Shown here: one piece after another, positions 1 to 64,000 of the stretch
How the letters are laid out: each line of letters begins with the position of its first letter
How positions within the stretch are numbered: the first letter of the stretch is position 1
IMG/VR virus record: IMGVR_UViG_3300010413_000020
Location: 1-64,000 of that record
Source of the DNA: a virus
Direction: 5' to 3' (one strand)
DNA length: 64,000 nt
The notes under the pieces: generated by a model
Seen by the model: only the letters and a program-made list of their open reading frames with translations
The model's database searches: none
Told to the model about the DNA's origin: nothing
Made by a program: the position numbers and the translations under genes

Positions 1-10
1 GTCCGCACCC

Positions 11-46
11 GGCCATGTAATCTTCCCTCGGTTCATGGCCTTTTTT
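11..46 (+). terminator. possible intrinsic terminator
   Basis: GGCCATG(11-17)/CATGGCC(34-40) stem with a long loop, followed by TTTTTT, at the end of a minus-strand gene. Confidence 0.4.
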
Positions 47-332
47 ATTGGGGGTGATGTATCCGGCCTAATAATTCTGCAAGAGGGTCAACTACTACAT
101 CCGAAATAGCCTCATTTGCTTCCAAAGGTAATTCTTTAAGTCGATCTATTAATTCGAGACTTTTCTCTTGTATAGCTTTTGGGTCACTAATCCCTTCTCG
201 TATTAATTGTGCGCCAATCCCAGCTATTTTTAACAGATAAAGTGTGTCCTCTACTCCTTGGTTAAAGGAGCGTTGATTAGGCAATGTTGTGTGAACCATA
301 ATCTCACCTGTGATTTTATCATCCATGTCCAA
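45..332 (-). CDS. hypothetical protein (start uncertain)
   Basis: 95-aa ORF; 5' part overlaps the upstream gene by 82 nt. Confidence 0.45.
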   Translation of the reverse strand: MDMDDKITGEIMVHTTLPNQRSFNQGVEDTLYLLKIAGIGAQLIREGISDPKAIQEKSLELIDRLKELPLEANEAISDVVVDPLAELLGRIHHPQ

Positions 333-814
333 AGATAGTTCGGACCTGTCATTTGTTCAATGTAAAAATCGAGTTTAGGTTTTCGGCCTAATTCCAACCA
401 AGTATACCAGGAGACTCGATAGGCTTCTCGTTCAAATTTCCATCTGAAATAAGCAAAACCAATTGGTAATGGAATGAAGAGATAGAGTATCGAGAATAAA
501 AGAATTCCCACAGTAGGACAAGAAGGACACAGACTCAGTGCTTGTTTGACATGTTTAATTTCATGATTTAAAACTACATAATCTCCTTCATCTACTTTAT
601 TTATATTCCATCCAAAAGGGTAGTAAATTGTCCTTCCTAAAGTTGTTGTGTAATTCGTTAGGAAAGTATTCATTTTTCCAAAAGTTACTATTTTGAGGAA
701 TTTGTCGATGATAAGCCATAACCACTTGAGTTCTTTATCTTTACTGGTTACTCTTACCCCATATTTTTTATGTGCTTTGCTTAATGTATTTTCGAAACGT
801 GTTGTGATAGACAT
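251..814 (-). CDS. putative zincin-like metallopeptidase, membrane-associated
   Basis: HEIKH (HExxH) plus downstream FEREAY glutamate and a hydrophobic segment; start moved to ATG 814, which has an AAGGAG RBS. Confidence 0.6.
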   Translation of the reverse strand: MSITTRFENTLSKAHKKYGVRVTSKDKELKWLWLIIDKFLKIVTFGKMNTFLTNYTTTLGRTIYYPFGWNINKVDEGDYVVLNHEIKHVKQALSLCPSCPTVGILLFSILYLFIPLPIGFAYFRWKFEREAYRVSWYTWLELGRKPKLDFYIEQMTGPNYLWTWMIKSQVRLWFTQHCLINAPLTKE

Positions 815-897
815 CGTTAATCTCCTTTTTGTGTATAAATTATAGGCTTTGTCTATGGTATGAGAAAGAAGACAACGATTTGTAAAGGAGAACTTTG

Positions 898-1533
898 ATG
901 GATAAAATGGACGAACAGGTTTTAGTATTTCCTGCATGTTACCAACAGCATTTAATCGGGCTTCCTGGTTTAGTCGCCAATAAGGATGAACCAGGAAATT
1001 GGGAAGCTTTCGTTAAAGAAATTGCCCCTCATTTAAGATTTATGCGTAGAGGTGATGTAGAAGAAGACCCCACAATAAATCAGGTTATACCTTATGTTGT
1101 AATACATGATGGTAATCAGAAAATTCTTGTGTACAACCGTGGGAGCAAAGGAGGTGAGCCCCGATTGTCCGACAAGTGGAGCATTGGTTTTGGAGGACAT
1201 ATCAATATTGAAGATATGCCTGGGTGTAAAGCAGAGGCGGACATTATTCTAGTAGCGGGCACTAGAGAAGTAATGGAAGAATTGGAAGGGGCTAGTCCTG
1301 AGACAATGGACGATACTCTACAATTTTTAGGTTTTTTATTTATGGATAAAACTCCCGTAGATGCTGTACATTTTGGAGTAGTTTTATCTGTAGAGTGTTA
1401 TCAACCTGAGAGGTTAAAACCAACTGACGAAGCCACTCAACTTGTTTGGGAAAAACCGGAAGATTTAACAGAATACCAATTGGAAAATTGGTCAACAATG
1501 GTGCGAGATAAACTTTTACTAGGAGGAAAGTAA
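898..1533 (+). CDS. NUDIX-family phosphoesterase (COG4112-like)
   Basis: EEDP..QVIPY, Y.RG..GGE.RL...SIGFGGHIN and REVMEEL Nudix box; AAGGAG RBS. Confidence 0.85.
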   Translation: MDKMDEQVLVFPACYQQHLIGLPGLVANKDEPGNWEAFVKEIAPHLRFMRRGDVEEDPTINQVIPYVVIHDGNQKILVYNRGSKGGEPRLSDKWSIGFGGHINIEDMPGCKAEADIILVAGTREVMEELEGASPETMDDTLQFLGFLFMDKTPVDAVHFGVVLSVECYQPERLKPTDEATQLVWEKPEDLTEYQLENWSTMVRDKLLLGGK

Positions 1534-2504
1534 TGCACAAAATTTTGTATCATATGGACCCCGATGGATATGCTTCAGGGGCTATCGTGGCAACTACTTT
1601 AATACGTCATGATATTCCGGAGGAAATGATAGAATTTCATCCCATTAATTACGGGATGGAACTTCCAGAAATTGATTATGATAGTGACCTAGTTTACATG
1701 GTCGATTTTTCATTACAGCCTGACAGTGTAATGAAGGAATTCTGTGATAAGTTAGGTGAACGCTTAGTCTGGATTGACCATCATGACACTGCTATTGCTG
1801 TAGAATCGGAATATGGTTTGCAAGGCGTCCGGGGATTAAGGGCTGTTACCTTCCGGGATTTAGGCCAAGTGGATGATGATCGGAAGGTTGCGGGATGCGA
1901 ACTTACTTGGCGGTATTTCTTTGAAGAAAAAATTCCTGAATTCTTAGAGCTCATCGGAGAGTGGGATACCTGGCGTTGGAAGGATATGGAGTTTTCACAT
2001 GCGCCTCTTATGATATTCTTCCTAAAGAGTGGGGACTACAGTCCGAAACGAAACTTCAACTGGTGGCAGACGCATATCAATCTGGCATTGGAATTTCCCG
2101 AAAGTGCAGAGACGTTGCTCCATGACGATTGGCTTCCTAAAGGTAGCGCTCTTAAGGATTATCAGAAATCCCAAGACAAAGGTTTGATGTTTTCCAAAGC
2201 TTTTGAGTGCAAATTCGCGGGGCTATCCGCTATTGTGGTAAATCAAATTGGGAATTCGGAGATGTTTCAGGAATTATATGACCCAAAGAAACATGACTTA
2301 ATGGTCGGCTTCCAACTGATTAAAGGCCGCTATTGGACTGTCAGTTTATATTCCGCGACTACCGACCGAATTCATTGTGGTGAACTGGCAAAAAAATTGG
2401 GGAATATGGGACCAAGACCTTCTGGTGGAGGACATGCAGGAGCCGCAGGATTTCAAACGGATTGGGATTACCTTTGGTCACTAATTACTCTTATTGAAGA
2501 GTAA
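1533..2504 (+). CDS. DHH/DHHA1-family phosphoesterase
   Basis: YH.DPDG, VDFS, WIDHH and GGGHAGAAG motifs. Confidence 0.9.
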   Translation: MHKILYHMDPDGYASGAIVATTLIRHDIPEEMIEFHPINYGMELPEIDYDSDLVYMVDFSLQPDSVMKEFCDKLGERLVWIDHHDTAIAVESEYGLQGVRGLRAVTFRDLGQVDDDRKVAGCELTWRYFFEEKIPEFLELIGEWDTWRWKDMEFSHAPLMIFFLKSGDYSPKRNFNWWQTHINLALEFPESAETLLHDDWLPKGSALKDYQKSQDKGLMFSKAFECKFAGLSAIVVNQIGNSEMFQELYDPKKHDLMVGFQLIKGRYWTVSLYSATTDRIHCGELAKKLGNMGPRPSGGGHAGAAGFQTDWDYLWSLITLIEE

Positions 2505-2508
2505 GGAT

Positions 2509-2534
2509 AAGAGGGTCGCAAGGCCCTCTTTTTT
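2509..2534 (+). terminator. intrinsic terminator
   Basis: AAGAGGGTC-GCAA-GGCCCTCTT followed by a T run, between convergent genes. Confidence 0.8.
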
Positions 2535-2889
2535 ACCTTCGAGATTCTATTTCGCTAGTGGGCTCTGTAGAGGTGAATTTTCCCTTAACAAATCCGGCGA
2601 CATTTCCAACCATAGCAAAACCGCGGACAGCGATATCTGCTGCTGCTTGTTTCCCGAGGTAATACATCGTACTTACGCCCATCATAAAGACAAGGCCGAC
2701 CATAAAACTGGCAAGTGGCCAGCCCAGATTAGGCTGGGTTATCAGGGCCGTTATCCCCAGTGCTGTCATGAATATCTGTTGGATCAGCCACGCTTTGAAC
2801 TTTTTGCTCTGCATTGCTGTTTTTTCCGCTCGGGTCAGCATTTCCTTGCGGTGTTCCATTGTCTTCAGTTCTTTTTCCTCCGTTGTCAT
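2533..2889 (-). CDS. small membrane protein, possible holin
   Basis: Two hydrophobic helices, SKKF motif before TM1, charged termini; ATG 2889 with GGAGG RBS. Confidence 0.5.
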   Translation of the reverse strand: MTTEEKELKTMEHRKEMLTRAEKTAMQSKKFKAWLIQQIFMTALGITALITQPNLGWPLASFMVGLVFMMGVSTMYYLGKQAAADIAVRGFAMVGNVAGFVKGKFTSTEPTSEIESRR

Positions 2890-3649
2890 CTTTTTTTCCT
2901 CCTTGTTTTTGTCTCTCAAAAACTAACTTAGTCGTTTCTTGCCGAGTTTTGCGGATTGATGTTGCTCCTCTACATTCTTCACATCGTAATTCCAAGAGTT
3001 CGATTATTCCTTCCTCTTCATTAATCTGATATGAGAATTTTTCCGGAGCTAAACCATACGTTTTTACTGCGTGTTCCCATCGTTGATTTAACGCAGCCTG
3101 GGCTTTGGCAGTACAATCGGCCATTTCTTCTTTTAAACGCGCAGCTCTTTCTGTCTGCTCTTTTATTGTATTATGGAGTTCGAGCAATTTTTCATCTTGG
3201 TCAAAAAGACAGACAGTTCGTTTGCGTAATTGCTTTTTGCAATAACGGTTAGAGCGAATAGAAATGACGAGACCTTTCAGGAGGGTTTCTTCTGCCAGGG
3301 TGTCTTCAATGTCCTCAGATAACATGATAGCTTTCATTAAATCCTGCAGTTTTTTTGATTCTGCGGGTATAGGACAGTCTGTCAATGTCCGGAGTATTTG
3401 GATTCCCGCATCACCTTCAGGTAGTGGATTTTGCTGTTGCCTAGCAGCAGCACGCTGTGCGTGTTGAATGCCGGGTTGATGTAAAGCTCCTGGCATTATA
3501 GGAGCTGTGAGGCCGGTAGCTGCTACTCCTGGAGGAGGCGCTTGTCCTTCTGGTACTGCAATAACACCTGGAGGCATTTGTCCACTGCCTGCGAGTGCAC
3601 TCCTAATTTGTTTTACTAGTTCGGGGGAAAGATTTAGTGGATTTCCCAT
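2729..3649 (-). CDS. hypothetical protein (Pro/Gly-rich N-terminus, coiled coil)
   Basis: 306-aa ORF with GGAGG RBS. Confidence 0.7.
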   Translation of the reverse strand: MGNPLNLSPELVKQIRSALAGSGQMPPGVIAVPEGQAPPPGVAATGLTAPIMPGALHQPGIQHAQRAAARQQQNPLPEGDAGIQILRTLTDCPIPAESKKLQDLMKAIMLSEDIEDTLAEETLLKGLVISIRSNRYCKKQLRKRTVCLFDQDEKLLELHNTIKEQTERAARLKEEMADCTAKAQAALNQRWEHAVKTYGLAPEKFSYQINEEEGIIELLELRCEECRGATSIRKTRQETTKLVFERQKQGGKKDDNGGKRTEDNGTPQGNADPSGKNSNAEQKVQSVADPTDIHDSTGDNGPDNPA

Positions 3650-4097
3650 TGCTTTTTACCTCCAAGCTTTCTAGACAAACTTTCTCATAAAGAAAAAAGT
3701 TTGCTGCAGTTTTAGGGCCTATGGGGATTGTTGCCAGAACCTTATAGAATTTATCCGAAATGGTTTGGGGTTCCCCTATAACTTTGTAACCCATCCATCC
3801 AAAAAATTGAACAAAAATAACTGAATTAAATGCAAATTGTTGTGCGCAGATTCGAATAATGTCTTTTTCTTTAATAGCGGTATTTGAAGCTAAACGTGTA
3901 GCCGAATATTTACGGGATACATTCGTTATTGGATAGAGACTTGTAAGGGCTCCAATATGTTTATTGGATTTATACACACTTAAGACGGTTGATGCTCCAA
4001 CTATTTGACCTTCGGGATATTCGACTATTTGCCGGTCTTTGGGGTCATCCGGGAGAAGGTTCTCGAGTATGTTACTTCTTTCTTGTAAAGGAAGCAT
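3603..4097 (-). CDS. hypothetical protein
   Basis: 164-aa ORF; stop/start overlap with the kinase gene. Confidence 0.65.
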   Translation of the reverse strand: MLPLQERSNILENLLPDDPKDRQIVEYPEGQIVGASTVLSVYKSNKHIGALTSLYPITNVSRKYSATRLASNTAIKEKDIIRICAQQFAFNSVIFVQFFGWMGYKVIGEPQTISDKFYKVLATIPIGPKTAANFFLYEKVCLESLEVKSNGKSTKSFPRTSKTN

Positions 4098-4690
4098 TAT
4101 TTTATCCAGAGGCGGGGAATACGTAGATGCAATTCGTCTGCAAACGAAAGCATTGTGTCATTATTTGACAAGGTGAATGTAATATCCCTGGGGTTAATTA
4201 AATCTACAGACGTTTCGCTAGGATGATTTTGTACTTCTTTGGTCTCATGAGCAGAACTACCTTCTCGTAGGATTTTAATTAGAATACCCCCAAGTTCTAG
4301 AATTGCGTCTGCTTCATTAGGAAATCGTACATCAGGAACAACGATTCCAACTGCTTCTCTACATTGATGATCGGTATAGCGCTTAAGGGTGTCTGTTTTA
4401 TTGAAGTGCCATCCGTAAACGCGGCCTCTGAGTTTATTTGCCCAAACATCGGGACGATACTTTCGGGCAAAATCAGTACCCAATTCTTGGAGCATTCGTC
4501 GAACTTCTCCTGTTCGCTTTTCGCTGGGTCCCCAGAGAATGGCATCAGGAAGTTCCTCAAAAATATACTGAAGAGAAGCTTTGAGGGGATCTGCCATGGC
4601 AAAAGAGAGATAACCATGTTCTTCAAAAATACTTGCGGCAGTTCCCTTGCCTGAGTTTAGTTTACCTACGAGTCCTACTATTTTAATCAT
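4097..4690 (-). CDS. deoxynucleoside monophosphate kinase
   Basis: GLVGKLNSGKGT P-loop, ADPLK, R.MLQ.LGTD.AR, DVRFPNE typical of phage dNMP kinases; ATG 4690. Confidence 0.9.
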   Translation of the reverse strand: MIKIVGLVGKLNSGKGTAASIFEEHGYLSFAMADPLKASLQYIFEELPDAILWGPSEKRTGEVRRMLQELGTDFARKYRPDVWANKLRGRVYGWHFNKTDTLKRYTDHQCREAVGIVVPDVRFPNEADAILELGGILIKILREGSSAHETKEVQNHPSETSVDLINPRDITFTLSNNDTMLSFADELHLRIPRLWIK

Positions 4691-4976
4691 TGTCACCTTC
4701 CTCCTCATCGATGTCCGCAGTAAGGTCTTCGGAAACATTTTGTTGAACAGCGGCATCAAGAGGAATGAGAAGGAAACGTCGATTATTTTGTTTAGTGGCT
4801 ATTACGGGAATTTTAATACGATCCGTACCTAAGTCAATTGCTAATTTCTCTTCTTGAGAAACTTTGATGTTGTCTACCCAGACACCATCTGTGAGTAGGA
4901 GAGTGCCAGTATTGAGCGTAATATACCCCACAATACTTTCTTTCTTTTCCAAAAAAATAGCTCTTCCGTCTTCCAT
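4683..4976 (-). CDS. hypothetical protein
   Basis: 97-aa ORF with AAGGAG RBS. Confidence 0.65.
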   Translation of the reverse strand: MEDGRAIFLEKKESIVGYITLNTGTLLLTDGVWVDNIKVSQEEKLAIDLGTDRIKIPVIATKQNNRRFLLIPLDAAVQQNVSEDLTADIDEEEGDND

Positions 4977-5031
4977 GGGTTTCTCCTTTGTTATTAACGT
5001 ACATTAACAAACTTTAATAGACAAGGGAAAG

Positions 5032-5452
5032 CAAAAAAATTCTGTAGGTGTATTTACAGAATTTTTGTTGGAATGTTCACTACCTTGTTTTATGGGGCTG
5101 CCACCCCAGAGGCTGTCGGTCGAGGGGTATGTTTTGTGCGAAGCACAAGTTTAAGAGCCTAGCGTAGCGCTAGATTTACGTTGTAAATAAATCGTAGTGA
5201 CAATGTTGGCTTGGGGACCGGGATCGGGCCCAGTTTTCCTTCTTCTTGGTCTGAAAGACCAAAGTGAAAGATACTGGCGTAACGCCAGAGTACTTTAGTA
5301 AAGTAATCCCAACAAAGATTGCTATTAGCTGATTTCCGGCGAGCTCTTCCCTCGAGCTCCGCCCGGATGCGTGTCCCTCCGCCCGAAGGGCGAGAGGATA
5401 AGAATCTGTCGTAACGACAGTACTCTCAGTATTTGAAAGATTCCTAATAGCA
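5032..5452. other. structured non-coding element (hairpin cluster)
   Basis: About 480-nt gene-free gap with many short stems closing 3-nt loops, plus long-range complementarities. Confidence 0.65.
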
Positions 5453-5456
5453 TGTT

Positions 5457-6338
5457 TTATATTTTCAATTCTCCAAAAATTGGAATTGATCTTCTCAATA
5501 TTTTTAATCGGTAGTTAGGATGTTTCTGAGAACCCGGCCAATATAAAGAGGGTTGTTTGGTGTTATATATTTTTCCTCTATATGCCATTTCATCAAAAAC
5601 TTTCTGGACTCCTGGAACTACTGTAAGATATGAAGCAACTTCATTCCATTCAGTGTATCCCTTCCCGAGTCGTTTTACTATTTGGCCCACACCTAAATCG
5701 GCTAGCCGTCCGCGGAATGCAGGATGTTCAACTACTTTTTTGATTTCATCTAACGAGTGGCTTATGTGGTTAGGTGGACGTGTTAGTATTTTCTTTTTAT
5801 ACGCAAATTTACGAGGATGAAGCCCTATCGCACATCTATCAAAACGTGATTCTGAAATCATAAGTCCTACAGCTTCACGTATTGGAACACGTACATATTT
5901 ACCGGAACGCAATTTATATTCGGTTTTTTTATGAGCATTATTAATAGCTACAGCCCATTCTAGCGCAGCGTTGTGTATTTCTTCATTAGATTGATAGCGT
6001 TCTCCACACTCCCACCAAATCCCATGTTGGTTTTTCTTTACTAAATTGAAAATACCTTGGGCTAAGGTTATGTCTTTATCTCTATAAAGTGGTGCTTCTT
6101 CTTGTGGAGATTCCTCTGGTTGTTGTGATATTTCTGTTTTTTCCTCCTTTGATTCCAGGGTTGGTCGTTCTATTTCTTCCGGTGGCCCCGCATCTACATT
6201 CGGTATGTCCCCTACCCCCGCATCAATTTGGGGTAGAACTGTCGGGTCACTTGTTACAACCGGTTGTGGGTGTGCACACTTTAATAAAAGGAATAGACCG
6301 CCGAAACACATTAACAGATATTTGACTTTACCTACCAT
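5457..6338 (-). CDS. exported lysozyme-like/SLT-fold protein (putative lytic transglycosylase)
   Basis: N-terminal signal or lipobox-like LLKC; GLMISESRFD..A.G and DLGVGQI resemble SLT motifs I and II. Confidence 0.55.
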   Translation of the reverse strand: MVGKVKYLLMCFGGLFLLLKCAHPQPVVTSDPTVLPQIDAGVGDIPNVDAGPPEEIERPTLESKEEKTEISQQPEESPQEEAPLYRDKDITLAQGIFNLVKKNQHGIWWECGERYQSNEEIHNAALEWAVAINNAHKKTEYKLRSGKYVRVPIREAVGLMISESRFDRCAIGLHPRKFAYKKKILTRPPNHISHSLDEIKKVVEHPAFRGRLADLGVGQIVKRLGKGYTEWNEVASYLTVVPGVQKVFDEMAYRGKIYNTKQPSLYWPGSQKHPNYRLKILRRSIPIFGELKI

Positions 6339-6432
6339 GTAACCTCCTTTTTATCGAGCAATTAACTCTACCCCCGACTCGATATTTTAGGTGTATTGGA
6401 ATTATAGGATAGGAATGTGTTTTTGACTAGTT

Positions 6433-6795
6433 TTAGGGCTTATCTTTATTTTCGATGAACCATTCGAAAACTTTTTTGCATTGTTCATCATAGCGTTCTG
6501 GCCCACCTAACTCTTCTGGATAGAAGAATTTCATATTGAGATTTTCCAAATAGGTTGCAGCTATTAATTCTTCATGAGTAAGGCCGTGATCCGTAGCATA
6601 TGCCTTGTGAAATTCGTTAAAGGCATGAGCTGCTTTCCCTATTCGAAGCCATGCGGCTTCTTCGCTATGTTCTACAAAGCGCTCTTGCTGTCCTTCGAAT
6701 GTTTTTCCTTTGTGGACAGTATCAGGAGTTATTTCCTGCATATTACCTTCTTTATCAGGCATCTGAATTCGGGAAGTTCGTCGTCCATTACTCAT
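6433..6795 (-). CDS. hypothetical protein
   Basis: 120-aa ORF with AAGGAG RBS, overlapping the upstream stop. Confidence 0.7.
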   Translation of the reverse strand: MSNGRRTSRIQMPDKEGNMQEITPDTVHKGKTFEGQQERFVEHSEEAAWLRIGKAAHAFNEFHKAYATDHGLTHEELIAATYLENLNMKFFYPEELGGPERYDEQCKKVFEWFIENKDKP

Positions 6796-7054
6796 TTGAT
6801 TTCTCCTTTGCTGATGTACAGTGCGGGATTATCTGATCCTCATGTACTAAAAAGATAATGTGACGTCCAAAGGGTAATTCTTTTACTTTTGCTTTTGGGG
6901 GATATACATGTTTTCCTGGTTTATTACTTGCATAAACCGTTTGGGCTAAGCAGTGTCCCCGTTTTAATTTTTTGAATCCTCCTTCTTTGGTTCGTAAGGG
7001 TTTACGAATAGCATGATATAAAATACAATTACCGCATTTGATAGTATTTGACAT
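6788..7054 (-). CDS. small Cys-containing basic protein
   Basis: CGNC...C...C; GAGG RBS. Confidence 0.65.
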   Translation of the reverse strand: MSNTIKCGNCILYHAIRKPLRTKEGGFKKLKRGHCLAQTVYASNKPGKHVYPPKAKVKELPFGRHIIFLVHEDQIIPHCTSAKEKSNE

Positions 7055-7525
7055 TTAGGACCTCACTATGATCTTGGCTTTGTATTTGGCCAAAACGGTT
7101 TTGCTCGGAACATTAAGTAGTGCATGCGCCAATCTACGGTATGCTCCGTCTTCATTGTCAGGGGATGAACCTACATATATAATTAAGTGACCTACCGGGG
7201 TAGGTAATATCATTTCGTTTTCGTTTACGACAAATTCTTTATTTTTAGGAATTAGGCGTATTCCTTGTTGTTCCATTTCATCGCTAAATTTTTCATTTAT
7301 TTCTTTTACAATTGTACCTAGGCGTTCAGGTATTTTTTCAAATTCAATATCATCTAACTGGAGAATGTAAGACCCTCCGTCTAACCTAAAACTTGTACCA
7401 GCTCCTTCTGATAATCCTAGTTCTTCCGCGAGTGTTATCTTATCCCAAGCCCAACCCGTTTGTTGTGATTTAGGTGGCTTTTTAGGAGGTGGGGCAAACG
7501 GATTAAAAATTCCTTCTTTTGTCAT
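7055..7525 (-). CDS. hypothetical protein
   Basis: ORF in a tightly packed operon; ATG 7525 preferred. Confidence 0.65.
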   Translation of the reverse strand: MTKEGIFNPFAPPPKKPPKSQQTGWAWDKITLAEELGLSEGAGTSFRLDGGSYILQLDDIEFEKIPERLGTIVKEINEKFSDEMEQQGIRLIPKNKEFVVNENEMILPTPVGHLIIYVGSSPDNEDGAYRRLAHALLNVPSKTVLAKYKAKIIVRS

Positions 7526-7526
7526 T

Positions 7527-7757
7527 CTATAAACCCTTTTTAAGTAAGGGATCATGACAGTCGATATGTACTAATTCATATTCAGGGTAAAGATGAACTC
7601 CCGTTTCTCTTAAATTATCTGGATTAGGTCCTACCATCGCTACAATATTAGCGATACAGACTCGATGACCTGGGCCTAAAGGCCGACGACATTTTCCACA
7701 TGTATTGGTATCAACATGTGGATGTGCGTCTTCTGCTTGGAATTGGTCCCATGCCAT
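7527..7757 (-). CDS. small putative zinc-binding protein
   Basis: CGKC...HIDC; GAGGAG RBS. Confidence 0.65.
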   Translation of the reverse strand: MAWDQFQAEDAHPHVDTNTCGKCRRPLGPGHRVCIANIVAMVGPNPDNLRETGVHLYPEYELVHIDCHDPLLKKGL

Positions 7758-8140
7758 TATCGAACTCCTCTCAACCAGTCTTCCAACGCTCTTTTGGCAG
7801 CAGTTAAAAGCCAGTGGGTTTTTGTTGTGCGATGAGGAATAACGAATTTTTTTCTTTTCAAAGAAGGTTTGACAATTAAGTTTATTAAAGGGGGACTTTC
7901 CGGGTGGATATAACGTTTAATGAGGAGTTTTTCGATAGTACGATTACACGCGGTATTAACTGTTGTTTGTAAATCCGTTCCTTTAACGATAACGACTGCA
8001 GGCATGTTTTCCTTCATATACGGAAGGGTTAAACCTTTTTTAGGAAAGTCTGGGGAACGGAATTGAAACCAAGATACTGCGGCTACAAAAATATCCTTAT
8101 TGGATTCTTTTGTTACAGCAATTCCGGTTTCGATAAGCAT
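7757..8140 (-). CDS. hypothetical protein
   Basis: ORF; ATG 8140 preferred because the 8209 start lies inside the structured element. Confidence 0.55.
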   Translation of the reverse strand: MLIETGIAVTKESNKDIFVAAVSWFQFRSPDFPKKGLTLPYMKENMPAVVIVKGTDLQTTVNTACNRTIEKLLIKRYIHPESPPLINLIVKPSLKRKKFVIPHRTTKTHWLLTAAKRALEDWLRGVR

Positions 8141-8175
8141 AAAAGTAGTTTTGACGTTAACAATCGTTAATGTCA

Positions 8176-8328
8176 AGAGAAACCGCTCACACTTACTGTG
8201 AGAGGACATTGTTAGCTGATCAGATGGCCTCCCATGTCAGTGGTAGGGCGTAGCCCTGGCACCACTGCTGTTCAGGTACTGTAGTTGCTACAGAGTCCAG
8301 CGTAGTTCTAAGTGTGAGCGGAATCTCT
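8176..8328 (-). ncRNA. retron-like msr-msd non-coding RNA (candidate)
   Basis: 20-nt inverted repeat (8176-8195/8309-8328, 13-nt perfect core); on the minus strand CUUA-G...G-UAAG closes the stem; internal stem-loops. Confidence 0.65.
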
Positions 8329-8488
8329 AGTCTATTTTCTTTCCGAGGTCACGAAGATATTTTTTTGTGAACCGAACTTGTTGTCCACAGTATTTGCAGG
8401 TTCCCTTCTCACCGATTTTTGCAACAATTTTGCCATCGCATTTTGGGTTGGTGCAAAGAATGACTTTAGTTCCTGTTGGGCGTGCCAT
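8327..8488 (-). CDS. 53-aa zinc-ribbon protein (absent from the ORF track)
   Basis: MARPTGTKVILCTNPKC...CKYCGQQ...KKID*; AAGGAG RBS. Confidence 0.75.
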   Translation of the reverse strand: MARPTGTKVILCTNPKCDGKIVAKIGEKGTCKYCGQQVRFTKKYLRDLGKKID

Positions 8489-8512
8489 AATATATCTCCT
8501 TGTTAATGCCTG

Positions 8513-10678
8513 TTAAGAGGCTTTAAAGAACCTATTAACAAACCTTTGCAAGATTGTAAAGTCATCCGTGATTTTTCGATAACCGAGAGTATCGAGTAAT
8601 TTCTTTCCGTAACCCATTCGCTTTTTGTCTTTATCTTGTTCTATTTTATTCATGCGAGCAGCGTGGGTACCTTCATTAGATGTTCCCGTCCAGACGCGAG
8701 TGTCAAGAATAGCTACAAATCCGCGGTCGCTTTGGGTTCGTATTAACCTACCTACACCTTGTTTCATATCAAATATCATGCTGGGTACCATGACTTGCAT
8801 AAATGACTCTTTTCCCGCCACTTCACAAAGTGCTGCTACGATTGGATCTTTAGGATTTGGAAAAGGCAATTTGGGAATAATAACTAATTTTAAACGATCC
8901 CCTGCGACATCAACTCCTTCCCAAAATGATTTTAATCCGAAGAGGACGCTATGTTCATTCGCTAGATATTCATCAAGAGCTGCGGTAGCTTCTCCTTCTT
9001 GAATAATCAGTCTTACTCCTAAATTGGACCAAACTTCTGGGCCTAACTCTGCGAGCACTTCATTCATGTCTGCTTTAGCAGAAAAGAGGACGAATGCGTC
9101 TCCGTTAGTTGCTCCAACAAGTTGCGCAATCTCATTTGAAATTTCTACAATCCATTGTCTTCGTCTCTCGGGCAATCCCTGATGTGCCGGTAGTGGTAAA
9201 TGTCGCGGCAAATACATAATGGCTTGGTTATCCATATCGAATGGCGACGGATATATTTTTTCAACAATGAGTTCGGGTGTGGCTTTTGCAGTTAAACCCT
9301 GCTGCTTACCAATTCCAAATTTATTTTTAGTATAGGAAAAATCTGTGCCCATAGCGAGAGTGGCAGACATAATAATTTTATGGGATATAGTATTCAAGTT
9401 AGGTCCAATGAAATCACCAATATTAAGTGGTTGAACTTTCATTCCTTGTTCATCCATTGTGGTGATAAAAGAGGTTGCGCTTCCCGCGGAAATGCTAGCG
9501 GAAATACGTTCTGCAAAAGATGTGAGTTGTTCATATTTTTTCTGTAGGCGATTCATTCGACTTAGAATTACTACCAATTCATCAGAGGAGTACATGTCGG
9601 ATATTTCAACATTTCCATTAAAACTGTCGTCCAGGAAATCTTTGACTTCACCCATATTGAGCTTGTTGGTTTCAAGCAGGTTTGTAGCACGCCCATAAAA
9701 TTGATTAAGTTCAGAAACTATATTTGTGGGAGAAATTTTACCTGTATCATCTGAAACTTCGCGAGCTTTACGATGTAATTGTTCGTAAGTTTGTTTGAGT
9801 TCATCTAGAGCATTATTAGTACCTTTGGCGGTTGTATGTCCTAAATCGTCAATTAAGCTTCGGAGCATGTCATCCTTTTGAAATGTATTGCGCAGGCGTT
9901 CCAGGCCCTTGAATGTTACTTCATGGGCATATGCGGAGCGATAAGCTTCTGGTGCTTGATGTGCTTCATCGATGATAAGCAAATTGTACGGTCCTAATAG
10001 GGTGCCGGGATTTAGCCGCATATCTAGAGCTAGCAAGTGATGATTAGTGATGACCAAGTTATCATTTTTAGGTGTGGGTTTGCATATTCCTGCAAATTCG
10101 CAATTTTTGAGCACACAATTATCCACAGAAATTTGCGACCACCACCAAGGATAAGACCCTTTCCATTTAGCTACGTCCGCGGGATGTCCCTCAATTCGGG
10201 CTTGATTAATAAACTGAGCATAGTCATTCCGATATTCTGAGGGGACAGCTTTGACTAATCTCCAACAACCATAATTTGCTTTACCTTTATAAACACTGAA
10301 TCTAACTTTACGTCCCATTTTTTCAATAAGAAAGGGAACATCTTTATTCGCTAATTGATCCTGCAATGTTTTCTTGGCTGTTGCAATGATGATACGTTTA
10401 TTTTCTGCCAATAGGGAAGGGATAAGATAGGCAAAACTTTTGCCGATTCCTGTTCCTCCTTCGGCCAGTAAAACTCCTCCGGCTTCAGTATTCAAAATAG
10501 TTTCTACATCTTCACCTAAAGCAATTTGTGTTGGACGAATTTCTTTGTTGATTCCAAATTTTCCATGTTCCAAAATATCGCGTACTTGAGGTGTTAAAGG
10601 AGAACCGCACATGGCGCAATTAATTAGGTTTGGGGCTTTATTATATGGAATCAGTATGGCGCACTTTGGACAACGCAT
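8513..10678 (-). CDS. dinG: DinG/YoaA-family SF2 helicase with N-terminal Zn ribbon
   Basis: Q-motif RPTQ, GGTGIGKS, DEAH, SAT, FWEGVD, QGVGRLIR. Confidence 0.92.
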   Translation of the reverse strand: MRCPKCAILIPYNKAPNLINCAMCGSPLTPQVRDILEHGKFGINKEIRPTQIALGEDVETILNTEAGGVLLAEGGTGIGKSFAYLIPSLLAENKRIIIATAKKTLQDQLANKDVPFLIEKMGRKVRFSVYKGKANYGCWRLVKAVPSEYRNDYAQFINQARIEGHPADVAKWKGSYPWWWSQISVDNCVLKNCEFAGICKPTPKNDNLVITNHHLLALDMRLNPGTLLGPYNLLIIDEAHQAPEAYRSAYAHEVTFKGLERLRNTFQKDDMLRSLIDDLGHTTAKGTNNALDELKQTYEQLHRKAREVSDDTGKISPTNIVSELNQFYGRATNLLETNKLNMGEVKDFLDDSFNGNVEISDMYSSDELVVILSRMNRLQKKYEQLTSFAERISASISAGSATSFITTMDEQGMKVQPLNIGDFIGPNLNTISHKIIMSATLAMGTDFSYTKNKFGIGKQQGLTAKATPELIVEKIYPSPFDMDNQAIMYLPRHLPLPAHQGLPERRRQWIVEISNEIAQLVGATNGDAFVLFSAKADMNEVLAELGPEVWSNLGVRLIIQEGEATAALDEYLANEHSVLFGLKSFWEGVDVAGDRLKLVIIPKLPFPNPKDPIVAALCEVAGKESFMQVMVPSMIFDMKQGVGRLIRTQSDRGFVAILDTRVWTGTSNEGTHAARMNKIEQDKDKKRMGYGKKLLDTLGYRKITDDFTILQRFVNRFFKAS

Positions 10679-11244
10679 TTGGGTTTCGCTCCTTTCGAAA
10701 TACGCAAGGCATTTCGGATGTGATTAGTGAAAGCTTTTTCTAGCTCTCCTCCTCGGTTTCTGCCCAGATAGGCAGGATGGCAAGATAGAATAGCATAAAA
10801 TTTTCCTGTCTTGATGATTTTCCCCATATTTTTCAAAACACTTATCTTGGTTGGGGATTCGTTTAAAATAAATGCTTGGGCATAGCGACCGAAAGCCACT
10901 ATTACCTTAGGCTGTACAACGTTTAATTGAGTTATGAGAAATGGCTTACAGTTAGAGATTTCCTCTATTGTGGGATCTCTATTCTCGGGAGGACGACATT
11001 TTAAAACGTTCAATATATGATAATCTTTATTTCGTTGGAGGCGTGCTTTGAAGGCTGCGGCTTCGAGGATATCTCCAGCCATCCCATAGAAGGGGATACC
11101 TGTTTCATCTTCTCTACGACCAGGAGCTTCTCCAAGGAAAACAATAGGACAGGGAACCGGTCCTTCACCGATAACTACGTTTGTTCGGTGTTGCGCCAAT
11201 TCGGCGCATTTTTTGCATCTCTCTATTTTAGCGGTGAGTTTCAT
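10651..11244 (-). CDS. uracil-DNA glycosylase, family 4
   Basis: CKKC Fe-S ligands, GEAPG..ED..G.PF.G.AG, NVLKCRPPENRDP, HPAY. Confidence 0.92.
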   Translation of the reverse strand: MKLTAKIERCKKCAELAQHRTNVVIGEGPVPCPIVFLGEAPGRREDETGIPFYGMAGDILEAAAFKARLQRNKDYHILNVLKCRPPENRDPTIEEISNCKPFLITQLNVVQPKVIVAFGRYAQAFILNESPTKISVLKNMGKIIKTGKFYAILSCHPAYLGRNRGGELEKAFTNHIRNALRISKGAKPKCVVQSAPY

Positions 11245-11335
11245 CTGTGAGCCCTTTCGTTTTACTGGTGATACGCCTTCCTTATACCAGCCTTTTTGTG
11301 TATAGTCGGATTAACAGACCATAAGGAGGTTAGTT

Positions 11336-11968
11336 ATGACAGATCGTATGAAACCCACAGAGGCCCCGCTGATTGGGGATTTCCAAGGACCCCAAGGGAA
11401 TAAACCTCGGCAGTCCCGCGAGATTGAAAATTTGGAGGATTTACAACGTAATGTATTAGAAAAGGATACGGAGAGTAAACCTGAACTTCCTAAAAAAGCT
11501 CCTAAAGATCCAGTGCAAGCGTATAAAGAGCAACTAAAAGAAAATGGCCTTACGATAGAAAAGGCTCGAATTATTCGGGACAACATGCTTTTTAATCATT
11601 TCCATGAAGAAACTTACATGTTGGGAAATAAGTTACCGGTGGTTCTTCGAACCAGAGTATACGGAGATGCTCAGCGAGCTATGCGAAGATTAGAGGTAGA
11701 GGCTCCGTCTTATGCTATGGCTATTAATGATTTAGTGGCGCACTGTAATATGGCGGCTTCTTTAAGTAAGTATGGGGATACAACTTTCAAACTATATACC
11801 CCTAAAGATAAGGCTTCAGATGAAGATATTGAAAAATCATTTGAAGAGCGTTCAAAGTTTTTAGTTCAACTACCGACTACTCTTTTAGACCGTATTATGC
11901 AGTATGCCGAAAAATTTGATTTGATGATTGCTGCTGTTTTTGCTGACGGGGCCCCCGAGGATTTTTAA
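11336..11968 (+). CDS. putative tail assembly chaperone (G-like)
   Basis: Position upstream of the tape measure; ends in slippery GGATTTT-TAA. Confidence 0.6.
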   Translation: MTDRMKPTEAPLIGDFQGPQGNKPRQSREIENLEDLQRNVLEKDTESKPELPKKAPKDPVQAYKEQLKENGLTIEKARIIRDNMLFNHFHEETYMLGNKLPVVLRTRVYGDAQRAMRRLEVEAPSYAMAINDLVAHCNMAASLSKYGDTTFKLYTPKDKASDEDIEKSFEERSKFLVQLPTTLLDRIMQYAEKFDLMIAAVFADGAPEDF

Positions 11969-12333
11969 CGACGGCAGCGGGACAAGTTAGAGCATATTGT
12001 TTGCTATATGGAATCCCGCTGCCACAGATAGGTACTTTTGAATTTTATATTCTTCTTGAGAGCATTAAACGTAAGAAACGCGAAAAGGCAGCATTTGCTA
12101 AACTCATTACAGAGTTAGCTATCGAAAGTGGATTAGTACAACGGGAAGCAGCAACACTATTACTTATAGAATACGAAGAAGAATTACACCAATTCAAGTA
12201 TAATTACAAATATGTACCTGTAGGACGACGTTTGAAAACTGTAGAAAAAGAGAGGGAGACTGCGGATTTACAGATACTCAAAAAAGTTTCTGGTCTCACC
12301 GTGAAAGATAACGATGCCGGACGACCAAAATAA
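11959..12333 (+). CDS. putative tail chaperone frameshift extension (GT-like)
   Basis: The -1 frame is open from 11947; TTG 12001 has no clear RBS. Confidence 0.55.
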   Translation, partial: GFLTTAAGQVRAYCLLYGIPLPQIGTFEFYILLESIKRKKREKAAFAKLITELAIESGLVQREAATLLLIEYEEELHQFKYNYKYVPVGRRLKTVEKERETADLQILKKVSGLTVKDNDAGRPK

Positions 12334-15300
12334 TTATAATCCTATGCAGGCAAATTTGGGTCTTATACCTAACCAGGGACCTATCGGGATGCCGACACCT
12401 TCTCCTGCAGATACTGCATTACGTCTTACTGAACAGGCAAATGCACAACTAGAACATGCTCGTTCTATGACCGCTGCTGCGTCTGCTTTTGGTGAACAGT
12501 TTCGTCAACAGTTTCAAATGATACAACGACAACAGTCGATGTCACCCTATGCTGCACAAATGTTGGCACAAAATATGCCAGGAACTCCGCAATATCGAGG
12601 GGGAATGTTACCATCACCTTTAACGATGACTCCTGCTACAACAGGGGTTTTTCGACCTCCACCGCAAGCCCCAACATTTGCGCCTGTTCCTCCAATGTAT
12701 GTTCCTCGATTTGATACTCCTATAACGCCCCGAATGCCGCGTCCAATGTTTCGTTCTCCTTATGAGCAAGAAATGGAAGCTCAGGATGTTCGAGCAGATC
12801 GTTGGGCAGCGGGAGGGGCGCAGATACCTAACTTTGCAGCGCAAGCAGCGACTATCGCAGGAGGTGCCTGGGCGGGACGGCATCTTATGGGGCGTATGGG
12901 ATTAGGTGGTCGTTGGGGTGGTTTAGCGGGTTTGGCTCTTGGAGCGGCAGGAACAATGGCTGCGGGTATCCCGGAAGCTGTGGGCAATATTGCCAACTTT
13001 GCTATGCGGCCTTTTAGGGAACGACAGGAGATGGGGGCTGCAATGCAGCGAATGTCTCGTGATTGGGTTGTTACGGGACCACAGTTACATCCTTTAGGCC
13101 GAGGATTAACGCGAGAAGCTGCAGTTGAATTCGGAGGAGCGGTACGGAATCTTGCGGGGGACCAAGGGTTTCAACAACAAACTGGAGAAATGTTCAATCG
13201 TCAGGATTTGATGAACATTACGCGGCAAGGAGGACGTGCAGGTCTTTTCGATATGGCACAGTCAGTTCCTCAGATTCAAAATCAACTTCGACAAACGGCT
13301 ATAACTATCCGACAGTTTATGGAACTGACAAATGACCCCGATGTTTCTAATGTCATTCGGCAGATGGGACAGTTGCGCCAATTCGGTATGACGCAGCAGG
13401 AAATGTTAACCGCAGCTCAAGGAATGCGTACTTTTGCGCGGGCCGCAGGAACTACTATTGGTGGAATCCAACAAATTGGGGGATTACCGGGAGCGATGAC
13501 ATTTCAACAAGCAGGACTTACTCCTGGAACAGGTTTTCAGTATGGTAATTTTGCTGCAGCATCTGCTCGACAACTTGTAGCGGCTGGCGGGGTTAATCCT
13601 CGTCAATTGGCTTTATTAGGAGGAGTTCAAGGAATTGCTCAGCGAGATATTCAAGCCCAGGCAGCGTTAGGTTCTATGCCGTTGTACGGTGCTGCTATGG
13701 CGCAATATGGACCGCAAGGTTGGGGGGTGAACACGGGCGCGGTAGGACAACGTGGAGGTGGTGCTTTTGGAATGGTTCAGGGCGCGATTGGTGCTATGAA
13801 TCAAGCAATGCAACAAGGAGGACTCGGGGCACTTGCTTCATTCCCGTTGTCTCAACGAGAAATTCAGGATGAAGCACTTTCTAGAATGACTCCTCAACAG
13901 CAGATGGCGCAACGTTTTCAGATGGCAATGACAACGGGTCAACAATTGGGACTTCGTGGTCGTGGCGGATTTGCTGCGGGAGCTCGTATTCTTTTTGGTG
14001 ATGAAGTTGCTACTCAGATGATGCATCAAGCGGAGAGTCCCGGATTCTGGAGAGGTCAACGTCAAATAATTCAGCGACAACAACAAGAATTAGCATTTCA
14101 ACAACGTCAACAGATGTTGGCAGCTGCTCCTTTCTTAGGAGGTATTCCTAGAGATATTGCTGCAGCTACTGGGATTACAGGTGCGGCACGAGGAATTGGG
14201 CGTGCTTTTGAAGATATGCGCGAAGGAATAGGAGAGGCAGGAGCTGCAGTAGGTGGTGTTGTTGGAGAAATAGGGGGATTATATCGGGAATGGGAGGCGG
14301 GGCAACGAGGAGTAATGCGGCGGGAACTTACATCTGGAGCAGGAGGGCCTGCTGCGGGAGTTCGAGCGCGAGCAGAAGGTGGAGGTAATTTCAGAGATTT
14401 AGTTAAGGCGCAGCAGCGCGGAGAATTTTGGAGTGATAAAGGAGCTCAAAGTCTTGATACATCCGCGCAAGCTTTAATGAATGCTGTTAATCTTAAAGAG
14501 CGGGGAGTACCGGGAGCGGTAGCTGCAATGGGTGGGCCTTTCGAAATATTAGGAACAACAATGCCCGAAACCGGAGCGATGATTAGTTCTTATGCTCGCT
14601 ATACGGCGGATGAACAAGAGAAGCGAAATGTTTTGCGCGGGTATATTACTGAAGCTTCTAGGACTCTCAATATCATCGATGAATCCAAAGTAATTGGCGG
14701 GCGCGAAGAGAATGTCGCTAAAGTAGAAACGGCTATTGAAAAAGCTCTTGGGTCAAAATCAGGAATTAAAGGATACGACGTTATTAGAGCTGCGGGAAGA
14801 AAACTCGATGAGATGGTATACAATCGAGGAAAATACGGAGAGAACATAACACAAGCGGATAGACATCGAGCAATAATAGAAGGAATAATGGAAGCTTCGG
14901 GAGGAAAAGTAGATATAAAAAGGGCTAGACAATTAGCTGCTAAAATAGGTTCTCAGCCCCATTTATTGCATGACATGGAAGTTCAGGTAACTCATTATGC
15001 TCGGCAGGATGCGTTAGACCCTTCTTTATACGTTGGACAGGAAGAGGATCATAGGGCGTCTGTATTTAAACAAATAACTAAAGCAACAAATCAGCGTGTT
15101 GAGTCTCTCCAAAATCAAATAGAAACGATGGAAGAGAAGTTGGATCTTGATCCTTTTATGGGGTATTACAGCGAAGAAGAAGAGAAAATTCAGAAATTAG
15201 CAGCGGGATGGGGAGGTAAAGGTACGGCAATTCGTGCTATGGCATTATTAGCTGAGACTGGAGATATGACGGCAGAAGAACGGCGTGCTAATCAGAAAAA

Positions 15301-15988
15301 GTGGAGAGCAGTAGCCGACAAATATAAGTTGACCAGTAAAGAACGCCGAGATGCGGAGAATGAAGCTCGACAATTCGCTGCAAAAAATACTGATATTGCC
15401 GATAGATTACGAGAAGCCGCAAAAGCGGGTACCGTACAACAATTAGAAAGATACGGTATAACTCAGCAAGAAATAGGAATTCAGTCTGCTTTTTCTAGTA
15501 AAGGTTTTATGGGAGAATTTGCTCCTTATTCTGAAAAACTTCCTGGATTTATGGCTACTGCAACAGAGCCAGGTGCCGTATCCGCAAGGTCAATTGCACA
15601 ACAATTTACGGACCCTGAGTTAGCAGAGATGGCAAGAACTGGAGGAGCAAAAGGTCGGCGTTGGGCCGCTATTTTTAGAAAAGCTAAGGGAACTGGGGAG
15701 GAAGCTACCAAAGCGCAAGAACTTATTACTCGAGAAGCTGCACGACAAAGTGAGATTAGTGAAAAAGGGGTGGAAGAAGCAGCAGCGATGACTTCTGAAG
15801 AAAGAATAGAGAAGTGGCAAGGAGGTAAAGGCAAAGGACTTGCCGCCTCTGATCGCGCTATGGCCGATATGCAAGCTGTATTTTCTGAATTTGGTACGGC
15901 AGTACAAGTTTTCGCTCAAGGGTCTCAACGATTACAGCAGGCTATGAATTCTGAGATGGCTAATAATCTCGCCAAAGGAGGCACCTAA
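12314..15988 (+). CDS. tape measure-like protein
   Basis: 1224 aa, Ala/Gly/Gln-rich and helical, between chaperone-like and baseplate genes. Confidence 0.65.
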   Translation: MPDDQNNYNPMQANLGLIPNQGPIGMPTPSPADTALRLTEQANAQLEHARSMTAAASAFGEQFRQQFQMIQRQQSMSPYAAQMLAQNMPGTPQYRGGMLPSPLTMTPATTGVFRPPPQAPTFAPVPPMYVPRFDTPITPRMPRPMFRSPYEQEMEAQDVRADRWAAGGAQIPNFAAQAATIAGGAWAGRHLMGRMGLGGRWGGLAGLALGAAGTMAAGIPEAVGNIANFAMRPFRERQEMGAAMQRMSRDWVVTGPQLHPLGRGLTREAAVEFGGAVRNLAGDQGFQQQTGEMFNRQDLMNITRQGGRAGLFDMAQSVPQIQNQLRQTAITIRQFMELTNDPDVSNVIRQMGQLRQFGMTQQEMLTAAQGMRTFARAAGTTIGGIQQIGGLPGAMTFQQAGLTPGTGFQYGNFAAASARQLVAAGGVNPRQLALLGGVQGIAQRDIQAQAALGSMPLYGAAMAQYGPQGWGVNTGAVGQRGGGAFGMVQGAIGAMNQAMQQGGLGALASFPLSQREIQDEALSRMTPQQQMAQRFQMAMTTGQQLGLRGRGGFAAGARILFGDEVATQMMHQAESPGFWRGQRQIIQRQQQELAFQQRQQMLAAAPFLGGIPRDIAAATGITGAARGIGRAFEDMREGIGEAGAAVGGVVGEIGGLYREWEAGQRGVMRRELTSGAGGPAAGVRARAEGGGNFRDLVKAQQRGEFWSDKGAQSLDTSAQALMNAVNLKERGVPGAVAAMGGPFEILGTTMPETGAMISSYARYTADEQEKRNVLRGYITEASRTLNIIDESKVIGGREENVAKVETAIEKALGSKSGIKGYDVIRAAGRKLDEMVYNRGKYGENITQADRHRAIIEGIMEASGGKVDIKRARQLAAKIGSQPHLLHDMEVQVTHYARQDALDPSLYVGQEEDHRASVFKQITKATNQRVESLQNQIETMEEKLDLDPFMGYYSEEEEKIQKLAAGWGGKGTAIRAMALLAETGDMTAEERRANQKKWRAVADKYKLTSKERRDAENEARQFAAKNTDIADRLREAAKAGTVQQLERYGITQQEIGIQSAFSSKGFMGEFAPYSEKLPGFMATATEPGAVSARSIAQQFTDPELAEMARTGGAKGRRWAAIFRKAKGTGEEATKAQELITREAARQSEISEKGVEEAAAMTSEERIEKWQGGKGKGLAASDRAMADMQAVFSEFGTAVQVFAQGSQRLQQAMNSEMANNLAKGGT

Positions 15989-16200
15989 TGGTTGATACTC
16001 GTTTGCGATACACGTTACCTCGAGCTGAAAATTTCTTGAGCATCGTAGCAATAAATATTATTAGCAATCTGATTAATACGAATGAAGGAAAAATTACAGT
16101 GGCTCCGCTAGTTCAAAGGGCTTATAGTATTGTAAATGAAACAGGTGTAATCCCTTACAAGGATTATCTGGCTGATGTAGAGTTTTTACCGGAGCAGTAG
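15988..16200 (+). CDS. hypothetical protein
   Basis: 70 aa; GGAGG RBS; TAATG coupling. Confidence 0.65.
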   Translation: MVDTRLRYTLPRAENFLSIVAINIISNLINTNEGKITVAPLVQRAYSIVNETGVIPYKDYLADVEFLPEQ

Positions 16201-17121
16201 ATGGCGAGTCAACCGGGTTTAGGAATTTCAGATAGATTTATCGAGTATATGCTCGATGGGGCTATGTACGGTGCTTCTCGTGGTCGTTTACAAAATGCTT
16301 ATGGAGTACATTCGGCTTGGCCTTTTATGTCTCCTAAATACGCTAAACATAAAGCTGGCAGAAATCATGAATTCGAAGATACGATGGCCCGGATGTTCAT
16401 CCAGGTTCCCCCTGATTTATACACAAAGTTCCTCGCATCCCTAGAAGATCCCGAAACTGAAAAAATTGCGAAAATTTTGACTGGTGACGATATTAAACAA
16501 GGAGGAGTCGGTTATTTAGATTTCTTTCTTCAAAATGCTACACATTCTTTTAATGAGAAAGTACAGGTAGTTGAAACTCTGTCTGATAGCTATGTAGCAT
16601 TTTTCTTTGGGCATAGTGCCCCCATTTTTAGTTACCAAGGAACCTTAATGAATACGTATCAGGATGATTGGACGATGCGTATGTTTCGTATTTTTCGTGA
16701 TCTGGGAAGAGGAACACAATTAGCTAAACGTGGTTTTGTATTGCGTTTGCGTTATGATTCCATGATTGTTTCTGGGGCTATGGTTAATTTTCAATGGAGT
16801 TTACAAGCAGGACAAGAGATAGCGTGTCCATTTTCGTTTAATTTGTTAGTTAAAAACATTCAGATAATTTACGGTGGATTAGCTCAACCTACAGATCTGA
16901 TAAATGAAAAACATTTTGCTCCTGAAGGATTTCATTTAGAAGATACAGGACAAACAAATAATCCTGCTTCGCAAACTTATTTAGGTTCTCCCCCTGGGTC
17001 TCCTGAAGGAGTCTCGGAAGCCACGTCGGAAGGTGAAATCGGTGCAGGGGGCGTAGATATTGATACAGATATAGATGCTACAGGAACTTATTATGAAGAC
17101 CCTGATAGAGATGAAGATTAG
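16201..17121 (+). CDS. putative tail/baseplate structural protein
   Basis: 306-aa beta-rich ORF in the tail module. Confidence 0.5.
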   Translation: MASQPGLGISDRFIEYMLDGAMYGASRGRLQNAYGVHSAWPFMSPKYAKHKAGRNHEFEDTMARMFIQVPPDLYTKFLASLEDPETEKIAKILTGDDIKQGGVGYLDFFLQNATHSFNEKVQVVETLSDSYVAFFFGHSAPIFSYQGTLMNTYQDDWTMRMFRIFRDLGRGTQLAKRGFVLRLRYDSMIVSGAMVNFQWSLQAGQEIACPFSFNLLVKNIQIIYGGLAQPTDLINEKHFAPEGFHLEDTGQTNNPASQTYLGSPPGSPEGVSEATSEGEIGAGGVDIDTDIDATGTYYEDPDRDED

Positions 17122-17156
17122 CAGCCTTTACTGAAAAAAGACATTGGAGGATTTGA

Positions 17157-20100
17157 ATGTCTGCACTTTTCAAAATAGACCAATCGGGATTACCCGCAGG
17201 AATTTACGGGCGAGCTCGTCAAGATTTATCAATCGGAAGTACCATAACTTTTACTGCGGAAGATGCGAGCCCTCCAATTTTTACCTATTTATGGGAACTG
17301 ATTAGTGAACCTCCGGGTTCTACGGTTGTAGTAGGTACTCCAACTGCTCAGAGTTGTACGGTCACATTATCTGAAACCGGTGGCTATCTTATGCGGCTTA
17401 CTGTGGATGCAGGGTTACCTAGTGAAGATATCCAGGTTTTATATTTTGGTGTTGCTCTTGCGGGTAGTGGTCTTTGTATCCCAGCTTTCAACGAAACTTA
17501 TTTCGACAATAGTCAGCCTCCATATACGGGAGAGCGTGGATATGAAGAAAAACTGACAAACTGGATTAAATGGGTTGATGGAAATTCAGGAAAAGGAATT
17601 CGGAAACCCAAAGTCATCGATATAGTAGATTGTACCCAACCACCACCGACTGAAAACGATGGCGATAGGTACATACTGGATAATACTCTTGGAACTATCG
17701 ATGCAGGGTGGGATGGCGGTGACCGAACCAACATCATGCAGTACGACCTCGCTACCGATACTTGGAGTGCCGAGGTACCTGAAGAGGGTTGGAGATGTCT
17801 TGTTGATGCCTTAAATACCGACGCCGTATTTGTTGACGATCCTCCTACAGCGGCTTATTGGGAAGTTCAACCGATAGCTTCCAATCTATGGACAACCGCT
17901 GCGGGAACCAGCGCGATAAAACGAACAGATAATACAACGGGCACTGCCGCGGGGGATTACGCTGTAAATGCCGGATGGGGTGGACAAGCGGATGCGGATT
18001 ATTCTTTTCATGGTGGCAATAGTTGTATAATAGATAGTGGGTCTATTAATACCGCAGTCTTTGGATATAATAACATCCTTGGCGGAGTAATTGGTTCTCC
18101 TAATAGCATAATTACCGGTCGAAATAATATTGTTAGTGGTGCTGACGATCACGGCACGCCTAGAGGAGATAATGCTGTATTCGGTTCGGACAATGACGTA
18201 CTTGAAGGAGGGAATGTTGTTGGAGGGTCTCAGAATATAGCTCGTCAGGGATACGTTGCAGTCTTTGGTTATGGCAACAATGTTCAAAGTAATTGTTCTC
18301 TTGTTGGTGGTATTTTCAATGATGTAGATGGATATGACAATTTTGTAGCCGGTGATGGTAATGAGGTGTACTCAGCACAGTGTGGAGCTATTGGTGCATT
18401 TAATGTTATAAACGCATCTTGCGATAAGTCTTTTGTTGGTGGTTCGGAAAATATACTAGGCAATTCTGTAGCATCTGAATATTCATTTGTATACGGTAGA
18501 AACAATGATGTTGATGCAGATTCAGTTGGACTTGCTGGATTTAATGTAGTGATCGCCAGGTCGTGTAATGTAGATGGTGACTACAATGCAGTATTTGGAT
18601 ACAATCATACAGTTCCGTCTGATTATTCCGCAGTATTTGGTTATCAGAATTCGCTGACAAAAGATCCAGTAACATTGCTTGGAGGAAGCGTTGTTGGTGG
18701 TCGGAGCAATACTGTTACTGGTGATTACAATACGGTTGTTGGATACAATAACAGTGTTGGGCAGACGACTCCCGGTTTAGGTTTATTTGTTGGAGGGCAA
18801 AGCAATATCGTTAATGGCGTTTTGGCCAAGGGAGAATACAAGGGATGGACCTTTGTTATGGGCCAAGGCAATGATGTATCGATGAATGAAGGAATTGTCG
18901 CGGGGTCTAGCAATATAGTGTGGTCAACTAACCCTGTCAGAAACACAGCGGTATTTGGAACGAGTAATTGGGTTGGGGCTTATTCAGATCCGGCAGGAAA
19001 TTGCATCGTTGCGGGTGAGCAGAATGACATTGACGGCATGTATAATTCTGTCTTTGGGTATGCGAATTTAGTGGTCGGATATTGGAATGGCAATCTGGTT
19101 GGTGGTGAATATAACGAGGTAAATGGAAACGACAACTTAGTCGGTGGTGTAAGCAATTCTGTTACGTTGTCGTCTAATATAGTTGCTGGTAGTTACAATG
19201 ATGTAGATGGTGATTGGTGCGCTGTTTTTGGGTCTGGAAATACGGCTGGAGGTGCAGGAGCAACAGGATATTCTGTAATCGCTGGATCTGGAAATACCTG
19301 GGGCACGTATTACAGCGTAGTGTTCGGGGAAAGCAATACGATAGGAGCAACGTATCTTTCAGGGCATTCGTTGGTGCATGGCTACAATAACAGCGTTGAG
19401 GGCGATTCTGTAAATGAGTACGGATACAATTACGTCTTTGGAAATTCCCATGACGTTGATGGCGATTACAACGCAGTTTTTGGGTATAGTCACGATGTAA
19501 ATAATAATTATTGTGCTGTATTTGGAAATGACCATACGATTGGAGCTACGATTGCTTCTGTTGGTTCTGTGGTTGGTGGGTATAGCCATGATGTAGATGG
19601 AGGATTTGGACCAGGAGTGCATGGTTATAACACTGTTTTTGGGTATGACCACAACATAGATGGAGATATGAATGGTGTATTCGGTAGGTCACATACGATA
19701 ATTGGTCATTCCAATCTAGTTGGTGGTTCGACTCATACGATTTCTGGAGTTGTACATCTTTGTGTTATTGGAGGTGAACTACACACGATCAATACAGGGT
19801 CATTACGCTCTGCTATTTTTGGAAGTCAAAATACGATTGGTGCGACATATGGAAGTCCAGCATCGTTGATCGCTGGTGGTTTCAATACAGTAGATGGGAG
19901 TTCTAGTATTGTTGGATACAACTGTGTAGTTGCCTATGCAGCCGACGTTGATGGCGATTACAACGCAGTGTTTGGAAGTGATCAGACGGTTGCTGGCGAT
20001 TACAATGCCGTATTTGGATATAGTCATGTTGTGCCAGTAGATGCATCGGCGGTATTTGGATACGATCATACATTGGCTTCAGGATCGGACTACTGTCTTG

Positions 20101-22844
20101 TCGGCGGTCAGAGTCATACGGTTGGGGCGACGGTTCTAAGCGCACATTCAATAGTTGTTGGCTGGGGCCATGCTGTCAATGGCTACGATGATAACAAGGG
20201 TGGTTTCTTCGGATACAATGCTGTTTTTGGAGAGACGCATAACATTACTGGAAAAGGAAACGTTGTTGGCGGTGGTAATAACTATATAGGCCCTGGTGGT
20301 CCAGCAATAAACACTAATTATAATGCAGTCTTCGGTGCTAATCATGTGATATATGACTCTGGTCTTAATTTGGTTTCAGGCCAGAGCAATTATGTTAACT
20401 CTAATTTCAATGTCGTTGGAGGCCAAGATCAAAATATTTATGTAGGATCTGATTGGTGTGTTCTTGGAGGCTACGGACATATAGTAGGCAATACTTATGG
20501 TAGTAACTATTCATTGGTTGCAGGGTCATTAAATTCAGTAGATGGAAGTTCGAGTGAAATTGGATTCAATTGCGTAGTTGGAGACTCTTGTAATATAGAT
20601 GGAGATTACAATGCAGTGTTTGGCCTTGGGCATACGGTAGCTTCTAGTTATAACCTTGTAAGTGGAAATCCGCACACTATTTATGCAGATTCAGACTATT
20701 GTGTAGTTGGAGGATATGGACACACAATAGGATTGACAGATGAATCTCCCTATTCAGCGGTGTTTGGTCAAAGTCATTCTGTGGATGGCGCTCCAGGTGG
20801 AACAAATGGCCATAGTATCGTGGCTGGACAATTTCATGTTGTAAGTGGATTTTGTGAGGCTGTCTTTGGTGGGTACAATACAGTAGGCTCCGCTGGTGGT
20901 GAGACATATAATATTGTTGCTGGTAGTGACCATACTGTTGTTGGTGAATGGAATGCAGTATTCGGATATCTCCAAGAAGTTTATAAACAAGGCAATGCTG
21001 TTTTTGGAAGTACTAATTATGTTAATAGTTTTCACAATGTTGTAGGAGGAGAAGGACAAACTATCAATTTAGATAGTGATTACTGTGTTGTTGGTGGTTA
21101 TGGACACACTATAGGAGCTACGACTGAGTGCTCATATTCGGCAGTGTTTGGTGAAAGTAATGTTGTTGATGGTGGAGGTACAAGTCGTTCACATAATATA
21201 GTTGCTGGTGAAACACACGATGTAGACATAAGCCATAGTGCAGTCTTTGGCCTAACGAATACTGTTTTGGGTACAACTAGTGGTGCAGTAATTGTGGCTG
21301 GAGAATTGAATTCCGTAACTGGTGATTACAATGCAGTTTTTGGACTAAGCAATACAATAGGTGCAGAGTGGTCTGTAGCTTCTGGTAATTCTAATAATAT
21401 TTATGGAGGTTCTGATTATTGTGCAGTTTTCGGAGATAACAATGGGATAGGGTTCCTCTATGATAGCCCGCATACGGCTGTTTTTGGAGATTCCAATGGT
21501 GTGGATGGAAGCGTAGCGAATGAGATTGGTTGCAATGTTGTTGGTGGGTACTACAATTCGATTGGGGCTGACTATAGTGCAGTTTTTGGGTATGCGAATA
21601 CTTTGCACAGTGACTATAGTTTTGTAGCTGGGGGCTCGAATAGTATTGGAGTAACTATAGATGCGCCATACAGTGTTGTCTTTGGACAGAATAATACTGT
21701 CAATGGGTTCAATTATTTAGGAACCGATTATGGTCATAGCTTAGTTCATGGTGCGTTAAATTCTGTTACTAGTTTTGGGTCGATTGTGATTGGTCAACAG
21801 AACACAATTTCAGCTTCTTACACGTCAACTTTCACGGCTGTCTTTGGATACCAGAATACTGTTGGAGTAAATGCAGATAGTAACTATTCAATAGTTGCGG
21901 GATTTAGTCATGATGTAGATGGAAAATATTGTGCAGTTTTTGGAGTTAATAATGTTGTTCTTGGAGATTGGAATCTAATTGGAGGAAATGCTAATGGCAT
22001 TACTGGCGGTAGAAATGTTTTTGGAGGTCTGAATAGTTCAGTAGTTGGTGATTACAATGTTGGTGGTGGTGAAAGTCAAGATGTGACAGGTGGGCATAAT
22101 ATTGTTGCTGGATATGCACATGATGTAGCTAGTGATTATTGTGCTATATTTGGAAATTATAATGTTGTTGGTGCAACCTATGGAAGTCACATGTCTTTGG
22201 TTGCTGGGTATTGGAATACTGTAGATGGGTCTTCATCTGCAATTGGGCGCAACTGTGTAGTTGGAGAACAATGTAATGTAGATGGGGATTACAACGCTGT
22301 TTTTGGATATGGTCATTCGGCAGTAGAGTCGTATGCTCTTGTTTATGGGAAAAGCGCAAAAGCCAATTGGTTTGGTCAGATGGCATTTTCGGGATTTGCC
22401 CCCTCTACATCTTATCCTGGTGAGTCTCAGAACAATCTCTTCTCTGCGTCATGTGAATGCCTTGGAGATCCGGCTGCATTTACACAATTGTATCCCGATG
22501 GTCACGGCGGTTCTAAAGATTTGTTGATGCAGGTCGATGGATCGTATTATTTCCATTTTGCGGTATTGGCCAGAAAGAAAGGCCAGGGAGCAACAGAGCA
22601 AACGGCGTCATGGTATGGAAGAGTCATGGCGCAGCGCGATAGCGGAGGATCTGGTCTTGTTGCAAGCGCATCTGTTACTCCAGATTTTGCAACTAGCAAT
22701 GGTGATGAATCGAGTTGGGGTTTTCAGGTGTCAGTTGATGGAAGTCACAATATAGTATTTGAAGGCAAGGGTTCGGCAGATGCCACGAATCCTACTTATT
22801 TTCAGTTGATGGTTTGGGGTCCAAATGTTAATACTACTAATTAA
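17157..22844 (+). CDS. long tail fibre/adhesin with about 14-aa beta-solenoid repeats
   Basis: Ig/PKD-like N-terminus, DUF2793-like segment (GDRYIL...W...PEEGW), many GDYNAVFG..H/N repeats. Confidence 0.8.
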   Translation: MSALFKIDQSGLPAGIYGRARQDLSIGSTITFTAEDASPPIFTYLWELISEPPGSTVVVGTPTAQSCTVTLSETGGYLMRLTVDAGLPSEDIQVLYFGVALAGSGLCIPAFNETYFDNSQPPYTGERGYEEKLTNWIKWVDGNSGKGIRKPKVIDIVDCTQPPPTENDGDRYILDNTLGTIDAGWDGGDRTNIMQYDLATDTWSAEVPEEGWRCLVDALNTDAVFVDDPPTAAYWEVQPIASNLWTTAAGTSAIKRTDNTTGTAAGDYAVNAGWGGQADADYSFHGGNSCIIDSGSINTAVFGYNNILGGVIGSPNSIITGRNNIVSGADDHGTPRGDNAVFGSDNDVLEGGNVVGGSQNIARQGYVAVFGYGNNVQSNCSLVGGIFNDVDGYDNFVAGDGNEVYSAQCGAIGAFNVINASCDKSFVGGSENILGNSVASEYSFVYGRNNDVDADSVGLAGFNVVIARSCNVDGDYNAVFGYNHTVPSDYSAVFGYQNSLTKDPVTLLGGSVVGGRSNTVTGDYNTVVGYNNSVGQTTPGLGLFVGGQSNIVNGVLAKGEYKGWTFVMGQGNDVSMNEGIVAGSSNIVWSTNPVRNTAVFGTSNWVGAYSDPAGNCIVAGEQNDIDGMYNSVFGYANLVVGYWNGNLVGGEYNEVNGNDNLVGGVSNSVTLSSNIVAGSYNDVDGDWCAVFGSGNTAGGAGATGYSVIAGSGNTWGTYYSVVFGESNTIGATYLSGHSLVHGYNNSVEGDSVNEYGYNYVFGNSHDVDGDYNAVFGYSHDVNNNYCAVFGNDHTIGATIASVGSVVGGYSHDVDGGFGPGVHGYNTVFGYDHNIDGDMNGVFGRSHTIIGHSNLVGGSTHTISGVVHLCVIGGELHTINTGSLRSAIFGSQNTIGATYGSPASLIAGGFNTVDGSSSIVGYNCVVAYAADVDGDYNAVFGSDQTVAGDYNAVFGYSHVVPVDASAVFGYDHTLASGSDYCLVGGQSHTVGATVLSAHSIVVGWGHAVNGYDDNKGGFFGYNAVFGETHNITGKGNVVGGGNNYIGPGGPAINTNYNAVFGANHVIYDSGLNLVSGQSNYVNSNFNVVGGQDQNIYVGSDWCVLGGYGHIVGNTYGSNYSLVAGSLNSVDGSSSEIGFNCVVGDSCNIDGDYNAVFGLGHTVASSYNLVSGNPHTIYADSDYCVVGGYGHTIGLTDESPYSAVFGQSHSVDGAPGGTNGHSIVAGQFHVVSGFCEAVFGGYNTVGSAGGETYNIVAGSDHTVVGEWNAVFGYLQEVYKQGNAVFGSTNYVNSFHNVVGGEGQTINLDSDYCVVGGYGHTIGATTECSYSAVFGESNVVDGGGTSRSHNIVAGETHDVDISHSAVFGLTNTVLGTTSGAVIVAGELNSVTGDYNAVFGLSNTIGAEWSVASGNSNNIYGGSDYCAVFGDNNGIGFLYDSPHTAVFGDSNGVDGSVANEIGCNVVGGYYNSIGADYSAVFGYANTLHSDYSFVAGGSNSIGVTIDAPYSVVFGQNNTVNGFNYLGTDYGHSLVHGALNSVTSFGSIVIGQQNTISASYTSTFTAVFGYQNTVGVNADSNYSIVAGFSHDVDGKYCAVFGVNNVVLGDWNLIGGNANGITGGRNVFGGLNSSVVGDYNVGGGESQDVTGGHNIVAGYAHDVASDYCAIFGNYNVVGATYGSHMSLVAGYWNTVDGSSSAIGRNCVVGEQCNVDGDYNAVFGYGHSAVESYALVYGKSAKANWFGQMAFSGFAPSTSYPGESQNNLFSASCECLGDPAAFTQLYPDGHGGSKDLLMQVDGSYYFHFAVLARKKGQGATEQTASWYGRVMAQRDSGGSGLVASASVTPDFATSNGDESSWGFQVSVDGSHNIVFEGKGSADATNPTYFQLMVWGPNVNTTN

Positions 22845-22897
22845 CAATTCAAATAGCGTTCATTATAGTAATGGGCGCGAGACAAAGGAGTAAGGAC

Positions 22898-23227
22898 ATG
22901 GGTTTTCAAATTGCAACGACGACAGCAACAGACACGTCGTACGCTAGTGCGTACTACAAAATTCGAGATGTCCATTACGACCTGAGCAAGAAAAGATGTA
23001 CGTTTTCTCTGGAGGCGTACAAGGACAAGACTGCTCGGGACGATGGAAAAGCTCAAATACGCGGGGTGCCGACGCCAATGCGATTCTCGGTAACCGGAGA
23101 TGACTTCGACACGTACTTTGGAGATACTGTTCTAGACGATGATGGAAAGAATCTCTGGAAACAGTGTTACGAGTATGCGCGAGCACAAGCTGCTTATTCG
23201 GGTGCTACTGACGTGGACCCGGATTAG
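22898..23227 (+). CDS. fibre-associated small protein (possible chaperone)
   Basis: Directly after the fibre; AAGGA RBS before ATG 22898. Confidence 0.55.
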   Translation: MGFQIATTTATDTSYASAYYKIRDVHYDLSKKRCTFSLEAYKDKTARDDGKAQIRGVPTPMRFSVTGDDFDTYFGDTVLDDDGKNLWKQCYEYARAQAAYSGATDVDPD

Positions 23228-23268
23228 TAAATGAAGAAGTGTAACTAAAGGAGCAGAAAGGAAGAAAA

Positions 23269-23853
23269 ATGACTATAACCCACGCAAAAATTTTACAGTT
23301 GAACCGAGTACTTCGAGATTTAAGTACTTCGATAGAGAAGAAGTACGTCAAATTACATTATGCCTTAGGCCGTAATTTGGCGTACCTCGAACCCATTCTT
23401 AAAGTGGTAGGGGATCTTCAGTCCCCTGATCCAGAGTACAGCAAATATGAGGATGAGAGGCGAAAGCTCTTAAACAAGTTTGCGAGAAAAGATGAGAAGA
23501 AGCGTCCTATTAAAAAAGAAATCCCTTTACCGAGTGGAGCGGTCAATCAAGAGTTCGATATTGAAGACCAGGATGCTTTCGATGCTGCGCTCAAAGAATT
23601 AGACGAAAAAGAAGAGTTTGCCAAAATTGTTGAGGACGAAAAAGATCGAGTTAAACAATTTAATGAACTCATGAAAGCGGAAGTAGAACTGGATAAGGTT
23701 TACGTTATCAAGATGAGTAAATGTAAACCCCAGAATGCATTTGATGGTATTCAAATGCATTTACTGTTGGAATGCGGGATTCTTGAATGGGATATAGCTG
23801 ACGATGACGATTCGTGGGCGGAAATCCCAGAAATAACCAAGGTAGCATCATAA
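23269..23853 (+). CDS. hypothetical helical protein
   Basis: 194-aa ORF with RBS. Confidence 0.7.
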   Translation: MTITHAKILQLNRVLRDLSTSIEKKYVKLHYALGRNLAYLEPILKVVGDLQSPDPEYSKYEDERRKLLNKFARKDEKKRPIKKEIPLPSGAVNQEFDIEDQDAFDAALKELDEKEEFAKIVEDEKDRVKQFNELMKAEVELDKVYVIKMSKCKPQNAFDGIQMHLLLECGILEWDIADDDDSWAEIPEITKVAS

Positions 23854-23879
23854 ATGTTGCCGAGGGAGGAGCGACCTGA

Positions 23880-24347
23880 ATGGCATATCGTGGTGGATAT
23901 GGAGTTATTGCGCATGGACGTTCCCAGTTTGGAGCTGCCGCTAGTGGGATAGAACCGCGGTTTAAACGGGTTTCCTCTCCCTACGATGGACAGATTAAGG
24001 TCCCGCGTCCTTTTATTTGGCCTACTTTTGAAATTTATTTTTTCAGTAGTTCATTTGATTTCCATGAAGGTCCACCCGAAGGTTTTGATTTTGAAGTCAG
24101 TGAAAATGGGGGGACTGACTTTCTTTCCGTTTTTGATTTAGCCTCTCCCTATAGTATTGATTGGCGACTCAAAGACGGTCAAACGGTATGGGTCAAAATA
24201 CAAAAACTAACCGGTAAATGGCCGGAAGGTTCGGAGATAATTATCCGTAGCACAATGCATGACGAATTCGGACAGGAAGTGACTAAAGAAGTACCCGTTT
24301 TGTGGACCGACCCCGATTCTTTTCCATATGGCCCAGGAGCTCCCTAA
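23880..24347 (+). CDS. hypothetical virion protein
   Basis: 155 aa; GGAGG RBS. Confidence 0.6.
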   Translation: MAYRGGYGVIAHGRSQFGAAASGIEPRFKRVSSPYDGQIKVPRPFIWPTFEIYFFSSSFDFHEGPPEGFDFEVSENGGTDFLSVFDLASPYSIDWRLKDGQTVWVKIQKLTGKWPEGSEIIIRSTMHDEFGQEVTKEVPVLWTDPDSFPYGPGAP

Positions 24348-24850
24348 TGCCTTTTGATTGGCACTTTTTCACCGAAGGTCGTCCCCCAGGACCAATAGGT
24401 CGTAGATGTCATCGAGGCCCGATGATTGATGTGGAAGTTGTGATGTCGCGGCCTTTTACCTATATGATTCCGTATAATACATTACGGAAACGGCTTCTCG
24501 ACCATATTGTGGATACGGAACTGGTTGCTGTTCAGACCCGTGAGGTGGTCTTACGGTCTCTCAACACGGAACTTGGACCTATGTTTTTGCGTTTGGCTCC
24601 TAGAAAAAAGGGATTACAAGTTCCTATTTGTGAAAAACGAAATAGTATAGATATTGAAAAAGACCTGGAATATCTCAATCCTTTTTATTTGAATGCTGCA
24701 CAACAATTATTTGATTATGGTTTGCCACAACAACAAATAACCCTTCTTGTGGCGGCTTTAAAGTCTAATAGTCCTATTCTTCGAGTAGCGGGAAAGTGTG
24801 CGGTTATTCTGATAGCTGCGTTTACGGAGATGGACTATCACAATGGGTGA
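24347..24850 (+). CDS. hypothetical protein
   Basis: TAATG coupling at 24345-24349. Confidence 0.6.
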   Translation: MPFDWHFFTEGRPPGPIGRRCHRGPMIDVEVVMSRPFTYMIPYNTLRKRLLDHIVDTELVAVQTREVVLRSLNTELGPMFLRLAPRKKGLQVPICEKRNSIDIEKDLEYLNPFYLNAAQQLFDYGLPQQQITLLVAALKSNSPILRVAGKCAVILIAAFTEMDYHNG

Positions 24851-27263
24851 TTACACTGTAAATGAGTTTAAACAGGCAGCCTTCCTGGTTTATATAAATG
24901 GTCTCGAGATTCCCATAATCAGTGCAGTAGCGCAGTATGGTATCTGGACGATGCCTACGTTAACTATCGATTTGGTCCCCCATCCTATGCTTACACGAGT
25001 AGGCAGTGAAGATCGTTTACAGGTTGCAGTTTTTTACTTGGATTTTCACTGGGACCCCGAAAATCCACAATTTTGTCTTTTAGGCGAATTCGAAGTTGTT
25101 GGGTGGGGATACACCAATTTAGGTGACGGGCAGAGAAGTATTCAACTTCAGTGTGTTTCACATATTCAAATTTTTGAGCAACTTCATTTTTATTATATTT
25201 CGGGATTAGAAGATATTACTACTTCTTGTGGTGGTAGTATTAAAACAGATACAAGTACCGTTACGCAGACTAAAGTACTGTATCCTGCTTCACTATTTAT
25301 CGAAGGGTTAACGTCACCATCTTCGGTTGAAGTCGATAGTCCAGGAGGTGAAACGGTAAACGCTTCAACGGATAATTATATTAAACGTCCTATCGATTTT
25401 GTAACTAATATTTTTAGAGCACTTTTGCGTCCCGTTGATACTGTCAAAAAAGATCCATATAGTGTAGATGCAAGCTCTGAATTTATACCTCAAGCTTCTT
25501 CCGCGGTTCCTGGAAAGAATTTTTTTGCTAGATGGCTCAATATGACCGGTTTTCATAGGCGTTGGGCAGCTCTACCATTTATGGAAGATAATCCACGAGA
25601 TGGGTGTTTTCCTTTAGTTAAGGCAGTACAGGATACAAATACCTTACCCGCGTTGCAACAACAGATTGGACAAAGTGTAGGTAATTCGGGAAGTGCATGG
25701 CAATTACTCCAACAGGTTTTGGGGTATATGTATATGGAAATAGGAATGATTCCTTGTCCACCTGCCGTGGTGACTGCTAAGAAAACCGGAAAAATAGAAG
25801 GGAAAGGAACACCTACAAAAAATAAATTTCAATCTTTGGTTTCATTCTTTGTAAAACCGCAGTGTATGTTTGCATTACCCCCCGTCTGTAACGTGGTGTT
25901 TCCTTCGATGGTCTCTAATTATTCTTTCAGGGAGACTTTTATTACACAACCTACTCGCATTTATTTGGGAGAAGCGTTTATTTCAAATGTTCTTAAACAA
26001 GCTAATTACAATATGTCTGCTATCTTGAGTGATTTATTGACCACCGGATTTCCTCCTGAAGTTAGAGCTCGAATGCAACAACTTAATTTGGCACAGCAGG
26101 CTAGTCACAAAAACTTTTTATTATTCCCTGAAGAATTTTTTAAAGGTCCGGTTTCTAAACGGTTAAATGCTCCGCCATGGATGTGGATGTTGGCCCAACA
26201 AGAAGCGGCGTTTATGAATAAAGAAAATCTTAAAAAAGAAGAGGATCAGGCGCTATTAGAAGACTTAGAAAAATTTGCAGGAACTGAGGCGGCAGGCCCC
26301 TTAGGCAAGTTATTTGATATGTATGCTGAGTATGAGTATTTTCGTTCTCGGTATGCTGAACGAAGTGGGGGTGTAACCCTCGCCTGGAATCCGTATATCG
26401 TTCCGGGATTTCCTTTAGCGGTGTTTGATGACCGGAGTTTTAGCTTAGATAGTATGGGATATGTAAACCAACTAACTTTATCCATGGCTTCAGGTAATCC
26501 TCCGCATATGTCTACAAGTGTTGGACTTTCTTTTTTAAGAACAATGCATGAATTTTTAGGTCTTCTTGACAGTGGAAGCGGTTCTGTGACTAATGAGAAT
26601 GCCAGTAATTTTGATATATCCCCGATAGAAATTATTCCTGATGTCAGTGAGGCTTTTCAAAAGACTCAGAATGCACATACTTTATACAAAGGGTTGTTTT
26701 TTCGAAACGAACCTATGAATAAATCTGCCGTTTTTAATTGGCGAGATATGCTGGAAGTACGGAATCTGGATAATCAAGTATTAGATATAACTAAAAAATA
26801 TGGAGAATGGGACCCCTTTGTTAAATTGACGCCTAAAGCAGAATTTAATAGTTTATTCGAGAGTTACGATTCGGGGATGCGTTATGCATCTCGTCCTGTG
26901 TGTACTCTAAAAGAATATATCGAAACTTGGCATGGGAAATCCTTAGATTCTCTATTGGCTGCAGGTACCGTGCGGGGTGAATATAGATCTTTTTATAGTC
27001 CTGCAAGTGACCGCGGCAATAATAAGGGTGCAATTTTTTGGGGGAGAATTTATAAACTGAAACAGGGTCCGGGCACTGACCCCGGTCCTTCTGTAACTAA
27101 TTTGGGAGGTCCCCCGTCATACCTGCGGGAGGGGGATGATAAGTGGGTAACGGTGGATGCTTCGACTGGAATGCCACAAACTCGCCAAGATTGGGATGCA
27201 ATTTTAGAAGAATATCGTAAAATTATAAGAAGTGAAGAAGGAAAGTTGAGTCCACAATCATGA
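24843..27263 (+). CDS. putative baseplate hub-like structural protein
   Basis: 806 aa; YINGLEIP N-terminus and WNPYIVPGFP..V motif; baseplate context. Confidence 0.5.
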   Translation: MGDYTVNEFKQAAFLVYINGLEIPIISAVAQYGIWTMPTLTIDLVPHPMLTRVGSEDRLQVAVFYLDFHWDPENPQFCLLGEFEVVGWGYTNLGDGQRSIQLQCVSHIQIFEQLHFYYISGLEDITTSCGGSIKTDTSTVTQTKVLYPASLFIEGLTSPSSVEVDSPGGETVNASTDNYIKRPIDFVTNIFRALLRPVDTVKKDPYSVDASSEFIPQASSAVPGKNFFARWLNMTGFHRRWAALPFMEDNPRDGCFPLVKAVQDTNTLPALQQQIGQSVGNSGSAWQLLQQVLGYMYMEIGMIPCPPAVVTAKKTGKIEGKGTPTKNKFQSLVSFFVKPQCMFALPPVCNVVFPSMVSNYSFRETFITQPTRIYLGEAFISNVLKQANYNMSAILSDLLTTGFPPEVRARMQQLNLAQQASHKNFLLFPEEFFKGPVSKRLNAPPWMWMLAQQEAAFMNKENLKKEEDQALLEDLEKFAGTEAAGPLGKLFDMYAEYEYFRSRYAERSGGVTLAWNPYIVPGFPLAVFDDRSFSLDSMGYVNQLTLSMASGNPPHMSTSVGLSFLRTMHEFLGLLDSGSGSVTNENASNFDISPIEIIPDVSEAFQKTQNAHTLYKGLFFRNEPMNKSAVFNWRDMLEVRNLDNQVLDITKKYGEWDPFVKLTPKAEFNSLFESYDSGMRYASRPVCTLKEYIETWHGKSLDSLLAAGTVRGEYRSFYSPASDRGNNKGAIFWGRIYKLKQGPGTDPGPSVTNLGGPPSYLREGDDKWVTVDASTGMPQTRQDWDAILEEYRKIIRSEEGKLSPQS

Positions 27264-27964
27264 CGATGGAAACACGCCAACAACAAGATTTAGAACTCTG
27301 GAAAGAGTGGCGAAAAGATAATAGTCCTACTACGCTGAATAAGTTAATGAATCGATTAAACCCTTTGATTCATCGGGAAGTAAATAAATGGCAATATACC
27401 GTTCCTCCTGCGGCACTAGTTTCTAAAGGGCGAATTCTTACGGTTGAAGCATTAAAATCATATGACCCTAATAAGGGAGCTGCCATAGGTACTCACGTAA
27501 CAAGTCGTCTTCGAAAGTTATCTCGTTTCGCTTATCCGTTTCAAAATGTTGCAAGGATGCCAGAAAATAAGCAGTTACTTTATAATACTTTTGAAGGAGC
27601 GCGTACTCGTCTTTATGATAATTTGGGACGGGAACCCACGGTAGACGAGATTTCTGATGAATTAGCCTGGACTCCTAAAAAAGTTCAGGATTTTCAAAAG
27701 TCTTTTGGGCGAAGAGAATTAGTCGAATCGGAAGGGGCATTTCAAGACGAACATTCTGACGAAGCACCACTTGTGGATTTTTATTATCATGGATTGTCTC
27801 CTGAAGATAAACTTCTTTTTCAGGATATAACAGGGTATGGTGGCACCAAACCGTTAAATAATGATGAACTGCGTCGAAAATACAAATACACACAAGGACA
27901 ATTGAGTTATAAAAAACGTAAATTTACTGAGCAAATACAGGTAATACAAACAGGTAGAATTTAA
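27260..27964 (+). CDS. phage sigma-70-family sigma factor (FliA/SigF-like)
   Basis: Region 2 EALKSYDPNKGA, region 3 LGREPTVDEISDEL. Confidence 0.8.
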   Translation: MTMETRQQQDLELWKEWRKDNSPTTLNKLMNRLNPLIHREVNKWQYTVPPAALVSKGRILTVEALKSYDPNKGAAIGTHVTSRLRKLSRFAYPFQNVARMPENKQLLYNTFEGARTRLYDNLGREPTVDEISDELAWTPKKVQDFQKSFGRRELVESEGAFQDEHSDEAPLVDFYYHGLSPEDKLLFQDITGYGGTKPLNNDELRRKYKYTQGQLSYKKRKFTEQIQVIQTGRI

Positions 27965-29385
27965 TGGGTAAAGGGTTAACCGAGGAACAGAAGGCAACAT
28001 ATAATCAGTTACAAGAACTGATGCCTACCGATTTGATTCCTGGATATACGGTAGCCGATGCGGGGAATCTCGATCCTGAGTCCGCATTTCTTAAGGGGAT
28101 GAAAAAATTCTCTGAGGAATTGGGAAAAAATGCGTATGCTTATTACAATTTCGATATCAGTAAGCGAGGAATAAAGCGTACTCGGCGCGTCTCTAAAAAA
28201 ATTTTAAGCGCCGAAGGTTTTCCTCCTTGGGTAAATGTTACATATGCCTACCCGGCTCCTCGTTCTTTCCATTCTTGGTTAAACGGTGATCGACCTGTAA
28301 AACATTTTATTTTCCACTCTTTTGGACATGGTTGGATGGCTTCTTGGTCTGCCAAATCTAAATCATGGGTAGGTTGGATGAATAGTAAGAAGAATGGCAG
28401 AGGTGTAGAGGCATATGAATTTGAAGGACGCACTGTTTATATTTGTAAGGGTTCTGATCCGGAAACATTAGCTCACTTCCAAAGATTTAGTGCGGGATTA
28501 GGAACTGCTTTAGCGTTTACATCAGGTGTAGCCCCTAATTTTTTCATTGACCGTGCGGGCAATTTAGTCGTTATCGGAAACTGTAATGATATACAGATTG
28601 CCTCGAATAGATTGGACCGTTTTGGTGTATCCGTAGAACTAGAAGAAGCATTTTATGTTGAACAGGATACATCTGGGTCAGCGAATAAAGCTAAATTCGA
28701 TGGAGGTGGTAATCCTAGAGGGATTGGAGGACCAAACAGTAATATTAAATATTTTACCTATTCCCCCCAACAGTTATTTACTTTAAGTATTATTTGTAAA
28801 AAACTCGAGTCAGTTTATGAACCCTTGAGGGAAAGGAATGTTGTTTTTGTAGATCGTACTGCTACTTGGCAAAATACTCCTCCAGGGTATGCAATGCATG
28901 ATTTTATTAGCCAGGGGGTAGATAAAAAAACGGGCAGACCTAAAGGACATTTTGATATTTCACCCCAGTTTAAAACTCAAGAGCTTTGGGATGCATTTTT
29001 TAGGTTAGTAGACAGCCATCATCATATTGATTCAAATAATACCTTTAGACCTCCTCAACGATATCAGGATATGGGCGAATCTTATACTACTAAACCATTA
29101 GCTGAGGATACCCTTACAGCAATGACTGAACGGTTATTACAAGAAGCTAAGGATCAAGGTTTCGCCTCTGAACGTGCGAATAATTTGATTAACGCGGATA
29201 AAAATTCTCAAAATACTTCAACGGGAACTGCGGCAGCTAAGGAGTCATTACGATTATCTCAGCAGGTTGCTAATACTACAAATTTGGCGCAACAAACACA
29301 AGAAATTCCTGTTAGTCTTCCGGATGTAGATAATTTAGAAGAAGACGAGAGGGGCCAACAGGTGGGTTCTGATGATGTGTGGTAA
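27964..29385 (+). CDS. N-acetylmuramoyl-L-alanine amidase-like protein
   Basis: FIFHS, FFIDRAG, SN..GVSVELE, YS.QQ, MHD and HFDIS follow Amidase_2 motif order. Confidence 0.6.
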   Translation: MGKGLTEEQKATYNQLQELMPTDLIPGYTVADAGNLDPESAFLKGMKKFSEELGKNAYAYYNFDISKRGIKRTRRVSKKILSAEGFPPWVNVTYAYPAPRSFHSWLNGDRPVKHFIFHSFGHGWMASWSAKSKSWVGWMNSKKNGRGVEAYEFEGRTVYICKGSDPETLAHFQRFSAGLGTALAFTSGVAPNFFIDRAGNLVVIGNCNDIQIASNRLDRFGVSVELEEAFYVEQDTSGSANKAKFDGGGNPRGIGGPNSNIKYFTYSPQQLFTLSIICKKLESVYEPLRERNVVFVDRTATWQNTPPGYAMHDFISQGVDKKTGRPKGHFDISPQFKTQELWDAFFRLVDSHHHIDSNNTFRPPQRYQDMGESYTTKPLAEDTLTAMTERLLQEAKDQGFASERANNLINADKNSQNTSTGTAAAKESLRLSQQVANTTNLAQQTQEIPVSLPDVDNLEEDERGQQVGSDDVW

Positions 29386-29387
29386 TA

Positions 29388-29822
29388 ATGGCAAAATATG
29401 ATGTACATTTTCAGCCGGTTCCTGCGAGTGAAGTTAAAGGTTTCAAGTGCTTTGAATTTGGATTTGAAGCAGCTTTAAAAGTTAGTGGGCCGCAAGCTCT
29501 CGTGAATCGATGGGTTAAAACCTTAATGACGCCTAAGGGGAGTGACCCTTTAGACCCAACTTATGGTACAGTCTTTGGAAGATTGGTTGGATCGAATATA
29601 CCGGGAGTTAACACTGATATACAAGATTTAGTTAGTATAGCGGTGGATGACGCTAACGAACAAGTTCGGCAACAAGATGTTGCGGGATTTTTCCCGGATA
29701 ATGAACGATTATTAAGTGCAGAGATAATTGATTTTGTAGAAGGGGCTGATGGTTTTGAGGTTTGGGTTAGAATAAAAAACATGGCGGAGGAAGCTATTAC
29801 GTTCCGTCTGGTTAACGTGTAG
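29388..29822 (+). CDS. baseplate wedge protein, gp25/GPW-like
   Basis: LMTPKGSDPLDPTYGT.F..L motif. Confidence 0.75.
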   Translation: MAKYDVHFQPVPASEVKGFKCFEFGFEAALKVSGPQALVNRWVKTLMTPKGSDPLDPTYGTVFGRLVGSNIPGVNTDIQDLVSIAVDDANEQVRQQDVAGFFPDNERLLSAEIIDFVEGADGFEVWVRIKNMAEEAITFRLVNV

Positions 29823-29831
29823 GAAAACAAG

Positions 29832-31985
29832 ATGCCTGACTATGTAATAACACAAAAGGATCTCCGTGATGCTGAAGCTTTCTTAGTTGAATTTCAGTCT
29901 GAGAAAGTACCTGAAGCTAACCTTGAAAAGGGTGGGGCAGTAAGAGATATTCTTATTAAAGGGTTTACTTACCTCTACGCATTCTTGCGTGGAGAAATAG
30001 ATCGAGTGGCGGCTCGTCAGTCTCTTATTCGGATACAAGAGGACCTTACTGATGATGATGATATTGCACAAGCTGTAGATGAAATTCTTTCGAATTGGTT
30101 TATTACGCGAAAGGGCGGGCAAAAAGCTAGGATAACAGCAAGGTTACATTTTAACGAAAAAAGAGATATTAGTATTCCACTTTCTTCACGTTTTTGGAGG
30201 ACTAACGCAATCGTATTTTATGTGGATGCTGAAATTGATCCGTACGTGATTCCCGAGAGTTCGATGTTGCCTGTCTTTGACAGTTCGGGAACTGTTATTG
30301 ATTATGTAATAGATGTCCCCATGATAGCCGCGCTTAATGGGGAAGGCTATAATATCGAACCAGGTAAGTTCGTGCGTATTCAAGTTCCGGGCGGTCTTCC
30401 ATTTTTTAGTTATGCCGAGAATACTGAAACGTCTAGCGGTGGAAAAAATATTGAGAGTACTAGCGAATTAATCGAGCGGGCGGATACTGCTATTGCTGTT
30501 CGCAATTTGATTAACAATCGGTCATGTGACGCTACGTTACAGGAAGAGTTTCCGGAAATCATTGATACGCTTACCATCGGTATGGGGGAGGCGGAAATGG
30601 TTCGTGACCGCCGAACAGAAATTGCTAAACATATACGTTTACATACTGGAGGACATTACGACACTTATGTAGGGCTAGATCTAGTTACTGTAGAAGAAAA
30701 TCTCACAATAGGTGGTTTCTTTTACCGTCCGGATAATATCATAAATGTTTTTAGAGACCCGCTACTCACCTATGGTGATGGTACACCGGGATCAGGGCAG
30801 ACTTTTACATCCTTGGGTGTTGAAGCAGGACATATTTTATACTTGCGAGATGGTATTATCGGAGCACCTCGAGGATTTGTTATTGTTAACGTAGATGATC
30901 ATGAACTTCACGTTAGTGAGTATACTCCCTTTGTAGAAGCGACGGATGAAAAAGACCCTACTGAAAACGCCGTATTGTACTCAATTGGGTGGTACGGTCC
31001 CGACTTTGAAGATATTCCTTTTGCTCCTGGTATTTATTCTCGCACAGCACAGCAGAGCACTGATCCAGACTATGAAGCGGTTCCTTGGGGTACCTCAAGA
31101 AGGATTCAACAGCCGGGTAAAGTTGTTTTAAGCGGCAAACCCGTACAAGATATATCTTGGGTTGAACTCACTGACCCGGATGGCTCTATGTCAAGTCTTA
31201 CAGACCCATCCACAGGTACTATTATTTTTCAAAGTAGAGTTAATTATCCTCCGTCAGAGCAGGCTGACCCCGCCTATACTGAATATCAATTCTCTGTATT
31301 GAATCCTGAAAAGTCGCAGTCAATGGAGGCGGTTAATATTATTGATGTCGGATATACTCACACTCTTCCCAACCCTCCGGGTGTACCAAATCATGGGGTT
31401 TTCGATGGGAAAAACCTACGTGTCGTATATTCGACGCTTAGAGGATTTAGTAATATACATGATTACGTTGTAAATCGAACCCATCGGGTTGCAGCGGCCA
31501 ATCATCTGTTGCGGGCCCGACACCCTATTTGGATTGAAATACATTTGCCCTATCGTATGTCAGATGTTGCTACAGGAAGTTTAGATGAAGACGCTGCGGC
31601 TATTGCGTTAGCCAATTATATTAACAATTTTAATCCTAATGATACTTTGGATTTATCGGACATCCAGACATCATTTCGGGTTTCTAATCCTGAAGTTGGG
31701 GCTTCATTTCCTCCTGAAATTCATTACTATCTTCAAGCTCCGGATGGGCAAATAGTTGAATTTTCAACTAATGATATAATTTCAATTTTTATGTCAGACA
31801 CAAATTCTGTTAGTTTGGAGAACAGCGCGGATATTACACCGCCACCGGATTTAATACAGCGAGGTATTACACAAATAATTACAAAAGAAGACTTGGCTGA
31901 TTGGTTCAATTATGTGGGTATTTCTAATAGAACAGTACAGTATCGAGCTACCCAGGAACTTATAACGTTTGTATTGAGGAATTAA
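29832..31985 (+). CDS. baseplate J-like wedge protein
   Basis: G..YNI.PG and SGGKNIESTSELIER motifs; follows the gp25-like gene. Confidence 0.75.
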   Translation: MPDYVITQKDLRDAEAFLVEFQSEKVPEANLEKGGAVRDILIKGFTYLYAFLRGEIDRVAARQSLIRIQEDLTDDDDIAQAVDEILSNWFITRKGGQKARITARLHFNEKRDISIPLSSRFWRTNAIVFYVDAEIDPYVIPESSMLPVFDSSGTVIDYVIDVPMIAALNGEGYNIEPGKFVRIQVPGGLPFFSYAENTETSSGGKNIESTSELIERADTAIAVRNLINNRSCDATLQEEFPEIIDTLTIGMGEAEMVRDRRTEIAKHIRLHTGGHYDTYVGLDLVTVEENLTIGGFFYRPDNIINVFRDPLLTYGDGTPGSGQTFTSLGVEAGHILYLRDGIIGAPRGFVIVNVDDHELHVSEYTPFVEATDEKDPTENAVLYSIGWYGPDFEDIPFAPGIYSRTAQQSTDPDYEAVPWGTSRRIQQPGKVVLSGKPVQDISWVELTDPDGSMSSLTDPSTGTIIFQSRVNYPPSEQADPAYTEYQFSVLNPEKSQSMEAVNIIDVGYTHTLPNPPGVPNHGVFDGKNLRVVYSTLRGFSNIHDYVVNRTHRVAAANHLLRARHPIWIEIHLPYRMSDVATGSLDEDAAAIALANYINNFNPNDTLDLSDIQTSFRVSNPEVGASFPPEIHYYLQAPDGQIVEFSTNDIISIFMSDTNSVSLENSADITPPPDLIQRGITQIITKEDLADWFNYVGISNRTVQYRATQELITFVLRN

Positions 31986-31986
31986 A

Positions 31987-34924
31987 ATGCCACTCGATAT
32001 CGGAGATAAACATTCTACTCTTTTTCGAGGATTGTCCGGATTTTGGCAAAAGTTTTTTAAGGACGCTCCCGATATTGAGGCCTATTACCAGGCGGCAGAA
32101 ATTTATCTTGGTCAGGCATATTTGGATCTCTTAGGGGCAATACTTAATATCGGAGTTGTTGATACTCCTATTTTCAACAAAGAATATTGGAAACTTTTTG
32201 TTATTAAAGAGAATGAAGTCAATTTCAAACAGGGTATTACCCTTGCTGATGATAGATATATTTATGATATGCCGGGGGATATTGTTATAATACTATTTTT
32301 GAACCTGAAGTATTACTTGAACGGGGTAAGAACTTTGATGTTGAAGATAATGACGGGTACATTAGGTTTGTAGATGACCCATTTAAGGGAGTACAAGACA
32401 TTGAGGGTAACTGGTTACCTACGCCAGGAGTGGCTTGGAGAAGTGTACGAATACAGGTAGGCAATCAATTTACTGATACGGAAAAAACAGGGTCATGGGA
32501 AGATGATTTAGGAATTCGTCGAGGGGATGACCTTCGTATTTTAGCACACCAAGGAACACTTTTACGAGAAGGTTTTAGTGGACAGCCAACTGAAGGATCT
32601 TTCAATTTTTTAGGTCCTGGTAGTTATACGTTCACAGCTACTGATGTTGGTGTCTGTAGCCCCGGAGATGTTATACGTGTCTATAATACTCCATCTCCTG
32701 AAGAGCAGTTTAACGGATATTATATTGTAAAAGAAATTTTATCCCCAAATCAGGTTAGTCTGGAAGATACTGCGTTTATTCCTTGGGTGCCCAGTTTGAT
32801 TGGACTGAATTGGAGACAGTACCGTTCTATATACTTTGATGAAACTTTTAAAGATTATGAGGTAGAATATTTTGAGAATGGGCAAATCGTTGGACCTGCA
32901 GATAATCCTATTCCCTTAGAGTTTGGTTCACCCCTTGTTTATGCAATCGTGAGAGATGTAGCGAATCCAGATGTTATAGGATACCCGGTTAACTATACTG
33001 CTACTGCTCCTTATCCAAGCACGGATTTGGGTGTAAAACATATTATTCCTGGTTCTGTAACTGTTTTTGCGTACAACGCATTAGGCATAACGGTAGAAGA
33101 GGGTGTTGATTACACTATCGATTATTGGCGTGGAATACTTTATCAAATTTCAGATTGGAATGTCATTAGTTCTTTAGGCACTTGTAGTTTTCAATACCGC
33201 CAAGAAGTCATGTTGGCTGCTGGAGGAATTCCTACAGAAAAAACTACAGGACTTGTTAAACAAGTTTCTTATTGGGTGCCTGAAGTTTTAGTTGATCGCT
33301 TCACCCTCTGGTATGATTACGGTTCTCTATTGAATCGTTTTGAATCGTTTCGATGCATCTTCGGAGCATTATCGTGCATTTCTTCGAGGGATTATGCACC
33401 TATACATGATGGGTCCAATTCTTGAAAGAATAGAGTCTGCGCTTAATGTCGCCGCTTAAACTTGAAGGGGAAATACTTCAAGGATATGATGATGGGATCG
33501 TTGCAGAAGGTTCAGATGGTACGCTGGACGAAGTCGCGGTTACTTTCAACACTCCCTCTTATGTCTTCAGTGAACAAGATGTTGGTGGTTACATAGTCTT
33601 TCCTGATCCGTTAAGCGATATCAACAAAGGTAAATTCCGTATTCTAGAAGTCATCGATTCGAATACGGTATTGTTGGAAACTGAATTTGGATTTGTTTCG
33701 GAAACGCCGATTGATTGGATACTTACACACACTTATGAGAAGGTTGTAACAACAGATAAACGGACATATACATATCCCTTTTACGTTCCTATTCGCTCGG
33801 ATGTTCAAGATTCTGCTAATTTTGGAACATTAACATTCGAAGCGTTTGAACCCTTAACTATAGCCTTCACAGTTACCGATTATTTAGAAGACCCCCATTG
33901 GTGGCATAACAAACATATTCCTTCCATTTTATGGAAAGAGACTGTGGATGGGGACACTACGCCATCTTCGGCGTCGTTGGCACGTAGGTTAGCTACGACT
34001 CAGCTTTATGAAAACGTCATCGGCCCTGATGACGATTTAAAAATTGGTGACCCTGGATTTTTTATCGGGGCAGACGATGATGGAAATGTATTGACGCCTA
34101 CTCAGACACATGGCCCAAATATAGGTTCTCCTGCGCCTATATATCGACATACCGCAGCTTTTATTTTGTTCGACCGCTATGTCAAATTGCACATGTTTTT
34201 CATTGAGATACACGAAGACTTGGAACTGACCCGACAGTTCAAGGATGATTTGGAAGAACTAGTTCTCGTTGCTAAACCCTCTTACACATATCCCTTTGTG
34301 GAGAGCAATGAGGCTTTTCTGGACGAAATAGAACTCCATTTTGGCGGGGACGAAGATGGAAAATCTGATAGTTTAGTTTTAGCCAACAACGAATTGGTTA
34401 TTGGTGATTCCGCCTTTCCTTGGAGTATAGGAGATTATTACAAGTACGATATTTCTGTTCCTATTACTGTTCCTGGAGCTCCTGATCCTGTAACAGCAGG
34501 TTACTTTTTCACACTTCCGTTACCTAATCCTACAGATAGACCCCTGACGGTTAATATCAATGCTACTGTGGGGGGAAAACCAGTTTTAGAGGGGCGTGAT
34601 TACACTGTAAACTGGCTTAAGAGTTCTCCCAATGCCTGGAGGGTAACTGCGCTAACGGATTGGGATTCTGTTAGTCCATTGACTGTGACGATAGAATTGG
34701 CCGAGGTCGATAACGTTTCGTTAACTCCTATCCCGGACACTGTAATAGGTTGGACTCCCATTTTTATAGGCGGACTCAATCCTTTCTACATTCGTAATGG
34801 GGCGTTGGACCCAGATTCTCCTACATATGCCGCAGATTGGGCAGCAGTGAGAACGGAAAATATTGACCGTCCTTTAGAGCTTAAGATAGACATCGGAGGG
34901 GGACTACCCTATACTTATCCATAA
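31987..34924 (+). CDS. large baseplate/tail protein broken into three ORFs (31987-32373, 32430-33425, 33446-34924)
   Basis: Protein-like reading continues in alternative frames across about 32285, 33331-33350 (10-nt duplication) and about 33458. Confidence 0.6.
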
Positions 34925-34961
34925 ACGTGGGACAAGTATTAGTAGATGAAAGAGGCAGTAG

Positions 34962-35525
34962 ATGAATTCTAATATGGGTTTTAAAGATTCTCTCGAATTG
35001 TTCGGGATTTTCGATATGAAAGTCTACGATATTCGCGACGGTAAACGTAAACGAATTCGTCATATACATAAACGCAATCAGATAACAAATCAGGGTCGGG
35101 AAGTTTTGTTAGACCTTATGCGTCCTGAAACTAATAATCCTGGAGATCCTGGAAGTTTACAGGAACAGAGTAAGATTTGGTCGTTGAGTGTGGGAACCAA
35201 TGATACTCCTCCAACGATTAACGACGATGATACAACGATGGTTCAGGTTTGGAAGTCTGCTTTTGTTCCTTTTTCTGAATGTCAAGTGATTGCAACCCCT
35301 CCTAATTTATTTTTACTTCAGATTGGTAAGACTCTTCCGCAGACTTCAGCGGTTGGTTCTACGTTAACTGAGGCGGGAGTTTTTACTAGAGGTGATGACG
35401 ACGACCCGGATGTAGCATCAGGGCGGAGGTTATATGCTCGTCAAATTTATCCTCCAATAATAAAAACAGTTACGATGACAATCGAATACGATTGGAAATT
35501 AGGTATCACGATTCAGGGTTCATAG
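34962..35525 (+). CDS. putative tail/baseplate structural protein
   Basis: NQITNQG...VGT...LTEAGVF...LYAR...IIKT pattern common in phage tail-associated proteins. Confidence 0.6.
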   Translation: MNSNMGFKDSLELFGIFDMKVYDIRDGKRKRIRHIHKRNQITNQGREVLLDLMRPETNNPGDPGSLQEQSKIWSLSVGTNDTPPTINDDDTTMVQVWKSAFVPFSECQVIATPPNLFLLQIGKTLPQTSAVGSTLTEAGVFTRGDDDDPDVASGRRLYARQIYPPIIKTVTMTIEYDWKLGITIQGS

Positions 35526-35536
35526 GAGAAAGTTCG

Positions 35537-37593
35537 ATGGCAAAACAACGAATAGATTTTGAACATGGCGGACCAATAACTGGTGACTCTGGAGAACGAG
35601 GTGATACCGCAATAGGCGAAGATTCTATTAAGCCCACTAACGACGGCGAAAGTGCTGTTGCATCTAATTTCAATCGTCCTGGTGAAAATGTGCGGCAACG
35701 TACCGAGAGATTACGTGACGCCGGGGAAAATCAAATGTACCTCCAGGACCAAATGAAATGGATTATTACGGCAGGGCGGGCGGATGGTTATGCCAACGGT
35801 GAACCGATTCCTGGAGTAGAAAATTGGGACCCGATGACTGGTATTTTTGAAATTACCGAGAATTTGGTTCTCCAACCATTGAATACCCCTAAAGAAGATT
35901 TGCAGGAGACAAAAGAGTGGACCTTTACCGGGACTCCTGATGCTGTGGTTTCAGTTAAACCGCTTTTAGATGGAGTTGATGCTTATAAATCTAAAAGAGC
36001 GTATAACCACGCTAATCTTCTTCAGGTGGTATGGTTGGAGGCTGATCCCGGTGATTTGTCTGGGGCGGTCGTAGCGGGTTACTGTGATGTAACAGTAGAG
36101 ATGATGGACAAACTCAAGTTTCTCATATTCAGACGGCATTGAATGCCGTTGATGCCATTCTTTTAGAACCTAACGGAATTCAACAGAGTGTTACGGGAGA
36201 TTTATCGGTACAGATTGATTACTCTGCTGATGTTGATCCTAAAGAATATGAATTTTCTGGAACATTTGAACGAGAACTTCATTATATGACTCCAGCATTG
36301 TTTGCTGATTTCTTTTTGGTTCCGGCGAATGCTCTTGATGATGGTGACACTCTGGCCATTTGGTTTGAAGAATTTATTGACGATGGGACGATGGACCCAC
36401 CTACGGGGCGTAGACAAGCTATTCCTTCTAATTCAAATACAACAGTGGGCACTGGCGTTGGAGAACTCTTCAAAACAACTCTTTATCCTGAACGCATACC
36501 TCTTGCTATTCCTCTTTGTAAACGCATTGGAGATTACCTCTTTTGGATAGATGGTACAGTTATTAGTCCTGATCAGACAGAACCTGTACCGTTTGGGATA
36601 AACGGGGCAACTCTTTATGATTTGCCCGTTCCTATTACGGGAGAGTGGTTTGATGTAGGAAGTCCTCCTGCGTGGGTACCTGCGTCAATTACTGAATCTT
36701 TTGACAATATAATCAACGATCTTGCTACAGCTACATCTCCACTTTCTGGAGCTGATTTAATAGGAAAAAAAGAACTTACTTCGGGTTCAGGCGATGAATC
36801 AGCTAATCCTTTATGGTTTGGTGGTGAATACAGCATTGGTGATTGGTTGGATGCTATGCTTGCTATTCTTAATAAAAAACCATCACTTACTGGAAGCGCT
36901 GAAAGTATACATAATATTTGGAACTTTTTAACAAAGATTAAATTATCAGGAGCTAATGCTGCTTTTATCGAAGGAGCAGATGCGGATACCTGGACGGGGG
37001 ATACTGTTAAATTATTTGAGTCTCTTCCATTCGGAGGTAGCGGTGTTGCTATTAGGGTTTATTATTCCGAACATGGTATTAAACTTTGTATAAACTGTAG
37101 TTTTAATGGAGCAACCGGACAGTATACACGAGATGTTGCCAGTCCCTATAGGTCTATGGTTATTGAGATCACTGATCGTCATATTTATTTTAGAAACAAG
37201 CACTATGCTGAAGCAAGTCCTTGGACCGATGCGAATTGGACAACATATTTAAATTGGGATTCTTTTGAGAGTCATGCTTATTTCAGTAATGAAGGAGATG
37301 CTTCAGATTATGTTAGGGCAGGACTATTTGGAAAAGAATATCATGGTAGTGCGAGTGTATACCTCTATGATGGGGAAGCTGTAACTTGGCATTCTCGTAT
37401 TGGGGATATTGTTGATACGGATGTTTATGCGTATGAAGATGATAATACAAATTGGGATACTTCAGGTACTGCTACGGTGAATTTAGACCATGTAGATCCC
37501 TGGGGTTGTTGGATTTCTGGGCATAGTAATGCCGTAGGTGCTTATCTGATTGCACAATGGGTAGGTTGGATTGAAGTATTTGTAAATGTCTAG
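35537..37593 (+). CDS. virion structural/fibre-like protein split by a frameshift near 36100
   Basis: ATG 35537 with AGGAG; the frame of ORF 36139-37593 is open upstream (RDDGQTQVSHIQTAL). Confidence 0.55.
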
Positions 37594-37602
37594 GAGGATA
37601 AC

Positions 37603-38031
37603 ATGCCTATATATTCGATAAATGAAACGCAAGTAGTTGTAGATTGCGACGGTTGTAGGCGTCGGGAATACACAGAAATACGCCAAACCTATGCTATTGC
37701 AGATATACGAATTTACGCAGGTAAAGGAAACGATGCCAAGGTATACATGAAGTTTCCGCCTTGTCCACAATGTGGAGGGACTATGTTTTGTCAACCACCT
37801 CCGGAAACAGATTCTGTAGTTGCGCACATTAAAAGATGTTTGGCAGCTAAATTAGTAAGAGATAATTTGGTAAATTACGATTTAGAGGCTACGCAAGACC
37901 AGATAGACGAAGACGATGCTAAACTTGCTGCAAATGTTAGTTCTCTCAATTCATTTTATACCAACAAAGGGAACTCTACGCTTACAAATGAATTTAATGG
38001 AACCAACTCCTTAGATATTTCCAACGGCTAA
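37603..38031 (+). CDS. hypothetical Zn-binding protein
   Basis: CDGC and CPQC; AGGAGG RBS. Confidence 0.7.
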   Translation: MPIYSINETQVVVDCDGCRRREYTEIRQTYAIADIRIYAGKGNDAKVYMKFPPCPQCGGTMFCQPPPETDSVVAHIKRCLAAKLVRDNLVNYDLEATQDQIDEDDAKLAANVSSLNSFYTNKGNSTLTNEFNGTNSLDISNG

Positions 38032-38033
38032 TC

Positions 38034-38060
38034 AAAATAAAACCCCCAGTTTCCTGGGGG
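38034..38060 (-). terminator. intrinsic terminator
   Basis: On the minus strand CCCCCAG-GAAA-CTGGGGG then TTTTATTTT, between convergent genes. Confidence 0.75.
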
Positions 38061-38067
38061 CCTCCTC

Positions 38068-38277
38068 CTACAGAGGAGTATCTAATCCAGACATTTCTAC
38101 AGGGAAGAATTGACCATCCTCTCCACGTTTGAAGAGGACGCGTACGGCGGGTGCGTTTCCGATGCAGACATCACAGAATCCTCCGGCAGGATTACCCCGA
38201 TGGGTAAATTCTAAGGAATCGGGACCTATGTCGTTATTACAGTCTTCGTTTGAACATTTATTGGGGTCTTTGCTCAT
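38068..38277 (-). CDS. small Zn-binding protein
   Basis: CSNEDC...CDVC; AGGAG RBS before ATG 38277. Confidence 0.65.
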   Translation of the reverse strand: MSKDPNKCSNEDCNNDIGPDSLEFTHRGNPAGGFCDVCIGNAPAVRVLFKRGEDGQFFPVEMSGLDTPL

Positions 38278-38285
38278 GGTTTCTC

Positions 38286-40958
38286 CTAACTGCATACTCC
38301 GCTCGAGTACGCACAGTTGCTGCAGAAATAGCAAGCTCCTGCTTTACGTAATAGCTCGCCGCATTCTGGACAGGGGTTAGCGTTAATATCAAACGTTCCT
38401 TTATCGGGAGGAATTGAATCAGAACTAGTGATTATAGCCAGTCCATCTTTCTTTTTGCCGTCTAAATATCTCTTTCTAAGCCATTTAGCGATGTAATCTA
38501 ATAACGAACTCGCAGTATGGATGTCTCTTTGATTGGTGAGACCCGATGGTTCAAACTTGGTTCCTTCCATGTCAGACAGAAGTACTTCCAAAGGAACTCC
38601 ATATTGCAAAGATTTGGAAAATTGTTTGAAGAAACTGTCTAAAAGTCCATGAACGGTTGCTCCCGGATTTGCGACTCGAACGAATACTTCAATTAGTTCA
38701 CCTGTTTCTTCATCATATCCAGGATGAATAAATCCTTCAGTGCTTCCTATGGCAAATTTATGTCTACGGGCGGGCAAGTCGTTGGCGGGTTTATTACGTG
38801 TTGGCGCTTGTTTTTCTTTAGCTCGGATTTGCGTTTCTTGGACACGGAGGGGTTCACTCATCTTACTACCTTTACGATAAACGGTAATGCATTTGAGTCC
38901 ACTTTCCCAAGCCTGTAAGAAGGTGCGTTCTACGTCTTTAACTGTAGCTTTGTTGGGCATATTAAATGTTTTGGATACTGCTCCAGAAAGAAAGGGTTGA
39001 ACCGCGGCTATCATCTTTATATGTCCTTCGACAGAGATACTCCGTGTTCCTGGATTATACTCATGGTCAGCAGGAATAGCGCAGTCAAAAACAGCTAGAT
39101 GCTCGTCTTTTAATGGGGAACCTCCTTCAACGTGTCCATATATTTTAATATAATCTTCTATTTCCTTGATATCGGATTTGGAATACCCAAGATTTTCAAG
39201 AGCAGTTCTTACTAAAGAGTTGGAGTATTGGAGTTCACCGCCTCCAACTAACTTTTTGAATTTCTGCAATCCTACATCTGGCTCGATTCCGGTAGTGTCG
39301 CAGTCCATCATAAAAGAAATTGTACCGGTTGGAGCGAGTAATGTTACTTGGCAATTCCGAAATCCATGAGCTTTTTCTACTGATTTTCGTCTACCAAATC
39401 CGATTCCCATGACGTCTCGCCAAGTGCTAACTGCGGCACTTTGAATTCCCGCAATATCTTTGGGCACTTCCTTTGCTCGAGTATAATGCCGCGATAACAC
39501 GTTTTCCATGGGCCCCGCATTATCCGCATATTCCGCGAATGGGCCCATTTCTCCGGCCAATTCCATGCTGGTGTGGTACGCTGTAGCAGTCATCAAGCTA
39601 GTAATATTGGCAGCGAGTGTTCTACCGTTATCACTATCGTAAGGAAGACCCCAGGCCATCAACAACCCTCCGAGATTTGCATAACCTAATCCTAACGGTC
39701 TGAATTTGCTGCTGTTTTTCTGGATTGTTTTGGTAGGATATCCTGCTAGGTCTACAATAATATCTTGTGCGATAATGAGTATCCGAACTACGTGTTGAAA
39801 AGTTTCGATGTCGAATTCCCATTTATTAGATGCGAATTTGTAAAGATTGATACTTGCAAGGTTACAGGCGCTGTCGTTTAACCACATGAACTCAGAACAA
39901 GGATTACTTGCCTCGATAACCCCACTATTTGCACAAGTGTTCATCTGATTGATTGTATCATGAAATTGAATACCTGGATCGCCACACCGCCACGCGCACT
40001 TTGCCATTTCATTGAATAGTTCTCGGATAGATATTGTTTTGGAAATTCTGCCGTTTATTCGATTGGTTAATTCCCAATCTATATCTTTACCGTAGTGTAA
40101 TACGTCACGGACTTTTTCCATGAACTTATCAGTGACTCTTATTGAGTTATTTCCACTCTGGTGCTTTGCATGAAGATACGCGCTATCTGGAGCATTAAAT
40201 TCGGCGTTCATTCCTTCCATTACTAACTTTTCAACAATGGCCTCTTCTTCTGCTTTACAACGTATGAATTCCAAAATATCAGGATGGTCTGCGTTTAGTA
40301 TAACCATTCGTGCAGAACGCCGTGTCTTGCCACCAGACATAATAACATTCGCAAAAGAATCATAGCCTTCCATAAATGAGACAGGTCCGGATGCGAAACC
40401 TCCTCCCCTCACACGTTCATGAGAACTGCGTAAATTTGACAGATTGATTCCGCTGCCTGAACCTTCTTTGAAAATCATAGAAGCGATAGTTGCATAATCC
40501 ATAATAGAGTGCATGTTGTCTTCTACTTTGTTAATAAAGCAGGCGGCACATTGCGCTTTTCGATTTCCTGGAACAACGCCCAGGTTAAACCAGACTGGAC
40601 TATTAAACGATGCCATTTGATTAAGTAAGATACAGCGAAGTTCATCTGCGAAAATTTCGGAGTTTAATTCATCGAAATAGCCCTGTGCGCGTCCGGAAAG
40701 ACGTAAGGCTTTTACTACTCGTTCAATTATCTCCTTCAGGCTCGTTTCTTTATCTATGGAATTATGTGCTTCACGAAAATATTTGTTGGCAGTAATTCTT
40801 CGTGCGACTGGGGACCAAGTGGATGGAAATTCGGCTTTGGGACAATAATATGTGACTTCTCCTTTGGTATTGGTAACTTTGATTTCTTCGGTTTCCCACA
40901 CGATATCGTCATATGGGTCCTTTCGTTCGTCTGATAGAACGCGCACAAACTCCAACAT
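38286..40958 (-). CDS. nrdJ: class II (B12-dependent) ribonucleotide reductase
   Basis: FNSPVWFN, ACFI, SGGKTRR.A.M, SNPCSE, LLAPTGTIS, GAVSKT.N, C-terminal TSCPD-like domain and CPEC/CSNC. Confidence 0.93.
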   Translation of the reverse strand: MLEFVRVLSDERKDPYDDIVWETEEIKVTNTKGEVTYYCPKAEFPSTWSPVARRITANKYFREAHNSIDKETSLKEIIERVVKALRLSGRAQGYFDELNSEIFADELRCILLNQMASFNSPVWFNLGVVPGNRKAQCAACFINKVEDNMHSIMDYATIASMIFKEGSGSGINLSNLRSSHERVRGGGFASGPVSFMEGYDSFANVIMSGGKTRRSARMVILNADHPDILEFIRCKAEEEAIVEKLVMEGMNAEFNAPDSAYLHAKHQSGNNSIRVTDKFMEKVRDVLHYGKDIDWELTNRINGRISKTISIRELFNEMAKCAWRCGDPGIQFHDTINQMNTCANSGVIEASNPCSEFMWLNDSACNLASINLYKFASNKWEFDIETFQHVVRILIIAQDIIVDLAGYPTKTIQKNSSKFRPLGLGYANLGGLLMAWGLPYDSDNGRTLAANITSLMTATAYHTSMELAGEMGPFAEYADNAGPMENVLSRHYTRAKEVPKDIAGIQSAAVSTWRDVMGIGFGRRKSVEKAHGFRNCQVTLLAPTGTISFMMDCDTTGIEPDVGLQKFKKLVGGGELQYSNSLVRTALENLGYSKSDIKEIEDYIKIYGHVEGGSPLKDEHLAVFDCAIPADHEYNPGTRSISVEGHIKMIAAVQPFLSGAVSKTFNMPNKATVKDVERTFLQAWESGLKCITVYRKGSKMSEPLRVQETQIRAKEKQAPTRNKPANDLPARRHKFAIGSTEGFIHPGYDEETGELIEVFVRVANPGATVHGLLDSFFKQFSKSLQYGVPLEVLLSDMEGTKFEPSGLTNQRDIHTASSLLDYIAKWLRKRYLDGKKKDGLAIITSSDSIPPDKGTFDINANPCPECGELLRKAGACYFCSNCAYSSGVCS

Positions 40959-40968
40959 TCTTACCTCC

Positions 40969-41562
40969 TCAGATATTTAGTTCTCTGCCCCCGCGGGGCG
41001 ATTTGGTTTTCGGTTTAGACATTTCCCTTATACCTTGTATTGCTTCCAATTGTTTACGCGTTAAGGTAATTTTAAAGGGCTCGTCAAGTGCCAGCGCTAG
41101 TTCTGCCAACCATGCGGCGTCAGCTTCGTCCTCTGATAATGGACCCCATAACGGGTAGGCACTTTGTATTAACTTCTCTTTCTTGGCTGAACCATTGCCT
41201 GTAGCAAATTTTTTAAGAGAGGTGGGAGGTATACCTGTTGGTGGGTGTTCCCCTAAGTCTGTTAAGAGAACTTTAAAAACACCGCGTACTTCGCCTAGTT
41301 TATCGGCTTGGTTTACACTGTAAATAGAGGGGTCTTCTACGGTACTTCCTGCAAGTGGAACATCCCCAAATTCCTTAATAAAATCTTCGGCTTGGTTTCG
41401 TAGATATTGTAAACGCAATGCTTCATCTGTGTTTGCACTGGTTTTGATTAAACGAGTTTTTCGTATCCATAACCCCTCAGGGGGACAACTGATAACAGCA
41501 ATCCCAGTACTTCTGATTGATGGGTCAATCCCCACGTAGTTTCTTGACCTAAATGCTCGCAT
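40969..41562 (-). CDS. RuvC-like Holliday junction resolvase
   Basis: GIDPS..STG, VE, P..LKKFATGNG.AKK, DEADA. Confidence 0.85.
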   Translation of the reverse strand: MRAFRSRNYVGIDPSIRSTGIAVISCPPEGLWIRKTRLIKTSANTDEALRLQYLRNQAEDFIKEFGDVPLAGSTVEDPSIYSVNQADKLGEVRGVFKVLLTDLGEHPPTGIPPTSLKKFATGNGSAKKEKLIQSAYPLWGPLSEDEADAAWLAELALALDEPFKITLTRKQLEAIQGIREMSKPKTKSPRGGRELNI

Positions 41563-41603
41563 AGCCTACTATTTTTGACAGACTTCAATCGGAAGGTCAA
41601 CCA

Positions 41604-42269
41604 ATGAGTAATGGACAACTTACTTTAGAATATCAAAAAAATAATGTTCCTTCTGTGGGCTATTTCATGAAGACGATCATGAAAGTTTCAGGTACGGACC
41701 CCGCAGACTTATATGATTGTTTGGTTGTTAATAAAGGTGATGCGGGTACTGATGAAGTAATTGCTCGTGTTGCCACTTTCATAGAGATTTTTTCCTCACC
41801 ATTAGACCTTCTTCCAAATACTGTAAATCTTTTTAGTTCACCGTCGCTTCCTGGAGGTATCGCTCCTGGAGATTTAATTCATTTTGGAGCGGGGGTAGGT
41901 TTAGTGATGCCCCCCATTTGGCAACATATCTATGGGCTGACTTCATTAACCGTTGAAGTGGCTACTGTAATTTCTCCTACGGAAGTTTCTTTGGTTTCTC
42001 CCTGCCCTGCATTTGCCCGGAACATTCCTTTTCAGTATGAAAAAATATCACCTCCGGGAACAACAAATGCTGTTGATGGCTTAGCTAACCGCGATTTTAG
42101 TGGAGTAGTTGGGAGCTTTTTCCGTACCCAGGAGCACGGCGATATGTGGAGCTCATTTGCCGCAGCGGATAATAAATATCAAGCCCTTAGGGCTGAGGCC
42201 CAATCTCTTGTAGATGCCTACAATGAAGATCGTTACAGTGGAGATATAGAGGAGACCTACGAATCATGA
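41604..42269 (+). CDS. hypothetical protein (probably virion)
   Basis: 221-aa ORF. Confidence 0.65.
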   Translation: MSNGQLTLEYQKNNVPSVGYFMKTIMKVSGTDPADLYDCLVVNKGDAGTDEVIARVATFIEIFSSPLDLLPNTVNLFSSPSLPGGIAPGDLIHFGAGVGLVMPPIWQHIYGLTSLTVEVATVISPTEVSLVSPCPAFARNIPFQYEKISPPGTTNAVDGLANRDFSGVVGSFFRTQEHGDMWSSFAAADNKYQALRAEAQSLVDAYNEDRYSGDIEETYES

Positions 42270-42640
42270 CCGTTAAAATAGAAATACATCAATCCCGTAC
42301 GGTGGTGGCAGGTCCTCTTTATCGAGTTTTTACTGAAGTAGTACATTCGATAGGAATTGACCGAAAGATTTTTGTTTTTAACAAAGATACTGAAGAATTT
42401 TCGCATGTGGCGACTACCTGGGATATGGAAAGTTTGCCAGGGTCTTTAGCCGAAGCGCAAGCAAGTAGTGAAATCGAATATTATCGGGACAACCACTGTA
42501 CCAAGGACTATGAAGATGCGACGGACGCTGCAGCTTTTGCCGTTTATACACGTGGGCGTGTGGAATATTTAGTTAATCAATATGCGGAAATGCAAACCGA
42601 CTTCATAGGTGAAGGCGACTATGAGTATGTGAGCGAGTAA
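42266..42640 (+). CDS. hypothetical protein
   Basis: 124 aa; ATGA coupling. Confidence 0.65.
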   Translation: MTVKIEIHQSRTVVAGPLYRVFTEVVHSIGIDRKIFVFNKDTEEFSHVATTWDMESLPGSLAEAQASSEIEYYRDNHCTKDYEDATDAAAFAVYTRGRVEYLVNQYAEMQTDFIGEGDYEYVSE

Positions 42641-43515
42641 TGGAATTCACCAATATTACACAACAGGGTTACGCATTGAATATTGGGGGTGGTGTAGTTA
42701 AATATCGCTTAGAGACAAGCGTGGATACTGCTGGCGAACTCCCGACAACTCATATTTTTGTATATAACTACACTGTCGAAGATACTCCCGCTTCAGATAC
42801 GTTTGAACGAGTGGCTAGTGTGGCGGATCTTACTGATTTAAAAACAGATAGAGATACGGCTATTGCTAATGGACAGACGGAATATCTCTCTAATTATGTT
42901 GAAGTCCAATACGATAGTTTGGATGTTGCACGACAAGCAAAAACAATGATTGCTTCACGTATCAATGAACTCATTCGTACCTGGATAACTTTTAGGGATG
43001 AGTTTGAAATTGATACTGATGAAATCCAATTCTTTCCGACTTCGACTACCACTGAAGAAGAAGCGCTTAAAGAGGCGTATAAAGAGGCGAAAGACGCACG
43101 CATCGCAAAAGAAGCTGAAGTTACGGCGAAAGAAGCAGAGATTGTCACTGCTGAATCAGAGGCTGAAGCTGCTACGAGTATTATTCAAATTTATGAGGAT
43201 GAAAAAGATTTTTGTGAAGATATACTCAACGGGCAGTTCAATGAGTATGTTAGCAAAATAAGTGTTGAAGGAACGACTGCGGGTTCATATCGTACAGGAA
43301 CACTTGTACCTTCGTTCAACTCTTTCTGTGCTGTCGCGAGTGCTAACTATACGACTTGGATCAACACAAAACAGGCACGAGACCAGAACGTAGCCACGCT
43401 TACAACCGAAAAAATAGCGTTATCCGCGGAGTTGGTTGCTGCACAGGAGGCCGAGGACGCAGCCCTGGCAGCCGTGCTAGCCGTCTGCCCGGACTTCGAC
43501 CCCGCCTCTGTGTGA
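42640..43515 (+). CDS. hypothetical acidic coiled-coil protein
   Basis: 291 aa; TAATG coupling. Confidence 0.65.
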   Translation: MEFTNITQQGYALNIGGGVVKYRLETSVDTAGELPTTHIFVYNYTVEDTPASDTFERVASVADLTDLKTDRDTAIANGQTEYLSNYVEVQYDSLDVARQAKTMIASRINELIRTWITFRDEFEIDTDEIQFFPTSTTTEEEALKEAYKEAKDARIAKEAEVTAKEAEIVTAESEAEAATSIIQIYEDEKDFCEDILNGQFNEYVSKISVEGTTAGSYRTGTLVPSFNSFCAVASANYTTWINTKQARDQNVATLTTEKIALSAELVAAQEAEDAALAAVLAVCPDFDPASV

Positions 43516-43516
43516 T

Positions 43517-44839
43517 TTAATAAGAACGCCTACTTAATCGATGATGTGTGTGAGAAACCCAGTGGAAGTCTTCCCAGTGGTGGTAAACATCTTCCAATGT
43601 TTTTGCTTCTGCGTTAAACCAAGCCGTACCTCTTCCATTACCCAACGAGAAGTTTAGCCGGAGTTCTTCTCGTGCGTAGTAAGTGATTCCTAGAGCGTAG
43701 TATTGAGTACTCCGCCACTTTCCTCGGTGAGTGGGACTGGTCCGATGTCCCGCAAGTTCAATAAGTACCGCTTTCAATTCAGGATTGACAGGAACTCCCT
43801 TATGGGAAGCCTCAATATCTTTTCCGTACTTTTCGATAAAGGTTTTGGCTTCCGCGAAATCAGCAAAGGTTTCTACTCCATTCCAGGGTTTGGTGTGTCG
43901 TACAATTCCGAATTTGAGTTCTTTGCTTTCTACTGCAAAAGTAGTCCAATACTTACAGGAGTTATAACGTTTGTTGAGCTCATAGGCATTGAGTAATAAG
44001 TAGTTCAATTCTGCATCGGTGAATGGAATATGAACTTTATTTAATATCTCAACTACAGCATCCCCCGAACTTATAGGATACGGGCCGGAACACCAACGTC
44101 TTGAATGTTTGTCTCGTTGTCTTAAACAGGTATCTGCTACAAAACATTGAGAGCATACTTCTTTCTCAAACTTGTTAAAACGTTTTCGTTCTTGAATGCC
44201 TTTCTGTATTTGCTGAGACTTGTAATCGATTACTGAAAAGTCATGGTCTTCTGGTAGCCTGAAAGTTTTTCCGAAGTCTTCAGCGAGCGTGAGTCGGGGG
44301 CTAATATAGGTGAATCCTGCAATACGTGAAACACGATTCTTAAGATTCTTGAACGCTTCTCCTATCGTTGCTTCTCCTTCAGTAAGAACTAATTTTTTGA
44401 TAGCACAATCCCTGGGGTTATCTCCTGATTCGAAACAACCCTTACATCCAATAATGGATTTTTGGGGGAGGGTACAACTATAATAGATATCATAAAGATT
44501 GTGTTCCTTGATACCTTCTTTAGGAGAATAAGCTAACACAACTTGTCCTTTCCGCGCTGATTCCAAATCGTGGGCCACACTAGACGCAATTTCACTAGCT
44601 ATTTTCCAACAAAACCCGCCGCTATCTGCGCCAAGCCAGGTATCTCGATAGATTAGGGCTCCTCCTTTCAAAAGATTTTGAAGTTCCGGGTCGTTCATGA
44701 TGAGATGCTGGGTTGCTGGTTCTTCAATTACCGGATCGTTGGAGAGAGAAGTAAATAACATAACGAGAGGGCTGTCTTCATCGACATTGTAGGTATCGGA
44801 AGTTGCGATTGTGAATACCTTATCCGGCGTTTCAGGCAT
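43517..44839 (-). CDS. unknown Cys-rich protein immediately downstream of the RT
   Basis: ATG 44839 (GGGGAGGAG RBS) overlaps the RT stop; CKGC..C and CSQC....C clusters. Confidence 0.75.
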   Translation of the reverse strand: MPETPDKVFTIATSDTYNVDEDSPLVMLFTSLSNDPVIEEPATQHLIMNDPELQNLLKGGALIYRDTWLGADSGGFCWKIASEIASSVAHDLESARKGQVVLAYSPKEGIKEHNLYDIYYSCTLPQKSIIGCKGCFESGDNPRDCAIKKLVLTEGEATIGEAFKNLKNRVSRIAGFTYISPRLTLAEDFGKTFRLPEDHDFSVIDYKSQQIQKGIQERKRFNKFEKEVCSQCFVADTCLRQRDKHSRRWCSGPYPISSGDAVVEILNKVHIPFTDAELNYLLLNAYELNKRYNSCKYWTTFAVESKELKFGIVRHTKPWNGVETFADFAEAKTFIEKYGKDIEASHKGVPVNPELKAVLIELAGHRTSPTHRGKWRSTQYYALGITYYAREELRLNFSLGNGRGTAWFNAEAKTLEDVYHHWEDFHWVSHTHHRLSRRSY

Positions 44840-46004
44840 GACTCCTCCCCTCATATTGTTCTTTAGCTGCGGTAAACTCCGCTAGTAGTTGTGTTCCTTT
44901 CTGGGGATTTATCTGTCCCATGTAATTTATTTTTCCTCGAAGCCATGTGAGGAGTGCTCCGCCATTTTTCTGTCCCGCTTTAGCTGCTTGTGAATCAAAC
45001 CCGTGGACTAGGCAATTGTGGGTGATCGCTCTTACTTTCCTATATTCCATTGCTGGGATATTCGGCCTTTGGTTGAAAACTGTTCCAAGAAGGAATCTAC
45101 CGTAATAGCCGTGGGCAATCTTAGTTTTACCGGGATTGATACGGTAGCCTGTATTATGTACGATAGATTTGATGTCCTCGATGAACTGAAGAGTTTCGTC
45201 TTTACTGAAAGTACGTCCACACGTGAATGATAGGTCATCACAATAACGGGTATACACCCACTTCTTTGTTCCCTCGAGCTTGTCCTTTTCGTTTCGCTTA
45301 TTCAGGTAAGAAATTATCTTCCCATCGAATAAATCGTTTGCTACGAGATTGCATATTGCACCAGAAGCAGGTGAACCCTGGGGAACTCCGCTCAAGAATT
45401 TAGGTACCCAAGCATCCGGAGATAACTTACTTTTGTGGCGATATTGCGGATTGGGAAAATCTGTAACCGTGAGTAGGTTCGCCAGCAGGCTTGCGACTTC
45501 ATGATTATATCCTATCTTCTTGAAGTAGTTACGTATCATGGCGCGACTGGTGGATGGAAAGAAATCCTTGAGGTCCATGTGCACATATAATCCCTTACGC
45601 GGACAGTCATGCGCTTTTGGGGTTTTGGTTCCGGCATCTTCGCAAATTTTACAAGGAGGAATGTGCTGAAGGACGGCGTGTCTACAGGAAAGACCCTTTC
45701 GATAGGCCGTTACGTGAGCCCCTAATTGGTCTTGTAAAGGAACCAAATATCGGATGTGAAGTTGATGGAGCAATAATTTCATCATGTCATTTGGAGAATG
45801 TAAAATGCGATGTCCTTTCTTCTTTTTAGGTATCTTGAAGATTTCGTACATATCCTTCTTGTTCTCCAACATGTACCACATTACCTTATTGCGAAATCCC
45901 AGACTGAAAGCCAACGAACAATCGTCAAACGCATAGGGCACTTCATCCGGAAGATCAGGAAGCTCAATTACAGCAATTTGTGTTTTATTAAATCCCACAC
46001 TCAT
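44832..46004 (-). CDS. retron-type reverse transcriptase
   Basis: F.IPKK..G.R.L..P, AY..G.S...A..H (region X-like), DLKDFFPS, PQGSPASG.ICN, YTRYCDDLSF, INPGKT, LLGTVFN (region Y-like). Confidence 0.9.
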   Translation of the reverse strand: MSVGFNKTQIAVIELPDLPDEVPYAFDDCSLAFSLGFRNKVMWYMLENKKDMYEIFKIPKKKKGHRILHSPNDMMKLLLHQLHIRYLVPLQDQLGAHVTAYRKGLSCRHAVLQHIPPCKICEDAGTKTPKAHDCPRKGLYVHMDLKDFFPSTSRAMIRNYFKKIGYNHEVASLLANLLTVTDFPNPQYRHKSKLSPDAWVPKFLSGVPQGSPASGAICNLVANDLFDGKIISYLNKRNEKDKLEGTKKWVYTRYCDDLSFTCGRTFSKDETLQFIEDIKSIVHNTGYRINPGKTKIAHGYYGRFLLGTVFNQRPNIPAMEYRKVRAITHNCLVHGFDSQAAKAGQKNGGALLTWLRGKINYMGQINPQKGTQLLAEFTAAKEQYEGRSHA

Positions 46005-46654
46005 GCCTCACCTCCTGCTTCTTCTACTGAACGCTTAGAGTTGTTGTAAAACTCGTTGTCCAATGCCAGTTCAGATTCTGCCTTTGATTTGCAAGTGAAG
46101 GTACCTGGCGTACACTGATTTGAATGATATCCCGGTAGATTTTTGCAAACAGCGCAGAGTACTGGAATAGTCCTGGTCGGAGTATGAAACGCAATTTGCG
46201 GCATCATAACTTTTTCGTTATGCCCTCTTTGAATTGCCCGTGACATAAGATATCCGACTGAAGAGGCGTATGGGTTTTTGAATTTCTTAGCATCTCCATA
46301 CACCGTTCGTACATGAGTAGGCACAACCATTATCCAACCTCTGTGGTTTCGTATGAGTTTCTGGAAGTTGTCTTGGGATGTTCCGGGTGTTCCCTCTCTT
46401 CGCAAATCGTTGCGTTCCACAGATATTTCGCAGAGGTTATCTACGTGTAAGCTATTAAGTGCTTGAAGCAAATCTTTGTCTAACGGCATTGAGAGATAAT
46501 AACGAAATGTCTTTCGAAAAACAGGTGCAAGTTTTTCACGTGCTAGGTACACGCGGTCATATGGAAAGTAATCATAGATAGGGGTCTTTTGGGAATGACG
46601 TAGTTTATGTTGTGCGATTTTCACACAAATAATCTTCTCTCGTCGTTGTGTCAT
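46001..46654 (-). CDS. unknown protein upstream of the RT, C-terminal Cys/His cluster
   Basis: CAVC...H..C.....C; ATGA overlap with the RT start. Confidence 0.7.
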   Translation of the reverse strand: MTQRREKIICVKIAQHKLRHSQKTPIYDYFPYDRVYLAREKLAPVFRKTFRYYLSMPLDKDLLQALNSLHVDNLCEISVERNDLRREGTPGTSQDNFQKLIRNHRGWIMVVPTHVRTVYGDAKKFKNPYASSVGYLMSRAIQRGHNEKVMMPQIAFHTPTRTIPVLCAVCKNLPGYHSNQCTPGTFTCKSKAESELALDNEFYNNSKRSVEEAGGEA

Positions 46655-46670
46655 TTGCTTCTCTCCCTGT

Positions 46671-48341
46671 TTAATCTTTGATCTTTAAAACCCTTGGTTG
46701 CATGTATTCGTTTTCAGTTCCAGTAGATGTGAGTACCCAGATAAGCGGGCATGGAGGTAAATATTCAGGAATGGGTCCGTGTGGCGGGCCAACCGGAGCT
46801 TCCCCGTCCGTTAAGAGAATCGCTAAATCTGGGGGGTCCGTCATAGGATTTTCTTCTCGGTCAGCGTTGGGCATCCAGTCCCCTTCTTCGTCTCTTCCAC
46901 ACATGTATTTGAGGGGTGGCGTAAAGCTTGTGCCACCATAGCCGTAACGATTGATTAATTGATATCTGTCTCTGGCGAATTTTTCAGTATCATCGGGACC
47001 CAGAAGTTTCTCATACTGAATGGCATGGTCGAACATGATGAGACGTATTGTTACTTCGTCTTCCTGGTTCATAATGCCTCGAATTTCGGCCATGAAATCC
47101 AGAAATTCGGATTGACTGACACTGCCGGATGTATCGACCATACACGCGATGTTGAATGCAAAGTTCTTTTGGAATCCGGGATAGGGTTCCATACCTTCGT
47201 CTTCCAGATGGAAGAAACAGGGATTGGGATACGCGGTGCTTTCATCCAATTTGGAAGAAACTTCTGATCGCATCATGTTTTGTAGAACAATCTGCCAGGG
47301 AATTGTAGGCTCCTCGAGTAAATCTTGGATAGCTTCCATGAATTTTCCTGGAACTTTTCCACAACTTTTCTTGGTTTGTTCTACTGCGTTTTTGGTTATC
47401 CTTTTGGCTTCTCTCTTTGCACTATCAATTGCTCGTTCAATCTCGGCGCTGGTCATCTCATCAAAATCTAAATTCCAGGGGACGTTTTGAGGGTTCTGGC
47501 CGCGTACTAGATCTTTAAACCACTCTGGGTAATTATCGTCCAGGCCGTCTGCGGGGGATAATTCTTCTGAATTAGCTCCACCACCTCCTTTGTTGTTATC
47601 CCCTTCTTTGTCACCCTGACCAGATCGATTATTATCCTCTGTATTCTGGGTGGAAGATTTTGAAGAACCATCAGGGGAATCTCCTCTTCCACCTTTGGAA
47701 TTTCCCGATTGGCGGGAGGACCCACCTTGTTGATTGGATTGATTGGCATTACACCCTCCTATCATTGGTATGATTTGTAGATTTGGATTAAATCCGTCTT
47801 TTTGCATATTTTTCATTAATTCATTAAAATAGAACTCGAAGGATTGCCCTGTTGGATAGTTGTATTTCGCTTCTTCCGGCCAAATAAATCTATCTCGATA
47901 CTTCGCAAAATTGGTACGTGGAGTTTCCAGGATAGGACGAACAGCAATGTCGTTTGCTGCCATATCCGCTGCTACATTCATTATGGGTTGTAAACGGGCA
48001 TAACGAATATTATCGTTGAGTTTCAGACGGATGCGCAACATTTTTTCCAGGTGTTGAAGAGCCAAATGCGCGGCTTCATGAACCACTACGAGTAATTGAA
48101 ACGGTCCTTCTTGTTGTACAAACCAGACAGGATGCCAAACCAACATGTACCTGCCGTGATTATCGAGAGTTACTGCTGCCGTAGGTGGCCAAAGGTCTTT
48201 ACGGGGGGCGCGACCACAACCATTAATCATGCGGGCATAGAAGTTACTGCCTCCTCGGGGACTACAGAGCCACTGTAGAGCTCGAGACATTGCTCGGTCT
48301 ATCTCTTCTTCAGAAAACTCTTGTTGTTTTATCTCTTCCAT
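46671..48341 (-). CDS. DUF2201-like metallopeptidase plus vWA-domain protein
   Basis: HEAAH, N.AAD.A.N, MIDAS DTSGS...GGT.F...LTDG. Confidence 0.85.
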   Translation of the reverse strand: MEEIKQQEFSEEEIDRAMSRALQWLCSPRGGSNFYARMINGCGRAPRKDLWPPTAAVTLDNHGRYMLVWHPVWFVQQEGPFQLLVVVHEAAHLALQHLEKMLRIRLKLNDNIRYARLQPIMNVAADMAANDIAVRPILETPRTNFAKYRDRFIWPEEAKYNYPTGQSFEFYFNELMKNMQKDGFNPNLQIIPMIGGCNANQSNQQGGSSRQSGNSKGGRGDSPDGSSKSSTQNTEDNNRSGQGDKEGDNNKGGGGANSEELSPADGLDDNYPEWFKDLVRGQNPQNVPWNLDFDEMTSAEIERAIDSAKREAKRITKNAVEQTKKSCGKVPGKFMEAIQDLLEEPTIPWQIVLQNMMRSEVSSKLDESTAYPNPCFFHLEDEGMEPYPGFQKNFAFNIACMVDTSGSVSQSEFLDFMAEIRGIMNQEDEVTIRLIMFDHAIQYEKLLGPDDTEKFARDRYQLINRYGYGGTSFTPPLKYMCGRDEEGDWMPNADREENPMTDPPDLAILLTDGEAPVGPPHGPIPEYLPPCPLIWVLTSTGTENEYMQPRVLKIKD

Positions 48342-48415
48342 TTATCTTCTCCTCTGTCTATAATTCAATAGGCGTGAGACGAACGCCATAGATACAGGAA
48401 CGTTGAGGTGTTTAT

Positions 48416-49429
48416 ATGACCCAGGTAATTGACCAGACAAATGACCCAGGTTTTTCTACTTTGAGGGTGATCGTGGACCGTTTTCCTCGATTGAGAGAAA
48501 TGGCTAAAACTGCTAACCTCGATCCCTCTGAATTTTCAAATTTACCCGACGAAGCATTTGCATGGCCGGGACAGCGGCGGTTTCCTATACATAATGCGGA
48601 GCATACCGCACTGTCTATGGGTTACAGTAAAGTTGCTCAGAAATTACCATCGGATGTGGCAGAAACGATGGAGAAAGCCGCGTCTCTGCATGGGGTGGAT
48701 ACTGAGGCATTCGAGGAACCGGTTGCAATCGAAAAAGTAGCATCCGACGATGGGCATTATCTCATCCCTGACAAGCGTAGATTTAAGATAGCATCTAAGG
48801 AAGATGTGCCTGTTGCGGAACGGATAATTCATGAAAAATACTCATCCCTCTCGGTCGGAGATAGAACTATTGCTTGTATGCAATTAGTTAAGGTCGCGGA
48901 GGAATACGGGGAGGAGTTACATCCTTCTACCATTAAACTCGCGGGTTTAACAATTACGAGTACTCGTACTATGCGAGATTGGATAGAGGCACGTAAAGAA
49001 GCTTCTCTAAGACTTGGATCTGCGATGGCTCAAGCATTTGAAACGTTAGCTAATCAATTTCAGGATGTAGAACCTTTTATTCATAATCGTGGCGACCAAA
49101 TGAAACTGGCTAGTGCTTTACAGCGCATGGACGAGGCTGCGGGGTTAACTCAATTTTATGGCCGTAAGTTGTTAGACCCTATAGAAACAGTCTTTAACAC
49201 TCCTCATCGTTCCGATAATTTTGTTAAAGTGGGTTCCGCACTTCAGAATAAGGCACTCTTAGCTTCTCTCCCTCTCTCGTTTTGGGAAGACGCGTTAGGA
49301 CCAGAAATTGCTGCCGAGATAGCCCCTAACGGTCAGGTGGATATAACTATGTTGGAGCAGATTCTTCCCACGCTGCCCGCCGATTTAAAATCGGCCTTGG
49401 AAACCCAACTCGCTGCGTATAATCGGTAG
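48416..49429 (+). CDS. hypothetical protein (probably virion/head) with duplicated RRF.I module
   Basis: FAWPGQRRFPIH and YLIPDKRRFKIA; many K-x-A motifs. Confidence 0.7.
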   Translation: MTQVIDQTNDPGFSTLRVIVDRFPRLREMAKTANLDPSEFSNLPDEAFAWPGQRRFPIHNAEHTALSMGYSKVAQKLPSDVAETMEKAASLHGVDTEAFEEPVAIEKVASDDGHYLIPDKRRFKIASKEDVPVAERIIHEKYSSLSVGDRTIACMQLVKVAEEYGEELHPSTIKLAGLTITSTRTMRDWIEARKEASLRLGSAMAQAFETLANQFQDVEPFIHNRGDQMKLASALQRMDEAAGLTQFYGRKLLDPIETVFNTPHRSDNFVKVGSALQNKALLASLPLSFWEDALGPEIAAEIAPNGQVDITMLEQILPTLPADLKSALETQLAAYNR

Positions 49430-49432
49430 TTT

Positions 49433-50197
49433 ATGGAACAACTTCTGGAAAAATTTGCGGAGCATGTTTCCCATCTTACAAATTACACTGTAAAGACCGC
49501 CCAGAGAGCAGACATAGCACGAAAGTACTTACGCGAAGGGGATGAACGCTCGGCTGCGGCTTTGTTGATGGCCCTGCGTACTCTTCATGGAATTGAGTCA
49601 TTCTATTGGGAACCTGAGACTATTTGGTTGACCCTCGAACGGGATGATCATTTAGACATGGAAGAATTGGGACGTAATAAATTACAAGCGGCTATTACCC
49701 TTATTGTTAATCCTGCATTTTTTTGGGACAATCTCGTATTCCAACGAACGGTTCAGGCACTTAATGGAGAACCCTTTGACCCAGAAGCACTTCAGGAATG
49801 CCATCCAGGATATATGTCTTGGGCAGTTTACGAATCAGGATTGATTCGAGGATTAGACCCTGAGGAACCTGTATCTGCTGAACTGGATGAAGATGTTCAA
49901 CAATACGTAGCAGTCTGTTTGAAGCGTGCAGGTTATGTATATCCTCCTAATCAATTAATCGCTGTTGCTGACAATTTAGAAAAGATTCTTCCTAGAGAGA
50001 CCAAGCCATTTATCGACCAAGTAAAAAAATCATGGGAGCACCTGGACAAGGGAGCCCTCTCGGAACGTACATTCCAAGAGGACCCCCTCGATGTCCAGTT
50101 AGCGCAACTTGCTTCCTGTTACGAATATGTGCGAGAACGCGCCAATGAAATGGCGAGTGAGATTCTTTCGTTAGACCGAGAACTCCTCAACTCCTGA
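49433..50197 (+). CDS. hypothetical protein
   Basis: 254-aa ORF. Confidence 0.7.
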   Translation: MEQLLEKFAEHVSHLTNYTVKTAQRADIARKYLREGDERSAAALLMALRTLHGIESFYWEPETIWLTLERDDHLDMEELGRNKLQAAITLIVNPAFFWDNLVFQRTVQALNGEPFDPEALQECHPGYMSWAVYESGLIRGLDPEEPVSAELDEDVQQYVAVCLKRAGYVYPPNQLIAVADNLEKILPRETKPFIDQVKKSWEHLDKGALSERTFQEDPLDVQLAQLASCYEYVRERANEMASEILSLDRELLNS

Positions 50198-51407
50198 TTT
50201 TTTCTTCCATTCCGCGATAGTTGTTGTCTATTTCTAACTGAAGATTACACCAACTATCATAGTCTTGGAGTTCTCGCATCAGCGAATTGAGATATTCTTC
50301 CGATTTATTTTCCTCGGCAATAGACCGCATTTGAAAGAGCATTGCTCCGGCCATCTCCAGTGGGTGCAATTCTATGAACTTAAGAAAGTTCTTGGCGGTG
50401 TCTTCTACGTCTGGAGTTGTCGCAAACATCAAACGCAAAACGTTTTGGTCCAAATCAGCCAGGGGTTCATGCATGGCATTATCGACCATTTTCTGTATGG
50501 CGTTTTTGACTTTACTGAATCTACGTAAAACGTCATCCGCACCAATTGTTAAAGAAGAATCTTTAAGATGTGCGGATAATTCCGAGGCCATGGTTACCCC
50601 TATGGATGCGGCGAATCGTTGCATAGCAAATTCGCTATTTAACGGAATACCCTTTGCTTCCATGTTGTAGGAATCTTCGCTGATGGTTTCGATGTTAGCA
50701 GGACAGTTATATTGTTTCTGTTCTTTCAGAGCCTTCCAGTCGTATATGTTGTTTGGTTTAGCTCTAAAGTAATCCAGAATACCAGGATGACAGGCTTTAT
50801 CTTTTGCTGCGCCTTGTCCGAAGAGATGGAATCGTTCAGTAGCAGCGTGTTTCATGAATCCTTTTAAATCCGGCAATACATAAAAGAATTTAACGCGACG
50901 GCGTATCGCCGCTTCATTTTCAATCGAAGTTACATTATATTCCGCGGTTGAGGGATTCATCGTTCCTGCAACAAGACATTGTTTGGGCACCACATAGTTA
51001 AACATGCGCCCGTCTTCCATCATGGTAAAGAATTGATTAATGGCATGTTTGAGCCCGCGGTTGAGCTCATCAAAGAGAATGATTTTCTTTTCATCTCCTT
51101 TAGGAAAGATTTCAGGAACGGCAACTTTGAAAAAGTCTTCAAGGGTACGCACTGGTATGCCGGAACCCATTAGGCCCCAGTGAGCAGTATGAATAGGAAC
51201 GACGGTGTATCCTGTGTCATGCGCTATCTGTGACCAAATCTGTGTTTTGCCTATTCCCGAATCCCCTACCAGGACAATACAGCCCCGTCGTTGGTGAAAT
51301 TCTAAGGACAAGCGAATTTGAGCCGCAGCTTCCGCAAGTGTGACCTGGGGAATGTCGCGCAATTCAGCATACTTAGGAACAACTTTTTCTTCTTCTTTAC
51401 TTGCCAT
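50187..51407 (-). CDS. MoxR-like AAA+ ATPase
   Basis: GDSGIGKT, LFDELNR, GTMNP, AIRRR; typical partner of DUF2201/vWA proteins. Confidence 0.85.
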   Translation of the reverse strand: MASKEEEKVVPKYAELRDIPQVTLAEAAAQIRLSLEFHQRRGCIVLVGDSGIGKTQIWSQIAHDTGYTVVPIHTAHWGLMGSGIPVRTLEDFFKVAVPEIFPKGDEKKIILFDELNRGLKHAINQFFTMMEDGRMFNYVVPKQCLVAGTMNPSTAEYNVTSIENEAAIRRRVKFFYVLPDLKGFMKHAATERFHLFGQGAAKDKACHPGILDYFRAKPNNIYDWKALKEQKQYNCPANIETISEDSYNMEAKGIPLNSEFAMQRFAASIGVTMASELSAHLKDSSLTIGADDVLRRFSKVKNAIQKMVDNAMHEPLADLDQNVLRLMFATTPDVEDTAKNFLKFIELHPLEMAGAMLFQMRSIAEENKSEEYLNSLMRELQDYDSWCNLQLEIDNNYRGMEEKIRS

Positions 51408-51433
51408 GCTTCTCTCCTTGCTTTAACTTTTAT

Positions 51434-53053
51434 ATGATGAAAGGCAATTTACAGCACTTTCGAATGAGTAGTGTCGCACAGGCATGGCTGCGCCTGGACG
51501 GACAACCCTTTCGATTAGATGATTGGCCGATGCACAAAGAGTTCTACGATGGGAGATTCCGCCGTAGTCTTTTTAAAACAAGTCGTCAGGTGGGTAAGAG
51601 CGTCACCATGTGCAACTTCAGTATCATTGAGTGCTCTCTTATACCGCACTTTTCTACAATGTTTGTGGCTCCCACTAAAGAGCATACCGTTAGATTTTCG
51701 AACACACGTTTAGGAAAGATTCTTCGCTACTCACCGGTTATTAACAAAACTTTTTTACGTACTGAGCTCGCTGATCGTGTGTTTCATAAACAATATACTA
51801 ACGGCTCTGAGATGCTGTTGACCTATGGGTCCGATAGTGAGGAGCGGGTTCGTGGACCTTCAACTGACAGAAACATGTACGATGAGGTCCAGGACATGCT
51901 TTATGACCCGGTTATTACTGTTGGTAATGAAACAATGTCCAATTCTCCTCATGCTTTTGAGACTTATGCGGGCACTCCTAAGACTATGGAGAATACCATT
52001 CAGTATCTCTGGGAGATTTCGACGCAGACAGAATGGGTGATGAAATGTGATGCCTGTGGGTCATACCAATTTATAGATAACGAAAAACACTTGGGGAAAT
52101 TAGGGCCGGTCTGTTTGAAATGCAAGTCTTACTTGAATCCTTTCCATGGCACCTGGATTGATATGAATCCTATAGATTACGGTGCAGGGGAAGACGAAGA
52201 CACAAAATTAAAAGGTTTCCACATATCTCAACCCATGATGCCTTTCAATGTTCCAAAGTCGATGGAAGGGCGTGGAGATATGGAAGAAGTCGCTCTCCGG
52301 CGATGGAAACGTATTATTAATAAGTTCGAGGGTACACCTATCTCTGTATTCCGCAACGAGGTTCTCGGCGTTTCCGACGCTATTGGTACCCGCGTTCTTT
52401 CTAAACAAGAGCTCCAGGCTCTTTGTACTCCCCGTGAAATGCAAGATTTCCCTAATGATAAAACACTTGAAGGAATCAGTCTTACCGTAGGTGGTGTGGA
52501 TTGGTCTGGTGGGGGTACTACAGGCGTTTCTCGTACTGTAATATGGATATGGGGTTTTAGACCTACAGACCGAAAACTAGTCTGTCTTCTCTATAAAGTG
52601 CTTGCGGGAATCAATCCAGTGAATGTCATAGACGAAATTGCAAAAATATTTGATGCATATCGTGTACAACTTGTTATTGGAGATGCGGGTGAAGGCCATA
52701 CGGCTAACAATCTTTTGCGAAGCAAAATTGGAATTCACCGAGTACAGCAAGTACAATATGGTGCCCAAAAAAAGGCTATTAACTGGAATGGAGAAGACCG
52801 TTGGATGGCCGACCGTACAACTCTTATCGACAACTATTTCATGGGTTTGAAACGGCAAGAATTTGAATTTGCTACTCGCTCTGAGATGGAAGTTGCCATC
52901 ACCGATATTCTTAACGAGTATGAGGAAATAACTACAGCAGGTCGTCGTGTTTGGCGTCATTCTCCTCAACGTCCAGATGATTGTCTTCATGCAGGACTTT
53001 TTGGTTGGCTTGCCTTTAAAATGGTTATGGGGGATATGAGAATGTATCAGTAA
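51434..53053 (+). CDS. terL: terminase large subunit (GpA-like)
   Basis: SRQVGKS, RVRG....MYDEVQD, GTPKT, CxxC pairs, GFHISQ, FRNEVLG, GVDW, PDD.LHA; exact start uncertain. Confidence 0.85.
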   Translation: MMKGNLQHFRMSSVAQAWLRLDGQPFRLDDWPMHKEFYDGRFRRSLFKTSRQVGKSVTMCNFSIIECSLIPHFSTMFVAPTKEHTVRFSNTRLGKILRYSPVINKTFLRTELADRVFHKQYTNGSEMLLTYGSDSEERVRGPSTDRNMYDEVQDMLYDPVITVGNETMSNSPHAFETYAGTPKTMENTIQYLWEISTQTEWVMKCDACGSYQFIDNEKHLGKLGPVCLKCKSYLNPFHGTWIDMNPIDYGAGEDEDTKLKGFHISQPMMPFNVPKSMEGRGDMEEVALRRWKRIINKFEGTPISVFRNEVLGVSDAIGTRVLSKQELQALCTPREMQDFPNDKTLEGISLTVGGVDWSGGGTTGVSRTVIWIWGFRPTDRKLVCLLYKVLAGINPVNVIDEIAKIFDAYRVQLVIGDAGEGHTANNLLRSKIGIHRVQQVQYGAQKKAINWNGEDRWMADRTTLIDNYFMGLKRQEFEFATRSEMEVAITDILNEYEEITTAGRRVWRHSPQRPDDCLHAGLFGWLAFKMVMGDMRMYQ

Positions 53054-53286
53054 CTTTTGTCGCTGTCCGCTTATTTTCCAATGATTGCAGTGGAAAAGAA
53101 GTGTTGTCAGAGTCTTTTTGCGAATAATGCCTATTCGCAAAATAGCGCCCTAGCTTGATTGCAAAGAACGGAGCGTAACGCTCCAGCGTCTCTAACAGAG
53201 AGAAGCTCCGACAAAAGTCGCTGACCTTCTGGAGAGGGCCCTTTCAGGTCCTCCTGAAGACGGGACCTCGGCAAGAGGACAAACCC

Positions 53287-54115
53287 GGTACTGCTGTCAT
53301 TAGATGGGGCTTTTATCCCCGGCCCGAGTGGCGTGGGCTTCCACGGGGCAGGCGGGCTCGGGGGTAAAAGAACCAGTAATGGCACTGCTGTCTTAACGTC
53401 CTGTTTAGGGTGCTCCTGATAGCCTGCGACTTGAAGAGGCGCGGCTCTCAGGGGCGTCCCTGAACAGGTGGTTCAGGCACTGCTGTCTTAACGGGCCGGA
53501 ACTGGTCAGAACCGTGGGGTGAGCCGTGAGGCGAAACCCCGGTGAGGACCTAGTCCGGCTGTTCAGGCACTGCTGTCTTTAGAATCTAGTGGCCTGCCAA
53601 AGGAAAAGCGAAGCGATCCTTAGGCAGAGCAGACTAGAGACTAAGGCACTGCTGTCTTATTTTCTCAACGCGAAGCCGCCCGGCTGCAGCACACTACTGT
53701 GCGGAAGCCTGGTGCGGCTGAACGGGGAGAAAATAGGCACTGCTGTCTTATGGGGTCCACACCGCGCACTCCTCGGGGCTGCGGTGTGACGCCTAGGCAC
53801 TGCTGTCCTATGCATTTGCCGCGGGCACTGCATGACATTTCCCGTCCAATTGAATGAAATGCCTGCGAGTGCCTCGCGTCGAATGATTGGGCACTGCTGT
53901 CTTGCATACGTTCCCCGTGCGAGGTGTAATGGTAGCCGAAGGGGCCATTATCACCTGCGGGGGAACATATACAGGCACCGTTGACTTTGCTCGGGCCCAT
54001 GTGCCCAACGGCAGTGGGCTCCGTGCAAGGCACTGCTGTGATCTAGGAGACGAAAGCCACCACCCCGTGGTGAACAAAGTGAACCACTCAGGTGGTGGCG
54101 CGTTTCCTAATCGCG
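53287..54115. repeat. array of ten 14-nt direct repeats (consensus GGCACTGCTGTCTT) separating unique hairpin units
   Basis: Repeats start at 53287, 53381, 53476, 53566, 53645, 53736, 53796, 53890, 53974 and 54029; spacers 41-81 nt, each self-complementary. Confidence 0.92.
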
Positions 54116-54207
54116 ACAATCAGTAATGGAGCGTATCGCTCCGACTCCGACAGCGCTCTGTTTTATAATACAGATGGAGTTCCAGTACCAAAAGCTTATA
54201 CCGATAG

Positions 54208-57200
54208 TTAATCGATGTTTGTAAAATCGTAACGAATTTCTTCTTCAATAAAGTCGTAATCTTCTTGATTGAATTCTACAACGGGATGTTCTGACAGGTA
54301 ATGGTCAACAGATTGCAGTTCTCCATAAGAAGGGCCTACTTCTACATCCCAGGCAAAGGGTACAGGAAGCCATGGATATTGCTTAGCCACTCTGCGAACA
54401 CCGTATTCTTTGAAGAAGTCCGGCATTTGTCCAATGTATTTTTTAGGCAGTTCGAAAACGATAGAATCATGTACAGTAATGAGCAGATGTCCTCCCATAT
54501 CGCGAATAGGACCATCTACATCACAGAGAACACCCATCACAATATCTGAACTTGTACTTTGTATTTTGAAGTTAACCGCTTGACGTTCTGCTTTGGCAAC
54601 CATATAGCGAGTCATTCCCTGTAGATCAAGACGTCGTCGGCGTCCGATAAACGTTTCAACTAACCCAAAGTTGTGTACCTGATCTTTTGTAAGTTGAATA
54701 TACTTCGGGATTGTGGGAAACATTCTAAAGAGAACATCGATAATTGCTTGTGCTTGGTCATTGGGAATTCCAACAATAACTGAGATTTTATTTTTACTGG
54801 CTCCATAAAGAATTCCAAAAACCACTCGTTTTACATTCTTACGAAGCTTATCGAGTTGTTTTCCATACCAAGGATCATCCTTCTCTATTTGTTCTCTATT
54901 TTGAAAGTCTTCGTAGGTCCAAGCGTGAACATCATCGATGCCTATTGTATCTAGAACTTTTTGTTTATCGCTTTCGCGTACTCCCTGTAAGACGCTCTTA
55001 GGATTATAAACCATAGAGGAAAAGAAACTATGTGGGTCCATTCCATCATTTAAAGCTCGAATGAGGTTGGGGTCTTTACTGTACGCAGCGTAAACGCGCA
55101 CTTCTGCGGCTTTGGCATCAGCGTTAACAATTAATTGAGTTTCGGGATTAGTGGGAATGAATATCTTTTTGATATTATGTGAACCGATTCGTTTAGGGAT
55201 ATTTTGCATATTTTCATCAGAGGATGATAGCCTTCCCGTTGCGGTTCCTGCTATATGAAAAGATGTGTGCATCTTTCCATCTTCTCGACTCAATGCTCTG
55301 ATGTTTTCTACGAATGTGTTTCGTGCTTTGCTTACTCCTCGGTATTTAAGGAGAGCTTTGGCAAAGGGACAATCTTGTTGTGTTACAAGTCCTCTTAAAA
55401 ATTTAGCGTCAGTTGAAATCTTGCCTGTAGGCGTGTAACTTAATTCTTCTTCAGTCAAATGATTATAAGATATTATCTCGTTAGTTTCGGGATGATAGAA
55501 TCCCGCACCGAATAGAACTTTTCGAAGATGGGCAGTGCTATTAGGATTGAATTGCTCATCGAAGAGATTTGGTGGGATCATTTTAAAGAGATCGATTTTA
55601 AGCATTATAATTGATTCATCCATATCGACGACTAAGTCTTCGATATATTTTTGGTCAACTGCCATACCGTAGAGTTCCATGTCTGCTAATATCTTAGAAG
55701 AAGGAATTAATCGCTCGAACATCAAATCTTTCAATGGGTCTTTGGAAGAACATTCAGGAGTAGCGATATTACGAAAATAAGGACTCTTACTTATCTCTCG
55801 ACGTTGTTTTGCTAAGTGTTTATTCTCTTCTTCAATTCGAGCTCTTTGAATTGTGATAAGTTGTCGAGTAACATCGGCATCTACCGCGCCATATTCATTT
55901 AAGTCCTTTAAGGGAATATTAATAAAACCTTCGTCTTGCGCCAGTTTTTTAGCAGCGCCTTTTTCTTGAGCTGCTTCTTTCAATGCGTCTTTGGTTTCTA
56001 AACTATCCAAAATAGTTTTGAGTTGGTCTTCGTAACCTGAGTATTTTGGAATCATTAATTTAGTTAGGGCTTTCAGGCTATAATAACCACGTTTATCCTC
56101 AGAAATTAAGTGCTCTCCCAACATCGTATCCCATGCAAATCTACGGACTTCCCAACCTTTACGTTGTAATACTTTGAGGTCGAACTTAGCGTTGTGAAAT
56201 CCTTTGGGTTTAGGACATTGGAGTAACTGTGTAATATAAGGATGGACATCTGCCAGACTCCAAGGGGTTTCGGGGTGTTCAATAGGGATAGACGCAGCTT
56301 TGCCTGGTGCCCAAGAAACTACAAGACTTAAGATTTTAAGTTTTTCACGATGAGGATATAGCGTATTGGTTTCAGTATCAATTGCGATGACGTGGTTATC
56401 TGGGTTCTTTCCTGGAGGAGCGTATTCGACAACCATTTCTACGAGTTTACGCACGTCATCCAATTTCTTTGGAAAGATATAATCTTTAATCAATTCACTT
56501 AAGGGCACTTCGGTATTAATAGTTTTTCCATGCTGTTGTTCGTAGACAGCATCCATAAACATTTCTACGTGCTGTTGGAAGATTTTGTAGTATCCGGTTT
56601 TGACCAATAATGCACGTTTAGAAAACGTGGGAAATATAATTACAGGGCGATTACCTAATTTAGTCTCCAGGAATTTGCCTTGGACCGAAGCGTATTTTCC
56701 GATCTTAAGACCGAAAGACTGCACGACTGATGGCCCAAGGGCAAATACCATTATAGGTTGATCGTTATGTTTAGCGTGCTTGAATATTTCATCACGGAAT
56801 TGAAGATAACAACATGAACGCATTCTTTTATTGGGTTTATCCACACTACATCTGACAGACGAAGTGTACCGACCAATAAGATTAGCTGTGCGTTTGTGTG
56901 TGTCTTTATATTTTACGAAAGTATCCAGAATAACTTTTTCAACATCGTATCTCCAAGTAGTGTGATTTTTTACATCAGCTGACGGCCCTGGAAGATAAGG
57001 CGATTCGGTAATGCAGAAATAATCGGCTCCAGTAGGGCCAATGCCCTCTGCATAATGTTCTTTGCGGTAAGCGGGACATTCCGAACACTTAGAACCTTTC
57101 CATGCATTAGGGCCACATAAATTACACTGTAAAAATTCAGTAGAGGTTTCGTTACCATTCGTGGTCACTTGCGTCTTTGGCCTGTTCGGTGGGTTTATCT

Positions 57201-57210
57201 TCGTCGGCAT
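54208..57210 (-). CDS. polA: family A DNA polymerase with N-terminal UDG-like domain and 3'-5' exonuclease
   Basis: IDTET, HNAKFD, YGAVDAD, TATGRLSSS..NMQNIP, DAKAAEVR, RKNVKRVVFGILYG, NFKIQS, TVHDSI. Confidence 0.93.
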   Translation of the reverse strand: MPTKINPPNRPKTQVTTNGNETSTEFLQCNLCGPNAWKGSKCSECPAYRKEHYAEGIGPTGADYFCITESPYLPGPSADVKNHTTWRYDVEKVILDTFVKYKDTHKRTANLIGRYTSSVRCSVDKPNKRMRSCCYLQFRDEIFKHAKHNDQPIMVFALGPSVVQSFGLKIGKYASVQGKFLETKLGNRPVIIFPTFSKRALLVKTGYYKIFQQHVEMFMDAVYEQQHGKTINTEVPLSELIKDYIFPKKLDDVRKLVEMVVEYAPPGKNPDNHVIAIDTETNTLYPHREKLKILSLVVSWAPGKAASIPIEHPETPWSLADVHPYITQLLQCPKPKGFHNAKFDLKVLQRKGWEVRRFAWDTMLGEHLISEDKRGYYSLKALTKLMIPKYSGYEDQLKTILDSLETKDALKEAAQEKGAAKKLAQDEGFINIPLKDLNEYGAVDADVTRQLITIQRARIEEENKHLAKQRREISKSPYFRNIATPECSSKDPLKDLMFERLIPSSKILADMELYGMAVDQKYIEDLVVDMDESIIMLKIDLFKMIPPNLFDEQFNPNSTAHLRKVLFGAGFYHPETNEIISYNHLTEEELSYTPTGKISTDAKFLRGLVTQQDCPFAKALLKYRGVSKARNTFVENIRALSREDGKMHTSFHIAGTATGRLSSSDENMQNIPKRIGSHNIKKIFIPTNPETQLIVNADAKAAEVRVYAAYSKDPNLIRALNDGMDPHSFFSSMVYNPKSVLQGVRESDKQKVLDTIGIDDVHAWTYEDFQNREQIEKDDPWYGKQLDKLRKNVKRVVFGILYGASKNKISVIVGIPNDQAQAIIDVLFRMFPTIPKYIQLTKDQVHNFGLVETFIGRRRRLDLQGMTRYMVAKAERQAVNFKIQSTSSDIVMGVLCDVDGPIRDMGGHLLITVHDSIVFELPKKYIGQMPDFFKEYGVRRVAKQYPWLPVPFAWDVEVGPSYGELQSVDHYLSEHPVVEFNQEDYDFIEEEIRYDFTNID

Positions 57211-60200
57211 GGGTTCCCTCGCTTACTGTTTCCGCATTTGTTGCCATTCCTTCCTGGGCGGCTTTAACGGTATCGTCGAGTGCTTCTTGGGCGGAATCTA
57301 ACCATTCTTTTGCACGAAAAACGACAACGTCTTGTAGCTTAATACCTGCACCCAGATACGGTCCTACTTTCCGTAAAATATTACTTTGTTGAACTTCTTT
57401 AGGAGATAGGGCGGCACGATGTCGTTCTAATGTATCTCGCAATCTAGAACCGGACATTCCGTAGGTCTTTAATTGAGAAGGGAGCAACCGCGGGACAGCT
57501 TGGTCGAGAAGCATTAAAAGCAATTCTTTCTCCTCATCAAAGTAGATTCCACAGGCGGAGGTATTTATTTCAGCTCGTTTTTCTGGGGATACTAATAGAT
57601 TAGCTACAGAGACATTAATGTTGGTTTCTCTCTGATAAATTACTGGATTATACAACATTGAACCAAGGTAACTCTCGGATTCAGAAATAGTGGTTGCCCG
57701 AAGAATAGTACTCTCATTGCTGATAATATATTTACGAAAGAACGTCTTCCAATCGAGTCCCAACAATTTCATAACTGCAGCAGCACTAAATAATGAAGAT
57801 GCATAACGCCACTCTACGGTAAATGGAAGAGTTGCTTGGAGTTCATGTGCTTCACGTCGAATTTCTTTTTCGTATTGAGCCAGAGTAATTGCGTGCGGGA
57901 ACATCGCAGTTGTGACTTCGTGAGCCATCTCTTCAATGCGTGTTTGTCCAAACTCATGGAGAATGACATTTACGGGATTGTTCTTTCCCTTTATTTTTTT
58001 CATTTCAACCATGAGCATTCTATTGAGATCCTGCGGTCGTTCTGCTCCTTGAATTGCGGCAAAGATGATGGGCATGCGTAATATCGATTCATAGTGAGTA
58101 CCGTCAGGCCGTCCGCGAATACGACGAGTTTCTCCAGAGATAAGACCACGAACCATTTCGAGAATTTTTCTGACTTCTTCACCGGTTCGAGTATTGTTGC
58201 TCTCAAACTCATCGAGAACTGCTAACCGAGAATCGCAATTACACATGCTCGCGACAGATGCTGCTGTGTAATTCTCTGTTCCTTGTGAGGCATACAACAA
58301 TCTAATTCCCGCATAACCAAGACCTGAAAAAGTTGAGAGAAGACTAGTTTTTCCTGAATGGGTATCCCCACTAACAAACAGCATAAGCGGACGTTCAAAT
58401 GCATCCATGATAGGAAAGACAAGCATAAGAGCAGCGAGCAGTTGTGTAGTTACTTCTTGATTCTTGAATTTGTATCCGATGTCATACAAATGAACCAGAT
58501 CGTCATATAACTTCTTTAAATCTGCTTCTTTGCCATCATTAAGTTTTTTAATTGAGAGACCTCCTGGATACCAAGGTTCTTCAACATTGCCTTTAATTCC
58601 TACGTCGAAGATGATGCCGTTTTCAGATGGACCTTCCAACTGTTCATAGGTGACTTTAGGACCGTCTCTTCGGATAGCAAAGACATCAGCCCCGCAAACA
58701 AGATATTCAACCAAAGCTTTGGTTGGAAGTTCAATACAGTGATAACCTTGACGGTATTGGCGTGATGACATGAAATCGGGAGCTCCTCTCGCTAATGTTT
58801 GAATTGCTTCCCGTATGAAATAACCAAGTTGTTTATCCAATTTGTGTCTGACAAGTCCATCTGTCTGTTCGGGCAATTCTAGGAATGAAGGAAAACCTAC
58901 TTTTTCAACAACGAAATCGAATAGAGTTCCTACAATCGGTGCTAGTTCTTGTTTAAGCGATTGTTCACTATCTAGTTTTACACGATTGAAACGTTTATTT
59001 CGTTTATCATATAAAACTAAATAGCGATTGCCTGCGTTAATTTCCGTTCCTACAACGAAGAGTAATTCTCTCAAAGCATCAGTACATCGCATGATGAATC
59101 CATTTTCACTTTCTTCACGCGATGCTATTTGTCGTCGTAGGATGTCGGGGTTTACATTGTATTTAGATGCAACGGCTTCAGAAAAAGCTTCGCATTCCAA
59201 TCGGTCTTTCAAATACTTACCGTGCTCGGCGGCTTTTTCTATGAGATTGCGATAGTCATTTTCCGCTACTGCATCTAACTCTACAGATGCTCTCTCAAAC
59301 GCCCAGTCCCATGCAGTAGTAAAGTTGTCGTTGAATTTATTCCAAATGAATTGAGAAACTTTAGGCTCACCTAATTTAACAATAGCTTCATCTATGTCTT
59401 TACACCCAATCAGGTTATCCCAACCAACGAATACACGAGTTTCTAATTTAACAATTTTCTCTAACCAACTTTGTACGATTTCATTTCCTTTAGCAGATGG
59501 TGCGTCACCAATCAAATAAGCTTTGGAAATCCCCGAGGCTCTAAGAATTGGTTCAATATGCCCGGCTCCCCCCCGACCTCCAACCGAATATAGAGGATAA
59601 CGAGCTCTGCCCGCTTGTGCAAAACGCGCCATTGTAGAGAGAACATCAATTTCTCCTTCAGTTAGATACGCATAATCTACTTCAGCTTTGGGGTCTACAA
59701 AACCACGGTATTGATCCCAACCTAAACCGAAAAGTCCAAGTAAATCTTCAAAGTCGTCGTCGGGAATTGATATTTGTTTGGGTTTGTTGTTATTGGGAGC
59801 CCTTAATTTGAGTCTTCCAATTTCCTTAGGATTAACGTGTAACGGAAATAAAACCGAACCAGCAAAATTGGCATCACGAATATAATTTTTCAAATATTCG
59901 AATGCTGGGTCTGCTAAGTTTTGTGGTTCAGATTTCTTATTCGTTTGATTTTCCCACTGCTTGTGTGCACGCCGGAAACGTTTAATCATTATTTCTTGAA
60001 GTCGTGTGAGTTCAGGCATAATCCCGACAGGTAGGGCATGGAGTACATCCTTGGGAATACTGCGTGCGTTTATTAACCAATCTAATGCCTTTTTTGCTAT
60101 TTGATTTTCTTTCTTATCAGGGTCGGCCAGCGCATCACACATGAAATCGTGTGTTACTCTATAAATTTCCTCCTTCATTTGTAGGTTTCTACGCTGTGCT

Positions 60201-60565
60201 TCCAGTTCTGCTAATGCCTTCTTAGGCAAGAAGTTCATTCCGAACTTTTCTCTGAGATGTTGAAATGCTTCTGCTTCAGAAGCGTCGAGAAAGAGACTAA
60301 GAAGCTCTAGGGGATTGGTAATATAATGACCGCACCCGAAACATTTAGCGTAACCCCTACCGGTATAGATGTAGAATGAAGGGTCTTTGTCATCGTGTTC
60401 GGGGTTAACGCAAAGTCCCTTCAGTATGTCTTTCCCCGCGGGAATAAAGTTATGTGAGCGTTTGTAGTTATTGGCTATGTCTAACCAGTTGTGTGTACCT
60501 ACTTGCGCCCAAATCTTCCATAACTGATCCCTAGTCAGCCCTTTGTTCTTTTTCTTTGTTGCCAT
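57152..60565 (-). CDS. primase-helicase (Zn finger, TOPRIM, P-loop NTPase)
   Basis: C...H.DKDPSF...CFGC, LTEGEID, IGD, KDIDE, GDTHSGKTS, LDEFE; ATG 60565 preferred. Confidence 0.8.
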   Translation of the reverse strand: MATKKKNKGLTRDQLWKIWAQVGTHNWLDIANNYKRSHNFIPAGKDILKGLCVNPEHDDKDPSFYIYTGRGYAKCFGCGHYITNPLELLSLFLDASEAEAFQHLREKFGMNFLPKKALAELEAQRRNLQMKEEIYRVTHDFMCDALADPDKKENQIAKKALDWLINARSIPKDVLHALPVGIMPELTRLQEIMIKRFRRAHKQWENQTNKKSEPQNLADPAFEYLKNYIRDANFAGSVLFPLHVNPKEIGRLKLRAPNNNKPKQISIPDDDFEDLLGLFGLGWDQYRGFVDPKAEVDYAYLTEGEIDVLSTMARFAQAGRARYPLYSVGGRGGAGHIEPILRASGISKAYLIGDAPSAKGNEIVQSWLEKIVKLETRVFVGWDNLIGCKDIDEAIVKLGEPKVSQFIWNKFNDNFTTAWDWAFERASVELDAVAENDYRNLIEKAAEHGKYLKDRLECEAFSEAVASKYNVNPDILRRQIASREESENGFIMRCTDALRELLFVVGTEINAGNRYLVLYDKRNKRFNRVKLDSEQSLKQELAPIVGTLFDFVVEKVGFPSFLELPEQTDGLVRHKLDKQLGYFIREAIQTLARGAPDFMSSRQYRQGYHCIELPTKALVEYLVCGADVFAIRRDGPKVTYEQLEGPSENGIIFDVGIKGNVEEPWYPGGLSIKKLNDGKEADLKKLYDDLVHLYDIGYKFKNQEVTTQLLAALMLVFPIMDAFERPLMLFVSGDTHSGKTSLLSTFSGLGYAGIRLLYASQGTENYTAASVASMCNCDSRLAVLDEFESNNTRTGEEVRKILEMVRGLISGETRRIRGRPDGTHYESILRMPIIFAAIQGAERPQDLNRMLMVEMKKIKGKNNPVNVILHEFGQTRIEEMAHEVTTAMFPHAITLAQYEKEIRREAHELQATLPFTVEWRYASSLFSAAAVMKLLGLDWKTFFRKYIISNESTILRATTISESESYLGSMLYNPVIYQRETNINVSVANLLVSPEKRAEINTSACGIYFDEEKELLLMLLDQAVPRLLPSQLKTYGMSGSRLRDTLERHRAALSPKEVQQSNILRKVGPYLGAGIKLQDVVVFRAKEWLDSAQEALDDTVKAAQEGMATNAETVSEGTHADEDKPTEQAKDASDHEW

Positions 60566-61349
60566 TGGTACCATCCGCATGTGCCGGACATATTCGTTGG
60601 TAGTCACACCAACCGCATAGAGGTCCTGGCCGCACCAAACTGTGTTTGTGAGCTTCGACAGTTGCTTCGTTAAGAAATTTTGTTATGTCTTCGAAGATAG
60701 GCTGAACGTCCCTCACGTCCTGCAACTTCTTAACGAATTCTATGGTATCTTCTTTCAAAAAATTAATACCCGTTTGAATGCGTTCCAATTCAGGCAAATG
60801 CGCCTTCAATAGAAGAGTATACGCATTGAACTGGGATTTAAAATAATTTAGAGCTCGGTACTTACCCGTTTTGTGGTCAAGGATTATTGCGTCATTTGTG
60901 CCTTTAAACGTCATATACAAATCAATAACTCCGCGCAAAAACCCATTGTTGTTAAAAAATTCAATAGGATTTCCATCAAAATCTATTCCAAACCGTTGTT
61001 CCATCTTGGGCGCATTAGCATTATGCCGAGTACAATAAGCATTAAACTTCCGCAGGAAATTATAGGCGGCTGGTCTTAATGCCAGAGCTCTTTCTATTTC
61101 ATTGGAAGTTAAATTGAATTCTTCAATTGCAAATTTAAACGCGGCGTCAACGGGGCGACCACAAAGAGCAAACTCTACCGCACGGTGTACTGCTTGTCCT
61201 ATGAGAGCATCAGCATTTGGAGGTAAATCCATCTTCTTTTTGGTGATATATTGAAGATAGAATTTGTGGGGGCACTGCTTGGCGGTATCAGCTTTACTGA
61301 TTGACCAAGGAGCGTGTTCTTTGACAAATGTTGTGGGTTTAATTGTCAT
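60531..61349 (-). CDS. PD-(D/E)XK RecB/Cas4-like exonuclease
   Basis: WSIS....CP, G.AVH..E, RGVIDL, DHKTG, Q...Y, C.WC.Y...C. Confidence 0.85.
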   Translation of the reverse strand: MTIKPTTFVKEHAPWSISKADTAKQCPHKFYLQYITKKKMDLPPNADALIGQAVHRAVEFALCGRPVDAAFKFAIEEFNLTSNEIERALALRPAAYNFLRKFNAYCTRHNANAPKMEQRFGIDFDGNPIEFFNNNGFLRGVIDLYMTFKGTNDAIILDHKTGKYRALNYFKSQFNAYTLLLKAHLPELERIQTGINFLKEDTIEFVKKLQDVRDVQPIFEDITKFLNEATVEAHKHSLVRPGPLCGWCDYQRICPAHADGTNGNKEKEQRAD

Positions 61350-61378
61350 TGGGTCACTCCTATATAGGGAGGAGAGAA

Positions 61379-61396
61379 AGGGGGATTATTCCCCCT
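61379..61396 (-). terminator. hairpin, possible terminator
   Basis: AGGGGGA-TTAT-TCCCCCT, pyrimidine-rich on the minus strand after the stem. Confidence 0.45.
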
Positions 61397-61418
61397 AACT
61401 CCCTCGCTATTGTCTTAC

Positions 61419-62462
61419 TTAAACGTTGGCTTCGTCGTCTGGGGCATCTCCCATATCACCGTAATCAGGACCACCTTTTGCGTCGTCCTCGGTGATAAGG
61501 CCTGCCGAACCTCCGCCGTCACCTTCGTTTTTGGGACCACCATTATCATCCAGAGCTTCTTTAGCTTGGCGATAAACAGAGGCTATTCCCGGAATTACAT
61601 GAGTATATTCCAGCATGGAACACATTAGATCACAGAAAGGATGCAGTTCTTCAGGAACAAGTTCTTCCTCGGGCTCAACTACCATCACATACCATCTTCG
61701 ATTTCTGTCGGCAGTGTTAGTCTTGGCTTCTGCAGTTATGCGGTACCATTTAGCCCAGTTATCTGTAGAACGTTTAACAAATTTCAACAATTGCTTTCCT
61801 GCAGGTTCCGAAGTTTTCTGGAAACGCACTAGGACTATATCTTCCAGATTTTTGGAAAGCATGAATGCAACAACATCGTTTGCACACTTTTGTTTTTGTC
61901 CGTCTTTCCAAGGACGATGAGGACAACTTTCGCATTCACCATAAGTCGAACCCATTTTCCTATCCATGCTGTTGCAAATGGGCATGCGCACGCTATCACC
62001 GGCATCTGCATCTCCCCACATAGTTCGACCCGCCCAAAGTGCAACAACCGTACCTTCAAATTCGGGTCCAACATTTTCTTTTGTTGTTAGATAATAATGG
62101 CCAGGTATTTGATTTTCAGGACGATTCGGGTCATTTCCTGTTCCGTGATAAATACGCAATTCAGGAAAGTCCGGACGTCCATCGGCATCGTAAACGCCTT
62201 TTCGTTTACCGGAAGCCCTTCTAATGATTTCGCTGATTCCATCCGCCATTTCATCGGGGAGATCATCTAAAACTTTTTGGAGGTCATGTGATGTTGGGAG
62301 AGCTGACGCTACACGTTCAACATCTTTAGCATAACGTTCCATAAAAAGTTCATTGTTGTATCCCAGCGTAGCTGCAAGAGATGTTTCTTCGGGTTTATCT
62401 AATGCAGTTTCAGTGGATGTAGTTGTTTCTTCCGTATTGGATTTCTCTTTCTTTTGTCCCAT
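61419..62462 (-). CDS. putative ssDNA-binding/annealing protein
   Basis: Replication-cluster position, C..C..C cluster, acidic Gly-rich C-terminal tail. Confidence 0.45.
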   Translation of the reverse strand: MGQKKEKSNTEETTTSTETALDKPEETSLAATLGYNNELFMERYAKDVERVASALPTSHDLQKVLDDLPDEMADGISEIIRRASGKRKGVYDADGRPDFPELRIYHGTGNDPNRPENQIPGHYYLTTKENVGPEFEGTVVALWAGRTMWGDADAGDSVRMPICNSMDRKMGSTYGECESCPHRPWKDGQKQKCANDVVAFMLSKNLEDIVLVRFQKTSEPAGKQLLKFVKRSTDNWAKWYRITAEAKTNTADRNRRWYVMVVEPEEELVPEELHPFCDLMCSMLEYTHVIPGIASVYRQAKEALDDNGGPKNEGDGGGSAGLITEDDAKGGPDYGDMGDAPDDEANV

Positions 62463-62570
62463 AAAAGCCTCCTTTATTGTGTGGGTTTGGGGGGCAAGAG
62501 GAAATACTACGTCAAACTACTTGCGTTGTCCATGATTTTTATTTAAATGTAATATTAAAGGAGATTTACA

Positions 62571-63587
62571 ATGCAGGATTATTTTACCGATAAAATTTAC
62601 CAACTCTATTATGATGAAGTTGGAAAACATCCAATCCTATCACCTACCGAAGAACGGGACTTATTACTTCGCTATCACAATTGTTCAGGTTGCAAACGGC
62701 GATTACCTTCCCGTATTGCAGTTAAGAACTGCCCCGCTTGCGGTACTGTTGTACCTTCCCATATTTCTGGCAAAGATTACACCTGCGAAAATTGTGACCA
62801 CAAGTTTGATACCCATATGGCTCCGCGAATATGCCCATATTGTGGATCTCCTAGAGATTTGGAGGCTCGACAAAAGCTTGTCGAATCTAATCTCCGTTTT
62901 GTCATTCGACGTGCCAAGAGTATCACAACTAAACCAGAACACTTAAGAAAGTTAGTATCTGCGGGCAATGTAGGATTAATGCTTGCAATAGATAAATTCA
63001 GTCTTGAACGTCAGACGCGATTTTTGACTTATGCTGAATGGTGGATACGTAAAGAAATGTTTGATGAAATACATTCATCTAGTTTCATTCACGTACCCAC
63101 ACATCGTCAAAAATCATTACGCCGAGAACAGAAAGAAGGAAAATACATTTGTAAACATTGTGGCCTACGTACTGATGATCCTGACTCACGAGAACATTGG
63201 ACAGGTTGTACTGACATAGACCATGAATTTATTCTTCCATTAAATAATGATTCAGCGGTTTTAAATGATGCAGTTTCATTAGACGATGTTACCTTAGTTG
63301 ATACTTCCAATGTAGAAAATCTTGCAATTGATTCTGACGCACAAGAACATTTACATGCGGCAATACAGGACATGACATTAAGTGAGCGTGATCGATTTAT
63401 TATCATGGGATACTTTAATGTACCACTTCCTGATAGAAAATCGGAACCTAAAAGCTTACATCAATTAGCTGCATTGACTGGAATTACTCCAGAACGCGTC
63501 CGTCAAATCAAAGAAGAAACACTGAAAGTATTGCGAAAAGAATTAAAAAGGCGGGCAATAGAGGGGGTGGATGAAGTTTGTATTTAA
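62571..63587 (+). CDS. sigma-70-family sigma factor with Zn-ribbon insertions
   Basis: LS..EE..L, ARQKLVESNLRFV...A, GNVGL..AIDKF, RF.TYA.WWIR, ITPERVRQI. Confidence 0.9.
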   Translation: MQDYFTDKIYQLYYDEVGKHPILSPTEERDLLLRYHNCSGCKRRLPSRIAVKNCPACGTVVPSHISGKDYTCENCDHKFDTHMAPRICPYCGSPRDLEARQKLVESNLRFVIRRAKSITTKPEHLRKLVSAGNVGLMLAIDKFSLERQTRFLTYAEWWIRKEMFDEIHSSSFIHVPTHRQKSLRREQKEGKYICKHCGLRTDDPDSREHWTGCTDIDHEFILPLNNDSAVLNDAVSLDDVTLVDTSNVENLAIDSDAQEHLHAAIQDMTLSERDRFIIMGYFNVPLPDRKSEPKSLHQLAALTGITPERVRQIKEETLKVLRKELKRRAIEGVDEVCI

Positions 63588-64000
63588 CTACTCTTCGACA
63601 ATAAGGCCGGATGCAATCTCGAAACCTTCGAGAACACCTTGATAGAATTCCCGCTTACGTGAGCTGCTGGTATTTTGAAGTTTTTCTCCATAATATTCCA
63701 TCCACTCTAACGCCTTATCTTTGGAAATCATCTTAACCAGTTTTCGAACGTCTGGGTCAGCATAGTCAGTAATTTGAATTTTTGGTCCTGGTTTCTTTTT
63801 ACTACCGCCGCCAGCTTTGGCTTCTTTCTTCTTACCTTTCTCTGCACTTCCTTTGCTGGCTCCTCCGGCGGTAGGTTTCGGTGCTGCTTTAGCTTTCCGG
63901 TCTACGAAGATATCTATTTTGTCTCCGATGTCTTGGGCAGTCATACCCTGTAGGGCGTATTCCACCATTTTATCGTAGAAGACTTTATCCTCTTCGTAGT
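63588..64000 (-). CDS. hypothetical protein, 5'-partial
   Basis: Frame is open to the window end (YEEDKVFYDKMVEY...). Confidence 0.6.
   Translation of the reverse strand, partial: YEEDKVFYDKMVEYALQGMTAQDIGDKIDIFVDRKAKAAPKPTAGGASKGSAEKGKKKEAKAGGGSKKKPGPKIQITDYADPDVRKLVKMISKDKALEWMEYYGEKLQNTSSSRKREFYQGVLEGFEIASGLIVEE

Follow-up and report, generated by a model that had tools for sequence, protein, structure and literature searches.

Whether a retron RNA can be encoded far from the reverse transcriptase (RT) that it serves is the question raised by a hairpin-rich element in the DNA of an uncultured phage. The stretch analysed here, termed the window, comprises 64,000 nucleotides and is the first 64 kb of a virus record of 107,281 bp; among the sequencing runs listed, two DNA runs contain the stretch, identical to the window, and no RNA run is listed. 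Retrons are bacterial defence cassettes with one non-coding RNA (ncRNA) beside the RT. The a1 and a2 ends of this RNA pair with each other, a conserved G directly 3' of a1 serves as the branch or priming residue, and one to three short msr hairpins near the 5' end are accompanied by an msd stem-loop that is long and stable. ncRNA and RT gene adjoin each other in one cassette, the RT carries the motifs NAxxH and VTG, and the msDNA is 2'-5' joined to the G. The first-pass annotation had read positions 8176-8328 as an msr-msd-like element far from its RT, with a zinc-ribbon gene and DinG for neighbours. A retron-clade RT is in fact encoded about 37 kb away, in a separate gene cluster, but the element is not a lone one, since the genome holds at least two clear copies.

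The inverted-repeat, hairpin-rich character of the element stood up in its arms, its folding and its relatives. On the minus strand the whole element (8176-8328, here copy E1, with an outer 5-bp extension of its helix and an R1 self-score of 193 bits) is bounded by two arms of 20 nt each (8176-8195 and 8309-8328), which are 90% complementary and enclose an interior of 113 nt. The arms form a closing helix, P1, of 13 perfect pairs (8183-8195/8309-8321), a 2-nt bubble and 5 further pairs, 18 bp in total. The 5' arm of P1 (8309-8321, minus strand), which is a1-like, is followed by G8308 and then A, while the 3' arm (8183-8195, minus strand), which is a2-like, comes after a CACAG junction ending in G8196, so that both guanines named by the first-pass annotation can be read directly at the inner ends of the inverted repeat. 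Inside the helix, P2 is a 6-bp hairpin with a CAA loop (8279-8293, minus strand), P3 is a variable hairpin, here of 7+5 bp with a 3-nt bulge (8238-8267, minus strand), and P4 is a 6-bp helix that includes one G-U pair and closes a loop of 22 nt (8200-8233, minus strand). All three hairpins are seen in the fold centroid, and P4 aligns with the equivalent helix in G012 and G004. The minus-strand RNA folds at -65.4 kcal/mol with a z score of -5.65, against -4.38 for the plus strand. An alternative local hairpin of 6 bp with a 5-nt loop (8186-8202, minus strand) shares the 3' arm of P1, and the region of its 5' arm (8192-8205) repeats the a1 region directly, with 11/14 identical positions. The sequence of E1 occurs once in the genome. 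The inverted repeat on its own is weak evidence, because chance alone would give about 0.4 perfect 13-mer inverted repeats of this spacing per 107-kb genome; the structure is considered real because relatives repeat its architecture with different helix sequences and compensatory changes.

Relatives were sought by plain comparison and by structure. At the DNA level nothing in the INPHARED phage collection matched the query, an exact-pattern scan of viral contigs for both arms of E1 found none, and no tRNA was found by ARAGORN. Rfam 15 returned nothing for the window at gathering score, with chance-level matches alone at E up to 10. This null is uninformative about retrons because Rfam 15 misses the genuine Ec86 ncRNA too: in a control at E up to 0.01 it held no family for that RNA (L211:1495-1680) or for the type XIII RNAs of Myxococcus (L231-L235), and the long Myxococcus hairpin was matched by microRNA models. 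MAFFT failed to align the copies, and covariance models were needed. The phages compared were those of a DinG alignment, in which 77 loci from phages of about 170-190 kb share the same gene order, and a metagenome scan gave two closer relatives, L112 (DinG 74% identical) and L113 (60%); beyond these, the contig scan for DinG returned bacterial DinG alone, below 31% identity. DinG relatives of 50-76% identity stood mostly outside the family search.

A covariance model built from the window copy alone and run without filters gave matches in three relatives, on the downstream side of DinG at about 3 kb, and in L113. A descriptor was also used; it asked for an NNA triloop, closed by G-C, on a hairpin of 6 bp or more that lies within a helix of 8 bp or more with flanking G...G. 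On the DinG loci it gave 24 sense versus 4 antisense matches, and 10 versus 1 in a stricter form; judged by these sequence matches, the RNA family is specific to the transcribed strand. Covariance model and descriptor together revealed about 25 relatives of E1 in 11 related phage genomes or contigs, with 1-4 copies per relative, either single or in tandem sets of two to four, in which a U-run follows the last copy alone. In the whole-genome search the family model R3 scored E1 at 83 bits (E 5e-16), whereas model R2 with default filters missed known members. One good copy (G006:C1:74352-74484, 42.7 bits) lies about 55 kb from the tandem set of its genome. Another genome has a family-like element (G001:C1:13231-13610, L196) whose P2 letters are those of the hairpin flanking an array in the window; it is far from the DinG cluster and adjoins a nearly perfect hairpin of about 100 bp with an MFE of -150 kcal/mol. 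Long inverted repeats within coding regions of the same genome, G001, were put down to chance.

The folds of the members revealed a common layout: a P1 of 8-18 bp, GA, an optional hairpin, P2, P3, the P4 region, CAG or AAG, and the 3' arm. The P1 sequences differ between copies, and the GA after the 5' arm, the AG before the 3' arm and the triloop hairpin are common to all. P2, with its NNA triloop closed by G-C, is the signature of the family; P3 often has a UUCG-type loop, and the P4 region often contains a CGAGCUC-like motif. Covariation was assessed in a model-based alignment of 12 members, which is fitted to the structure and thereby favours pairing; in it 96.5% of the pairing cells are paired, compared with 61.8% in shuffles. 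Double-sided changes were observed in 26 of the 32 pairs, including all 13 pairs of the closing helix. The covariation score was 0.687 against 0.155 in shuffles, none of the 500 being as high, and it dropped to 0.06-0.11 when the partners were slid. The msr-like stem with a CAA loop that had been noticed from the letters corresponds to P2, which is 100% paired in the 12 members with compensatory changes in four of its six pairs, and all seven outer pairs of P3 covary. The GA junction past the 5' arm was found in 10/12 members and the AG ahead of the 3' arm in 11/12; the base after a1 is G in 11/12, and the twelfth row reflects an alignment offset. Wobble counts (GU/UG 5 versus AC/CA 6) leave the functional strand unfixed. 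It is well supported that E1 is one copy of a conserved, multi-copy and previously undescribed family of structured RNA in large marine phages, and the part left to chance in explaining E1 is negligible.

The window holds further copies. E2 (5315-5452, minus strand) lies about 3 kb downstream of DinG, the usual site of the family; it was found by the descriptor and by R3 (31.6 bits, E 3e-5) and has an orthologue at L112:4327-4470. The remainder of the 480-nt non-coding stretch beside E2 (4977-5314) shows more 6-bp triloop hairpins, unmatched by the family models, and since relatives carry two to four tandem copies there, these hairpins may be decayed or divergent copies of the family. On the plus strand, antisense within a 293-aa ORF, positions 5604-5739 gave 14.8 bits with a single-sequence model and have a P2-like hairpin with a CAA loop, a match that is probably due to chance. 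The 293-aa gene upstream of E2 was considered as an RNA enzyme and set aside, as it resembles, weakly, a lytic transglycosylase instead.

A borderline, family-like copy, E3 (53052-53219, minus strand), was picked up by the descriptor (R2 10.1 bits; R3 12.7 bits, E about 0.5) at the end of an array of ten hairpin modules (53287-54202, minus strand), the latter read by eye and without a model. In the same reading, the leader of the array consists of an a1-like 7-mer, the GA junction and a P2-like hairpin, and every linker closes with CAG and the complement of that 7-mer. The junction motifs of the family are thereby used again, with a single 5' arm facing ten possible partners on the 3' side. 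The whole array could be taken for a giant member of the family, and 7/9 of its units fold better as plus strand. A 9-mer of the array linkers occurs nine times in the genome, eight times in the array and once on the 5' side of P3 in E1; this common 9-mer is only suggestive of a tie between the two, and by BLAST the similarity of E1 to the array is at chance level (E 3.7). A scan for the array repeat gave a sole match (L005/L006), an unrelated coding repeat. In three distant, RT-bearing relatives the array site is occupied by three to four tandem repeats of about 192 nt (L106:13564-15265, L107:3344-4943 and L108:3449-5597), in which a conserved core hairpin was seen and the family layout was not evident.

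The position of E1 among the genes bears on its origin and 3' end. The gene order ahead of the spacer is a DinG-like helicase and a UDG-family gene, and then the zinc-ribbon gene of 53 aa (8327-8488, minus strand), the last of the DinG unit and the upstream neighbour of E1, in agreement with the first-pass annotation. On the downstream side a 150-aa ORF (7757-8209) overlaps the element. Since homologues align from residue 24-29 of this ORF, its true start is ATG 8140, which gives a gene of 127 aa without family match (7757-8140, minus strand); E1 therefore lies wholly within an intergenic spacer of 186 nt. The 3' arm of E1 ends in GCGG and is directly followed by six U in eight bases (8175-8182, minus strand), making a terminator-like end together with P1 and running into TTGACA (8171-8176, minus strand), a -35-like box for the downstream genes that is conserved both in L112 and L113 and in relatives further away. 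In the DinG-locus relatives the equivalent spacer has a few bases, or a plain hairpin and T-run and then TTGACA. L112, the closest relative, is without the element at this site and retains the promoter, while L113 has a different structured element of 125 nt there (z -6.4 on the sense strand) with an identical U-run and TTGACA. As in an intrinsic terminator, a G+C-rich stem and a U-run stand at the end of the unit, syntenic with the plain terminators of the relatives, but the loop is not short, for 113 nt of structured RNA separate the arms. Because the U-run leads into TTGACA and the alternative hairpin uses the 3' arm, the closing helix is in terminator position, and helix and U-run probably end the DinG/zinc-ribbon transcript and set the 3' end of the RNA. 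The TTGACA box is also part of a 10/11 palindrome (8141-8176, minus strand) reading TTGACATTAAC, 4 nt, GTTAACGTCAA; the half-sites in L112 are nearly identical, with a spacer of 5 nt, and the palindrome resembles an operator no less than a promoter.

The RT is encoded at 44832-46004 on the minus strand and overlaps both neighbouring genes, leaving no adjacent non-coding space. Its best profile matches in PADLOC were retron RTs throughout, with RT_XIII at the top (4e-49, 166 bits), whereas against the NCBIfam retron profile it scored 127 bits, below the cut-off of 235. The alignment of the RT family displays Y[ACS]DD, with [AS][AV]xxH and xLG where the retron motifs NAxxH and VTG would stand, and a conserved Cys/His insert, CxxC...HxCP, between the early finger motifs of the window RT and its relatives (L099-L110). 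The gene block, consisting of a DUF2201 metallopeptidase/VWA protein, a 217-aa protein, the RT and a 445-aa protein, keeps its order in 11 relatives; the 217-aa and 445-aa neighbours match no family. In the window and these 11 relatives the genes are tightly packed, and no space for an RNA gene was found beside the RT. The RT is present in 14/30 related genomes and in 9/13 of the near-complete ones, and a search of INPHARED with it gave only matches of 24% identity.

How the RNA family and the RT are distributed relative to each other is the main evidence on whether they cooperate. The whole-genome model search gave matches in eight genomes alone, all of which have the RT except one 53%-complete fragment, and every complete or near-complete genome with a family match carries it. 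The same search found no family match in the RT-lacking genomes, nor did it find one in seven more distant RT-bearing genomes; because of these seven, the co-distribution may reflect one clade only. In every case the family members lie tens of kb from the RT. The proposed link between RNA and RT rests on this co-distribution within one clade, which is confounded by phylogeny. Compared with the cDNA-sense strand, the would-be template parts have an equal or better fold in 12/18 members and in 7/9 array units, a weak trend in favour of the link.

A mechanism is preferred, tentatively and at somewhat less than even chances, in which the family is the RNA partner of the orphan retron-clade RT and works in trans. 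In this model the family RNA would supply both template and primer to the RT of the phage. After binding at the P2/junction region, the RT would use the 2'-OH of the junction G (8308) for priming. Copying would begin at the base that precedes the 3' arm (about 8197) and run across P4 and P3, and the resulting cDNA would measure roughly 70-85 nt. The array with its 10 modules would be an enlarged form with several products. Against the mechanism count the several, often tandem copies per genome, the distance from E1 to the RT, the short stem at the msd position in E1 and the absence of a copy from this site in L112. An extension of the model, which we regard as rather unlikely in its full form, is a split, multi-template retron, in which one RT and two partner proteins would be served by E1, E2 and the array to make a repertoire of ssDNA hairpins during infection.

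The strongest rival to this mechanism, which we rank after it as a serious possibility, dispenses with the RT. The family would be a stable small RNA, cut from operon 3' ends or tandem precursors like tRNA clusters and acting, for example, as protein scaffold, decoy or regulator, with the closing helix as a processing or terminator stalk. Tandem sets with a U-run past the last copy alone are what such precursors would look like. The UUCG-type loops and the CGAGCUC-like motif conserved within P3/P4, and the recurrent G-U pair in P4, fall in its favour as well, since motifs and a G-U pair conserved in the would-be template point to selection on the RNA itself. So do the seven distant RT-bearing genomes without a match and the placement of the RT in another gene cluster. 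A stable RNA would, however, leave a retron-clade RT without template RNA, and the tenfold repetition in the array of the 3' junction and 3' arm alone would go unexplained; nor was any candidate partner protein or target found.

Two further accounts were weighed. E1 could be merely an elaborated intrinsic terminator or 3' stabiliser of mRNA with no separate function, as it takes the exact position of the relatives' plain hairpin and T-run before TTGACA, has a simple local terminator hairpin embedded in it, and is missing here from the closest relative; we hold this to be improbable, because phages with DinG proteins of only 30-40% identity still have P2 and the junction motifs in common, and because most family copies are internal to tandem sets and without a U-run. 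Alternatively, the conserved unit could be DNA, either a small MITE-like mobile insertion or a hot spot of recombination bounded by terminal inverted repeats. Presence, absence and replacement at one site among the window, L112 and L113, the variable copy number, and the direct repeat of the a1 region beside the 3' arm are all of the kind that such an element leaves behind. Its arms, unlike conserved transposase sites, differ in every copy and covary, the flanks lack a target-site duplication, the matches are biased to one strand, and conservation is found at the inner rather than the outer ends of the arms, which makes a DNA-level origin very improbable. Template RNA for the phage RT is kept as the preferred mechanism, with the stable RNA as its principal competitor.

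What is at stake can be described from the two components. A group of uncultured phages of roughly 170-190 kb conserves a retron-clade RT gene with no RNA alongside, and the same genomes carry an undescribed, well-supported RNA family with the closing helix and G layout of a retron. Should the two cooperate, no natural retron before this one would have had its RNA encoded at a distance from the RT; several templates would serve one RT, a retron would be used by a phage and not against one, and compact new scaffolds would become available for making DNA in cells. Should they not, the family would still be a new, strongly covarying class of phage RNA.

Among known systems, the type XIII retrons are the nearest on the protein side, as they provide the best RT profile match and likewise combine the RT with conserved accessory genes; strong matches to the type XIII RT are found in genomes of Myxococcus and Polyangiaceae (L231-L235). 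According to Mestre et al. 2020 (PMC7736814), the type XIII RT is accompanied by a SWIM zinc-finger/winged-helix protein and by a HEAT/ARM protein, whereas the neighbours of the phage RT, of 217 and 445 aa, match no family. In a Myxococcus type XIII locus (L232) a very long hairpin immediately precedes the RT gene, and the family model R3 found no match in the type XIII loci of Myxococcus or in the Ec86 locus. On the side of the site, the likeness is to the intergenic terminator-promoter cassettes of phages, of which the promoter-early stem-loops in T4-type phages are an example. E1 shares with them a G-C-ended stem, a U-run and a -35 box between gene units, and a site whose content varies; it differs in that its 113-nt loop is a conserved, covarying structure and that most family members are found off unit boundaries.

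On the RNA side the closest comparison is Retron-Eco1 (Ec86), whose closing-helix and G geometry, as named in the first-pass annotation, agrees with the locus as read from the E. coli C chromosome (L211). There a 12-bp stem with UUA-G is answered by G-UAA and the stem, two short hairpins precede a 22-bp msd stem, and the ncRNA lies about 80 nt upstream of the RT. Like Ec86, E1 has its ends paired in a helix of 12-13 bp, both with UUA-G / G-UAA; a variable hairpin comes after short ones on the 5' side, the total length is about 150-170 nt, and a retron-clade RT is in the genome. Unlike Ec86, which is single-copy and shares one transcript with its RT, E1 is one of several copies and 37 kb off, is followed by a U-run, and bears conserved motifs in the would-be template; to our knowledge, the multi-copy, tandem layout is unlike that of any described retron. 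The msd-like hairpin of the first-pass annotation holds in part: the 7+5-bp P3 is there, but in the place of the 22-bp msd stem E1 has two short hairpins, P3 with 12 bp and P4 with 6 bp. Some relatives have a longer stem at the msd position, of about 19 bp in the last G012 copy. In sum, since an Ec86-like RNA family and an RT without an RNA of its own are carried by the same phage genomes, E1 is a good, if unproven, candidate for a retron template.
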